Source of the DNA: Mantamonas sphyraenae STR306
Lineage: Eukaryota > Protista > CRuMs
Length of the DNA stretch: 64,000 bases
Assembly: GCA_026936335.1 (NCBI GenBank)
Contig: JAPMXV010000007.1
Span: forward strand, 62,001 to 126,000
Reading direction: 5' to 3'
Positions within the stretch are counted from its first letter, which is position 1. Every line of letters starts with the position of its first letter. This document shows positions 1 through 64,000 of this stretch, piece after piece. The notes beneath the pieces were generated by a model. The model ran no database searches. It was not told where the DNA came from and saw only the letters and a list, made by a program, of their open reading frames with translations. The position numbers were made by a program, and so were the translations under genes.

Positions 1-5
1 ACAAT

Positions 6-1055
6 TTGTGGGTTCGTCGCCTTCAGCTTTTGTGGACGCTTTTTGGCCAGCTGATCCTGTGGAAGTACGTCATATTCACAGTATACTCCGTCACGGAATG
101 CGGACGCCAGGGTCTGTTCAACTACATTTCAATCATCGGCAACGCGGTGGTTGCCGTGACCCACCTCACGGGCTTCATTGCGCTCGAGTTCACCGTGACC
201 CAGGAGAGCATCTTTGGCGTGCTGCTGTACGAAAAGAGCGTGGCTGCGCACCAGAAGCTTGTCAACTGGCTTACGGTTGGATCTGCTCTCTTTCTGATCG
301 GCGCCACGTCCTACAGCATCTACTTCCCAGTGGCCAACACCACGACCTCGTACGCCTGCGAGTACGCGTTTTACTCGGGCCGTGCCAGCTGGATCATCTT
401 CAATCTGTGTCCCCTCTTCTTCTTCTTTGGTGCAGTGTGTGTCTATCCTGTTTACGGCTTCATCTTCCTGTACGGCCTGCTGCAAAACACCGTCGAGATG
501 GACAACGAGCTGTTTGAACAGTGGAGCGACAAGCGCAACTGTTTCCGCGAACCCGTGTTTGAAAACTCCCAGCGTTTCCTGAACGAGTTTCGCCTGATGC
601 ACGGCGTGATCCGTTGGCTCAGCCAGGTATTGACCTTGCCGCTGGCCTGGGGCATCTTTGCCCTCGGCTCCATGACCGTCTTCCTCGCCTTTTTCGTCCT
701 CTTTGTCAACGACGGATCGCAAACCACACGTGCTTCCACAGGAACGCTTGCTCTGCTGGACTTTATCCTTGGTTTCTTGCTGGTGTTGGTCCTGGCAACG
801 CCTGCGGCCATCACCAGCAAGCTCCGTCGCGCCCTGACCCTCGTCCGCGCGGGCAAGTATGACCACAGCACGCAAGAGGCACGCTCCCAGTACCTCGTCC
901 TGCAGACAGAGATCGCCAACTTCACTCAAGTCTGTGGCTTCGAAGTTGCCACGGTGACCATCACGCCTGGGATTGTCATCCAGCTCATCCAGCTCCTCAC
1001 CACCATGACCATCTTTCTGGCTACAAACAGTATATCGAGTGGAAGTTCGCTTTGA
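6..1055 (+). CDS. Multi-pass membrane protein, gustatory-receptor-like (7TM ion channel/GRL/DUF3537-like); probably 5'-truncated by the window edge
   Basis: About 7 hydrophobic segments, a long helical loop before TM5, '...PAAITSKLRRA' after TM6, and C-terminal 'CGFEVATVTITPGIVIQLIQLLTTMTIFL', which resembles the GR TM7a/7b pattern. Confidence 0.55.
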   Translation: MWVRRLQLLWTLFGQLILWKYVIFTVYSVTECGRQGLFNYISIIGNAVVAVTHLTGFIALEFTVTQESIFGVLLYEKSVAAHQKLVNWLTVGSALFLIGATSYSIYFPVANTTTSYACEYAFYSGRASWIIFNLCPLFFFFGAVCVYPVYGFIFLYGLLQNTVEMDNELFEQWSDKRNCFREPVFENSQRFLNEFRLMHGVIRWLSQVLTLPLAWGIFALGSMTVFLAFFVLFVNDGSQTTRASTGTLALLDFILGFLLVLVLATPAAITSKLRRALTLVRAGKYDHSTQEARSQYLVLQTEIANFTQVCGFEVATVTITPGIVIQLIQLLTTMTIFLATNSISSGSSL

Positions 1056-1128
1056 AGCAGCGAGGACCGAGAGAGAAGGTGGGCAGGGTGAAGAGACTGC
1101 GTTCGCCCGGCCACCAAAATCAAATCCC

Positions 1129-4100
1129 ATGTCTTCTGACCAACCGCATGAAACAAGCCAAGAGAGCGACGAGGGCTTCTCCCTCGAGCTGCAGGACCGC
1201 ATCTCGCGCCAGCTGGGCACCTTTGGCTTCCAGGCCGTGGGCAAGCTGATGAAGATGCGTGTGCTGATCTCGGGCATGACTGCCTTGGGCGTGGAGACGG
1301 CCAAGAACCTCATCCTGGCCGGCCCCAAGTCTGTGACGGTGCATGACAACACGCTTGCTACCAAAGCAGACCTTGGCGCAAACTACTTCCTGCGTGAGGA
1401 TGACATTGGCACTGCACGAGGCGCAGCTGTCGTCAACCGCCTCGCCGAGCTGAACGACTTTTGCAAGGTCTCCCACCACGACGGCGACCTGTCGACCGAG
1501 TTCTTTCTGGCCAACTTTGACGTTGTTGTCATCACGGAGGTGCAGAACCCGGCCGTGCTGTCTGCCTGGAACGAGGCTTGCCGTGCCGCAGACATCGGCT
1601 TCATTGTCGCAAACTCCTACGGCCTTTCGGGCTTCACCTTTGTCGACTTTGGCGACAACTTCATGACCTTTGACCGCAACGGTGTGCCGCCCCGCCAGTT
1701 TATCGTCACCAACATCACCCAGGTATGTTTCCCATACGCTCTACGCACCCTTGCAGCGTACGCACACCTTTGCGTCGTTGCCCTGCTTTTTGCTTTCCGT
1801 TTGCCCTTTCCCCTCGCTCCACAACCCATGCACACAGCGCTGCGCGTGGCCGCCCGGCATCGTAGTCGCTGCGTGTGCTGGTATGCGTGTAGGATGTGTG
1901 TGTGTGTGTGTGATGTGCGAGTGGGATTGTGCGGTGCAACCATGCACGTGCGGCGCGTGTTTGCCCCGGCCCTCTCTCTTGAGGCGTTTTGACGAATTCT
2001 CGTGTGCCGAGACACAAACCCTCCGCGGTGAGGCACACAGGAGCTGACACGAAGCACACACACACACGGACTCCCACAGGACGAAGAAGGTGTGGTCAGC
2101 GGCGTGGCCGGGTCCATGCATGGCCTCAGCACAGGAGACTACGTCAAGTTCACCGAGGTGGAGGGCATGACCGAACTCAACGATGCTAAACCCATCCGGA
2201 TCACCGCCGAAAACCCGTACGAGTTTACCATTGGAGACACTCGCAACTACAGCGCGTACACGCGTCAGGGCATGGCCACCGAGGTCAAGATGAACACCAA
2301 GCTGCCCTTTGCTTCCTTTGCCGAGTCGCGCGACAACCCGTACGCACAGGGCGGTGAACTGGTGCTCACCGACTTTGGCAAGTTTGGACGTGCCAACGTG
2401 CTCCACATTGCCTACCAGGCGCTGTGGAGCTGGCAGACAGCCAACGGCGACCAGCTGCCGGAAATCAACAACGCCGACCAGACCGCAGAGGTGGTCAAGA
2501 TGGCTCTGGAGCTCAACGAGACCAACAAGAGCGCCGAGGGCTTCTACGTCGACGACATCGAGCAACTGACGCAGTGCACGCGATACGTGGCCATGCACGC
2601 ACGCTGCCAATTTTCCCCGCTTGCCTCCTTCTTTGGCGGCGTGGTGGCCCAGGAGATTGTCAAGTTTACGGGCAAGTACACGCCGATCCGCCAGTGGCTC
2701 TACTTTGACGCCTTTGAGCTGGAGCCCAACACAGTGCCCGACGACGTGGCTCTGGAGAACACGCGCTACGACCATCAGATTGCCGTCTGGGGCAAGAGCT
2801 ACCAAGAACGCCTGAAGAAACTGCGCGTCTTTCTGGTCGGCGCTGGCGCCCTGGGTTGCGAGTATCTGAAGGGCTTTGCCATGATGGGTGTGGGCTGCGG
2901 TCAAGACGGAGGTCACATCGCCGTCACGGACAACGACACCATCGAAGTCTCCAATCTGAACCGCCAGTTTCTGTTCCGCATGCACAACGTGGGCAAGACC
3001 AAGAGCGAGAGCGCAAGCAAGGCGGTGCAGGAGATGAACCCGGAGCTGAACTGCCAGCCGTACACGACCAAGGTGGCGCCGGACACGGAGGACGTGTTCA
3101 ACGACCACTTCTGGATGGGCATCGACCTGGTGCAGAACGCACTGGACAACGTCAAGGCACGCCAGTACGTGGACGGCCGCTGCACCCTGTTTGGCCTGCC
3201 CCTGCTCGAGTCGGGCACCTTGGGCACAAAGGCCAACGCGCAGGTGTGTCTGCCGGGCATCACAGCGTCGTACACCGACAGCGGCAAGGATCCAGAGGAA
3301 GAAAACATCCCGATGTGCACGCTGCGCAACTTTCCCTCCAAGATCGAGCATTGCTGCGAGTGGGCGCGGGCCAACTTTGAGGACCGCTTCGCCGTGGCCT
3401 TCCAGGAGACAAACAACTTTCTGGCGGCGCCGCAGGAGTACGTGGACAAGCTGCTGGCCCTGGGCAACCCTACCATGGCCCGTGAGAAGCTGGAAAAGGT
3501 GGACGAGGTGCTTGCCAACCAGCGCAACATGAGCCTGGAGACGTGCGTGGAACTTGCGGTGCACTCGTACCTCAGCAACTACCGCGATCGCATCCTGCAA
3601 CTGACCCACCTGTTCCCCAAGGACGCCGTGGACAAGAAGACTGGCGATCTCTTCTGGTCGGGCGACAAGCGCTTCCCGGACGCCCTGGAGGTGAACGTGG
3701 AGGACGAGACTACACTGGACTATCTCATTGCGGCAGCCAACCTGTACGCACACAGCTATCGCCTGGAAGTGCCCGAGGACCAGAAGCGCGACCGCGACCT
3801 GTTTGCCAAGCTGGTGAGCAAGGTGGACATCCCGGAGTTCAAGCCCAAGACCAACGTGCGCGTGCAGACAAACCCGGAGGACGAAACGGAGGAGGGCGCA
3901 GAGGACGACGAGGAAGAGCGCAACAAGTTGGCGGCCAAGGTGCTGCAGTACAACCTGGACGAGGTGGGCGATCTGGACCCGGCGGACTTTGAGAAGGACG
4001 ACGACAGCAACTTCCACATCGACTTTATCAGCGCGTGCAGCAACCTGCGTGCACGCTGCTACCGCCTTCAGGAGGTGACGCGCCATCGTACCAAGATGAT

Positions 4101-4662
4101 TGCAGGCAAGATCATCCCTGCTGTGGCAACGACAACTGCAATGATCGCCGGTGTGACGCTGCTGGAGTTTTACAAGGTGTTTGCGACGCTGCCCATGGAG
4201 GCGTTCAAGAACACGTACGTGGACCTGGGCACGTCGACCTTCCAGATGTACGAGCCGAACGGGCCAACCAAGGCCCAGCCTGGGTACGACGTGATCGAGA
4301 TGTGCGAGGTCAAGTGCGTGCCCGACGGCTTTACAAACTGGGACCACGTGGACGTGGTGGCAGACCACTCGCTGACGCTGGGCGAGTTCAAGCAGGCATT
4401 TGCAGATGCCACTGGAGGCCTGACGCTGACCTCGCTGCTTGCAGCCAACGCCACGGAGGGCCAGGGCAAGTTCCTGTACGACGAGTACGGCACCAACGCG
4501 TCGGATGACACCGACCTGCTGAGCCTGTACGAGCAGTATTATGGCCCCGTGGACAAGGCGAACAAGCTCTTTCTGCTGCTGGACAACGGCTGCACCAACG
4601 CCGACGACGAGCCGTGCAAGACGCCCTTTGTGCGCTACTTTTTCCAGGGCAAGCCCGAGTGA
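1129..4662 (+). CDS. UBA1: Ubiquitin-activating enzyme E1; exons 1129-1722 and 2080-4662
   Basis: SRQLGTFG, GVETAKNLILAG, VGAGALGCE, DNDTIEVSNLNRQFLFR, catalytic IPMCTLRNFP, FEKDDDSNFHIDF and IAGKIIPAVATTT. Phase-0 GTATGT...GCTGAC...CAG intron joins the two ORFs. Confidence 0.97.
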
Positions 4663-4698
4663 GAGAGGCGGAATGAAGTTGATGGACTGTTGTTTCGT

Positions 4699-6921
4699 CT
4701 ACGACAGCACCTTGAGGTAGCGTGCCATCCAGTAGGGCATGAGGAAGGCGCCCGGGTCTGTTTCAGACATGCCGGAACCGCAATCGATGGAAAACGGGTC
4801 GCCGTTCCAGCGGTACATGCAGATCTCGTCATAGGGAAGCAGCTGACGGATGGTAGAGCCTCCAGAGCGGTCGGGCTCGGGTCGCCAGACAATGTCGAGG
4901 CGATGGGAGTTGTGCACGGGCCAGTCGATGAGCTCGAGAGGGTACTGGCGCAGGGTGTCGAGACCACGCTGCATCTGCACGTCCTTGGCTCCGCTCATGC
5001 TGTAGATGAGATCCCAGAGCGGGCTTGCGACTTCGCTGCTGATGCGCCACTGGCGCTCGAGACCCAGCATCATCTCGGGCCAGGCTGTGCGCGATCCTGT
5101 CCACAGGTAGAGAAAGAAAGGGAGCATGGTGAGTTCGTCGTCGCTGTAGTTGTCGTCGTTGGGGATTTGGATCTTGCAGTTGATGACGTTTGTGGCGTAG
5201 CCGTGCTTGTCACGCAGCAAGGCGCTGGCGTCGCTGAACGTGCTGTCGTTGCCGCTCAGCGCATACGCAGACTCGAGAAAGGCCAGGATCTGCAGTGAGT
5301 TGACGCCACGTTCGTCAAAGTACTTGTAGTCGTCGTTGAGGAGGTTCGGGGCCCAGATGCCCCACGTTGTGTGGTGGCCCTCCTTGCCGACAAAGTTGAA
5401 TCCGTTCTCCACAATGTGCCGGGCCTTGTCCACGCTCATGGCAGCCACGGTTTGCTTCTCTTCTTGCGTGTCTGCGAGGAGGTCGTACGCCACGTGGTAT
5501 GCTTGCATGTGGCCGGTGACCTCGTCGGACGACGTGTCGCCCTTCCACTTCCAGCCCTCGTAGCCTGCCACCGTAGCATTCCACCACAACCCACCGTTCC
5601 CTGTGGACTCTCCCGGGCGCACCATGGAGCGTGCGTTGTAGCCCTTGATTCCTGTGATGGTGTTGAGGTTCTGCAGGGCCTTGAGGTGATGCCATCCTTT
5701 GGCCTTGGCGTCAGCGTCGCCCGTCACGGCGTACTTGAAGCCAAAGGCAGAGACCGTGAGCGACGTCCACAGTCCATCGTTGTCGTTGGTCTCCTCCACA
5801 TACGAGCTACGGTCGCCAAAGCGCGACAGGGCGCACGTCGATGTGAAGCCCAACCGGTCGTGCTGCGGAACAATGAGCGACTCGTAATGGGCAGCCTTTT
5901 GTGCCAGGGTCCATCGCTGGACATCAATCACAGCCAACCCGGCGTCGGTGACGGCCCAGGCTGTGGGCAAGCCGTCCTCGTACCACACGTGCAGGTCCAG
6001 CACAGCCTGGCCCGGGTGCCAACGAGGGCCGTAGTAATACGACCACACACGGCCCGAGGAGGAGTGACGATCGTAGCGCACGATGCCCTTGGAGGTGCCC
6101 ATCCAGACCTGGGTGCCAGCTGCATCCATGCAGGATGTGGTGTTGAACGGCAGACCCTGCATGCCGCCAATGCGACCCAGGGTCATGTTGGGATACTGCA
6201 TGTTGAGTGCAGGCAGCGTGCCGATCCACACAATGTCGTCGTCGTCGGTCTGGGCAAACGAGGTCACTGTGGCGTCCACGTTGCCCGTCACCCACTCGAA
6301 TCGCCACCCGTGGGCATCTGTGCGTCGCCAATACTTTGTTTCTGTGCCAACCACGAGTGCACGCGAAGAGGCAAGCACCGCAGACACTGGTTCCTGGCCC
6401 AGCGCCGCCTCGTGTTGCAGGCCGTCGTGCGCGTTCCACCAAAACAGGCCGTGCGGCGTGCCTACAAACGCATGCTCCTCTTTGGACGCCCATGCGGCGC
6501 AGGTGATGTGTGACAACGGTGTGGCAAACGCATGCGTGGTGCATGCGGTGTGCACAGACGCGCACACGTGCAGGGCGTGCGTGTCCAACAACACAAATTC
6601 CTGGCCGTCGTCGCCGCCGCGCAGCAGCAGTGTCTCTGCGCCCACAGACACGCCCAGTGCGGTGTCCACCCGTTCGTACTTGCTGTCGCCCAGGCCTTGC
6701 ATCAGCCACACGCTGTCGTTGGTCAGCAGCAGTGCCGAAGCCCTGCCCAGAGGCAGTGCCGTGCGCACATTGCCCACCGCAAGCTCGGGCCACTGACCCA
6801 CAGGCGCTTCGCCTTTGAACGTGTACCGAAAAGCCACCGGCTGTTCGTAGGGCGCATCCTGCAGCGCCATGGCACCACAGGCCACCAGTGCAAGGGTGAT
6901 CACGATTAGGAGCACACGCAT
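4699..6921 (-). CDS. Secreted protein with beta-propeller-like N-terminal half and a probable (alpha/alpha)6-barrel glycoside-hydrolase-like C-terminal half
   Basis: Signal peptide MRVLLIVITLALVACGAMA, repeated 'FVGTPHGL/WIGT/WMGTSKGI' blades, and acidic motifs NDNDGLWT, WKGDTSSDEVTGH, NYSDDEL. Intronless. Confidence 0.6.
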   Translation of the reverse strand: MRVLLIVITLALVACGAMALQDAPYEQPVAFRYTFKGEAPVGQWPELAVGNVRTALPLGRASALLLTNDSVWLMQGLGDSKYERVDTALGVSVGAETLLLRGGDDGQEFVLLDTHALHVCASVHTACTTHAFATPLSHITCAAWASKEEHAFVGTPHGLFWWNAHDGLQHEAALGQEPVSAVLASSRALVVGTETKYWRRTDAHGWRFEWVTGNVDATVTSFAQTDDDDIVWIGTLPALNMQYPNMTLGRIGGMQGLPFNTTSCMDAAGTQVWMGTSKGIVRYDRHSSSGRVWSYYYGPRWHPGQAVLDLHVWYEDGLPTAWAVTDAGLAVIDVQRWTLAQKAAHYESLIVPQHDRLGFTSTCALSRFGDRSSYVEETNDNDGLWTSLTVSAFGFKYAVTGDADAKAKGWHHLKALQNLNTITGIKGYNARSMVRPGESTGNGGLWWNATVAGYEGWKWKGDTSSDEVTGHMQAYHVAYDLLADTQEEKQTVAAMSVDKARHIVENGFNFVGKEGHHTTWGIWAPNLLNDDYKYFDERGVNSLQILAFLESAYALSGNDSTFSDASALLRDKHGYATNVINCKIQIPNDDNYSDDELTMLPFFLYLWTGSRTAWPEMMLGLERQWRISSEVASPLWDLIYSMSGAKDVQMQRGLDTLRQYPLELIDWPVHNSHRLDIVWRPEPDRSGGSTIRQLLPYDEICMYRWNGDPFSIDCGSGMSETDPGAFLMPYWMARYLKVLS

Positions 6922-6973
6922 GGGCGGAAAAGAGTTGGTCTGGTCGACGCGCGATGCAAACCACGCATTCCTC

Positions 6974-7649
6974 ATGTCCGAGACAGATAAGAAGTCAGAG
7001 CAGTCGACCAACCAAATCATCATCCAGCTTTCAGAACAGGTGGGTGTGGGGAACGTGGGGGAGCGGGCGTGGACGTAGCGCACAGGAGTGCGCATGAGGG
7101 GGAGTGATCTCACACACGGACACGGACACTGACACACACACACACACGCGCGGGCACACCCACGGATGCATTGCTCACTGGACACACGCTGCACGCAGAA
7201 TGGCGTGTCGACAAACTTCAAGGTGAAGCACACGACGCCGTTCAGCAAAATCATCAAGTCGTGGAAGAAGCAGGCCGGCGCCACTGAGCTCAACTACGAG
7301 TTTCTGTTTGACGGCGAGAAGATCCAGGACCAGGACACGCCGGAATCGGTGAGTGGGGAGACATGGGGTGGGAACGTGAAGGGAGAGCGGACACACAGCT
7401 GCCGTCGGCGGTCGCAGGCGCACTGAAGGCAGGAGACAGAGTTCCCGAGACACGGGCGGTGGCTGGTCGCTGACACCTGCATCTCCGACACACCGTCCCT
7501 GCGCCTGGAATCTCGTACACCCGGGATGTTCACATGGCATTGCACATATGCACACGACACATGCGCCGATTCCGTTTCGATTGCAGCTGGGTATGGAGGA
7601 TCACGACTCGGTGGATGTGATCCTGAAGCAGCGTGGCGGCGCGTTTTGA
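6974..7649 (+). CDS. SUMO-like ubiquitin-fold modifier, 92 aa; exons 6974-7039, 7199-7348, 7587-7649
   Basis: Spliced product contains FKVKHTTPFSKI, FLFDGEKIQDQDTPES-LGMEDHDSVDVILKQRGG-AF. Both introns are phase-0 GT-AG. Confidence 0.9.
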
Positions 7650-7782
7650 GGTTTGAGGTTTGTGAGGACACGAATACACATTGGCAAATTGCACGGTTCC
7701 TTAGGCATGGACACAGCTTCACACACACTGCATGCAACACGCGCGTGGTTGTCGCTTCCAGGTCAGCCAACCGAAACCCCCA

Positions 7783-8532
7783 ATGGCAGACGAGCAGCAG
7801 GCCAAAGTGATGGAACTGGCTCGCCAGTACAAGGATGAAATGGCGCCTGTGCTGCAGCCTGTGATTGTGCCGCGCGGGTGCTTGGTACAGGAGCTGACAG
7901 AGGTGTGCCGGACCGAAGAGCAGCTGGATGCGCTGCAGTACGCTTTGCCCGAGCTGTACGAAGAGTGGATCAAGGATGGGACGCCTTGCTGCACATTGTG
8001 TGGCACAGAAGTGGACTTGGATGCACCCGAGGGTGATTCGGACAGCGAAGAGGACGTGATGGACAAGGAAGAGGCCGAGGAAGATCCAGTGCTGGACGCA
8101 TTCGCCATGACCTGGTGGCCGGACTTTAAAACGCAAAAGTACAGCTTGAGCGGCGCCTACTTTACATGTTCGATGTGCCGCAACCTTTTGGACACGGAGG
8201 GGATGCTGCAGGTGTTTCTGGACACGACGCAGGAGGTTGTGCCGGGCCTGGACTACCTGCTGCTGCACTTTGCCCGCGTCAACTCGCTGCTGCCGGAGGA
8301 CACTTCGTCGATGCAGCTGCAGGACACCATCTACATCGGCAACCAGGCCGAGGTGCTCCAAAGTGTACAGCAGGCCTACAACACGGCCTACACGCTGAAG
8401 ATCTTGGCCAGCAATGCGGGTCCCTGGACTCTCTGTGACCACAAGGGCAAGCCCTTTTCCAAACGCACTGACATGGCGGCTCTTCTCGATGAGACTCTGG
8501 GTGCACGCATCCGGGACGCGGCAGGTGGACAT

Positions 8533-8563
<31 letters not shown>

Positions 8564-8688
8564 AGGGCAGCAAGGGCAGCGGGAAGAAGAACAAGGGAAA
8601 CAAGAAGAAGCAGGGAGGCAACGAAAGCAGTGGCAAGAAGAGTGGAGGCAAGAAGAGCAAAAGGAGGAAGAGTGTCGATGCGGCATGA
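7783..8688 (+). CDS. Hypothetical protein with two CxxC motifs and a Lys/Ser-rich tail
   Basis: Coding-like ORF with CTLCG...CSMCRN...LLHFARVN and a basic C-terminus. Confidence 0.7.
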
Positions 8689-8721
8689 GACCAATTTGCA
8701 TGAAGCGAACGCATTCCCTCG

Positions 8722-9806
8722 TCAGAACTTCCAAGTATTCTTGCACGTGCGGCAGGAGGCAAACGTGGTCATGGGCTCATCAGCACTCCTCGTCTGCATC
8801 TGAATGTAGCGTGTCTTCCAGCTCTTGCACTTGGGACACTTGATGGTGCCGTCCGCATCAGCATCGGCGTCGTTTTCGTTTTCCCAGTCGATGGCAGAGC
8901 GCGACATCTCCAGCATCTTGTCTGCAATCTTTTTGCGTTCCTCATTCTTCTCCTTGCTGGCCATCTCCTGCGGCGTCATACGCACAAGCTCGTCGCCGCT
9001 GAGCACGCCCAGAAGCACGTTGCGGTTCAGATCGGGATTCTTGCTGTCGTTGAAGTTGAACTTGAGCGACGCATACTTTTGCGTGTACTCGTTGCTGTCT
9101 GCTCCCAGCAGTGTGTTCATACTGTCTTCGATGCTCACCGCCACATCAAACGGTTCCCGATCGCCTTGCTTTTCTCCCAGCGCCTTGGTCAGACCTTTGA
9201 TCACTACCTCTCTCTTCTTATGTCCCTTGGCTGCGCCCATGTCTCCCATCTTCACCTCCACAGAGGCGGATTTCTGCGGTGTGACTTGTTGACTGCTGCT
9301 GCTGCTGCTGTTCGACTTGGGGCTGGCTTCCGTTTGCTGAACAGACACCATTTGCTTCAGGTATGCAACCAAATGCTGTGCCTGTGTCTTGACGCCTTCG
9401 TCCTGCATCTTGCGCAGCGAGTTGACCACTTTGCCCACTCCGGTTTCCTGTGTGTGTGCCACAGCACCTGTCGTGTCAGCGACGCCCGTCCTGACGCATG
9501 CCTCACCTCGCCTCTCCTACACGTTTCCCGCGCACCCATACCTTCATCACCCGCACTGTAATGCTCTGCTTCTCCAGTTGCTTCATGATGTCCACCATTC
9601 GCTCTGTGTTCTGCTCTCCATCGATGTGCGACGCGTGTCAGCAGAGCAGCGCACGTTTGGGCCGACGGCTCGTCGCCGCAGTCCCTCTTTGCTACGAGCC
9701 ACACACTCAAGCCCACACTCACCGGCGAATCCGAGTCCTTCTCCTTCTTCAGATCCCGCGTCATCATCGCCACCTCGCGCAGCACAGACTCCTCGTTTGT
9801 TGACAT
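8722..9806 (-). CDS. TCEA: Transcription elongation factor TFIIS; exons 9806-9723, 9610-9542, 9447-8722
   Basis: ETGVGKVVNSLRK, KYASLKFNFNDSKNPDL, and the zinc ribbon CPKC...QMQTRSADEPMTTFASCRTC. Introns are in frame. Confidence 0.96.
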
Positions 9807-9856
9807 TCTTCCCGTGGCCTGCTGGGCGCTCGCACGCGCTCACCCAGAGCAATGCG

Positions 9857-10444
9857 ATGAGCACAACGCAGTCAGACAAACGCATCACCGTAGTTGTGTT
9901 TGGGGAATTGGGTGTGGGCAAGTCAACCCTCGTCAACATGTGGTGGAAGGGAGAGTTTGAAATCGAATACGTCGGAACAATTGAGGAGCTCCCAGAGAAG
10001 TGGATGGAGTTGGACAACATCCTCTACAAGGTGGAGGCCATCGACGTGGGCGATCAAGAGGAATTCACCGCCATGAGAGACCACATGATCCGCCAAGCGG
10101 ACGCGTTGATGCTCACGTTTGACTCGACGTCACAGGAGAGCGTGCGCACCCTGGACATCAACCGCAACCAGTGTGAAAGACATCACGAGACACAGGTGAA
10201 CAATCTGCCTGTCGTCATTGTCGAAACCAAAACGGATCTGGACCGTGTGGTCGACGAAGCCGAAGGCAGCAACCGTTCCCTGGCCTGGGGAGCTCCGCTG
10301 ATCCGCACGAGCAGCAAGTCGGACGACAATGTCCAACTGGCGTTTGAAACGGCCGTGAGACGGGCCTTGGAACACAGCGGTGACTCGGAGGAGGAGGGGA
10401 AGAAGGTGGGGCCACGGAGGAAAGAGATCTGCGCGATTTCATGA
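9857..10444 (+). CDS. Divergent Ras-family small GTPase with CAAX box
   Basis: G1 GELGVGKS, effector YVGTIEE, G3-like DVGDQEEFTAMRD, G4-like ETKTD, G5 TSSK, and C-terminal CAIS. Confidence 0.88.
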   Translation: MSTTQSDKRITVVVFGELGVGKSTLVNMWWKGEFEIEYVGTIEELPEKWMELDNILYKVEAIDVGDQEEFTAMRDHMIRQADALMLTFDSTSQESVRTLDINRNQCERHHETQVNNLPVVIVETKTDLDRVVDEAEGSNRSLAWGAPLIRTSSKSDDNVQLAFETAVRRALEHSGDSEEEGKKVGPRRKEICAIS

Positions 10445-10471
10445 CGAAAGAGATCTGCGCGATTTCATGAC
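10420..10471. repeat. Perfect 26-bp tandem duplication spanning the Ras CAAX codons and stop
   Basis: gaaagagatctgcgcgatttcatgac occurs twice, at 10420-10445 and 10446-10471. Confidence 0.95.
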
Positions 10472-10515
10472 GTTCCTGGTGCGACCACGCGCTCATCATG
10501 CGTGCACATACACAC

Positions 10516-11065
10516 TCACAACACATACAACTGGTCCTTGTCCTCCACACTGGGCGTCTTCATGTCCAGCCGCGTAAACACGTGATCGTTGCCAACTTCA
10601 CCCGCCAGCTCGCTGAATCCACCCACAAACCGCTGCTTGATGAAAATGTACGGCACAGTGCGCTGTCCCGTAAGCCTCGTCAGCTCCGCCTGCACCTCTC
10701 CGCCTGCCTCCATCTCGTTCAGCACCACGTTGTCCACAAGCTGCTTCGTTGTGCCCGACAACACCCCTTGCTGCACCCCAAGCTTCACAAGCTTGTCCAG
10801 CAGCCGCATAGCCATGCGACAGTAGCCACACGTCGACTTTGTAAATACTAAGCGCATTCATCCATGCATCCGTGTCAGCCCGGACGTGCTCACGTTCCAC
10901 ACCCACGCCAGTGACCACCCTCTCGTCCATCCTCCCACCCATGCCCACAGTGTGACCCCACGTACCCACAACAGTGTTTCCGCGCACCTTGGCCTCCACG
11001 AACGACCGCACCGAGCCGCTTGCGGCTGCGTCCGCCGGGGCCTTTTTGCTTGCAGTCCACCACAT
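10516..11065 (-). CDS. Dithiol glutaredoxin (one intron)
   Basis: NTVV|VFTKSTCGYC, TGQRTVPYIFIKQRFVGG. GTACGT donor and TAG acceptor restore the frame. Confidence 0.9.
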
Positions 11066-11234
11066 TTTTCGTCTCGATTCGGCTGAGTCCCAGGGCGCAG
11101 CGCACAGCGCATGGGCCAATCATCGCCTCACCCCGTTTTCCTTGTCATCCGCACTTGCAACACCTCACTCCCTCTCACATCGCCCACACATCGCCAAAGC
11201 TCAGCATCGGCCAAAGTAACTTGTAACCCTCCCC

Positions 11235-14200
11235 ATGTCCGCCGTCGACACCCTCGGCGGCGTCACGGTGGACTTTTCCGGCGACGCTGTAGCAGAGGTG
11301 GCCTTCTTTGCCGCCGCCAAGCTAGGAGGCTTTGTGGTTGTCGATGTGGAGGAGGTGGCCGCGGAGGAGGAGGAAGACGGCGTGGCCCTTCGTGTGACCA
11401 TGATCCCTCGCAGCGCCCTGGGCACCGCCGGTGTTGGTGACTCCTTTGTGCCCATAAGCTCATTTGCCGAGCTGGGCCTTCGTTCGCAAAAGGTGCGCAA
11501 GGTCAAGACGGCCAAAAAGAATAAGAAGCGCAGGGGCTTTTTCCGCCGCACTCGTGACGACGACGCCAACGAGGAACAGACACAGTCCTCCGTGGAGGCT
11601 GCCGAGGCTGCTGTGGCGGCAAACAATGCCCTGCACAGGCTCCATCTGCAGCCGCATGCCCAGAACAACAACGACGGCACGGCTTCAGGCGAAGTCCAGC
11701 GTGTTCTCAAGGCACAAGCCCAACAAAAGGTGTTTGCCCACCTGGGCCATCAGCAAAAGGCCAGCAGCGGCAGCAGCGGTTCATCGGACAGCGACGAACA
11801 GGCAGACCTCGACGCACGAGCAGGCGCAGAACTGGATGCCGCTGACGAACCGCAGCTCAGCAACGCCTTTCAAGAACGGCGCAAACATTCCCTCCGCACC
11901 TCACGCACAGCAGAAGAGCTACGCGAGCGAGCAGCAGCCCAGCAGCAAGAGGACGCAGGTGGCAGCAGCCGCGTGTTTATTGGACGCACCCCGAGCCTCA
12001 GTAGAGAGGACAGCAGCACGCTGAAGGACCTGCGCGAGAAACGCAAGCAACGACAGGCCGCACGCGAGACACAACGATCCTCCAAGGAGGTGGAAATGGT
12101 GCGCATACATCAAGCACAGGCCATGCAGCGCTCTGATCATACCCTCAATCACAACAACAACAACGAGGAGGCCGACGAACAATCCGACGGCAGCGACTCC
12201 CCTGGCTCCTGGCACGCCCTGGCCATCCAGGGCTCCGACGAAGACGCAGAAACAGAAATGGACGATGTCGAACAGGCTCTAGAGGCCAGGCGACGTCAAA
12301 GGCGCACACAGAGTGGTGACAGCGTCTCGGACAGTGCCATTGTCGGCCAATCCTACGCCCAGCCAGACTTGTACCACGAAGCAGAGCACAAATCGACAAG
12401 GCGGCGCAGGGAGCGCACCGATGAGCGAAAGAGCAGACGCAAACGTAAGCGCAAGGGAAAGGGCAAACAGAAACGGCGCACGCGAACCACCGACGACGAC
12501 GACGACGGCGAAATCGACACCCATGTCGACCATGTCGTCGTGCAGATGGACCAAAACGACGATGCAACCGATGCATTGTACCACGACGAAGCTGCGCTTG
12601 ACCTGTCCCTGCAGCAGAGCATCGAAATGTCCCTGTTTGCAGAAGGGATCTTCGAGATGGACGAAGGCGACGGAACGTCGCCCTTCGACGCTGATCACAT
12701 GGAGGAAGGCGAGGGAGTCAGCAGCAAAAGCCATGCGCAGACGTTGGTGGACGCAAGCTTCGAGAACGACGAGGATGCCGACGGGTTGGACTACTATGTG
12801 GACAATCAAGAATACCACATCAACGAGCTGCCCCTGGAGCTACTGGCTCACGTCTTCTCGTTCTTCACACCCATGGAACGCATCGTCATGCGTCGTGTCT
12901 GTACATACTGGCGCACCTGTCTGGAAGTGCCTGAGCTGTGGAGCCAGGTCGATTGCTTTCCGCCCACCCAGCTCCGTTCTGCACGGCACACTCGCCGTCT
13001 GCGCGAGTCCTTCCTGGCCAAGGAAACTGGCGTGTGGCTCGAAGCAAACACGCCCAGGCCCAGCACAAATCCCTACCTCACCCTTCGCGGCCTCACGACC
13101 ATGACCGACTCGGATGTTGCCGGAAGCGGCGGCTTTAGCGACCTCCTGCCTTCTGACAACGACTTTTTGTACATTCCTCACATCCGACACGTGCTCAAAC
13201 CAACCATTGCGGTCGAAGACGACGTTCTCCTCTCCCTGTGCGTGGCCGCGGACACAGTGCCCATCACTGCCCTCCGCCTCAACTGGATGTGCCACCGCGT
13301 CTCCGACGCAGGCCTAGTCGCTGTCACCGAATGTTGCGACCTTTCTCACTTGCAAGACATCCAACTGTACAACTGCATGAAGCTAAGTGACCAGGGCCTC
13401 GTCACCCTTCTTCAATGCTGCGGGCCAGATCTGCACACCTTCCATCTCGTCTCCCCGCCGCGCACAGTCACCCTAGGCGGCCTGAGTGCGCTGTGTGACA
13501 CTGTGTCCAGTCAATCGCTGCAGGAACTTGTCCTTCGCGACTGCGGTTCTCTCGTAACAGATGATCTCCTCACCAGCATCCTTGCTCTTGCAGGCCCCCT
13601 GCGTGTGCTCGATGTGGCCGGTGCCTCCAAGCTCAGCGACCGCTCCATTATGCTCCTTGCTGAATACTCCCAACTCACTCTCGAACGCCTCGTCATCGAC
13701 CGCACCCGACTAGGTGACTCTTCCCTACGCGCCGTTTCTGTCCTTTACCCGTGCCCCAGGCTCTCCCACCTATCGGCACGTGGATGCCGCGACACAGTCA
13801 CTGACGATGGAGTGCGTGCGTTGGCCAATGGCTGCGAGATGCTGCGCATGCTCGACTTGCACGACTGCGAAGACGTCACTGCAGACGCTCTTCTCGACGC
13901 ACTCATCGCCATGCACAATCTCAGTTACCTCGACCTAGGCGGCAATGCGCATGTCACGGATCAGGTCCTGTCAGCACTGGGTGTTCATTGTCCCTCCCTC
14001 GAGGTCCTCCTCCTCCCACACTGCATCCAGATTTCCGACGAGGGAATTGCCTCCATGGTCAGCTCCTTTGGCTGCGAGAATCTGCGTGTTCTCCAACTCG
14101 ACGGATGCATCCAACTCACAGATGACACGGTACTCGAGCTCATGGTTGGCTGCTCCCGCCTCGAGGAGCTCCACTTGAACGGCCTCACCAATGTAACCTC

Positions 14201-15113
14201 CGCCTCCCTGGGCTGGCTCTTTGGCAACACACGCGGCCTCATGGCCATTGCCAATCGCCAAGACACAGCCGACGCCGGATCATCCGCAAACGGTGCCGAC
14301 GGAGCCGTTCCCAACGCCGAGGAAGAGTTGTCCATGCTCACCGCAAGCAACATTCGTCGCCTTTGTCGCCTGCGTCATGTCCAGCTAGGCGGCTGCACAG
14401 GGTTGCTTCCTGGCCAGTTTCGCATGGAGCATAATCGCTCACGTCGTGTCAAGACTCTCAACCTGAGCCGAGTGCCTGTGCGTGCGGCAGAATTCAGTGC
14501 GCTCCTCGGTCCCTGGCTGGAGACTCTGATCATGGTCGGGTGTACCTCTCTCACCTCGGATGACATGCGCACTGTGGCCACCACATGCCCCAACCTGCGT
14601 ACACTGGACATCAGCGGATGCACAAAGATCCACGACGCTGGCATTGTCTCGGTGGCACGCAATTGCAGGGCCTTACGCCAGCTCAGTGTCAGCCAGCTGC
14701 CCATCACCAACGAGGCTGCTCGCTTCATCGGTGGCTATCTCTACTTTCTGTGGAAGCTGGACATTTCCCAAACCAAAATCAGCGACCGCGGCCTGGTGGC
14801 CATTGCCTCGGGCCTTCCGGGTCTGCGATGGCTCCACATGAAGGAGATCTCTGTGACAGACAACGCCGTGGGCATCCTCGCACAGACCTGTGTCCATCTC
14901 CAATATCTCGACCTCTCCAACAACGAGTACATCACCGACACGTCTGTACACACCATGGCCGTGTCCTTGCACGACTTGCGCGACCTTCGTCTCGTCGGCT
15001 GCGACCATGTCGAGTCCATCCGCCCCAATCTGGGCATCAAAATCAGCTGGTGGCCCGCTGTCGTCATCGGTGTTGGCCTCTTCACTGTCGTCGCCTTTGT
15101 GTGGGGCACATGA
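11235..15113 (+). CDS. F-box/leucine-rich repeat (AMN1-type LRR) protein with long disordered N-terminus and C-terminal transmembrane helix
   Basis: F-box INELPLELLAHVFSFF...RRVCTYW, many LxxLdLxxCxxIsD repeats, and terminal WWPAVVIGVGLFTVVAFVWGT. Confidence 0.88.
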   Translation: MSAVDTLGGVTVDFSGDAVAEVAFFAAAKLGGFVVVDVEEVAAEEEEDGVALRVTMIPRSALGTAGVGDSFVPISSFAELGLRSQKVRKVKTAKKNKKRRGFFRRTRDDDANEEQTQSSVEAAEAAVAANNALHRLHLQPHAQNNNDGTASGEVQRVLKAQAQQKVFAHLGHQQKASSGSSGSSDSDEQADLDARAGAELDAADEPQLSNAFQERRKHSLRTSRTAEELRERAAAQQQEDAGGSSRVFIGRTPSLSREDSSTLKDLREKRKQRQAARETQRSSKEVEMVRIHQAQAMQRSDHTLNHNNNNEEADEQSDGSDSPGSWHALAIQGSDEDAETEMDDVEQALEARRRQRRTQSGDSVSDSAIVGQSYAQPDLYHEAEHKSTRRRRERTDERKSRRKRKRKGKGKQKRRTRTTDDDDDGEIDTHVDHVVVQMDQNDDATDALYHDEAALDLSLQQSIEMSLFAEGIFEMDEGDGTSPFDADHMEEGEGVSSKSHAQTLVDASFENDEDADGLDYYVDNQEYHINELPLELLAHVFSFFTPMERIVMRRVCTYWRTCLEVPELWSQVDCFPPTQLRSARHTRRLRESFLAKETGVWLEANTPRPSTNPYLTLRGLTTMTDSDVAGSGGFSDLLPSDNDFLYIPHIRHVLKPTIAVEDDVLLSLCVAADTVPITALRLNWMCHRVSDAGLVAVTECCDLSHLQDIQLYNCMKLSDQGLVTLLQCCGPDLHTFHLVSPPRTVTLGGLSALCDTVSSQSLQELVLRDCGSLVTDDLLTSILALAGPLRVLDVAGASKLSDRSIMLLAEYSQLTLERLVIDRTRLGDSSLRAVSVLYPCPRLSHLSARGCRDTVTDDGVRALANGCEMLRMLDLHDCEDVTADALLDALIAMHNLSYLDLGGNAHVTDQVLSALGVHCPSLEVLLLPHCIQISDEGIASMVSSFGCENLRVLQLDGCIQLTDDTVLELMVGCSRLEELHLNGLTNVTSASLGWLFGNTRGLMAIANRQDTADAGSSANGADGAVPNAEEELSMLTASNIRRLCRLRHVQLGGCTGLLPGQFRMEHNRSRRVKTLNLSRVPVRAAEFSALLGPWLETLIMVGCTSLTSDDMRTVATTCPNLRTLDISGCTKIHDAGIVSVARNCRALRQLSVSQLPITNEAARFIGGYLYFLWKLDISQTKISDRGLVAIASGLPGLRWLHMKEISVTDNAVGILAQTCVHLQYLDLSNNEYITDTSVHTMAVSLHDLRDLRLVGCDHVESIRPNLGIKISWWPAVVIGVGLFTVVAFVWGT

Positions 15114-15119
15114 GTGCGC

Positions 15120-16150
15120 TCAACCCAGGCGAAACGACAGCGCCTCCTTCTCCTCTGCGGCCTTGATGAGCCCGTTCACAATGGACATCACAGTTTCTTC
15201 GTCTGTCTTGGCGTCGCCAACCATGTAGTAGCCCGTCCAGAACGGCGTCGGATGGATCGCTTTGTACGAGTCGTAGTCCAGTTTGGGCAGGTCACTTGTC
15301 CACGGCGGCCGCTCCTCGCCATCCGGCAGCAGCACGGCTGTGACCACATCACCGCTCTTCAGCACCGCCGTGTCTGCCTCCGTGCACACACGCAGCTTCG
15401 CTTGCGCACTGCTCTCCCCGCTATGGCTCTCCACCCATTGAGTGGCCTCCTCCTCCACAAGCGTCACATACAAATGGTCCAAACGGGTGGGTTTGATACT
15501 GAGCCGTGCACACACCCTTGCGCTCAGCTCAGCGTACATCATGTGAGGTTTGCGGGACAGCTTGAGCAGCCGCTGCTCGTCGCTTCCTTCCAGTGCACAA
15601 ACCACACGCACGCCTTCCACGTCGTTGCAACTGTCTGGCTGCACAACCACGAGTGAGTGACCCTTCTCTGCCTCTACCTCTGTCTCACCACATCCTGCCA
15701 CGAGCGACTTACCACTGTTCGGACGCCGCTGGTCGCCAATCGTAGTGTGGTCTCGCCCTCGAATGCATACCGTCCCTGCAGTTCGTCATCTCGTGGTGGT
15801 TCGTATCCAGCCGGAGCACGAAGGATTACATCCACGTACGTGATCTCCTCGGGTGACGGGAGGGACAGGGCGTCGAACCGCTCCTCGTCACGCAGCACCT
15901 TCCCTTCATACATGAATACCAGGTGTTCCGCTGGATGTCGGATGAACATGTTTGCATACGACACTTGATGCCTCAGTTCCGCCACCGTGGCAAACGGGAA
16001 CCCGTCCTTCTCGACCCCGCTGCTCATTTGGAATTCGCGTGCAGACGCCACGTCTCTCAACACCATCTGGATCTGCACTTGTGTCTGTTCGCCGTCACCT
16101 GCTCCTTCTTTGCCCTGTTGACTGCTCTTTCCATCCTCTGTTCTGGACAT
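15120..16150 (-). CDS. Ubiquitin-like-domain protein; exons 16150-15713 and 15638-15120
   Basis: TVAELRHQV...HLVFMYEGKVLRDE is a Ubl signature. A phase-0 GTAAGT...CAG intron joins the two ORFs. Confidence 0.65.
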
Positions 16151-16191
16151 TGTGTGTTGGATCTGCTGTCCCGGCCAGCGCCCGCGCAGCC

Positions 16192-16322
16192 ACCGTTCTT
16201 GTCGAGGGGGAATAGTATGTCTGGACAGTGATACACTGTTGAGTTCAGCCAGGCTATGACCGTACCGAAGAGCACGTTGTTACCCATGCTGCGTGGGCTT
16301 TCCACACAGCTAATTTTTGGAC
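16192..16322 (+). ncRNA. RNU4ATAC: U4atac minor-spliceosome snRNA
   Basis: 5' CCGTTCTTGTCGAGGGGG pairs, with G-U, to the conserved U6atac segment UCCCCUUGACAAGGAUGG as I recall it. K-turn stem-loop CTGGAC-AGT-GA...TGA-GTTCAG at 16221-16248, a 3' stem GCTGcGTGG...CCACaCAGC, and Sm site AATTTTTGG at 16312-16320. Total length is about 130 nt. Confidence 0.85.
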
Positions 16323-17206
16323 TCGTGCGCTCCAAGCGCTCAACACTCTCAAACACCCTTACCCCAACACCCTCTCCCATTTGATTTGACTCCCTGGTTG
16401 CTCTATGCCGCTTTTCGCATTCCGCGGTTGCTCCTGCTCTATGCCTTCCTCTCCCTGCCGCAACGCTTCCTTCTTCCTTTCTGCCATCGCCTTCCCCTCC
16501 CGTCTTTCTTCTCCATTGCCGCCCCTTCCGTGCAATGTGCCCACGCAACCTGGCAACCAACATGCAGAAACACTGTTCCTCGCCCTGTGAGAGGTACACA
16601 AGGAGCAGGTGACGTCTGCGTAGCCGGTTGCGTGGCGCGTGGCACCGCCCTCGTCCCACTTTCCGCCCTCCCAATCCAACCCGGCCTGGACAACGAATAC
16701 AACCTGTTCATTTCCCGTTTTACTCTTGCCTCCTTCTATTCCGCTGGTCTTGCTCTTGCATTGCCTGGTGCTGCTCTGCGACTGATTCCACAAAGGCGGC
16801 CTGTGCACCCACGCCATGTCCGTGTCAGCCTCCCTTCTCGTCACCCATTGTTACACTGTACCCTTCACATCTATCGAGTCTATAGGTGTAGCCTATGTGC
16901 TGCTTCAACCCCGCACGCACCCGTTCTCTTCCGTAGCAATCCCAGAACTCCTTGCTTTCCGCCTCACAGCCCAGCCCCTTGTCCAGGAAGCACTTGCGCA
17001 ACAAAGCGTCTTCCAGCTTGCATGCTTCTAACGCATGCGCCTTGGCATCTTTGTCCTGTTGCGACGAGCTGTGCCTTTGCGTCAGCCATCAACCGAACAC
17101 TTCATCGCCACATGCCTGTGAATCACTCTTTCAACGGCCTACATACACAGCACCCCCCATTGTGAGTCCTCCCCCCTGTACAGCACAACCTGTGTTTATA
17201 TCTGCG

Positions 17207-20200
17207 TCAAGCGGCGCTTGGCTCTTCCCCGCCTTCCTCTGTCTCTTCCTCCTCGTCACTGCTCTGCAGGATCGTGCTGAGCTCCAGAAAGTTGGCTCGC
17301 AGGTGCATTGCACGACGTGTGAACCCGCCAAAGCACGATTGGTCCTCAATCACAGCCTCCAGTGTGTCGACACCTTTGTGCAGCATGTCCATCAACATCA
17401 ACTGGCTCTTGTTCAAACGCCCCTTTTCTGTGGCACTGCCCTTCAGCACCAGCAATGCAGGAAGCATCCTTTGCTCCAGAGCCGCCATCTCCGACGCAAT
17501 TTCCTGCCGCAGCACCAGAAGCTCACGCGCAAACCTCGACCAATCTCTCTTTGCTTGAAAGACCACCGTGCGTTCCAGCGCAAGCTCAAACTCCTTCACC
17601 AACTGCCCATAGTCTTCAAAAAGTACGCGTGGTAGCTCCGACGCCAAGACTGCGGCGTTGAACCGTGTGCCCCGGCTCACGGTGCGCTCGAGGACACTCG
17701 ACTCCTCCTCGTCCGATGCCCCTTCGTCACCCTCCTCCTTCTGTGCCTCCTTGTCTTTGCCATCCGTGCTTGTGCTCGCCTCCAATTCGCTGTCCCCTTC
17801 TTCCTCCACCTCGGCGACATAGGCGCGATCCCGCGAGGCCAGCGTGTGCTTGATGAACGACCCCTCTCCAAGCACATACCCATGCTTCTGTTGCACTGCG
17901 CGAAACACCTCCTCCTCCAACGCAGGCATGCTCACCTGCAGTTGCATCATCGAGTACCGCGTGTTGTTTCGCAACCTCGATGGAACACGGCTGCGTAGGA
18001 TGTGGACTTCGTCGTCGTCATCGTCATCCCCAGGCCCATCTCCTCCGTTGCCGTCGTCGCTGCTCTCTTGATTGGGTGTGTCGTCCTTGGCCAGCAAACG
18101 CCGGCTCAGGTTTCGGCGTAACGACACCCGCTGCCTGCCTTCCGACTGCAGCAGCTGAAAGCGCTCCACCATGTCCAGTTTGTTCACCAGCGCATGGATG
18201 ACCTGCAGCGACAACGAAACACGTGTTTGCACGCCAGACAGCGTGTCCGAACCCTCGCTGGCTTCCAGTTTTGCAAGCCGCCCCTTGACCAGCCCCAGCA
18301 CCTCTTCAATGCCAGCCAAGGCATCCAGGACGCTGCTTGGGGGCGGCAGCACTGCCAATTGACACATCAAGTCGCTTAGTTGCTTCACCTGCTCGCTTCG
18401 CATGTTTCCGCGCGACGCCTTGGCCACGTAGCAGCTCGCGGCGACAAGATCACGCTGCCATCCGTTGCCCACCAAGCAGCTGCTGCACAGCTCCACAAAC
18501 GCGAAAAACTCCAGCGACTGCGGACGAGGGGGCAATACAAGCATGCTCGTCAGCACCATGGCAATCCCTCCCGTGCCCAGGAAGCTGCTGCATGATACAT
18601 CTCGTTCGTCCACAGGTCGCACCGCAACATGCAGATCCATGCCCTCCTCCTCCTTCTCCTCCTCCTTATCTTCTTTCTTGTCGCCACTCCCATGCTCGTC
18701 CTCTGTCTCAGATGCACTCAGTCGTCGCGCGTGCACATCCGCAAGCCCCATTGCCAGCAGATTGCCGCTCCCACTTCCAAACGAGCTGCCGAAGCTGCTG
18801 CCAAGGCTGCCTACTGACAGCGTGCTGTTCACACTGATGGAACGGCCTCCCTCGCTGCTCTCGGACGACGACGATGCCGTGCTGCGCACAGATGCCCGCC
18901 TGTCCGTCACTTTGACCACGTCGCCGCCGGTGCCGTCCATCATCGACTCCCAGTACGTGGTCAGATCTTCCGCCAGCGTGTCCAGTAGCTTAAGTCGCTG
19001 AGTGCGCAGGTTGCCCACCAGTTCACTGGTCTTGTCGTCGTCCTCCAGGCTTGACTGGTCCACCTCGATTCGCAAAGCATCCGACCTGTTCACCAGCTGC
19101 AGCAGTGCAAACTGCACCTGGATTTCGTACTCCCGCAGCACGTCCAGATCCAATTCTACGTCCATGTCCGAGTACATCGACTTGACATACGCGCCTCCGC
19201 CCTCGATCCATGCCTCAAACTGGTCCTGCCACTTGTTCATCACCTGCGCCATGCTCTGGCTGCACATGCGAAAGTATGGCTCCGAGTATTCTGCAATGAG
19301 CACGTCTATGGCCCCGGCCTCGTCTGAAGTCTCGGTGTCGCCCAGGTCAGCCCCGACGTCCATCTTGCCCATCGATGCGTCCTGAATCGAGCCGCGCTTG
19401 CGCCTGCTGTCCGAGTCGCTGCGGCTGCTTCCACTGCTCTCGCCATTGTGTCCAAGCATCCCCTTGGCCATGGAACTTGGCGACATCGTCATCTTGTCCA
19501 GCAGCCACTTGGTCGTGCTGACCTTGGGCTGTACCGCCTCACGTGGCTCCACCTGCAGGGAGTGCACATAGCAGTCCTCTTCATCCATAAACTCCAATCC
19601 CTCCAGAAGGGCCAGCACGGGTTCGATGCGCTCCACGTCGTACTGCACCGACTGGAATCGCTCCACGTCCGCCAACACGCCAGCCATGATCTCTAGCTTC
19701 TCAAAGTTGATGAGCTCGCCGGCCACACGTGACGAGTTCACCTCGTGGATGATCGTCAGATTCGACAAAATGATACCCAAGTACGGCACACAGGGAAGGG
19801 TGCACTCGCGCAGCCGCGCGTGGTATAACTTGTAGCGACCTGCAGATGAGTACAGCTTGCGCATCGAGTCCAGAATACCTTTGAACCGTGTGCGGTTGAC
19901 CAGTTTCCAGGTGCGGTTCAAACGATGCACAGCCGTGCAGCCCAGGCCGGCCAGAATTTGCATGGCGCTGCTAAAGTTGTTCAGCTGCGTGCAGTGCTCT
20001 GCCACACGAATATACATCTTGAGCAGTTGGGCACGCCTCTTTGTGTCTTGTTCCGTCACGAGCGTCGTGGCCACCCACAATGCAACCTGGTTGAAGCGAT
20101 CCACAACAGCGGGGACGTTGGGACACCGTTCAGGCAGCTTCTTCCAGTTGCAGTTGACCAACTCATGTGGACGGATGCGCCTGAACAATTCCATCTCTAG

Positions 20201-22759
20201 CAGGCACATTTGCTGCGCCACCACCTCTGCGTCCAGATCGAGAAAGTCGAAATCGTCCCCCTGTTCTGCCGACGAGAGGGCGGCATGCGAGGACATCAGC
20301 GGCGTCGGCTGCTGTGTGCCCAGGTGCACGTGCGTCAATGTAAACTGCAGCTGCATGCGCAGGCTCTCCGGCAATCCTGGTTGGAACTCGGCCAAGTCGT
20401 TGTCCACAAATTCGTCCCACTGCTCTGTGAAGGACGAGTGCGTGCTAAACACAGACGGGTCGTGCACCATCCACTGCTTGAGCACCTGCACGACGCGTTG
20501 GCGCACCACCTGCCGAACATCACGCTCGAAATTCGACTGGCTTCCCACACCGCTGTACTCGATGTGGAAGCGCTTGCGCAACAGGGCGAGAAGTTCCTCG
20601 GGTTCCAAGAAAGCGTGGTATGTGCGCAAGAACACCTTGTTGAACTGCGTGTCCGGATACTTGTGGTACGTGAGTCGCTCGACAAGCCTTTTCACGGTTC
20701 CAGCCTTGACACGCGGCACCACGCTGTCGCTCGAGCCCAGACGCGATCCCCCGCTGCCACTGCGTTTGCTCAGCTCCTCGTGGTCGTCATCACTGTCCCT
20801 CGAGCCGCGTGCCTCTGTTGATCCCGGGGATCCCTTTGGCGAGCTGCTGCTACTGCTGCTGCTGCTGCCACTGCTGCTGCTGCTGCTTTCCACGTCCACA
20901 CTCTCCAAGATGAGCGTGGTCATGATCTCCTCCGAGTCGTCGTCACGTTCGTCGTCGCCGTCGGCGCCCTGCGTTGTTTTGTCCTTTTCGTCGTCCCGGT
21001 CGGTACTCTGTGCGTCTGACTGCTTCTGATCCGACTCTTCATCACCATCGGCAGGTTGTGGAGTGCGCCACGGCGTGCGCATGCGATGTAGTCTTAAATA
21101 CGTGCGCAGGGTCTCACGAAACACCTCTGTGACGTGTCGTTGCTGCATGGGACTGCACTCAAAGTAGCCGCAGTTCATCTGCTCCGCTTTGCTCTGGGCA
21201 AGTTGCAAGGACACAGCTCGTTCCATACGCTGTCCTCGCACAGCCAGATCCAACCTGTTGGCCAGCAACACCACAGGCGTTGGTTGTCCGCGACGCACGA
21301 CACGTAGCAGGTCGTGCAGGCGATGGATGCGCTCCAGTGTGTCTGGCTTGAGTGCGTTGAACACAAGCAGGAATGCGTCTGCCCGCTTGCGCACAATCTG
21401 CCCTGCGAGGGACTCGTCGTCGTCGTTGGTGCTGAGATCCTCCCACGCCACTCCCAGTTTCTCTCCGTCGATGATATTGAGTTGGTACTGCTGGCCATCC
21501 ATGGTGGCAAACTTGCGATACATGCCCGACAAGTCCTCTGCGGCCTCCACCTGTTCCTCCTCCTGCTCCACAAACTGGTGGATCAGCGGTTGCAGAGCCG
21601 ACTCGAATCCGAGCACCAGCTGTGGCACATGGCAGCGTGTGTGGGTGTGGTGTGTGGGTGGGTTTGTGTGGGTGTGTGTGTTTGCGTGTGTGTGTTTGCG
21701 TGTGTTGGGATGGTGTCAGCATGTGCGCACGGCGCTTTCGTCGTCTTCCGTGTCGCGAGAGGCCAGAACCTACAATGTTGACCCGCGACGCCTCTTTCGC
21801 CGAGGCCTGCCTGCGTGACAGTGTTTTCAACCGTGTCGTAGACGATGCTGCGCGGCTGCGATAGAAACCGCTGGTTTGGAGGACTGTGTGCGAGCGGGAG
21901 CGGTCCCAGGGAACGTCGGGCGGCCAGGAGGGAAGGAAGTGTCAGGGGATGGCGTGTGCGTTTCCGCAAAAAAACCAACAGGCAAGGTGCACGTCAACGT
22001 ACCGCGCTGCTTCATGTCGTCGTTGGCACGACCCATAAGCACGTTTGAAGCGCTGGAGTTCACGCCCGAGCTTCGTCCGGGACCTTTGGTCTGCTGCTCA
22101 GTCAATCTGCTTGCCAGAAAAGTGGCCACCTCGCTTTGGTCGACAATCACGCCCGAGCGCGGCCTGCGTCCACTGGCCATGCGTCCTACACTCCGTGATG
22201 ACTCTGATTCCTCGTCTGTGTTGCTCACCCGCAGGCTATCACTGTCCTCACTGCTCAAGGACGAGTCAACCAGCTGCTTGCCATTTCCTGCTCGGTTGCT
22301 CCTGCTGCTGCTGCTGCCCTGGGTTCCTTCGTCGTCACTGTGTGCGCAGTCGTCGTCGTCATCGTCACTTGTAATCACCACCTTGCGACTGGCCGCCGAC
22401 GAGCTCGGTGTGCGTCCACTGGCTCCGTGCACGAGCCTGGCAACAAGATCGTCTTCGTCAAAATCGTCGTACGTTTGCAACTGCGCGTCGTGGTCGACCA
22501 ACGAGCGCCAGTCTGGCACTGCCGACTCCAATGTTTCATACAATAGCTCCAGTGCATCCGACTTGGCCATGTCGCCCAACTTTTTCCATTCCTGCCATCG
22601 GTTGCGCGCCGTCTTTTTCAGCAAACTTGGCTGCGGCGTGTTACACGGCCCCAATGTCGCCTGCTGATACAGGCCATGTAACCTATTCCGTGTTTGTTTG
22701 TCGCATTGCGCATTGAGCCCACGCGACGAAATGAGCTCCTCCGCAACACGCACGTCCAT
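17207..22759 (-). CDS. Multidomain RasGEF: acyl-CoA-binding (ACBP) domain, degenerate Ras-like domain, REM, CDC25 GEF domain and helical C-terminus; exons 22759-22003, 21883-21774, 21619-17207
   Basis: ACBP: LHGLYQQATLGPCNTPQPS...WQEWKKLGDM. Ras-like: ADAFLLVF...PVVLLANRLD...YFECS. REM: VKAGTVKRLVERLT...FLRTYHAF. CDC25: LNNFSSAMQILAGL...PCVPYLG...INFEK. Introns are phase-compatible GT-AG. Confidence 0.82.
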
Positions 22760-22821
22760 TCCCTTGGGTTTGCAGGCGCTGCACCACACACGATGCGTAG
22801 ACGCGCGAGAACATCCTGGCA

Positions 22822-22872
22822 CATCGACACATCACACACACACACACACACACACACATCCACATGCACATC

Positions 22873-22905
<33 letters not shown>
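22822..22905. repeat. (CA)n microsatellite
   Basis: Interrupted CA dinucleotide runs. Confidence 0.9.
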
Positions 22906-22907
<2 letters not shown>

Positions 22908-22944
22908 GCTTTTGGACAAACCACGGCAACCGCGTTCATTTCCA

Positions 22945-23922
22945 TTACCCCGACGACGAATTTACTTTGCTGCTGACCCAATCCAAGCCCTCGGTGAGTC
23001 CTTCCCCTGTGAGCGCACAACACCCTTGGATGTGCCAGCTGTGTTCCTTGATGCTGTCCAGATCGAGCTCCTCGGAAATCTCGGCCGGACTCATGGAATC
23101 CTTCAAGTCTTGTTTGTTTGCAAAGACGAGCAAGACGCTGGATTTCAAGTCCTGCAAAAGACGGGTGCCATCGTATGCGAGGTTAGAGCTGGGCTTTACG
23201 CTGTGGCCATGCTGGAGCGCTGGGGAGGGCTGGTAACACCTACGTCGTGTGCAAGCATCGTGTCCAACTCGTCCTTGGCCACGCCTATGTACTCTCTGTC
23301 TGTGCTGTCGATCACCAGAATGATTGCCTGTGCAGCAAACAAGGTAGGGCGCGTGTGTGAGTGTGTCTGGCCCTCTGCTGCCTGCCGTGAGGCCGTGGCA
23401 AAACCGGAGGACGGGGAAATGCCCGCTGCGAGAAGCCAAGGCGAATTCTGCCCTTTGCAGACGCCTCGCTGCTGCGTAGGAAGCACGGCGCAGGTGCAGG
23501 CGCAGCCCCTGGCCAAGCCGCATGTACTTGTGTGCGTGTGCATGGCCGTCGGCGAGTGCACGTCCATGCTGCGTGCACACGGTCCTTCCCACGGGGAAGA
23601 AGCCAAAACGGCTCGGTGAAAAAGGCTCACACGCCTGTGCTTTTTTGCGTTGCGGCAAACTCACCTTTGCCCCCGTGTAGTACGTGTCCCAGGACCTTCT
23701 TAGCGACTCTTGGCCACCTATGTCCCACATTTGGAAGCGTATGTTGTCGTGGACTATCTCCTCCACGTTGGAGCCGATGGTGGGCTTCGTCAGCACCACC
23801 TCGCCGAGCAACAGTTTGTACAGAGTGGTCGTCTTGCCTGCGTTGTCCAGGCCCACAATAATCAACTTGACCTCTTCATCCCCAAAGAATTTTTCCCAGA
23901 TCTTGGACAACGCGAAGCCCAT
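22945..23922 (-). CDS. ARL5: ADP-ribosylation factor-like GTPase 5 (two introns)
   Basis: N-terminal [46 protein letters not shown] and [12 protein letters not shown]. Confidence 0.93.
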
Positions 23923-23969
23923 GGCGAGTTTGGGGCGGCCGGCGCAGGCGCAGCCAGCAAACCGCAAAG

Positions 23970-25012
23970 ATGGTGCGTCGTTGCCCTCCCACGCCAGTCA
24001 TGTTGCCCACCGAGCGCACTCTCACACCTACCCATTGCTGCACCCGCCTCTGCTGCGACTCCTTTGCCCACACACACTTCCATCCCACCAGTCGATTATG
24101 GAGTACAACGGCGGCGCCGTGGTTGGCATGACGGGCAAGAACTGCGTGGCCATTGCCTGCGACACGCGCTTTGGCGTCCAGGGTCAGCTCGTGGCCACCG
24201 ACTTTACAAAGGTGTTCAAGGTCACCGACAACTGTCTCATTGGCCTCGGCGGTCTGGCCACAGATGTGCAGACAGTGTACGTTCCAACCCGAGACGGAAT
24301 CGCCTCCCCTTTCCGCCCAGCCCTCTCGACACCCGTTCTCGCGTCCTCAGCCTCCACCACGTGCCGCCTGCTCACGCACATCACCCCCACTTGCGTCCCT
24401 TGCACCTCGTTCACCCTGGCGCACGTACATGGCCGCCCTTCTCCTCGTCCCGCAGGTATGAGAAGCTCAAGTTTCGCGTCAAGATGTACCGCCTGAAGGA
24501 GGAACGCGAAATCGAGCCCAGCACCTTTGCCAACATGGTTTCGTCGCTTCTTTACGAGCAGAGGTGAGTGTGAGAGGGAGGACAGAGAGCAACAGCGGCA
24601 TGCGTGTGTGGCGCATGGCCGTGTCTGTCTGTGGGAGCAAGGACAAGGGGCGTGGAACCCAACAGCTCACCCGACTCGGCCTACACGCAGGTTTGGCCCG
24701 TTTTTCTGCGAACCCGTCATTGTGGGTCTGGAGGGAAAGGACAAGAAGCCCTTCACGTGCAACATGGACCTCATTGGCGCCCTGTCGGTGAACGAGGACT
24801 TTTCCATTGCCGGCACTTGTCCAGAGAACTTGTTTGGCATGTGCGAGTCTCTGTACAAAACCGACCTGGAGCCCGAGGATCTGTTTGAGAACATCTCACA
24901 GGCTCTGCTGAGTGCCGTCGACCGTGACGCCATCAGTGGCTGGGGAGGCGTCGTGTACCTGCTCACCGAGGACGGCATTGAGCAGCGCACACTCAAGGGC
25001 CGCCAGGATTGA
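23970..25012 (+). CDS. PSMB3: 20S proteasome subunit beta-3; the first coding exon is the ATG alone (23970-23972); three introns
   Basis: M|[31 protein letters not shown]|YEKLKFR, R|[19 protein letters not shown] and C-terminal LKGRQD. Confidence 0.96.
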
Positions 25013-25276
25013 GCTTCCGTTTGTGCAAATGAAAACACACTCCACACTCCACAACAAAGGAATGACCTCATCCGCCGGTCTCATGCATTTTGGAGCTCGT
25101 GCCGGCCTGCCCCTGCGACACTACAGACTGTTCGGTTCAAGTTGACCCTCGCGCCGCAAACCCAGTTGCCAATGCACTTCCCATTCTGAAGTTTGTTCAT
25201 CCACATTTGGCACGGCTTGTGTCCCGAAGCTGTGCTCGTTTGGTACTTGGCCCGTCCCATAGCCTGTAGGTGGAGG

Positions 25277-28200
25277 ATGGCCAAAAGCTGCGCCGCACTG
25301 GGCAAGCAAACGCACAAAATGAGCGAGCATACAAAGCAAACAAAGCAAACAAAGCAAACAAAGCAGAAAGGCCAAAGGAAACGTAGGCACAGCAACATCG
25401 TCGTTGACCAAGACGATGAGGACGGCCGTTCCGGTCACGAGCGGGGAGACCAGAAGCGGTCTCGCCACCACATGTGCGCTTCCCCCCATTGCGACAGTGT
25501 CCTGCAACTTCAAGAGAGATTCTGCAATGAGTGTGTTCTTTGTGGAAGCGGCCAGGGTTCGGGTTCTGTGGTGGACGTGTACACTGTGCAGCGCCGCAGC
25601 GCGCGGAACAGCAACATCGGCAGCTCCGCCATGTTCCAGGGTGCAGCAGCGGCGCTTGCCGCATCTGCTGATACCATGGACACAGAATGGGAGTCTGGTG
25701 GGATTGAGGAGTACAGCGATGACGACTACGACGACGAGTACAGCGACGACGACGAGGACAGCGACTACGATGAGTACCGGCCGGTCGTGACCCGGCCGCG
25801 GAAAATGCGCCAACCAGTTCTGTTGCCTGCAGCCGCCGAGGAGGTGGGTGGTGACTTCCAACTGGCACCTGGACGACGAGGAGGCAGTGGAAAGGCCAAA
25901 CGGCAGAGGCAGATCTTGCAGGGCTTTGGCATCGAGTTCCAGCAGGGCTTGACTCAGCTGGAGGGTGACGTCGTTGTGTTGGTGGACGTCAGTTCAATCG
26001 TACACACGCGATTGGAGGCAGCCGCACGTGTTGCCGACGTACCCGAGGCCAAGGTGCGTGAGCTGGTGACGCAGTGTGTGGAGGCCGAAAAAGCGGCCAC
26101 CGAGTTGAGGGTCGATCTCTCCGGGGCGGACAGCGTCAAGTTCATCCTCATTTGTGATTTGAAACCTGAATTGATCAACGAGCAAGCCCACTCAGTGACC
26201 TTTGGCACGCACGTGAGGCGCATGGAGGGTACTCTGGCGCAGGTGAACACCATGTGCAAAGCGCTCCGCAAGGTACACAAGGACAAGGACGTCAGCCTCG
26301 ACCGCTTGGCGCAGGGGCACCATCTTTGCTTGAGTGGCCAGGCGCAGGCAGCAGTGTATCATGCTGTGCAAGACCTCTGCTCGCGACACCAGATTTACGA
26401 GCTTGGAAATGAGATCGCCGATGAGACGCACCTGTGCTGTGCGGATGACGTGAAGAACAGGGTTGTGCAGTCGTACGACCAGCAGGAGAACGTCAGCTTC
26501 GTGGTGCCACTGTTCGATACCGATTGGGGGTACAACATCACCAGGCACCCAGTGTGCTTGGTGCACCGCAAGCTTGGCTGGGCCACAGTTCTGCCGGAGG
26601 TGGGGAAACTGGTTTGCCTGGTTGCTGCGCTGCAGCTGTCCGGTGATGTCGAGGCAACCGTCAGGGCACCGCGTCGCAGTATGCTCTCCTTGGAAGAAGA
26701 GAGCCTGCGCGAGCTCCTGGAAGGCGGGGAAAGCTTGCTGGGGTACATCTACGCCCCAATCCTGGAAAACGACACATCCATTGCACATCTACTGCAAGGT
26801 ACATGTGGCACACAGCCCGCGTCAAATCACCGTCGCCTGGTGGAGCAACACGCACAAAAGTACCTGGCTGGTGTGAGGCTGTACCTGATTCAGTTTGGGT
26901 TTGACGATGCAACCATCAAGACTCTGATGTGTTTGGATTCATGGCAGGATGTGTTTGGTACAGGTGGAATGTCCGCCCACCTGGACACAGAGGGATTGCC
27001 TGTGGCGCAAGTGCTGGGCGTTGCCGAGCTGGACGGCGGCGGCGGGCAAGTCGATGCCCTGTTTCAGAGATACGTCGCACAGTATGCCGTGGCTGAGCAC
27101 GACACATTGCGTGAGGCACGTGTGTTGCCACCAGGAGACGTGGTTCAGCACGCACAGGCGCTGCGCGGTGCACAGACCCTCTCCACTGTGCTGCCTGACC
27201 TGAAGGCCAGTGTGGTTTCCCGTTGGGAAGCCAGGGAGCCACACAAAGCACTTGCTGTGCCATTGACGGACTTGCAGTCCCGACATGCACACCGTGTGAC
27301 CGTTGACTTCACCGCTGTTGGAATGGAGGGCCTGGCGGCGGCTGCGGTGGGGGACGCAGACACCAGCTACACCAATCCAGCCAGCATGTACAACAACATG
27401 CTGTCAGTCCGGAAGTGGAAGAGCCTGTGCCGCAAACACATTCCAGGCAAGTTCCACCGCCAGCAGCTGAGCAATTTGCACGGCGTGCTGGACACCGATA
27501 CTTGCGAGCAGCTCAAGGACACGGATTTGGGAAACGCCATGATGAAGGAGGAGGTGGGTATCGATTTGTCCATGAGCGTGTTCATCGGCAGTACGCAGCA
27601 ACTGGCCAGCTTGCTGGGAGGTGTGGCACCGAGCAACGAGGAGGCGGCGTTGTGGAACACAAGGGTCAGCGACGCCATCGACCACGTCTACGGATCGCCA
27701 CAAGTCGATGGTGGTGCCCACGAGGGCTCACGGTTGGACTGTGTCATTGACACCATCTTGCCAGCGCCAGAAGACGACGACTGGGGGGTGTTCTTGGGGC
27801 TCACCACACCCAAGCTCGACTCAGACCAAACAGAGCGACTGGCATCGGGCTCATGTGTGGTGGAGCTTGGTACGCTTGCGGAGCTGCGCAACTCTGCATT
27901 GATCGCTGAAGATGCGGTGGACCAGCTGACGCTAATGGGGCAGGCCTTTGGCGTGATCGCTGCGGTGCAGAGTGATCTCCTCGAATGCTGTCGGCTCGAA
28001 CCACACAAGGAGCTCGCGAATGTCCTGTCGGCCACGTGCCAGCTGAAGAAGGGTCATTTCTACTTGAAGGCACCCCCGGATGTGAACATCACAAGCGAGG
28101 CAGATTCCATGTTCCCCGGCTTCATTCCTGTGACGACAGACCTCGTGCTGAGCAGGACACACAACGGTGACATCGTGGCCGAGTACTTGGACGAGATGGG

Positions 28201-30808
28201 TAACGAGGCCGCGCGCGAAGGGATGGATGTCAGTGGACTGCCTTCCGGTACGTTTCAAACCCTGTGCGAGCGAGGTGCTGCACACGTGGTCGCCGGATGG
28301 AGGGTCATGCTGATGGGCCAGGCCAGCGACAACATTGTGGACCTGGCAGTGGCATCTCACGACCTCGAGCGCCGCGATGTCCTGGATTTCGTCAAACGCA
28401 TGCACAAGGACGACGATGACGATGGGGACTCGTACATTCCAGACACAACCACAAGCACAGCATGCGAGCGTGCTGTCGTGGCCGTGCTGCGCTCAGTGGC
28501 GGGTGTTTCCTTGCAGAGGTACAAGACACTCATGGGCAAGAAAGACTCCAGCACAGCCTCCCATGCCTGCGCGTTTAAGCTGGCCAGTGCATGCAACTCC
28601 ACACGGAAGCTGTATGGGGACAAGCACTCCTTCAACCTGCAGCTTGCCGCTGAGCGAGAGAAGCTCTTTGGGCGATGGGCGTTGGGCGCGCTGGTGGACG
28701 GGTTGCTGGCGGCATGCAGGGAGGAGGGGGTGGACAGTATGATGGCCTGGTCTGTTCTGTGTGGAGCCGTATCCTCGACCCCGATTGCGTGCCCAGAAGG
28801 CGAGTACTTGCCGCCGCCGTGCGAGCAGTGCATTTCAGGCCGCACGGACTGTGAATGCGATGTCGGCAATTGGTTACACAACGCAAAGCTGAGTGACAAT
28901 TCCCCGCAGGTTCACGGCCTGCGATCGTCACTTGCCTGGCATATGATGATGGTCGAGGACGACGGCGAGAGCGGCTGCGGCAGCAGCCGCCTGTTCCCGC
29001 CAAACGCCATCGAGGCGATGCACGTGTGTGCCTCAAGGTGCGCAACCGGCACTGCTCGCATTGTCACCTACAACGACGACATCATTCCCGCGGGAGAGAT
29101 GGGATCGTACACCGACGCCTTGTTTCTCGCGGCCTTCGACATCTTTCGCGTGGTTGACCCATCGCACGCCCCCCGGATTGCGAAAACACCCTTCATCAAC
29201 GGGGAGCACATCTCGGTCCGGATGTTCTCCGCCGTCCATATGCTTCACGTGCGGCACTGGCAGGTGCCTGCCGGGACAGGGCAGCGCCGGCTGTACCATC
29301 TGGAGAATCTCATCCTCCCTCACGAACGCCTCTCCCTGTTCCCCACCCTACGCTCGAGCCTCCACCTTCTCCGGAACCCTGTTGCAACGGCGACACCACG
29401 TCCCACCGACGATGCAGAACTGCTCCGGTTCTTGCAGGGAGACAAGCGGATCCTCGACGATACACCAGATGCTGTTCCTGCACAATCGTCACCGTTTGTG
29501 TCTCACAGCAACCAGCGGTACAGCTTTTCGAGAAACGGCAAGGGCGCCCTGGAAGGCACATCGAAACGGGGCCGCGACGGAGACGCACACACGGAGCAAC
29601 AGCGCAGCCAACGACGCCTCATTGACCGTGTTGCGGGTGTGGTTGTCAGGCTGTGCCAGATTGGCATGTATGTCGCCTCCTACCAACACCAGGAGGGCCG
29701 GTTGGAGAACGATCCCCAACACACGGCCCATGGTCACGGAGTGGCACGAACTCAGACTGCTGCAGTACACAACCTGCTCCGCAAGTGGCTCCCGCGTTCG
29801 GCCGAGAAGATAATCCGTCTGGGGTTGTGCCCACAGTCACTGGAACACACGCGGCGTCCGCACGGCGTTGTCAGCTCGTTCACACGGCTCATTCCGCTGA
29901 GCACCGAGGCGAACAATCGATTGCAGCTTGTGGGCATGGACCCGGGGATCTCGAACGCGCCATCTGCTTTGTGCATCCCGAGGAAGAAGCCCGCCAAGGA
30001 CGCCGACAACCCGGTCCACTTCGCAGATGCCTGGCGCTTCTCGCCACCCTCGCTAGGGGCCTTGGAACGAAAGACAGGACTCAAGCGCGACAATGCACAG
30101 CTCTCTGTGACGGTGCGTGAGAAGATGCAGGTCCTGCGCAGCAAACGTGCCGGGTTGTTTGCGGACGTGCACATTGCGGCAAGGACTGGACGGGTGCTGA
30201 GGAGCCAGTGCAGCGGCAAGAACCTGGCGTCGTCTGAACAATGTTCATCCGCTCATGTGCATGACGGATGCAACCAGAGTGGCCACAGTGAGACGCTTCA
30301 TCGACGCGACAAGAACGGCAAGGTGCGCAAACTCCGGGAACGCTGGCTGGCGCAGGTACGGGCGACCGAGAAGATGCAGTTGAAGAAGGGGCAACTGCGA
30401 CGCATCACACTGCTGTGCATTGGTGACGGATACAAGGGGGGCCGTGGCGGTGTGAAGAAGCTCGAAGCTCTGGCCGCGCACAACATGCTCGTTGTGCGTG
30501 TAAATGAGTGTAACACAACGCTGCGATGCCCCACATGTGGCAGTGTGCACGAGAGCAAGCACGGGAGTGCACGCACTGCGCGTGTCAAGTACTGTACGCG
30601 ATGCAACATGCACCGGAACCGGGACTTTGCCAGCGCACAAGCAATCGCGAACAAGGTGTACGCTGCGCTTCGCGGACACACCATATGGTGCATGACCAAG
30701 GTTTGGCAACGGAGTCAGATCGGAAGGACGTTCCGAAGCAAGATTGGTCTGCCAGAGGACGTGGACGGCAAGGCAGAGACCCTGGAGGCGAATTCGAGTG
30801 CAGGCTGA
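25277..30808 (+). CDS. Giant Fanzor/TnpB-like RNA-guided nuclease (about 1,843 aa from the first ATG) with a putative N-terminal PIN/FEN-like domain
   Basis: RuvC-I LVGMDPG, CIGDG at the canonical RuvC-II position, shifted glutamate VNECNTT, zinc ribbon CPTC...CTRC, and RuvC-III NRDFASAQAI. N-terminal VLVD / LICD / ADD / DTD / LSGD acidic motifs. Intronless. Confidence 0.85.
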   Translation: MAKSCAALGKQTHKMSEHTKQTKQTKQTKQKGQRKRRHSNIVVDQDDEDGRSGHERGDQKRSRHHMCASPHCDSVLQLQERFCNECVLCGSGQGSGSVVDVYTVQRRSARNSNIGSSAMFQGAAAALAASADTMDTEWESGGIEEYSDDDYDDEYSDDDEDSDYDEYRPVVTRPRKMRQPVLLPAAAEEVGGDFQLAPGRRGGSGKAKRQRQILQGFGIEFQQGLTQLEGDVVVLVDVSSIVHTRLEAAARVADVPEAKVRELVTQCVEAEKAATELRVDLSGADSVKFILICDLKPELINEQAHSVTFGTHVRRMEGTLAQVNTMCKALRKVHKDKDVSLDRLAQGHHLCLSGQAQAAVYHAVQDLCSRHQIYELGNEIADETHLCCADDVKNRVVQSYDQQENVSFVVPLFDTDWGYNITRHPVCLVHRKLGWATVLPEVGKLVCLVAALQLSGDVEATVRAPRRSMLSLEEESLRELLEGGESLLGYIYAPILENDTSIAHLLQGTCGTQPASNHRRLVEQHAQKYLAGVRLYLIQFGFDDATIKTLMCLDSWQDVFGTGGMSAHLDTEGLPVAQVLGVAELDGGGGQVDALFQRYVAQYAVAEHDTLREARVLPPGDVVQHAQALRGAQTLSTVLPDLKASVVSRWEAREPHKALAVPLTDLQSRHAHRVTVDFTAVGMEGLAAAAVGDADTSYTNPASMYNNMLSVRKWKSLCRKHIPGKFHRQQLSNLHGVLDTDTCEQLKDTDLGNAMMKEEVGIDLSMSVFIGSTQQLASLLGGVAPSNEEAALWNTRVSDAIDHVYGSPQVDGGAHEGSRLDCVIDTILPAPEDDDWGVFLGLTTPKLDSDQTERLASGSCVVELGTLAELRNSALIAEDAVDQLTLMGQAFGVIAAVQSDLLECCRLEPHKELANVLSATCQLKKGHFYLKAPPDVNITSEADSMFPGFIPVTTDLVLSRTHNGDIVAEYLDEMGNEAAREGMDVSGLPSGTFQTLCERGAAHVVAGWRVMLMGQASDNIVDLAVASHDLERRDVLDFVKRMHKDDDDDGDSYIPDTTTSTACERAVVAVLRSVAGVSLQRYKTLMGKKDSSTASHACAFKLASACNSTRKLYGDKHSFNLQLAAEREKLFGRWALGALVDGLLAACREEGVDSMMAWSVLCGAVSSTPIACPEGEYLPPPCEQCISGRTDCECDVGNWLHNAKLSDNSPQVHGLRSSLAWHMMMVEDDGESGCGSSRLFPPNAIEAMHVCASRCATGTARIVTYNDDIIPAGEMGSYTDALFLAAFDIFRVVDPSHAPRIAKTPFINGEHISVRMFSAVHMLHVRHWQVPAGTGQRRLYHLENLILPHERLSLFPTLRSSLHLLRNPVATATPRPTDDAELLRFLQGDKRILDDTPDAVPAQSSPFVSHSNQRYSFSRNGKGALEGTSKRGRDGDAHTEQQRSQRRLIDRVAGVVVRLCQIGMYVASYQHQEGRLENDPQHTAHGHGVARTQTAAVHNLLRKWLPRSAEKIIRLGLCPQSLEHTRRPHGVVSSFTRLIPLSTEANNRLQLVGMDPGISNAPSALCIPRKKPAKDADNPVHFADAWRFSPPSLGALERKTGLKRDNAQLSVTVREKMQVLRSKRAGLFADVHIAARTGRVLRSQCSGKNLASSEQCSSAHVHDGCNQSGHSETLHRRDKNGKVRKLRERWLAQVRATEKMQLKKGQLRRITLLCIGDGYKGGRGGVKKLEALAAHNMLVVRVNECNTTLRCPTCGSVHESKHGSARTARVKYCTRCNMHRNRDFASAQAIANKVYAALRGHTIWCMTKVWQRSQIGRTFRSKIGLPEDVDGKAETLEANSSAG
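25331..25366. repeat. 9-bp tandem repeat encoding (TKQ)4
   Basis: acaaagcaa repeated about four times. Confidence 0.85.
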
Positions 30809-30972
30809 GGACGGGGCACCAGGACCGTCAACCAACCAACCAACCAACCAACCAACACTGGGTGTATTATGCCACCTGACACAGGACGTTCGGTTCAAAT
30901 TGAGCCCACTCGCGTTTGCGCGAGCTGACTCAATTGAACCGAACAGCCTGTAGACGAAAACACAGAAATGGG
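30809..30972 (+). ncRNA. Candidate Fanzor omega-RNA: scaffold in the element's right end plus flank-derived guide; boundaries uncertain
   Basis: A 71-nt hairpin at 30881-30951 ends at the right TIR, downstream of the Fanzor ORF, which is the established position of TnpB/Fanzor guide RNAs. Confidence 0.6.
30829..30856. repeat. (CAAC)7 microsatellite inside the element's 3' end
   Basis: Direct reading of the sequence. Confidence 0.95.
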
Positions 30973-31707
30973 ACGCGATAGCACTAGCCAGCCGGTCAGG
31001 TTCGTTGTAGCGTGAGGCCAATAGGCGCTCTTGTGTGTGTGGATGAGAGAGAGATGGCGTCGTGGCTGCAGCAGAGAGCCGACAGGGTGACGCTCAATTG
31101 CTGCGGCTCGGCCACGCATGCACGAGACCCGTTTTTCGCCTCGCCTGCCTACAGGCATGCTTGTGGCCGGCCATACACCGCACATCCACACGTGGATGCT
31201 ATGCGGCTAGCCAAACATGCCGTGTGCGAGGTCTGCATGTTGCGTGGGCTCGTGCTAGCGTGCACGCTGAGGGCAGGCGCATGCAATTTTTTCCCTCGCA
31301 GAATCCCCTTGCTGCTGCTTTCTTTGCCTCTACAGCCTCGCTTACACATCTCACTCTCCTACAGATTGTACACAAAGGGCGTGGTCACTGGTTTCAGGCG
31401 AAACCACCGCAACCACCAGCCGCACACCGTGATCTGCAAGGTGGACGGCGTGCAGACCAAGGAGGATGCCCAGTTCTACGTCGGCAAGCGCGTCGCATAC
31501 GTCTACCGCGCCTCGCGCCCGCAGAAGGTCAGCAGCAAGGTCGAGACCCGCACCGGCAAGAACCAGACCAACTACCGTGTCATCTGGGGCCGCCTGGTCG
31601 CTGTCCATGGCAACAACGGAGCCATGCGCGCCAAGTTCCGCAACAACTACCCGGCCAAGGCCTTTGGCGCCACCATCCGCGTCATGCTCTACCCGTCGAG
31701 CATCTAA
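30968..31707 (+). CDS. RPL35A: 60S ribosomal protein L35a (eL33); exons 30968-30999 and 31365-31707
   Basis: Spliced MGRDSTSQPVR|LYTKGVVTGFRR...FYVGKRVAYVYRA...RVIWG...HGNNGAMRAKF...IRVMLYPSSI, with a phase-2 GT-AG intron. Confidence 0.95.
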
Positions 31708-31881
31708 ATGGGCTCATTCCCACAAATGAACTGTTGTCTAGCGGTACCTTGTCTCTAGGACGTCTTGCGTGTCCATCTCTGCGCGCTTGGAGAAGATCAG
31801 ATCGCGCAAATTGCGCAAGTCTTTGTTTGCCTCCCCTGCATCACCCCGCCTCGTCTCTTCAACGACTACACATCGATCCGA

Positions 31882-33456
31882 TCACAGCTCGCGTGACTCG
31901 TACACCTCGGGCTCGTCGACCTCCTCCTCGCCCGTGAGGTTCGGCTTGCAGCCCTCAGGGTACTTCTTGCGCACATAAAAGTGGTATCGGTAGGCAAATG
32001 CCACCGTCTGGATGGCCGAAAACACCAGCACAGCCAACACCAGGCCGACCAGATCGCGGTTGACCACACTCAGGGCCGTAAGCACGCCGTATGCTGCGCC
32101 AGCCCCCAGAGTCGCCAGGCACATGAATCTGAACTGGCCTGTGGCATACAAGATGCCGGCGTAGGGGAACTTGAACGCAGTGACCACGAGCATCAGCACA
32201 AAGATCGACCAGATGCTGTCCAGCTGTGCCTGAATCTGGTCCAGGTTGGCAATGTCGCCCGTGAACGACTTGACGACCGCACGCGGCGAGATCACGGACA
32301 TGATGGCCAAGGGCAGCATCAGCGAGAAACACAGTGCCACAGTCACCTTGAGGAAGCGGTGCAGCGCATTCATGCGCCCACTGGCAAACATGCGCGAGCC
32401 CATCATCACCGCGGAGAGCGAGATGGCCATGCAAATGCCGCGCACCAGGTTCTTCAGACTCTTCAGCACGCCCACGGCCGCTTCCTGGTGCGGACCCAGC
32501 ATCACACTCAGAGGCACCAGAAGATCGATGACGAGGTTGCTCGACAGTTCGTAGCCAATCAGATACACATTGCTCTCCAGGAAGGCCAGCAGCGCACGCG
32601 GGGGAGGCAGCTCCATGGTAAAGATGTTCAGTGGCTTGTACTGCTGTCGCTTTGCCAGCCAGGCGATCACAAAGCCAACCACCACCGAGTTGCCAAACAC
32701 CGACGCAAGACCAGCGCCTTCCAGGCCCAGATTGCCCACCGCTACCGTCAGTGCTGCAAACACCACCGAAAACGCCGTACCAATCGAACTGGCCATTGTG
32801 TACAGGGGCAGATCGTACATGCCAAACGCAACGCCTCCGCAAACGTTTGCCAGCAGCTTCAGCGGCACAGACACGGCTTGCAGGTTCCAGAACACTGTGG
32901 CGGCTGGGTCTGTGCGCAGATCCGTCTGCGAAGCAAACACGTTTGTGAAGATCAGGTCACGTGCGCCCAGGTAGACCACCATGCCGATGACGCCATAGAA
33001 CGTGGCCACAAGGAACGCCGTACGCACCCATCTACCCAAGGCCTCGCCAAAACCATGGCGTGCAAGCTGTTGACCCACAATGGCCGTGACGCCAGACAGC
33101 AGCAGGTTCTCCAGAAACTGGATGTAGGCGTACGCGTTGTCGATGGAAGTGTGCACATTAAATTGCCGTTCGCCAAGACGCGCCACCATCGATGCAATCA
33201 CCTCCTGACCAAACGAGCTCACAAGCAGGACCACGAGAAGCAGGCCCATGTAGTACCGGAACTTGTTCACGTTTGTCGTGTGCCATTTCCACCAGAAAAT
33301 GGTCACCGTCACAGGCTGGTTCGGCCAAGGCACTTGTTCCTCCACCTCCATCTCCTTCCCATTGAGCTCTCCGCTCTCCTCCTCCATGTGCTTGTCCTGT
33401 GCGCTCAACAGCGCTGTGGATGAAACTTCCTCATCTTCCTGCATGGCAGTGTACAT
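31882..33456 (-). CDS. MATE-family (DinF-like) multidrug/toxin efflux transporter
   Basis: About 12 TM segments in two repeats, with MVARLG, LGLEGAGLAS, and GILYATGQFRF. Confidence 0.8.
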   Translation of the reverse strand: MYTAMQEDEEVSSTALLSAQDKHMEEESGELNGKEMEVEEQVPWPNQPVTVTIFWWKWHTTNVNKFRYYMGLLLVVLLVSSFGQEVIASMVARLGERQFNVHTSIDNAYAYIQFLENLLLSGVTAIVGQQLARHGFGEALGRWVRTAFLVATFYGVIGMVVYLGARDLIFTNVFASQTDLRTDPAATVFWNLQAVSVPLKLLANVCGGVAFGMYDLPLYTMASSIGTAFSVVFAALTVAVGNLGLEGAGLASVFGNSVVVGFVIAWLAKRQQYKPLNIFTMELPPPRALLAFLESNVYLIGYELSSNLVIDLLVPLSVMLGPHQEAAVGVLKSLKNLVRGICMAISLSAVMMGSRMFASGRMNALHRFLKVTVALCFSLMLPLAIMSVISPRAVVKSFTGDIANLDQIQAQLDSIWSIFVLMLVVTAFKFPYAGILYATGQFRFMCLATLGAGAAYGVLTALSVVNRDLVGLVLAVLVFSAIQTVAFAYRYHFYVRKKYPEGCKPNLTGEEEVDEPEVYESREL

Positions 33457-33676
33457 GGCGGGCGAGACACCAAAAAAGAAAAACCAAGGGTAGCTTTTTT
33501 GTTGCGTGTGCGTTCGACGGAACGCGTGGATCCCTCTGAAATTGCAGCGAGGACGTGCTTGACATTCGCAGCAATTCTCCCACAGTCCACACACCTTTTG
33601 CACGTTCTCCTTGGGCTGCACTATTCTCTGCATCAGTCGTGCGCTCAGACACGCAGCCCAATCTCCCTGCGCACCG

Positions 33677-36552
33677 ATGGCCGACTTTGACTTTGACAAC
33701 GACCTCGACGACGACGAGTACAGCCGCCGCAAGGAACGCAACCGAGCCAGACATAAACTCCTGGCCAGTTTCTATGCCCTCAAGGATGAACCTGGCAGCC
33801 AAGACGGCAGTGGCGGCGACGGGGACGGAGACGAAGGTGCAGGCGCACAAGGAGGCAGCCAGGCAGAACTGCTGTCCCCGACAAACCTCAACGGCCATGG
33901 GTTCGAGCCAAAGGTGTACATTCAGCTCGCCCTGCGTGAGAAGCGCCTCGACGAGCTGCTGGAAGAGCATCGGACCGTCGCACAAGGTCGGTGAATCTCC
34001 CGACACACACACACACACTCGCTCTCTCTCTCTGCACACGCCCAATTTTGGCTCACTCTCCCGCCCACCGCACACAGAGATTAAATCCTTGGACAACGAC
34101 ATGCAAATGTTGGTGTACGAGAACTACAACAAGTTCATCAGCGCCACAGACACCATCCGGCAGATGAAAGACAACGTCTCGGAGATGGAGAAGCAGATGG
34201 ATCTGCTTGAGGACAAGATGAGCACCATTGCCGGCCTCAACGACCAGGTCGATACAGCCCTTCAGCCTTCCCGCGACAAGATCGAACAGCTCAGCGGAGT
34301 CCAGCGCCTCATGAAAAAGGTCCGTGTGCTTTTCCCGCGACGCCTCTGTGCCGCACAGCTTCCCATCTGCCCTATTCTCTCCTCTGTGATGCACACCCAC
34401 GCCACGCTTTTACCATGTGGTTGTCGTTTCAGTTCAGCCCCGCTCCTCTCTTCGTATCCGCGCCCGTGTGCCTTCCGCCCGCTGCTGACCCTCTCCCCAG
34501 CTCGAGTTTGTGTTTGAGCTCCCAGGCATGCTTACCAAGTGTCTCGAGCTCCAATCCTATGGCCAGGCCATCGAATACTGGCAAAAGACAGAGGCCATCC
34601 TGCAAACCTACTCCCATCTGCCCTCCTTCCAGACCATCCACAGCGATTGTGTGGTCATTCTCGACAAGCTCAAACTTCAGCTCAACGAGATCATTGCGGC
34701 CAAGCGCAGCAATGCCAACCAGGTCTCTGAAGCCGTCGAACTCCTTCTCCGCCTCCGCCAGCCCGAGGGCCAGCTGCGCGACGCCTTCCTCGAATGGTGC
34801 GTGTGTGTGTGTGTGTGTGACCTGTTCTCCACCTGCTCCTGCCTGCTGCTCACTCCATACCCGTTCCATTCGAACGCTCGTTTCCCCCCCCCCCCGCTCT
34901 TTCCCCCTCACAGCCGCATCAACATGCTCGACGCCAAGATCGACCAGTGCCGTGACGACCTGCAAACACAGCTGGCCGCCGGCCAAACACAGACCCCGCT
35001 CCGCAAGTTTGTCAGCCGCCTGGCCACCACTGTTTTCAGCGACTTTGCCAGTTTCTACGACGCCTTTGTCGCCCTGTTTATTCGCCGCGAGGGCGCCTCC
35101 CGCGACAACCGTGCCTACTTTGACACCTACGCCGCCAAATTTGTGGCAGCCTTCAACGACCTCGTCAAATCCGCCGTCCAGGGCCTGGACAACAGCCCGG
35201 AACAGCTCATCCACGGCCTTGAGCTCCTCATTGCCAAAGTGGGTCAGGCTGCACAGCGCTTTCCGTCGGAATGGCGTGTCCTGGAACAACTCCAGGACAT
35301 TGTGCACTCCACCACACACGCAGACATCAAAGACACATTTGGCGACCTGGCGTCGTCGTTTGACGAGCGTCTTGTCACGCTTTACCGCGAGGTCAAGCTG
35401 TGTTCCGATGCCGAAGGAGCGTCGGCCTCCTCCGCAGACGCATCTGGCCACAACGAGTATGCCAGCGACCCTTCGCCCCTGTTTTCCATTGCTCGCGACC
35501 ACACAGAGGCCACTGTCAACGACGTGTTCAAGACCCTGGAGCGCCTCAGCCCATACGTGTCGGCAGACACAAGCAACGCCGAGTTCCGCTCCATGGCCAC
35601 CGATGTGGTGCACGTGCAACTCCAGCAGTTCTTCCTGGCCATGAACGAAAGCATTTCGCAATGTTGCCATGCCATTCCGGGCTCAGACACATCCACCACC
35701 CGCGGGGCGACCTATGAGAACCCACGCGCGCTCCTCACCCTCACTGCGCTCACCCTTTCCTTCGAGTCACACGGCGTCGGCCAGATCCTCGCTGTGCTGG
35801 AGGACCAGTTCAAGAGCAGCGACTCCAGCATGAGTCTGCTCATATCCACAGACATCATCAAACGCTTCCGCGACACAGCCAAACGCACCCTCGCCTTCTA
35901 TGTCCAGATCCAGGGCCAAAAGGTGTCCCAGCTCGTGCGCAAGAGCATGGAAACGGCAAACTGGCTGAAGGAGAAGGAGCCTCGCGATGTGCGCAAGGTC
36001 ATTGATTTTGTCTACCGCGACGTGTTTGCCGTCGAGGCTGACGTTGCCCAGATCTTTGACAACCTGGAACGTGCCGTCAGTGTGGAGAGCGGCTCATCTG
36101 CCAGCAGGCGCTCGCACGACAGCAGCCGCCGTTCCATGGACGTCAGTTTCTCTGGCGGATTCGGAAGCACACGTCAAGGCTCGCTGGCGAGCAGGTCTCT
36201 GGACCAGCTCAACATCGACCGTCTTTTTGGTCAAAAGATCAAGATCTTTGACCAGGTCGACTTCTCCACAAAGGGGGTCCTCACAGGCGTCGTCAAGATC
36301 TTCCTCAAGTCCTTCAACGAGAGCGTGCGCATGCTCACCTTTAGCACCGACGGCTTCCGTCAGGTGCAAATCGACGTCTCGTTCCTCGAGCAGATCCTCA
36401 TGGACCTCGTGGACGACGAGGGCCTCCTCGGCCACATGTGCTCTGAGATCTTGTACTCTGCGATGGGCCGATGCCTCAATCCGCAGGGCATGGAACCGAA
36501 AATCATCGAGGAAATCTGTGCTGCCAAGCGAGCCAAGCTCTCGGACGCATAA
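33677..36552 (+). CDS. VPS51: GARP/EARP complex subunit Vps51 (three introns)
   Basis: EIKSLDNDMQMLVYENYNKFISATDTIRQMK, LEFVFELP, WLKEKEPRDVR, and KSFNESVRMLTFSTDGFRQVQID. Confidence 0.94.
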
Positions 36553-36723
36553 TTGGAACCACGGGATTTGACTCCACGAATCATCGCAATGCACACACCC
36601 CCACTCTCGTGAAACCCTTTTGCTTTTGCAAGCTCGCACGTGAGCGGCCATGTCGTTTTGTTTCGTTCGCTTCGCAACTTCGCTTCGCTTCGCAGCTTGA
36701 GCCAACCCCTCCCGCTCGCCTCC

Positions 36724-39700
36724 ATGCGCCACAAGCGCGTCGCACCGGAAGATCCGCATGTGGTGGTGCACACCTCGCCATCGCAGACCCCTGTGCGCGT
36801 GATGGAAACCAGCCAGTCCTTCCATGGCGACCACGGCGAGGCCGCGGACCGGACGCAACGGTTGCCGGCCTCCCAATCCAGCAGCGGTTCCACAGGCAGC
36901 ACCCGCACCCTTTCGGCCTCTTCCAGCGACGAGGAAGTGCACGAGAATGCATCGTATGTCGCAGCCAAGAATGGGCCTGCCAAACTGAGTGCTTTCTCCC
37001 CCGGAGCTGCTCTCGCCTCTCCTGCTCTCGATGGAGCGCCTGCTCCCCTTCCGTTTCGTGGCAGCACTTCGTCGCTGGGCACACCTATGTCAAGCAAATC
37101 ACACCGCCGAAAATCCATCATCAGTGTGCCTTCCCTCTCTTCGCTCCGCCACGAGGAACGTGCAGACAGCAGTGCGTCGCTCGCCCACACCTCTTTCTAC
37201 GGAGTGGAAGCAAACCCGACCACATATCTCCGGCAGAAACTCACCTTGGGGTTCCACAAGCTCGCTGACCCGCAGCTTGAGGCCGAGTACCAGAGCAAGA
37301 GTATGCAGCGCAGTAGGCATTATGTGCGCGGCCTTCATCTGCTCGTCATGCTCTTTTACATCCTGCTGGAGGCTCGAGAAGCAATTTGGAAGCAAGAGCT
37401 ACTCGAAGTTCGCCTCGTCCTCGCTGCCATTGTCCTTTTTGGCATGCTCCTTGTGCTCGCATGCACCTCCAACGATTATTTACACACACACGTGCACCCT
37501 ACAGCCTCTATGGTCTTCTCCATCACGGTCAGCGTCGTTTTCACCTTGGCGGAAATTCAGTTTCGCCTCCCCAACCTCTACGCAGAGGAGATTTTCCTTG
37601 TATATGCCTACTCCCTGCACTTGGCGCCGCTCAGCCTGGCCCAGGCCACCGTTGTGGTGTCGCTGGGCCTTCTCGACTCGGCCCTGCAGCTGTTTCTTTT
37701 TTCATACCTTGGCCAGGACTACCTCTTTGATTCTGGCCTGTGGCCGTACACAGCCGTGGCGACTGGCAACAACTTTTGGCGAGTGTCGGCCATCGCCCAG
37801 CTCATTCTGATCCTTCTGTGCCTCGCTCTGTTTGTGGCGCGCCGAGATCTCGAAAAGGAAAAACGCACCCAGTGGCTCATCGAGCAGTATGCACAGGACA
37901 CGCAAGTGACTTTGGAGCACCAAACTGTAAAGTCGCATCGCCTGCTCGGCAGCATGCTGCCCCAGCACATTGTCAAGACATTGGTTCAGGATCCGGAGAA
38001 CCTGGCCATTGCCGAGAACCGAGAGCAGTGCAGCATCCTCTTTGTCGACCTCGTGGGCTTCACCAAGATGAGCAGCGGCCTGAGAGCACAGGACGTCGTG
38101 GATCTGCTCAACGACCTGTTTTCCCGCTTCGACGACGTCGTTGCCGAGTACCACTGCTGTGAAAAGATCAAGAATATCGGCGATGCTATGATGGTAGGCG
38201 CAGGCGTCATGCACAAAGCTGACCCGCAGCTGTCTGCCACCCAGTTGGTGGCCCTGGCTCTGCAGCTGATGGAGGCCAAGGACAAGTTCAACGCCACGTC
38301 AGACATTCCTGTTGAGCTGCGCATGGGCATCCACACGGGCGATGTGGTGGCAGGAGTAATCGCATCGCTTGCGTTTGATGTATGGGGCGAAACAGTCAAT
38401 CTGGCTGCCAAATTTGAGACGGCCAGCCAACCAGGCAAGCTTAACATTTCCGCAGCCACGTACGCGCTCGTCAGCGACTACTTTGCCTGCACAGACCGAG
38501 GTAAGGTCGACATCATGGGACGTGGGAAAATGCGTGCCTTCTTTGTACAGGAGATGATTGGACCCCAGGGTGGGTTGCACAGGGCCCGACGAGGGTCACA
38601 CGAAAGCACAACCAAGATCAAGCGTCTTGCAGACATTGCCAAGGGACGGCCACGCCGCACCTCGGAGGACAGTGAACGAAGCATGGGCACAGCAGGTATC
38701 AATAGCCCCGGAGGTCAACAGCAGACAGCCGGCAACAGCAACAGCAGCAGCAGTGGCAGTGGCAGTGGCAGCAGCAGTAGCAGCAGAAGCAGCAGCGGCG
38801 ATGGGCACGACGATGAAGCATTGCAAGATGAAAGTGCCGCAGACACCACCGAGTCGATGGAGGACCAGCAGACGGGCAACGATTCGGAACTGGTACTCAA
38901 CAACGCAAGTGCCGCCACGTACCACAGGCAGCTGAGCATCACCCTGCCTCGCCAAAACTCGTTTGGTCAGACGGCGCTGTTCAACAACCTGTCCAGCATG
39001 CTGAATGCTCCCAACACGCCCGGGATGATGGGCTCGATGCTGAGCATCATGGAGTCGCAATCGCACAGCGGAACGTCGGCGCACCTGTTTCAGTCTGTGC
39101 ACTCGCTGCAAGAGCACTCGGAAGCCGATGTGCAGACAAACCTCAATCCATGGACCCTGCGCTACTCACAGTTTCTACTTGACGAGGACATGAAGACGGA
39201 ACGCATGTTGTTGCGTCGGTACGGACCAATGCCCACCAGGTTGGCGGTGATGGACTTCCAACGGGGCCACACACGCAAGCCAAACCACAACAGCGAAGAG
39301 TCGGAGTCTCGGCGTGCGAGCGGCACCGATGGTGAGGCGACACGTCGACCTTCGGCATGGCTGCGCGAGGCGCAGCAGAAGGTGCAAGACAGCCGCACGA
39401 TCCGTGCAGGCCTGATGGGCCAGACAGACTCGTTGGGCAGCTCCTTTAGCGCCAGCGAGAGTGCAGACAGGAGTTTGTTCCCGTCCGACTCGTTCACAAG
39501 CATGCCAGAGGTGCCCATGGACGAACCGGACGATCTGCCCGACCTGGAGCAGCGCTACATGTTCCACCACGCACTTTCCACATGCAAGGACCTGCGGCGT
39601 TATTTGCTCATGTTGGCCACCTTGATTGTGTTTGTGGAGGTGATAGACCAGTACCTGGTGACCGAGGTGCAATACGACCTGGCCCTGTCGCGCATTGTGC

Positions 39701-40893
39701 GCTACGCCGTCATGCTCCCGTTGATCGGCGTCAACGTGGCCATCACGCTGTGCTCTTCAAGTACATACGTGCGGTGGAAGCAGCCGGTGACTGCGGGTGT
39801 CCACATGTTGCTGGCAATTGCGTTTATGGTGCTCGCAATCATAACGCATCAAGCGCGCTACTTTACGGGCGTGTACATGATGACCTTGGTGTCCCTTTTG
39901 TTTTCTGGCATGACCTTTGTGGTGGCCTGGATTGTGGCGGTGACCATGAATGTGTTCACGGTCCTGATCATGATTGTGTTTGCATCCGAGTTTCCGCGAA
40001 CGCAACAGTGGGACTGGTACTTGAGCAACGCCCTAAGCATCCTGGGCATCTCTTCGTTTGTGGCATACCTCTACGAGCATCGCAGCCGTGCCGTATTCCT
40101 CACCAATGTGTCTTTGATGCGCCAACAGCGTGTTCTGCAGGCGTCGCGGGACAACTTCCAACGGTTGCTGCGCCAAATGTTTCCCCCCTCTGTGGCCGAG
40201 CGGCTGCAACTGCGTGAAGAGGCCTTTGGTGAGAGCATCGACGACGTTGCGGTGCTGTTTGCCGACGTGCGCAACTTCAACGACCTGTGCCAGGGATTGT
40301 CGCCGTCCGAGATGATTGCCTTGCTGGACAATCTCTTTACACTGTTTGACCTGCTTGTGCAACAGCATCACACATGCAAGGTCAAGACAATTGGCGACTC
40401 GGTGATGGTTGTGGCAGGGGCACCACGACCGAGGAACAAGCATCGCTCGCGTGAGCGTCAACGGAAGGTGAACGTGCACCGTGCAGCCAACCTGGCCCTG
40501 AGCATGCTGAATGAGGTGCAAAACCTGACGCTGAATGTGGGTGGGGTGCCACGCTCGTTTGAAATCCGGGTGGGCATCAATCTGGGCCCCGTGGTGGCTG
40601 GGGCTATCGGACACCACAAGTTCTTCTGGGACGTATGGGGCGACACCGTCAACGTGGCATCGCGCTTGGACCGCTTGGGTGAGTCGAACAAGATCCAGGT
40701 GCCGCACCATGTGTACATGGAATTGCGGGACGACTACCACCTGGTGGCGCGTGGCGTCATCCCGGTCAAGGGCAAGGGCATGATGAAGACATACTACCTG
40801 TTGCACCATAAGGAAGACTGCAGTGGAGACGAGTGTCTGGGCTTGGTGGACTGCATGGACGACGACCAGCATCTGAGCACAGACACGGAATGA
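36724..40893 (+). CDS. Class III membrane adenylyl cyclase with TM-C1-TM-C2 architecture
   Basis: Two TM clusters. C1: ILFVDLVGFT, KIKNIGD, GIHTG, FDVWGETVN. C2: LFADVRNF, KVKTIGD, WDVWGDTVNVASR, VKGKGMMKTY. The K/D specificity residues indicate ATP. Confidence 0.9.
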   Translation: MRHKRVAPEDPHVVVHTSPSQTPVRVMETSQSFHGDHGEAADRTQRLPASQSSSGSTGSTRTLSASSSDEEVHENASYVAAKNGPAKLSAFSPGAALASPALDGAPAPLPFRGSTSSLGTPMSSKSHRRKSIISVPSLSSLRHEERADSSASLAHTSFYGVEANPTTYLRQKLTLGFHKLADPQLEAEYQSKSMQRSRHYVRGLHLLVMLFYILLEAREAIWKQELLEVRLVLAAIVLFGMLLVLACTSNDYLHTHVHPTASMVFSITVSVVFTLAEIQFRLPNLYAEEIFLVYAYSLHLAPLSLAQATVVVSLGLLDSALQLFLFSYLGQDYLFDSGLWPYTAVATGNNFWRVSAIAQLILILLCLALFVARRDLEKEKRTQWLIEQYAQDTQVTLEHQTVKSHRLLGSMLPQHIVKTLVQDPENLAIAENREQCSILFVDLVGFTKMSSGLRAQDVVDLLNDLFSRFDDVVAEYHCCEKIKNIGDAMMVGAGVMHKADPQLSATQLVALALQLMEAKDKFNATSDIPVELRMGIHTGDVVAGVIASLAFDVWGETVNLAAKFETASQPGKLNISAATYALVSDYFACTDRGKVDIMGRGKMRAFFVQEMIGPQGGLHRARRGSHESTTKIKRLADIAKGRPRRTSEDSERSMGTAGINSPGGQQQTAGNSNSSSSGSGSGSSSSSRSSSGDGHDDEALQDESAADTTESMEDQQTGNDSELVLNNASAATYHRQLSITLPRQNSFGQTALFNNLSSMLNAPNTPGMMGSMLSIMESQSHSGTSAHLFQSVHSLQEHSEADVQTNLNPWTLRYSQFLLDEDMKTERMLLRRYGPMPTRLAVMDFQRGHTRKPNHNSEESESRRASGTDGEATRRPSAWLREAQQKVQDSRTIRAGLMGQTDSLGSSFSASESADRSLFPSDSFTSMPEVPMDEPDDLPDLEQRYMFHHALSTCKDLRRYLLMLATLIVFVEVIDQYLVTEVQYDLALSRIVRYAVMLPLIGVNVAITLCSSSTYVRWKQPVTAGVHMLLAIAFMVLAIITHQARYFTGVYMMTLVSLLFSGMTFVVAWIVAVTMNVFTVLIMIVFASEFPRTQQWDWYLSNALSILGISSFVAYLYEHRSRAVFLTNVSLMRQQRVLQASRDNFQRLLRQMFPPSVAERLQLREEAFGESIDDVAVLFADVRNFNDLCQGLSPSEMIALLDNLFTLFDLLVQQHHTCKVKTIGDSVMVVAGAPRPRNKHRSRERQRKVNVHRAANLALSMLNEVQNLTLNVGGVPRSFEIRVGINLGPVVAGAIGHHKFFWDVWGDTVNVASRLDRLGESNKIQVPHHVYMELRDDYHLVARGVIPVKGKGMMKTYYLLHHKEDCSGDECLGLVDCMDDDQHLSTDTE

Positions 40894-40920
40894 ACAGAAT
40901 GTTTGCGTTCACATCCGCGT

Positions 40921-42793
40921 TCATTTCTCCTCCTTCAGCAATGCCCGGCGACGTTCAGGCACATGAGGCTTAGGATCCTCGCCGCGCTTTGTGTGCAGAC
41001 GCCTGTTGTTCTCCTTGCGTTCCATGGCAGCCTTCATGATGGACTTCTTCCTCTTTGCGCTGACAATCATCTTGGGCACGTGACGGTGTCGTGCGATGGA
41101 GCGTACTTCGTACATGTGCTTGTACCTCTGCTTGAGCTTGTCATTGTACTCTTGCTTGGCCTTCTGGCGTGGCAGCAGCTTGCCTGTGCGCTTGCTGCGG
41201 TTGGATTTCCACAGACGCACGTTTGTGTCGTCGGACCCGCTCAGGACATACTCGCCATCGCCGGAGAAGCGGACGGAAAAGATGCGTTGCATGCGTGAAG
41301 TGTGATACACCTCACGGCTGTGGCCGCCGTTGTAGGCAAAGATGCGCAGTGTGCGATCGTAGCTTCCGCTGACAAACTCGCGGCCGTTTGGGTTGAAATC
41401 CACGTCCAGCACCGCGCTCACGTGGTCTTTGTGTACATACAGGGCGCGATTGAGCTTGCGCATGTCGAAGGAGTACAGGTTGTGGTCCTCATTGGCCTGT
41501 GCAAGCGGGAAGGCGAGCGGGATGTCAGCGCACAGGGGCTCCGCGGGAAAGAAGTGAGTGTTGGCGTATGGACGTACCGCCACAAAGTTAAAGGGCTCTC
41601 GGGGGTTCCAGCACATGCGATTGCATCGCATGCGCATGGTGAGCTTGCGCAAAGCGGATCCCTGGCGGATGTCGTAGAGCATGATGCTGCGGTCTGTGGC
41701 TGTGGCAGCAACAATGTCCGACTCGGCCGGGTTAAACTTGACGCAGGTGATGGAGGTGGCACCCCAGGAAAAGGTATGGATTGGGTCGGAACGACGTTTG
41801 TCCCAAATGCACAGGTCCTGGCCCGAGGTGGCAAACTGCTGCTTGGACCAGTGGTGGTCAATGTCAATGAAGCCAGTTTCGCCCGTATACACAGTGATGG
41901 GCTCGTCGGCATCTTCTCCGCCGTCGTCCTCGTCCGTGTCCAGTCGCCACAGCTTCACTGTCTTGTCCTCGCTGCATGACACAAACGTGCGTCCGTTCTG
42001 TGCCACGGCCAGGCCGCGCACAAAACCTTTGTGTGCGTCGCGAATGCTCCAGCGTTCCTTCCTGAGCGTGGGTTTTGGTGTCCAGAGGCGTCAGCAGGGT
42101 GTTGGTTCAACGCGGATGAGGAAACGGGTGGTTGCAGAGGGTGAGCATGTGCACCGTAGCGACGGGCAAGGCGGACCAGGACGGGGTTTAATTGGGCGAG
42201 TCACGTACTGCAGACCGAGATCCCAGACCTTGATTTCTGTGGCAGATTGTGAAGCAACGCATCAAAAGGGGGTCAGCGAGTGTCGCTTATGCGAGCAGGG
42301 GAGTTGCGCCGGGTGGGAAACGGACCTCCGTCACATGCGCCGGACAACAGCGTGGTGATGCTCGTCGGCGAGCGGTTCATGCAAAACACGCCGTCGCGAT
42401 GGCCATCCATTGCAGAGACAAAGGGTTTGGCAAACACGTTGTCCAGTTTCACAGCGTTGAGAGCACGCACGTACTCGCGGCCCTTCTCAAACGGATGCAG
42501 CTTGGGATCCACGTTGCGGAACACCTTTTGCAGATCCTGGGCGTTGGTGCGAGTAAACTCGCCCTCGTCACGCGAGATGGTCTTTACTTTCTGTGGAGTG
42601 GTCGTGGCAACAAAGGGAAGGAGGAACACGGGACGACAGCGGCAAGGTGAGACGGGAGAGCATGCTGTGTCAGCGTGCACAGCAGAGGTGTCACAACAAC
42701 AGGGAATGTGTGCGTGTGGCGTGTGTATGCCTGCGCACAAACGTGTGCACCCACACATGCATGGGGCAGTCAACGCACCAGACGACGAGACAT
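40921..42793 (-). CDS. DCAF13: DDB1- and CUL4-associated factor 13 / Sof1 (WD40, SSU processome); four introns
   Basis: MSRRL|KVKTISR, LHPFEKGREYVRALNAVKL, SREVYHTSRMQ, SGSDDTNVRLWK, and IARHRHVPK. Confidence 0.95.
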
Positions 42794-42847
42794 GTGTTGG
42801 GGCACAAAGTGCACCTGCGCACGCATCGCAACTTCGCCCCACACTCC

Positions 42848-43384
42848 ATGAGCTCCAACGACCAGTACGATTCCGACGAAGAGGCCGACTACGAGGCCGA
42901 CGACTACCAGGGTTCCTCGGCAGGAGGCAACTCGAGCAGCGGCGGGGGCTTGCAGATGCCCGAACACGACCGCGATGTCCGCGCGGCTGAGGAGGCGGAG
43001 CAGGCTGGTGACGAGGTGTTGTTGGTCATCGATGTGGACGGAAGCACGCAAGAGATGAAGGTGAGGAGCAGAAGGGGTGATGGGTAGCCTTGCAAGGGAG
43101 AGCGGCGGGCACAAACGCCAGGAGGGGATTCGTGTTTATGTGCCCTCTTGTCCGGTTTCCACGCCCGCTCAAACACTCACACGCGCACTGTCTTGCACAC
43201 ACACACTCAGTTCAACGCGGGCCACACGGTGAGCCAGGTCAAGGCACAGATCGAAAAGGACCTGGGCATTGCCTACCAGTCGCAAACGCTGCTGTACAAC
43301 GGCAACATGATGATCGATCCGCTGTGTTTGAGCGATCTGGGCCTGGCCAGCGGAACTTTCGAGGTGACGCTGAAGCAGGGATGA
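42848..43384 (+). CDS. Small ubiquitin-like-domain protein with acidic N-terminus; exons 42848-43060 and 43211-43384
   Basis: GHTVSQVKAQIEKDLGIAYQSQTLLYNGNMMIDPLCLSD, with a phase-0 intron. Confidence 0.75.
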
Positions 43385-43435
43385 GAGTATGGAATGGAAA
43401 CACTGTATGAAGCAGAACACTGTCTCGTCCGTTGT

Positions 43436-45974
43436 CTAGGCGCTGCTGTCCTTGAGCTGCTGCCAACCGATGACAAACGCATCTGTGTTGCGCAGGTTTG
43501 CGATGGCACGCTTGTAGAGGGCATTAAAATCGCTCCAGCGTCCATACTTGGCCAGGTAGTGGCCATAGTCCAGCCACATGGCCTGCTGAGTGCGTGCCGG
43601 CCCAGCCAGTGCCCGTCTGTACAGAGAGTCGATCATTTCCTTTGCGGCTTTGCGCTCCTTGCGTTCCGCCGTGCCGGCAAGGACCGCCTCCTCCATGTTG
43701 ATGCACGTACGCAACAGGCCAAGGGGCGCCCCGGGCTGCTCCAGCATCTCTTTGTACACTTGGCGCATGAGAGAGGCGCCGCCGGCCAGCCTGGCCCAGC
43801 GCAGGTGCTTCTGGCACAGCGATCGCTCGGGTGACTTGTCCGCTTGGCTGGCTCGCTTCATGTATGCGGCCAGTTTCTTGGTGGGCAGGGGGGCAGTGAG
43901 AAGGAAGTCGATGAACGAGTCCCAGAGGACTGTCTGAGCCACAGAAGCGTCCTCGTCGTCACGCTTTGCCATGGCTTTCAACGCCTGTTCAAACAGCTCG
44001 GTTGCCTGTGCATGCACTTTGCCGTCGCTGGACGCAGCTCCTGCGTGAATAGTGAGCGCAATGAGGCGCAGCCAAGCGTCGGCGCTGAGGGGATGGTCTT
44101 CCACCGCCAGTTTGCTGATGGCCAGGGCGCCCTGCATGTCTCCTGCACTCAACATGCACTCTGTCCACATGGCATACAGCTCGGGACTGCCTGCTTGCGC
44201 ATCGGCAGCGCGTTGGCACACCTCCACCACCTGCTCCACCAGCGGCTGCACGGCTTCGTCGTTGCGGATCTGCTCCAGCAGGAATCGTACATAGCACGCC
44301 CACATCTCAGGTGTGGGCAGCATCTGCAGCGCTGCTTCGTACTCATGGCTCGCGTTTTCCAACGCTTCGGTCATGTATGATGCGTACGAGGGCAGCGAAT
44401 CGTCCTCTTCGTCCTCCTCCGCTTCCGCCGTGCTCTCTCCGTCGCTGTTCTCCACCTCCTGCTCGTTCTCGTCAAAAAGACGCTGCAGGCTCTTGGGCAC
44501 TTTGACATGCCTGCGTGCAAACGTATCCCACGCCAGCTCTTGGTCCGGGAACGAGCGCACAATGTCTTCGTAGATGTCTTCCACAAACTCGTGGCTCTCG
44601 ATCAGATCGCCCACCAAGGCGCTGCTCCTGTTTACGGCCTCGTAGATGTGCAGGAATCCCACACGGAAGGGCAGGTCATCCGGGATGGCCTTGACGCCGT
44701 TGCGAAACACCACCATAGGCACCGCGCCCTGCAAGAACATCTCTGTTGCCGATTTGCCCTTTGTGTCTCCCGCCTCCTCTGTGTCCATCCCATCCTCCAC
44801 GTCGTCCTCCACGTCGTCCTCCCCGTCGTCCTCCTCATCCTCCTCACCATCCTCATCCTCCTCTTCTTCATCATCCTCCTCATCATCCTCTTCCTCATCC
44901 TCCTCTTCCTCCTCCTCTTCTTCATCCTCCCCTTCCTCCTGTGCAGCGCGTGCTGCCCGTCGCTCGGCACTGGCGGCGGCTTGGCTGGACGACGACCCGA
45001 TGCCCAGAATGGCGTGGCGTGTGCGCACCTTGTCCAGATACAGCAGCTCCAGACGGAAGTATTCGTGCCACACACGCTTGCTGTCGGGCAGGGCACGGAT
45101 GGCCTTCTGCATGAGCGCACGCGCGGCGGTCATGTTTTGGTTCTCGTCAAACTCAAACGAGGCCGCAAGAATCCACACCGCCTCGCTGGAAGAGTGGAAC
45201 TGCAGACAGCGCCCAAAAATCTTGCTCAGTGCCTTGCGGTGGCCTTCCCTCCAGCAAAAGTCAATGTACTGCAGCCATACGCCGAGTTCGAGTTTGTACC
45301 GCCGGACCATGCGCTCGTAGATAAACTTGATGCGTCGAACGCCTGCGAAATCACTGAGGGAGTTGTTGCGTGTGATGCCTGTGTCCGTGTGTGTGCTTGT
45401 GTCAGCCACTGGTGTTTGCACACTTGGAGAATCCGTCGCTGGCGCCCGTGCATGTTTTCCTCACCTGCCCGCCGCTTCCGCTTGTGCCTCAGCTGGTCCA
45501 ACATGGACTCGTACTGGATGTACTTGAGAAAGTCCAGCTTTGTGGCTGCGCGTTTGTGCACCCCATACTCCAGCTGCCGCCTGCGCTTGACAATGGCCTT
45601 GATTTCGGCCTGCAATGCGACGCCCCGTCCGCGTTGTGTCAGTCCCTTTCTGCCGCACTTCCTCGTCGTCCGGTCGCAAATCCACTGCACCACACGCATC
45701 CCACCCAAGCTGGCACTGTCCTATTGCCACCTCGTGTGTCTCTGCCCCTCCGTTGGAGTCATGCTGCAACCTACGTCTGTGAACAATCCCTTGCGCTGCA
45801 GATCCTGCAGCTCCGGGACCATGTCCTCCATCAACTTGTTCACCAACTCCGCCTGTGTGTGTGTGTGTGTGTGTGGATGTGGCGTTGTGCATGCATGGGG
45901 CATAGGTGAGTGGGAGACATGGGGGTGAGTGGTCCCATTGCTTTGCGGTGGTGCGTCCAAAAACAACTGACCAT
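43436..45974 (-). CDS. UTP6: U3 snoRNA-associated protein 6 (HAT repeats); ATG-only first coding exon predicted at 45974-45972
   Basis: M|AELVNKLMEDMVPELQDLQRKGLFT|AEIKAIVKRRRQLEY...FLKYIQYE, WILAASFEFD, ARALMQ, and WHEYFRLEL. Confidence 0.92.
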
Positions 45975-45980
45975 TCTCGG

Positions 45981-47299
45981 ATGTGTGTGATTTTCTTTGG
46001 CTGGCAGGTGCATCCCAAGTACAAACTTGTCCTTTTGTCCAACCGCGACGAGAGCTTGGAGCGTGAAACCACTCGTGTGCATGTGTGGGACAACGGAGAC
46101 GAGGTGAGTTAGCCCAAAGGTGCACCCCCCACCTGGAAGACCCGCTGCAACCGCTGCGACCGCTGTGTCCGGTGCCGTGTGTATGCACTCCTCCATTGCC
46201 ACGCTCACACACAGATTCATCCCCCCATCCACTCTCGATGGCCCTTTCCCTGGCCTTGTGGCCGACGGATTCCCACCCACCCTGCTCCGGCTGTGCACAG
46301 GATATCCTCGCTGGAAAGGACGAGCAAGCACATGGCACGTGGTTGGGAATGAGCTTGCGTACAGGCAGGCTCGCCGCAGTCACCAATGTCTCGCTGTGGC
46401 GACTGGAAGGTCCGTTTGCGCTGTCGAGTTGCCCAAACGCGGTTCCGCGCTGCTTGGCTCGCCCCGTCCCAGCTGCCAATCATCGTTCCGCGCTCGCTGT
46501 GGTCCTGTCGTCATTTCCTTTTACTTTCCGATGTAGCTGTCACGCAAGTACTCACCCCCGTTCCTCACACGATCGCTGTGCAGAACCCCTTTCTCGCGGA
46601 AGTCTGACCCACGACTTTCTCCTAGGTTCCAGCTCCGTCGAGGAGTATGTGCAGTCTCTGAAACAAGACCAAAAGCTGTACAACGGCTATAATTTGCTGT
46701 TGATGGACGACCAGGATCACTTTGGCCATTGCTCCAACTGCACCGAGGACTACGCGGGCGAACTCTCACCCGGCATCTACTCCGTCTCCAACATGCACTT
46801 TGACAGCCCTTGGAGCAAGCAAGAGCGCGGAAAGATGCTGTTGGAACAAACTCTGAAGCAGAGCAGTGATGAAGACCTCGACCCTTATGCTCTGTGGGCC
46901 ATTCTGTGCGACGCAGACTCCACCGATGCCGTTGTTCCTGAGACCGCCTATGGAGACGCGTGGGAGGAGCGGACCCTCAGTATTTTCGTGCCCCACTTCT
47001 CGGTAGATGAGGACGAGGCCACCGATGGCTTTGTGCACTACGGCACACGTGCACAGACGCTCGTGCTTGTGGACCAGGACAACAAGGTCACGTATGCAGA
47101 GCATGCCTTTGACAACACCTCCAAGGAGTGGTCCATCTGTGCCTACGAGTTTACCATCGGGGACATGTCGTCCCTGGTTGATGTCAGCGACACCTTTGAC
47201 GCTGCCAAGGTTCCGCTCCCGGACAAGTGGGAGGAACACCATCGCGCAGCCAATCCAGGGGCCTCCAAAAGCAATGCGGGCACAAGCAACAGCGAGTGA
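45981..47299 (+). CDS. TANGO2: TANGO2 / NRDE-family protein (two introns)
   Basis: MCVIFF...LLSNRDE, GTWLGMS...AAVTN, SRGSL, YNGYNLL, SN...PWSK, SIFV and YGTRAQT. Confidence 0.93.
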
Positions 47300-47348
47300 G
47301 TGCGTGATGAAGTGCAGAATTTTGTTTTTCTTGGTTCCCCGGATCAGA

Positions 47349-49082
47349 TCAGAGGGCGATGCGGAAGTAGCGCTTGATCAGCTTGTTGTTGTTGATTCCC
47401 TCCTGCATGCGTGCCTTCTTGCGTGTCTCCTGTGTGTTGCGGCGCCTCACCAGATCCTCCTTGCTCAGGTCCTTCTTGACGTATCCCAGATCGCGATATT
47501 GATCCATCAGGCGTTCGATGACGGCCGAGTTGCGTGAGTTGCCGTGCAGTGGCCTCTGGTTGTAGAACGACTTGTACAGACGGTTGCCCACCACACGCTT
47601 CTGTCCGTTGGCACCCACGAGCACCAGCTCGCCCATATCGTTCATGTGCACCTCCTTGTTGTAGCGTTTGAGAAACTCCTCGCTTCCGCCCACCTCCTCG
47701 TCGTCCTCCACGTACTCGCCATCGTCCACCACTTCGCCGATGCCATACCCAAACCCCTTGCCGGCATTGCTGCTGCTGCTTCCGCTGCCGCTGCTGCTGC
47801 CTGCTTCGTCCTCAGCGGGCGCTTCGTAGTCCGGGTAGCTCGGAGAAAAGTCGTAAAACTCCACGTACTCGTTCTCCACGTCCTCGTACTTCATCTGACA
47901 GTGGCCCTTGTTTTCCATGTGGTCCTGCACCGCGTGAAGCGAGTGGAATGTGCGACCCGATCCGTTGCAGTACAGGCAGATGTTGTACACGGCCACTTTT
48001 TCCGCCAGGTAGTCCAGATAGCCTTCCAGATCGACTACGTATTCAATGTCTGGAATAAAGAAAGTGTGCACACGCGACATGTGCTCCACATTGGCGCCCA
48101 CGTCCTTGCTCTCCTTGCTGCAGAACAGACACTGTGTCACTGGCTGCATCAGCGAGTCACGGATGTCCAGCAGTTCCTCCTCCTCGTACTTGCCACTGTT
48201 CACCAAATCCAAGAATCCTGTGCGAGGTCCCAGTTCCGGACGTCCGCTCCCCTGTGTCTCCTCCGTGTCCATCCCCTGCGACTCGGTGCTTGTCTCCTTG
48301 CCCTTTCCCGCCTCGTCCTCTGCTCCCTGCTCCTCGGTGCTCTTCTTCACAACCTCCTTCACCACCTGCATGTCCAGCGCGAGCTTGCTCTTCTTGCTCT
48401 TTTCCTTGTGCTTCTTCGACTTGATGTGTTCGTCCATCTGCGCCTCACTGTTGTACGATTTCTTGCACACCTTGCACTTCATCACGTACTCATCTACGTT
48501 GTTCATCTGCTTGAATTCTGTGAATGTGTGCGCACATGTACGAGTGCACGTGTCAACACGGTGCCCCTGTGGCGCCTCCCAAGACGGAATCCGCCGCCGC
48601 CGGAATCGCGATGCCCGTGCTCCCCTCTTCCGTTCACTCACGTGCGATGCGCGCCTCAAAGTTGTGCTTGTTGATGGATTCCAAACCTGCCACTTTTCGC
48701 TGTGGGTGATGGTGTGCAAAGTGTGGGTGTGTGTCAGAGGCTGTACCGGCTGTGAAAGCTCCCTGCTGAAAAGTCCGCTGAGCATGCTGCTTTCCGAGTA
48801 AAGGGCCCTTTTGGACGACAACCACACTGCGCACCACAAGGTTCAAGACAGCCTCAAACTACGGTGCCATGCCTGCTTCGTGCTGTGTCCTCCACTCACC
48901 TTGAGGTTGAATCGGTGCCAGTCCTCGCGGTAGTGTACTTTCTGCTCGTCGAGCGAGTCAAACGCCACCTTGCACGTCAGGCACGAAAACTCGGGCATCT
49001 CTTGCTCCATCTCATCGATAATGTACTCTTCCTCCCCATCGTTCGCACTGACTCCCTTGGGAAGTTTCTTTGTGACGGACAT
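47349..49082 (-). CDS. ZNF622: Pre-60S factor Rei1/ZNF622 (two introns)
   Basis: CLTC...HYREDWHRFNLK|RKVAGL, CKVCKKSY...HIKSKKH, CLFC...HMSRVHTFFIPDIEY, and CLYCN...HMENKGHC. Confidence 0.93.
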
Positions 49083-49258
49083 GTTTTGACTTGGCTTTGC
49101 GGACGCAGCAGCGCTCACGCCTGTGATTTGCCTTGCCCATCATCCACATGCCATCTCTCTCCTGCCACAGCACAGAGTTCCCTCTGCCCCCGTGTTCTCC
49201 CTCTGTACATTCCGACCACCGGATGCGAGTGCGCCTGTCCAGGCAATCACACGCCGGA

Positions 49259-52200
49259 ATGAGCAGCAGCAGCAGCAGCAGGCCAAACAACGGCAGCGAG
49301 GATGGCGGAACCATCGAGTATGTGCAACGCCCCTGCTCCCCACAGGCTCCACGCATACGCGTGTACATACGTGCGCATGGCTTGGCACGCTGACCCATCG
49401 ACACCTGCACGCACACGCACACACAGGGGACATCTCGTCCAGCTCCGCTATCTGCTCACCAAAAAGAACTGCCTGCTCGAAGAGACCGCCCTCTACGACG
49501 ACGGCTCCCAGTACATTGAGCAGGTGAGTGTGATGTACATGCCATACGTTGCCACTTCCGTTGCCCTCTCCACCCGTAGGCGTTCCCTGCGCACGCCCGC
49601 CGAACGTTGTGGGGTTCGCTGACACCCTCTCTTCCTTTGTTGCAGGTCAACGCCCTTGACCCGGCCGAGCTCAAACGCACCCTGGGCGTCTTTCAGCACT
49701 ACCTCACCTCGGTCTCTGTGCACAAACAGACCATCCAGCCTCTTAGTGACACCTTGGTTGAGTTTGCCAGTAAGTTCCGTGTCTGGGTTAGGCTCTGTGA
49801 GCCGGCCGTTGCCCCGGATGGCCGCAGGCGACACATCCTGACCATCAATCTTCCCCTTCCCTGCAGAGCAATTCGACGACCTGCACATCCAGTCCACCTC
49901 CAGCAAGGCATCAAAGAACAAGAACAAGAACAAGCACAAAGACGCACACACGCCCACCTCCAAGGACAAGCGCGAGACCGTCGAGGAGTTCCAGGCCGAC
50001 GAGTCCGTCCTTTGTTGGTGCCTTCAGGCCCTCGCCGCCGTCCTCAAGGCAAACCTCACCACAGGGAACATCCGTTTCGTCAACCCCGAAGTCATCGACT
50101 ACGTCTACGAGAAGCTCGACTTTGTCAACTCCCCAGGAGTCAAGCACGTCGCCGCCCTCTGCATCGGCTACCTTTCCCAGGACCACCTCGACCGCATTAC
50201 AGAGATGTTTCTCAAGCACCTCGGCAGCGTCAAGAAAGACGACGAGGCCCGTGCCTACGTCACCTACCAACGCGCCATTGTACGTGCCCATGCCCAGCCC
50301 TGCGCTTGTTGACTGCTCCTTTGCTGACGCCCTCTCCCCTACCCTCCTTCACACTCCCTCGCCCCCGGCAAAGCAATTCCTTTGCTTTGGCTTTGACACT
50401 ACCGAGCGTGCAAACGTCACTGTCGAGTACCTGACGCAGTTGTGCGACCTCATGGGCAAGATCGACCGCGGCGTCTTGCGCGAAGAGATCTGCATCACCC
50501 TGGGCGTATTGTTTGAGCAGTGGATGGGCCCCGTGGAGTATGCCGTGCCTGCTTCCAGCATGAATGTTGCCCTTGTCGCCGGTGGTAGCACACACAACAC
50601 AACCACCGACCACGGCACCGAACTGCGAGACGGCAGGCTCGTCGTCGAAGACGTTGATTTGTACAACTGCCGCACCGCCTTTCGTGCCTTTGTCTCACAG
50701 TACGGTTCTTCCAACTACTGGGACGTGTACGGCAAGCTGTATGCCACCGTCACCAAGTGGGCCAAGAAAAGCAAGCACGCCCCCTTTTGTCACGATCTCC
50801 TTGCCGTCATGGTCTCGGTCGGCAACAAGAGCACCTTTGTGCAGGGAAACGATCTCCTCAAGGCCATCATGAAGGACAAGCACACACGCATCGAGAATCT
50901 CGGTCGCGTGCGCGCCTACATGCGCTTCCTCGACCGTGACATGGTCCTCAGCCACCTCGACACCTTCCAGGGCCAGCTCAAGACCCTTGTCCCTCTGCTC
51001 TTTCCCAAAAAGGCCGTCCCCGACGACGAGGAGCTGCGTCTCCTCACAGACATTGTCGGCGACATCGGCAGGCTCGACGTACACAATTTCATCGACCTCT
51101 TTGGCTCCTACTGTGCCCCCAAGAACAAGAGCGTATCTCTGCAGCAAAAGTCCATCTGGCACAAGGTGCTGGGCGTGCTCAGCCACGAGCTCCCCCAACA
51201 GATCCGCCAGCACAACGAAGAACTCCACCCGCTCATCATCCCAGTTCTCCTGGACCACGCTCGCCAGGACCCTGCTCTCGTCAGCGCGACCATCCGATGC
51301 TTCCCAGTCATTCATGACCCAGACGAGGAGCAGAACACCAATGTCCTCAAGGGACTCGGTTCTCTCGCCCTTAGCTCCCATCGCGAGATCTCCAGCGCCG
51401 CAGTCTTTTCGCTTTCCGACTACATTCACCAGAATCCGCACACCAACATCGTAGAGATCCTACTGGTGTTTACAGACCTCATGCGTGACACATCCATGGA
51501 CCAGGAAAAGGTGCTCAAGGCGTTTCAGAACGTCGGTGTTCTCATAGGCGCCTACACTGCAGTCGCGGACTCGCATGACATCTACGGCGCCTATCTCGAC
51601 TCGGACACTGTCATGCGCATGCGCTTGGAGATGGAAGGTGTCACCCTGCTCTGGTTGCATCATCCAGAGATGTGGGTGCGCAACGAAGCCGTCCGACTGA
51701 TGCGCAAGTTCAACCACGCTTCCTTCCGGGCCATCGAACTCACTGCCACCCAGGAAGGCGGAAGCAGCTTTGCAGGCTCCTCAACATCGTCCTCCGCCTC
51801 ATCTTCCTCGTCTGCATCCTCTTCCGCAGGCGTGCCCTCCGTCAATGTGCCCGAGTTTCTTGGCGATCACATTGGCGAACACTTTACCGATGCCCCGTTT
51901 GACGGCAACGACATGGACGAGTTCTACTGGCCGTCACAGCTGACGGAGCTGCTCACAGCTGAGTTTGACAGGTATAAGCTTGCCATCCAGTGGGCATGGG
52001 TCCATTTGTGTGAGCAGTGGCGCAACCAGTGTGCCTCCGCCTTCTACTCGTATCCGGACCAACTGCAGGTTTGGAAGAACCACCTCCGCTTCCTTTCGCT
52101 GGCTTTGCGCATCCCATACCACGAAGAGGTGGACGCTGTGGTGCCCACCAATGAGCTTGTGCAAATGTTCTTTGCTCAGTGCTTCTCGCTGCTCGACCAC

Positions 52201-55200
52201 GAGGTGGATGAGGTCACCGAGACGGTGTGGAAGTCCATGGGCCAAGTCGACCTCTCTGTGTACAACGAACTGGTTCTGCAGATCAAGCAGTACTACAAAC
52301 ACGTTGACGACGAGGATGGAGGCAAGAAGGGCAAGAAGAAGAAGAAAAAGAAGAAGAAGCAAGAGGAGGACTCCATGGCCGAGCTGCAAGACTCTCCGAT
52401 GGATCTGTACTTCCAAAAGACCGTCCTGGACATCTTCTTGTACCTCGCTGACAAGATGGATCCGGTGACGTTCAACAGCGCTGCGTTTGTGCACGACTCG
52501 TTCACCGAGCTGCTGGCGGTCTGGTTTGCCCCGTACAACGCACAGGTCATGAGACAGCTGCCTGTGCAGACTCAAATCCCCATGATGAAGCTTGTGGCCC
52601 AGTACTTTGCCATGCACGACCCCACCGTTAGCGAAGAGGAGTCGCCCAACGTCATCTCAGCTACCAACGTCGTGTTCCGCGTGTTCGAGGACGACCCGCT
52701 TGAACAGGACAATTACGCCCTGGTGTTGGACTTTCTCAACACCTACCTCATCGAAGCCGAATACGTCAACCCGATGGAACCTGGCTGGGGCATGGAGCTG
52801 AGCGGAGACGAGTGCCAGCTGGATGTGGCGCTCGTCGAAGCTGCCGAAGCATTCTTGAACCGTGGTCCGCTGCGCAACAGTGCATTGGAGGACAGATTCA
52901 TCGAGTACTTTGACCAGATTGTGGCACGCGGGCCGCATACACACGACAAAGTGGCAGACGCCATGACGGCGTTCCTTCGCCACCAGCCCAACTGGGTCAA
53001 GTACTACATCCGCAACACGTTGGGCGTGTACGCCACCGTGCCGGTAGACTTTCACGCGTACACCTGCGCTTACTTGCGCTCTTTTGTGCGCAACATGATC
53101 CAAAGCCCTGACCGCTTCCGCGTGGACAAGAGCACTCTGATCATCCTGTCCATCCTGCATCAGACGTCGCGCCACAGCAACACCCGCCAGTTGGCGGTGG
53201 ATCTGACCATGCTGTTGTCGTCCGGCCGCTACCACGAGACGTTGGATTTCGGCTTTGAGATCAACGCATCTTCGCACGAATTTAGCACGCTGTACGTCGA
53301 GATGGCGGTTCGCAACTCGCAGTCGCTGGCACAACGCTACCCGTTGCAGTTTTTGGATTTGTTGGACGAGGCCGAGTTCAATTTTAACCGGCTGGAGGAC
53401 GAGTATCGCGTGAGCTTGCTGCGCATCATCATCCCGTGGGTGGCCAACTTTGGCATGCTGTGCAACAACAGCAGCATCAGCGCACGCAAAATCAACAAGC
53501 TTCTGGAGTCGCTGTTCAACCTCACCTGCCGTTCGCTGGAATCGCAAGCGGCCTACCCGCATCTCGAGCGTCTGTGGATGAGCTCCGTGAGTGACATGCA
53601 GCACATGTCACTGAGTGCATCCGAGATCCTGGAGTACCTGCTCAAGGTGTACCGACGCGACGGTGCCGTGAGCATGCCTGCAGAGGCCATGATGCTTGGT
53701 GACGGCCACCTTGTTGACGAAACGCTGACGGGCGCAGAAGCACCGATCGACGAGGCTACAGCACGCACTGTGATGGGCGAGGCTGCAGCCATGACGGCAG
53801 ACGAAAGCAACCCGGATGCCACTGACATTGTGGCCAGCGGCGTCATGGATGTGATCAGCAACGCGATGGACCGCACATTTCAGGCGGGAGGCAAGCCCAC
53901 AGTTGCTCGATTGCCTGACGACGTCGTCAACACGGCGTGCCGCATGATTACGTGTCACCTTGCACGCAGTTCGTCCAAGGTGATTGTGTTGGCGTACCTT
54001 GTGGAGAAGCTGCGGGACTACGGCGAAATGCCGGCTCACAACAAGGTGGTGTTGAAGAAAACACGCAGCGACGCAGACGAACAGACGTCCGCGGTGGCCG
54101 AGGTTGCGTTTGCACTCCTTGCAGACATGGTGTTTGAGAGTGAAGTGGACCTGGTGCACTTTCTGCCAAAGATCCTTCTGAACTGCTGGTGCCTGTACGG
54201 CGAAGGCAGCGCAGAGAGCAACAGCCGCAACCGAGTGTTGTCATCCATTTGCCACACGCTTGGCTTCAAGTACTGCGTTGCACCGAGCAACAGGGTGCAG
54301 GAGACGCGTGCGCAGGTGGTGACGTATCGGCAGTACAATTTTGCAGACGACGTGGAGGCTTCCGAGCAAGCGCCGCGTGGACAAACACGCAATCCGTTGG
54401 ACCCAGAGAGTATCCTGGAGATGATTGGATTCCTGTCGTGGCACATGGTGGACCTGCGGCAGCAAATTGCATGGCGCAGCCTGCGGTGGGCGTTCCACAC
54501 GTCTGAAGAGGCGCTTGCGCTCAAGGCTGTGGAGTTGTTTGTTCTCTGCAACACCGACTTTAGCATTTATACGATGAACCAGCTGTTCCAGTTGTTGTTC
54601 ATGGAACTGAAGGAGGACCGGTTCACGACGGGCGAGCGCATTATGAAGTATCTTGTGGATACAGCACGGGAGCGCACTCTGGACGACTTTGTGGGCACGC
54701 AAATGATCAACTGCAGTCTGGCGCTGCTTCACACGGCGTCGATTCGCTACTTTGGCATGGGCCTGCAGCTGTTCATGGAGATTTCTGCAATGTGCAGCGA
54801 GGAGGTGATGGGCCAGAGCATCGAGGTGTGGGAAGGGTCGATGGTGTCTGCGGGCGAAGTGATCACACGCACGCTGTTCCGCGGTCTGACGCACGAGAGC
54901 ACATACCGGGACACTTTGTGGATGCTGGAGCACTTTGTGATTGCTTACGAGTCGACGGGCACAAACAGGGACCACATGCTTGTGACAGCACTGCTGGTGT
55001 ATGCCACACGAGTGTACAACGGAGATTCGGAGGCTGCGCTGGATGCGTGCGACTTTCTGCGCGAGTCTGAAGACCAGCGCATCGGAGGCGTGCTCGGCTT
55101 GTTTGAGAGCTGCCAAGGGGCTCCGCAGGAGCAGCTGGAACAGTGGTTCCTGCGTTCGTTTGTGGGCGAGCTGTTCAAGCTGGTGGAGAACGAACTGCGC

Positions 55201-57483
55201 GCATTTGCATTGAAGGCAGTGAGCAACCTGGCGCGACGTGGTTTGCCGTCGTGGCATCTGACGTTGTTGAAGCTGCTGTGCCTGATGTTCAACGAGTACG
55301 GAGAGACGCTGTCTGTGGAGCAATTTACGGACATTGCGGAGATTGTGTTTTACCACACGTATTCGTGGGAAGAGGATGTGGCAGAGGTGGCGCAAAAGCT
55401 GATGATCCTGCTGATGGGCCGACGTCCGAACGGAACCCCGGAAAAGATCTTCAACTTTCTGCGCAAGCCGCCTGCACGGCAGGCGTCGATGCTGCTGCAG
55501 CGAAGCAGCAAGGTGACGAGTGCCGGGCAAAGCTTCAGTGGATTCCGAGGCACGGACAGGGTGAACAACCTGCGTGCGAGTTTGAACACATTTTACACGC
55601 ATGTGTTGAAGTACAAGGTGCAGGTGGAGCATGTGACGCGTGTAGAGGAGGCTACTGTGCCGATGGAGGAGTCGTCATCGTCGTCCTCCGCTGCGGCTGG
55701 GGCTGCAGCTGCGACCTTGCAAGAGTCGGCTGTGGAACCGTCAGCACCGCCCATGCCGAGCATGAAAGAGGCCATGGAGGAGGATTCGGACGAGTATGAT
55801 GAAGATGAGGAAGATGATGAGGACGTGGAGCTACCCGCGCCGCTTCCAATGGAAGGGGAAGAGGAAGTGGGCGAAGCAGCGGCAGGTGATGGTGAAGGTG
55901 ATGGAGAGTTGGTTGTGACGACGGGCATCGAGGAGGAGCAACAAACACAGGAGGGGACGGAGGAAGAGACGGACGGGATGGCCATGGAGGATATGGCCAT
56001 GGCATCGCACCCTATTTACGAGCACATCGCAGAGATGCAGAGGCTGTCGCGGGACAAGACGAAGCAAGATGTACCAAACAAACCTCGACGACGTGCGCCG
56101 AGGCCCCCGGGAGGCATGGAGGAGGAAGAAGATGTGGACATGCTTGTGTATGGTGGCTCGGACACGACGGTGGGTACGGTGCGCGGGGCAGATGAGCTGG
56201 ATGACTTGGAAGAGAAGCTGTCGTCGAGGAGGCTGACCAACGTTGGTGTGCAGCTGGGTCTGCATGACGGCTGGCTGGAGGAGATGCAGCGGGAGGAGGA
56301 CGAGCGCAGGGCTGCGGAGGAAGCTTTGGCGGCAGAGGCAGCAGGTGAGCTCGTGGAAGAAGATCTGGCAGTTGACACCCCTGCTGCAGATGAGGATGGT
56401 GCTGTCGAGGACGCGCCTGTCGACGTCGCTCCCTCTGCAGATGTCTCAATGGAGGAAGTTGCTCCCGCTGAAGATGCCCCGGTGGCTGCTGTGGACGACG
56501 CTTCTGCTGAGGATGCCCCGTTTGAGGATGACGCTCCTGCCGATGACGCTCCCGCTGAGGATGTCCCGGTTGAGGATGACGCTCCTGCCGATGAAACACC
56601 TGTTGAGGATGCCCCGGTTGAGGATGACGTTCCTGTCGATGGCACACCTGCTGAGGATGTCCCGGTTGAGGATGACGTTCCTGTCGATGGCACACCTGCT
56701 GAGGATGTCCCGGTTGAGGATGATGCTCCTGTGGACGACGCTCCCGCTGAAGATGTTCCGGTTGAGGATGACGTTCCTGTCGATGGCACACCTGCTGAGG
56801 ATGCCCAGGGTGAGGATGACGCTCCTGTCGATGACACTCCTACTGAGGATGCCCCGGTAGAGGATGAGACTCCTGCCGATGACGCCCCTGCTGAGGATGC
56901 CCAGGGTGAGGATGATGCTCCTGTGGACGACGCTCCCGCTGAGGATGCCCCGGTTGAGGATGAGACTCCTGCCGATGACGCCCCTGCTGAGGATGCCCCG
57001 GTAGAGGATGAGACTCCTGCCGATGGCGCCCCTGCTGAGGATGCCCAGGGTGAGGACAACACTTCTGCTGAGGATGCCCCAGTTGACGATTCCGCTGCTA
57101 CCGACGAGGTCAATGCCGGAGATGCACCCGCAGAGGCGTCACCTGCACAGGAAGACACGTTTGCCACGCCTCCGGCCGTGGCTGAGGAAGCCATTGTCAA
57201 CGAAGAGGAGCGTGTGGAAGAACTCATGCGAGAGGAAGCTCAGGCTGAGTTGGAGCAAGGAGACTTTGCAAGTCCGCCCGTGGTGCCCGAAGAGGTGATT
57301 TCCCATGAAGAAGAACGAGTGGACGAGTTGCTCAAAGAGGAAGCCAAGGCCGAGCTCGAAAACGGCGATTTCGCATCGCCACCACCCACGAGCGACGAGG
57401 CATCGATCGTGCCGTCCGATGAGCCCCTGGATGGCGGTGACGCAACCACAACAACCACAACCACATCTGTGAGTGAGGAATGA
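49259..57483 (+). CDS. Very large ARM/HEAT-like helical protein, probably Furry/Tao3/Mor2-like, with an acidic repetitive C-terminal tail; at least four introns in the 5' part
   Basis: A 2,453-codon ORF plus phase-compatible upstream exons. Alpha-helical composition and the segment 'CIGYLSQDHLDRITEMFLKHL' resemble MOR2-PAG1_N. The family call is tentative. Confidence 0.55.
56500..57090 (+). repeat. Coding tandem repeat with a ~48-bp unit (PAEDVPVEDDVPVDGT-like), about 12 degenerate copies
   Basis: cctgctgaggatg(t/c)cccggttgaggatgac... recurs with 48-nt periodicity. Confidence 0.9.
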
Positions 57484-57498
57484 ACAGGAAACAGGAAT

Positions 57499-60493
57499 TC
57501 ATTTGCCAAACGTTTCGCGCTCCAAAGCCTCGGCTTCGTCGGGCCTCAAAACTTCGACCATCCGCAGTGCGTCTTCCATTTTCACACGAGCGCCCGTGCG
57601 CAGCAGCTGGCAATGGTCCACAAGCGTTTCCAGCGTCTCAACCATGTCCTGTTCGCCCACGCTGTCCTGGGTGGTCTTCAACACCTCAGCCAGCTGTTTG
57701 GCCAGCTCCGTCTGCACATGCTCCACTACAACCGCACCGAGCACACCACTGGACAGTTTGACACTGGCAAACTCCAGGTACGGTTCCTCCTCGGCCTCCC
57801 CACTCTCCTCCTCTCTTGCCTCGCGTTCGGCCTGTAGCAGCGCAAATTCGCGTGTGTACTGCTCTTGCATGTGTGTGTGAAGCGCCGTTTTGAGCCACGC
57901 CCACTCGTCCACAGACTCTTCCACCTCCAAGCCGTCTCCATGAGCCCCACCTTGCGTCTGCGGCTGGTGTTGCTGTGCCGCCCCCTTTCGACGCGACCCG
58001 CTTCCGCTGCTGCCACTGCCGCTGCCACCCACGCCACCCGAGTCGTCGTGTGCCTGGAACTGGGTCAGGTCGCCCATTTCGTCGGGCATCAAGTGCTCAC
58101 ACGCTGTCTGCAGCACAAGATGGGCTGCATCGTGCAACACTTTCACACGTCCCAAATGGGCCTCCAGCACGGGGCCGTCAAACACCAGAACGGCCCCTTC
58201 CGCGTGCAGCGGCTCTGCAAAGTGAGCTTCGTACTCGGCCAGACTGCGCTCCACCACAGGGTGCACAAACTCCTCGACCACGGCTGCTGCCGTCTCGCCA
58301 GCACCCCTGCAGGCCAGGCGATACTCCAGCTCCAGCTTGCGCGACTGCTCCTGCACCTGTACGCATCGATGCCGCACGTGGGCCGCTGCCTCTGCGCTCA
58401 TGCGGCTGTTGTTTGCCACATCGACCCACTGCAGCGGGGCACTCGTCAGCTCCCGTGTCTTGATGCTCCCTTCCGAGGCCAGCGTGGACGACAATCCCCC
58501 CACCTCGTCGTTGTTGCTGGACAGCCCTCCACCTGTGGTGGACACACGCGATCCTTTGCGTGCCGCCGAAGACGACGCTCCCATGGAGGTGCCATCACGT
58601 GCGACGCCACCCATGCGTGCCGCGTGCACCTCTTCCATCTGTGTTTCGGATGCATTCAGGACGGCATCGATGTCTTCAACCACTGCGTCACTCAGTGCGT
58701 TGCCACCCAGCTGCAGGCTAATTAGGTTGGTGTTGCCACGCACGCGGTATTCCAGCATGCCCAGCTGTTCGACACCCTCCTTCAGGTGTGGGTACTGCTT
58801 GGCAAACGACGCCTGCAACTCTTTCAATGCTTCCTGAAGCGCTGTCTCTTCGGCACTCGGCTCCAGCGCATCCAGGTTCATCTGGTTCCCTGCATTCTTG
58901 CGTCGCCCGCTCTTGCTCTTTGACAGCGATCCGCCACGGCTTGTGGTGCTGCCTGTGCCCAGTTCCCCACCCACAATGCCACCTTTTCCCTTTACCACCT
59001 TGGACGATCCTCGTCGAGTGCTTCCTCCCGCCGCCTGTCCTGTTCCGCTCATGCCACCCGTGCCTCCCAAGCCCACACCGCCCCCTCCGCTGCCACCACC
59101 GTTTTCCGCCAGCTCCGCCTCTGCCAAGGCCTTGCGGCGCGTGCTTTCGTGTGCTTCGTCAATATCCATGTGCAGTCGTTTGACGTCCTTGATGTGCTCG
59201 TGGTAGGCCTGTGCTGTGTCCTTGTCGAGAATGTACTCGCCCAGCACACCCAGGAGAGTGCGTGCTCCGTCGTCGTCCATGCCTGTGTTGCTCAAGGTCA
59301 GCGCCACCAGCGATCGGTTCATCTGCAACACGTTGGCCATCGCCTGCGGGTCCCCAAGCGGGTTGTTGTGCAGATTCAAACTGCGCAGCGTCTGATCACG
59401 CGCCAGTAGCTTTTCCAACGCGGGCCCATCGCCCTCATGGCTGCCCAGGCCATTGCTACGCAGGGACAGCGAGTGAAGGCCAGCGTTGCGCAGATGTTCC
59501 GCAAGTGTGGCAGCCAAAAACACACCCGTGCCAGTCGACACGCTTTCCAGGGCAAAGGACACCACCGAGGGCGACGCTGCGACGGCACGGCACAGCAATG
59601 AAAGTGTGGCCTGGCTCATGGCCACGCCGTACAAACGCAGAGCAACCACAGAGGTGCAGGCGGGCAGAATGTCCTGAAACACCAACGCCGTCCCAAGATC
59701 CACGCTGTATCCACGGATGTGGATGTCGCTGATGACCACACCTGTCTCATCCCCGGCACTCGACCCGTGGTCACTTTCGCCGCTTCGTGCTTTGCTTCCT
59801 GCGCCTGTTCCTGCTCCGCTGCTGCTGCCGCTGCCGCTGCCGGCGGTCGCCCCTTTCGTCTTTTTGCGCTCGCCACGTGCGGTACGTGGACTCTTGTTGC
59901 TGGGCTTGCCTGTGGTAGAGCGACGCCGGGACGTGGTGTTGCCTGAAGGCACTGCCAGCTTGCTGGCGAGGGTTACTGGCGCAGACACGGCCTCGGTCGC
60001 GTGCTTCTGCTCGCGGCTGGCTTTGTACGCGTTGGTGGCTGCCAGAATCGCAGCTGTGATGGCCGGATGCGTGGCAAAGCCGTAATGGTTGCACGCGGCA
60101 AAGTAGTCTGTGTGGAAGGAGCCTGAGGGCACAAAGGGTGCTGTGTAGCGAGATGTCACCGCGTGCCGTGTTAGCCGTTGCGGCCGATATCTCCCAGCCA
60201 GCCAGTTCGACCCAGCAACGCAGCCCACACAAGGAACAGGGATTGCACACGTAGTGTAGTCCACACACACAGGCAATGTGGAAGGCATGGCGAACACATG
60301 GCAAGCGGGAAGGATGCGACGTACGTGTGGGTTGGACAATCGGCTCCTGCTCGCTTGTGTGTTCTTCCTCTTGCTCGTTGGCCTCGTCGTCCTGGGCCTG
60401 GGCCTGCTGGGCAACGGCCAACCGACGCTGCTCGAGCACTTCGGACGCCAGTTGTTCGTTTTCGGTGCAACTCCACACCGATGTGTCTGGCAT
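57499..60493 (-). CDS. RNI-like leucine-rich-repeat protein, LRRC71-like; 5' end uncertain, one intron
   Basis: GSFHTDYFAAC...HP, LHSLSLRSNGLG, TLRSLNLHNNPLG, NRSLVALTLSNT, and RGNTNLISLQLGGN. Confidence 0.6.
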
Positions 60494-60699
60494 TCGGAGT
60501 CTGCGGTTGAATTTGGCCTGGTGCGCGCAGACGTGCGTTCCTGGATGGGTGTGTGGGATGGGAAAGCGGTGGGGAGGGCATGAGGAAGGCAAACAGTGCG
60601 TTTGGTCGGGTTGACCACGAAAGGTGTGGGACAATGCATGGACAGGGACAGCGGCACAGCGCTGACTGAGCCATCGAAAGTCAAGTTCACTTCAAAGAC

Positions 60700-62100
60700 A
60701 TGGCACGCGTAGGCGAAGGAGACTCCCGCTGGATTGTGGATGAACGTGAGGACGGCATCAACGTCAACAACTGGCACTGGTGAGTGGAGGAGCAGGACGG
60801 CGTGCGGTTGGCGAGCGACGAGGGTTTGGGGGGAGGCGGAAGCTGACTCGGCTCGGTGCGACACATGCGGCACGGGGGACGATGAACGACACACAGGACG
60901 GACAAGGATGTGACGAAGCCGTCCAAGGCTCTGTGGGAGAGCATGCTGGTGGGCTTGGAGCTGTTCAACGATGAAACCGGAGTGTGCACGACGAAGAAGC
61001 TGAAGAAGTGCGAGGGCGAGGCCGTGCTGTACAACCGCAAGGGAACGCTCCGGGCAACCTTTGACTGGACCATTTCTGTGGAATGGACCGCAGATCTGGT
61101 GGCCAGCAATGATAGCGACGCCTTGGAGGCCAAGGGCAAGCTGGACATCACCAACTTTGACCAGGACGACGAGGCACGAGTGCGTTTCCGTTTTCCGACT
61201 TTCCGCCTCTCAACGCGCAGACTCTGCCTGCCCTGCGACGAAGCACACGTCACACGCGCGCACACATCACAGCCTGGCTGACACCGTCCCTGTTGCATCC
61301 ACACATATGCGCACACGCACATTCACGCACCCACCCACACACACACACACATGCATGCGCGTGTCACGATCCGATAGATCAAGTTTACGGTGACGGGCAA
61401 CAAGGCGGCGGACAAGGCTGTGCGCAAGCACCTGGAGAAGAACAGCAAGGCGTTGGTGGAGAGTCTGCTTAAGCGTTACCAAACTGAACTGATGGGCGAG
61501 GGAGACTCGGATCTGGCCAAGGCAGCCAGTGGACGAGGCAAGAAGGCGTCGACGAACAGCAACAGCAACTCGTCGTCGTCGTCGTCGTCATCGAACATGG
61601 ACGTGGAGACGTCATCGTCGAACGGAGGACGCAGTGGTACGAGCAGTAGCACCAGTGGCAGCAGCAGCAAGGACGACAGTAGCTCCAATGGCGGGGCTGT
61701 GCGTACCAAGGATTTCTCGCAGTCGCTGTCGTTCAATGCGCCACCCAGCGAGGTGTTTCAGTGCCTGGTGGATCCGGACCGCATCCGTGCGTACACACGC
61801 GCAGACGCGACGGTGGAGCCGAAGGAGGGCGGTGCATGGAGCATGTACGACGGGCAGATTTCGGGCACGTTTGTGGAGTACGACGCACCGACAAAGATTG
61901 TGCAGTCGTGGCGTTCGCGCGACTGGGCCGATGGCCACTTTAGCACGGTGACGATCGAGCTGGACGACCGCAGCTCGGGCTGCTCAGTCAAGTTGACGCA
62001 CACGGGCATTCCGCTGGACGATTACGAGCGCACGTCCACCGGATGGGACAACTGGGTGTGGGAGCGCATCCGCAGCCTGTTTGGGTTTAACCGCATGTGA
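60700..62100 (+). CDS. AHA1: Activator of Hsp90 ATPase (two introns)
   Basis: MARVGEGDSRWIVDEREDGINVNNWHW|TDKD, YNRKG, and the C-terminal START-like domain KIVQSWR...TGWDNWVWERI. Confidence 0.95.
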
Positions 62101-62215
62101 GGAACACACCCTGGCGGCAGGCAAGCATGGGTGGTGGGATGCGCGAAAGCGTTGTCGCGTTGTCGCTGCCACAGACAAACAAAAACCAACTCTTCCAGCA
62201 ACACAAAGGCAGACA

Positions 62216-62932
62216 ATGAGCTCCGGCAGCAGTTGGACGGTGAGCACAGATGCATGTGTGTCAATGTTGCTTCACGCACACAAATACCCAAGTAGAGCTA
62301 TCGCAGGCGTGCTATTGGGCAACGGGACGCAGGTGGAACGCGCCGTGCCTGTGTTGCACCACCACCTGACGCTGAATGCGGTGATGGAGACTGCGCTGAT
62401 GTTGTTGCAGGAGGAGGCGGCTGCAAGCAAGCAGCAGCTGCTCGGGGTGTACTTTGCAAACGAAAACGTACGCGATTACGGCGTGCCTGCAGCGCTCGAG
62501 CGCACCGCAGCCAAGCTGAAGCCAAAGGAGAGCAGTGCATGCATTATTCAGCTGGACAACAACCTGTTGGACAGCCACGTCGACGATGCCGAAACGCCGA
62601 TGCTTCTTTTCGTCCAATCGGGGTCCGAGTTTGTGCTGCACCACTCGACGAGTTTCTACAGGGCCTACCTCGCCGAAGAGGAGGACGACGACGACGCAGG
62701 GGCCAGCAGTGGCAAAGGAACAAGTGTCAAGGCCGCGAGCAAGCAGGTCCAGGCGGGGTTGGAGCTGGAGCTGGCTGTGGACGAGCTGCTGCCTGTGGTG
62801 CGGGAAATGCTTCACAACGACGAGCACCTGGCCCTGATTGACTTTGACGACCACCTGGACGACTCGAGGCTACAGTGGCCCAACAAGGTGGAGTCGGACA
62901 ACGAGACACAAGAAAGCGAGGGTAGCGGGTGA
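62216..62932 (+). CDS. EMC8: ER membrane complex subunit 8/9 (MPN-like)
   Basis: MLLHAHKYPSRAIAGVLLG, AVPVLH, GVYFAN, and LIDFDDHLDD. Confidence 0.9.
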   Translation: MSSGSSWTVSTDACVSMLLHAHKYPSRAIAGVLLGNGTQVERAVPVLHHHLTLNAVMETALMLLQEEAAASKQQLLGVYFANENVRDYGVPAALERTAAKLKPKESSACIIQLDNNLLDSHVDDAETPMLLFVQSGSEFVLHHSTSFYRAYLAEEEDDDDAGASSGKGTSVKAASKQVQAGLELELAVDELLPVVREMLHNDEHLALIDFDDHLDDSRLQWPNKVESDNETQESEGSG

Positions 62933-63144
62933 GGGAGGTGCGCGGGGAAACAAAGAAAGAGTTGGGATTGGTGTTTGTTCGTTTTGACGGTCATTTCTTT
63001 TTGCGTCCACAGCGCGCTGAACGCCACATACACACACACACGGACACAGACAGACAGACAGACAGAACAAAAGAGGGCAAGGGCACGAGTTTGACCGGTC
63101 CATAAAACCCACCGACCGCTGTGCGCTTGAGAAGATCCCTGTCT

Positions 63145-64000
63145 TTAGGCGCCGGTGCCAAAGACGGCGTTGTGGCGAGCGATGGACGGGCCATACTCGT
63201 CGTAGGCGGCCTTGGTGTGGCAGACCTTGAGGAACTCCGGAGTGGAGGCAAGCATAGAGCCGCCAAACCACACTGCGTACCTCTGCATGGCGTGGCTGAT
63301 GACATTGACGTCGAGAGCCACGGCCTTGATGCGGCCGCCGGAAAGCTGCTCCGAGACCTTGATGCGGTGGTCGACGGTGCGCTTGATGTCACGCTGCAGG
63401 CGCTTGCCAAAGTCCTTGAACATGGTGGAGCCACCGGAGAGGACGATGTTCTTGTAGAGGCCACGTCGGACATCGATGGGGCAGGACTGGACAGTCTGGT
63501 CGATGACCTCGGGCAGCGGGGTCAGGAAGTCGGAGGAGAAGATCTCCGGGTTGAAGAACATCTCGGGGCCGAGGAAGCGCTCGTAACCGACGTCGCAGGT
63601 CCACTCCTTGTTGAGCTTCTTGCTGTAGCTGGAGTACTGCTTGATCCACTTTTGCGGGTTCTTGTCGTACTTGGTGAACTCCTTGACGATGTCCGGGCAG
63701 GTGTAGCAGAAGGTCTCCTTGACGCGCTTGGCGGTCTCGAGAGAGTCCTCGGGCGGGATGACGGTTTCGCGCTCGCGCATGATCTGCTGGATGAAGCCGG
63801 TGATGTCGCGTCCTGCCAGCGGGATGTGCTTGATGCTGGAGCCGATGATGTAGCCCTCGGCGACGGGGATGACGTGCGTGACACCATCACCGCTGTCGAC
63901 GACGGTTCCGGTCAGCGTGCGCTCGCTCTCGGCAGTGCGCGTCCAGGAAGCGGCCAGGGCCAGCACAGCCTGCACGGCAATGTACAAACCGGGCACGTTG
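63145..64000 (-). CDS. ACTR3: Actin-related protein 3 (5' part lies beyond the window)
   Basis: [53 protein letters not shown], and [15 protein letters not shown]. Confidence 0.97.

Follow-up and report, generated by a model that had tools for sequence, protein, structure and literature searches.

A transposase-less element of Mantamonas sphyraenae encodes a giant protein with Fanzor RuvC motifs and a predicted FEN1-like 5' nuclease domain

What a cut-and-paste DDE transposon gains from a Fanzor is a question raised in earlier work (PMC13565253), and a locus of the protist Mantamonas sphyraenae STR306 could make it testable through what appears to be a natural fusion of a Fanzor with a second nuclease. 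In the analysed window, a stretch of 64,000 nucleotides, an element with 17-bp terminal inverted repeats (TIRs), flanking TA dinucleotides and one 5.5-kb open reading frame (ORF) is inserted between a proteasome subunit gene (PF00227, upstream) and an L35Ae gene (PF01247, downstream), as identified by domain search. These host neighbours and the TIR family support its assignment as a transposon in a eukaryotic genome. An earlier, sequence-only reading had described the same insertion, boundaries and single ORF, all of which were recovered: the TIRs differ at one of 17 positions, TA is present on both sides, and one stop-free frame spans 25190–30808. The first ATG of this frame, at 25277, would give 1843 aa and is the origin of all residue numbers used here; the ATG common to the sister copies, at 25319, gives 1829 aa (Table 1). 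In the reading that we favour, with a somewhat better than even chance of being correct, the locus is a non-autonomous IS630/Tc1-mariner-type transposon whose sole cargo is a giant two-nuclease Fanzor, which would combine RNA-guided cutting with built-in 5' resection that favours homing. This pairing of nucleases may help the element to cut empty sites and to be copied into them.

Table 1. Features of the element (positions within the window; residues counted from the ATG at 25277).
Feature	Position	Strand	Remarks
5' target-site TA	25122..25123	.	Predicted 3' end of TAM; TA at left end in 13/13 copies
Left TIR, 17 bp, first letters CAG	25124..25140	+	
Giant ORF, 1829 aa from conserved ATG	25319..30808	+	No intron needed
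Low-complexity arm, basic then acidic	25319..25880	+	NLS-like RKRRH (aa 34-38), small Cys cluster; least conserved part
Predicted FEN1/Exo1/T4 RNase H/XRN1-type 5' nuclease (PIN), aa ~205-560	25889..26956	+	AF2, Foldseek, VIA, ESM, conservation
Mostly helical region, ~740 aa	26957..29180	+	Conserved, dN/dS ~0.3
Beta-hairpin like Fanzor1 WED 'TDG' motif	29183..29224	+	NDG in 10/14 copies; NGE here and in L002
RuvC-I, D1555 in DPG	29933..29947	+	Invariant in 14 copies
RuvC-II strand end, CIGDG	30416..30430	+	Gly where canonical TnpB has Glu; placed by motif, not superposition
Alternative Glu E1744, CxxC 1751-1754, CxxC 1773-1776, RuvC-III D1783	30500..30625	+	PF07282; aligns with Cas12f 9nzq and mimivirus Fanzor2 9b0l
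Candidate omega-RNA scaffold, two stems	30859..30952	+	Stem-loop 1 at 30859-30878, short linker, stem 2
Third TIR-like copy	30882..30898	+	Private to this element; makes stem 2 a long near-perfect hairpin
Right TIR	30934..30950	-	1 mismatch in 17 vs left TIR
3' target-site TA	30951..30952	.	TA in 12/13 copies, AA in one
Predicted native guide (host flank)	30953..30967	+	From Fanzor1 rules; stops just before likely RPL35A start codon 30968

The element is part of a family with 13 full-length members of 36–98% protein identity, 12 of which are flanked by TA at either end. An exact degenerate TIR pattern matches 24 places of the 25-Mb genome, 23 of which are ends of these elements, and with one mismatch allowed 36 matches were obtained compared to two for a reversed control; hence, the matches are not due to chance. 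MITE-sized derivatives were not seen in this search, and one lone right end is located at C69. Copy L007 splits an ankyrin gene whose reading frame is restored by a single TA, which demonstrates a true TA duplication. TIRs and TA duplication of this family are those of IS630/Tc1/mariner elements. The presumed non-autonomous nature and IS630/Tc1-mariner descent gained support from this duplication as well as from the sisters L052 and L053, in which related ends enclose a broken HTH_32 and DDE_3 IS630/Tc1 transposase: the element is a descendant of one with a DDE transposase. This copy itself has no transposase, and no intact cognate enzyme was found in the assembly. Three intact transposase families (A, B and C) were rejected as cognate partners, based on 30–37% identity to the remnant and left boundaries without CAG ends, and so was a transposase hidden within the giant ORF, which has no DDE match and a 5' nuclease fold at its N-terminus. 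Five related giant ORFs with a TNB domain follow directly after IS630 transposases that appear intact. In the B family, the N-terminal exon of the giant ORF gave no alignment with the PIN profile of the TIR/TA element family. The element had also been called complete and probably young. It is complete, and its youth is only relative: the nearest copy is 97.6% identical (dS about 0.055), and the assembly contains no identical one. CTAG, previously suggested as the empty site, was discarded as a family target, as it is present at one of the 13 insertion sites, which have only TA in common. The reconstructed empty site has no match in the genome assembly.

The C-terminus carries the RuvC motifs of Fanzors, as judged from sequence. 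All residues highlighted by the first reading are in place (D at 29939, CIGDG at 30416, E at 30506, CPTC at 30527, CTRC at 30593 and D at 30623), and the Fanzor-type triad of D1555, shifted E1744 and D1783 appears intact. The published Fanzor pattern D-X(125,275)-[TS][TS]-XX-C4 zinc finger-X(5,50)-RD (PMC3627910) matches at aa 1555–1783, and the Gly or Pro that replaces the canonical RuvC-II Glu in Fanzors (PMC10530073) corresponds to the Gly of CIGDG, a position assigned by motif. According to PMC10711439, Fanzors are further marked by DPG at RuvC-I and by a catalytic Glu placed six residues ahead of the zinc finger. Here, these are found as DPG 1555–1557, E1744 and C1751, with a DPG-to-E gap of 186 residues that exceeds the 120–160 used for TnpBs in that work. 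CIGDG stands at the end of a predicted strand, 28 residues ahead of E1744, the gap between the CxxC pairs is 18 residues, D1783 follows six after the second pair, and the match to PF07282 scores 26.8 bits (cut-off 26.3). The shifted Glu had additionally been taken as a mark of IS630-linked TnpBs. This notion does not appear in the excerpts of PMC10711439 and PMC10691335, the former of which places DPG and the alternative Glu in cyanobacterial IS607 TnpBs, while the latter merely proposes IS630 TnpBs as a possible link. ESM features of aa 1280–1843 score 0.96–0.97 to giant-virus TNB clusters. As regards the bilobed REC/WED and RuvC/NUC fold of Fanzors, a model of aa 900–1843 reached a mean pLDDT of 46, and a fold search with this poor model returned no TnpB or Fanzor match. 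Judging from its motifs, the protein is probably RNA-guided.

The label "Fanzor element" captured this triad and missed the remainder of the protein, which is not an ordinary Fanzor, but a predicted fusion of ~1,830 aa with a FEN1-like 5' nuclease. The PIN domain was not seen in Pfam, NCBIfam or PDB sequence searches; structure alone revealed it. AF2 modelled aa ~205–560 with pLDDT mostly 80–90 as a PIN-type alpha/beta core with a helical arch and an H2TH-like part. This model retrieved T4 RNase H with Foldseek (E 8e-4) and human Exo1 with VIA (Z 11.8, rmsd 4.3 over 275 residues), members of the FEN1-like superfamily occupy all of the best 13 VIA rows as well as 29 of the best 30 named-or-matching Foldseek rows, and ESM features likewise place the region near 5' nucleases. 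Six aspartates (D237, D294, D390, D414, D416 and D457), invariant in 14 copies and situated at strand ends and helix starts of the model, constitute an acidic metal site of the type D, D, (E)xD, DxD, D, apart from the FEN1 'EA' glutamate, which is not clearly kept (GNE/GND varies among copies). Their spacing of 57/96/24/2/41 resembles that of T4 RNase H (52/61/23/2/43), of which D19 and D132 appear in the Foldseek result. Fold and six-aspartate layout are thus shared with FEN1, Exo1, T4 RNase H, T5 D15, XRN1 and poxvirus G5, whereas sequence identity to these enzymes is only 8–14%, no Pfam match exists and the domain is here fused to a predicted RNA-guided nuclease.

Structure comparison also brings RNA into view as a substrate, since the RNA enzyme XRN1 (Z 11.0) ties in VIA with the DNA enzymes Exo1 and T4 RNase H (11.0). 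Viral structure matches comprise G5, FEN and XRN, with giant-virus XRN proteins among the top ones, and herpes VHS appears in the ESM list. Conceivably, RNA-guided homing is carried out by the Fanzor lobe, while the 5' nuclease shortens the transcript of the element to the mature omega-RNA or breaks down RNA of the host or of competitors in the manner of XRN1 or VHS. In keeping with such a role, the candidate scaffold would form the 3' terminal part of a transcript of 5.8 kb and need 5' processing. However, compact Fanzors and TnpBs are not known to use a 5' nuclease domain for the maturation of their RNA, and DNA 5' nucleases (T4 RNase H, T5 D15 and poxvirus G5) head the Foldseek lists. An RNA-acting domain is considered unlikely, though it deserves some weight, and resection of DNA remains the preferred function.

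The whole ORF is under purifying selection. Its dN/dS amounts to about 0.2–0.3, with 0.17–0.38 by domain and 0.17–0.29 for the nuclease domains between subfamilies, and 0.32–0.49 for copies that are 96–98% identical. None of the 13 copies is broken past aa ~130, whereas 2.5–4.5 stops per copy would be expected under neutrality at 1.5–2.75% divergence; L002 and L007 have a frameshift in the N-terminal arm. No change at any of the nine catalytic acids is seen down to 36% identity, nor at the six PIN aspartates down to 24%. These data speak against a DNA/RNA-binding passenger or decaying relic in which one or both nucleases are inactive, a scenario that the poor model of the RuvC lobe, the NGE in place of NDG at the WED-like motif and the private right-end change of this copy might suggest, but that we regard as hardly credible.

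An RNA component may be encoded at the right end, where the motif of the candidate scaffold is present in 13 of 13 copies with 97.5% of cells paired. Stem 2 is closed by ACAG (30881–30884) paired with CTGT (30948–30951), including the T of the 3' TA. Covariation is limited to one compensatory pair in two related copies; the terminal stem, which includes the target-site duplication, is invariant and hence shows none. By analogy, this two-stem architecture is a candidate counterpart of the SpuFz1 omega-RNA, and Fanzor1 is characterized by an omega-RNA that ends in a stem, not a pseudoknot, along with kinked REC2 helices. An Rfam search gave no match. The long right-end hairpin (z -7.2 in this copy, about 0 in five sisters) was rejected as the family omega-RNA fold because it is private to this copy. 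The host flank that follows the 3' TA would provide the guide, if Fanzor1 rules apply. With respect to the TAM, G precedes TA in none of 12 left flanks compared to 52% of host TA sites (P 1.6e-4). The avoidance of G is partly symmetric, as C follows TA in only three of 13 copies, and could reflect a transposase preference instead of a TAM. From the thirteen copies, whose ends are defined, a TAM, a scaffold and guides can be predicted that lend themselves to direct assay.

In the favoured homing model, the right-end RNA (two-stem scaffold plus TA) would carry ~15 nt of host flank as guide. The RuvC lobe would cut an element-free allele in which a TAM with the pattern H-T-A (H = not G) immediately precedes the sequence matched by the guide; the filled allele would be spared because its right end presents G-T-A. 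Then, the fused FEN1/Exo1-like domain could resect the 5' ends of the break and leave 3' tails. Such tails would favour homology-directed repair, in which the element is copied over from the filled allele. New sites would require a transposase in trans, of which only a broken form survives in this assembly. Patchwork exchange between subfamilies was observed across the last ~450 nt of the ORF; it is compatible with repair synthesis that proceeds inward from the right end and could also be ordinary conversion between already similar sequences.

Selection on the ORF in every full-length copy, even among the most similar ones, as though every round of copying depended on it in cis, and the giant TNB ORFs next to IS630 transposases would also suit a protein that serves transposition. 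RNA-guided binding and the 5' nuclease might clean donor-site or transposon ends or steer a partner transposase, with cutting of empty alleles being secondary. Yet, among the DNA fetched, insertion sites share TA only and do not match the guides of other copies. RNA-guided transposases such as Cas12k are RuvC-dead, whereas the intact triad points to cutting, and this role appears distinctly improbable. A function in conflict, i.e. cutting of viruses or rival elements or an addiction module instead of homing at its own empty site, could be read from the 39 TNB-domain frames in the genome (about 30 within frames of 1,480–2,090 aa) and from the giant-virus look-alikes of both modules. It is rated as very improbable, as the predicted guides are ordinary host flanks that differ per copy, with no array or sign of foreign spacers.

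Among known systems, Fanzor1 occurs in the Tc1/mariner elements PGv-1, PUl-1 and PUl-4 (PMC3627910), which resemble the present element in TIRs, TA duplication and the C-terminal D...TTxx-C4-RD motif, but contain the Fanzor alone or with a mariner-like transposase. PGv-1 also features a second nuclease, yet this GIY-YIG endonuclease is a separate ORF, whereas the 5' nuclease of the present element belongs to a single chain of 1,830 aa, over twice the size of the largest Fanzor1s described (about 800 aa; PMC10711439). SpuFz1, which makes 5' overhangs (PMC10432273), is alike in its D/shifted E/D triad, a TAM ending in TA (CATA) and an omega-RNA of two stems, in the second of which the middle part is dispensable; it differs in the lack of an N-terminal nuclease and a shorter DPG-to-E spacing, and no sequence match is detectable. 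The DDE-6 branch of TnpBs linked to IS630 and the TNB/DUF8286 proteins of giant viruses (PMC10691335) have an IS630-family DDE transposase and symmetric ends in common with this family and are the nearest look-alikes of aa 1280–1843 by language-model features, but these clusters measure 330–630 aa, and no alignment-level relative was found. Word-based protein searches, viral, metagenome and prokaryote contig scans and exact look-up, with eukaryotic assemblies thinly covered, yielded no outside relatives, and a HMMER search of 1.84 billion sequences gave a single 73-aa zinc-finger match. The engineered T5 exonuclease–Cas12f fusion exoCasMINI, for which 1.1–21-fold higher editing is reported (PMC12337685), likewise unites both enzyme classes in one chain, but is man-made, whereas the protein described here is natural and has ~740 aa extra between its nucleases.

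A natural fusion of a Fanzor with a 5' nuclease was not found in the literature searched. Known Fanzors are compact single-nuclease proteins of 500–800 aa; if the proposed reading is true, eukaryotic OMEGA systems reached and surpassed the size of Cas12a through the addition of break-processing enzymes, and nature holds a version of the exonuclease–Cas12f fusions built for higher editing. Tentatively, and with somewhat less than even confidence, we propose a distinct class of eukaryotic RNA-guided effector, in which a protein of ~1,800 aa cuts and resects as a self-contained, gene-drive-like homing machine that sustains the spread of transposase-less elements, with dozens of copies in one protist genome.

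Of the other parts of the protein, the N-terminal arm may harbor a nuclear localization signal (RKRRH). The helical region showed neither a family nor a fold match and is expected to include REC-like parts. Immediately downstream, the beta-hairpin is tentatively equated with the TDG motif that PMC10711439 locates in the WED domain of Fanzor1.

Besides its C-terminal RuvC-like module, the giant protein of this element harbors a second predicted nuclease, which the sequence-only reading did not describe. Residues ~205-560 (counted from ATG 25277) are modelled with pLDDT mostly 80-90, and Foldseek matches them to T4 RNase H, T5 D15, XRN1, Exo1 and FEN, as well as to viral structures (poxvirus G5, giant-virus XRN and giant-virus FEN). 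In an exhaustive structural alignment, human Exo1 reached Z 11.8 (rmsd 4.3, 275 aligned), followed by XRN1 and T4 RNase H (Z 11.0 each); its best 13 matches all belong to the FEN1/Exo1/XRN1-type 5' nuclease superfamily. ESM features agree, though close to noise level. Aspartates 237, 294, 390, 414, 416 and 457 are invariant in 14/14 copies and, in the model, occupy the places expected for them at the ends of strands and the starts of helices. As modelled, this region is a FEN1/XPG-like 5' nuclease fold. Its acting on RNA, instead of resecting a DNA break, appears unlikely.

The C-terminal module follows after ~740 residues that family and fold searches left unassigned. It exceeds the Pfam TNB (PF07282) cut-off, its E-zinc finger-D stretch can be aligned with Cas12f and mimivirus Fanzor2, and it conforms to the Fanzor motif of PMC3627910 and to the signature given in PMC10711439, DPG plus a glutamate six residues ahead of the zinc finger. 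By language-model features, aa 1280-1843 resemble TNB/DUF8286 clusters of giant viruses (score 0.97). All RuvC and zinc-ligand residues listed earlier were found in place, and the family copies show no variation at D1555, E1744, D1783 or the four cysteines. While the proposed Fanzor-type C-terminus holds on these counts, the AlphaFold model of aa 900-1843 has a mean pLDDT of 46 and fold searches with this low-confidence model were uninformative, so that support for the RuvC fold comes from motifs and not from structure. An NDG WED-like hairpin at aa ~1306 (10/14 copies; NGE in this copy) and the glycine at RuvC-II lean toward Fanzor1. The giant protein agrees with Fanzors in every sequence test applied and would be expected to act as Fanzor1s do within Tc1/mariner-type elements. 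The databases searched returned no relatives outside this genome on which to base a tree. The largest Fanzor1s described in PMC10711439 measure ~800 aa, and the titles and abstracts searched for a Fanzor fusion with FEN1, PIN or an exonuclease yielded only engineered fusions or unrelated work. The two-nuclease architecture of 1,830 aa did not turn up there.

The inverted repeats (one mismatch), flanking TA and single long ORF first read from the sequence were all recovered (see Table); the start codon common to sister copies gives a 1829-aa product. Searching the 25-Mb genome at the DNA and protein levels uncovered 13 full-length copies (5.8-7.1 kb each) for which both ends could be mapped, so that further copies sharing these ends, as sought earlier, do exist. 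Their protein identity to this copy ranges from 96% to 36%; a distant 14th ORF (24%) has a frameshift in RuvC-II. TA flanks 13/13 left and 12/13 right ends. Copy L007 splits an ankyrin-repeat host gene, and rejoining its flanks with one TA recovers the reading frame, which fixes the element ends and demonstrates the TA duplication. Copies L052 and L053 retain a broken HTH and DDE_3 transposase between left TIR and giant ORF (frameshift and abnormal end in L052, catalytic half missing in L053). The family hence derives from an autonomous IS630/Tc1-type element; searches of the genome found no intact version of this transposase. That the giant protein itself assists transposition seems improbable. 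The closest copy is 97.6% identical (dS ~0.055), and the family is therefore recent; "probably young" holds to this extent, whereas current movement is not demonstrated.

The neighbors are, as previously named, a proteasome subunit (PSMB3) and ribosomal protein L35Ae; spliced gene models were searched piece by piece. The element begins 109 nt downstream of the proteasome-subunit stop codon and stops 17 nt short of the likely start codon of RPL35A. It therefore probably parts this essential gene from its own promoter, and the element's right end may supply a replacement. By eye, a further long ORF in the window seems to encode a Ras-like domain and, after it, a RasGEF domain.

The giant ORF is under selection. 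Between subfamilies, dN/dS is 0.17-0.29 for the N-terminal domain, 0.18-0.23 for the C-terminal module and 0.27-0.38 for the middle, and among near-identical copies 0.32-0.49. Past residue ~130, 0/13 copies show an ORF break against a neutral expectation of 2.5-4.5 stops per copy at 1.5-2.75% divergence, although, given their common history, the 13 copies do not count as independent tests. In L002 and L007 the low-complexity N-terminal arm contains a frameshift, genuine or an assembly error. An inactive passenger is very improbable. Over the final ~450 nt of the reading frame, this copy is 95-97% identical to L052 (62-65% further upstream), L005 and L051 rise from 63% to 100%, and four-fold site identity climbs from ~0.43 to 0.73-0.91. 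These jumps reflect sequence exchange between copies of different subfamilies, not constraint alone. The patchwork is limited to the part encoding RuvC-II, zinc finger and RuvC-III.

The CTAG read earlier at the reconstructed empty site occurs at this copy's site only, not at sister insertions. In 12 independent left flanks, the base preceding TA is C, A or T, never G, whereas G precedes 52% of TA sites in the host (P 1.6e-4). As A follows TA in 9/13 copies, transposase preference may account for part of this avoidance. The right TIR ends in G directly ahead of its TA. An H-T-A TAM would thus distinguish empty sites from filled alleles, which present G-T-A; a mariner-type excision footprint would likewise keep the G, making naive alleles the more likely targets. 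In 13/13 copies, a small stem-loop and, next to it, an invariant CACAG lie 92-115 nt from the element end; the ACAG can pair with the final TIR bases and with the T of the target-site duplication, and covariation support is thin, at one pair. This candidate scaffold agrees with that of SpuFz1, which has two stems and a dispensable middle, and its inclusion of the duplication's T resembles the reported inclusion of the TSD in known omega-RNA. A (CAAC)n microsatellite of varying length separates stop codon and candidate scaffold in all copies. A third TIR copy, found in 0 sisters, creates a long hairpin here.

We somewhat favor a mechanism, inferred in each biochemical step, in which host flank would guide the RuvC lobe to cut element-free alleles, the fused 5' nuclease would resect the break, and repair would then copy the element in. 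A role in conflict is decidedly improbable.

Features of the element, its family and related loci (G000, host assembly)
Feature	Location	Strand	Remark
Left TA; left TIR	window 25122; 25124-25140		
Shared ATG	window 25319	+	
Stop-free frame	to window 30808	+	
Patchwork	window 30400-30830		also in sister copies
(CAAC)n	window 30830-30856		
Third TIR copy	window 30882-30898		
Right TIR; right TA	window 30934-30950; 30951		
RPL35A likely start	window 30968		element end to start, 30951-30970
Ras-like/RasGEF ORF	window 17207-21628	-	
Split ankyrin gene	L007:1325-1502, 7322-7817		C63
Family-A IS630 element	L039:960; C44:17466	opposite to L004	starts exactly at left end of L004
Solitary right end	L057:7655; C69:55138		TA, part of candidate scaffold; upstream ORF absent
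Two 6.75-kb elements	C4:296220-302971; C43:588270-595020		also C1:114928
Transposase + giant TNB ORF	C2:227110-233665	same	1,540-1,640-aa frame downstream
Transposase + giant TNB ORF	C11:271572-278184	same	1,540-1,640-aa frame downstream
Transposase + giant TNB ORF	C57:104825-111403	same	1,540-1,640-aa frame downstream
Transposase + giant TNB ORF	C44:200440-207743	same	1,540-1,640-aa frame downstream
Transposase + giant TNB ORF	C44:318368-325670	same	1,540-1,640-aa frame downstream
Normal-sized TNB ORFs	C44:209417; C52:436203; C58:24124; C6:54752		630-850 aa

Elsewhere in the genome, ~17 other near-complete IS630-type transposases form three families with 30-37% identity to that of L052/L053. 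For five of these, another giant TNB-domain ORF lies ~6-7 kb downstream on the same strand, and the pairs are candidate autonomous giant-Fanzor elements; in three (C2, C11, C57) the first ~200 codons of the giant ORF occupy a separate frame, probably an exon. The solitary right end could be a stand-alone ("ghost") guide locus or a deletion remnant. The two 6.75-kb elements have related TA-flanked inverted repeats and gave no match in TNB or transposase searches. Altogether 39 TNB-domain frames were found, of which ~30 measure 1,480-2,090 aa. Four normal-sized TNB ORFs have stronger Pfam scores, and normal-sized and giant forms hence coexist in one genome.
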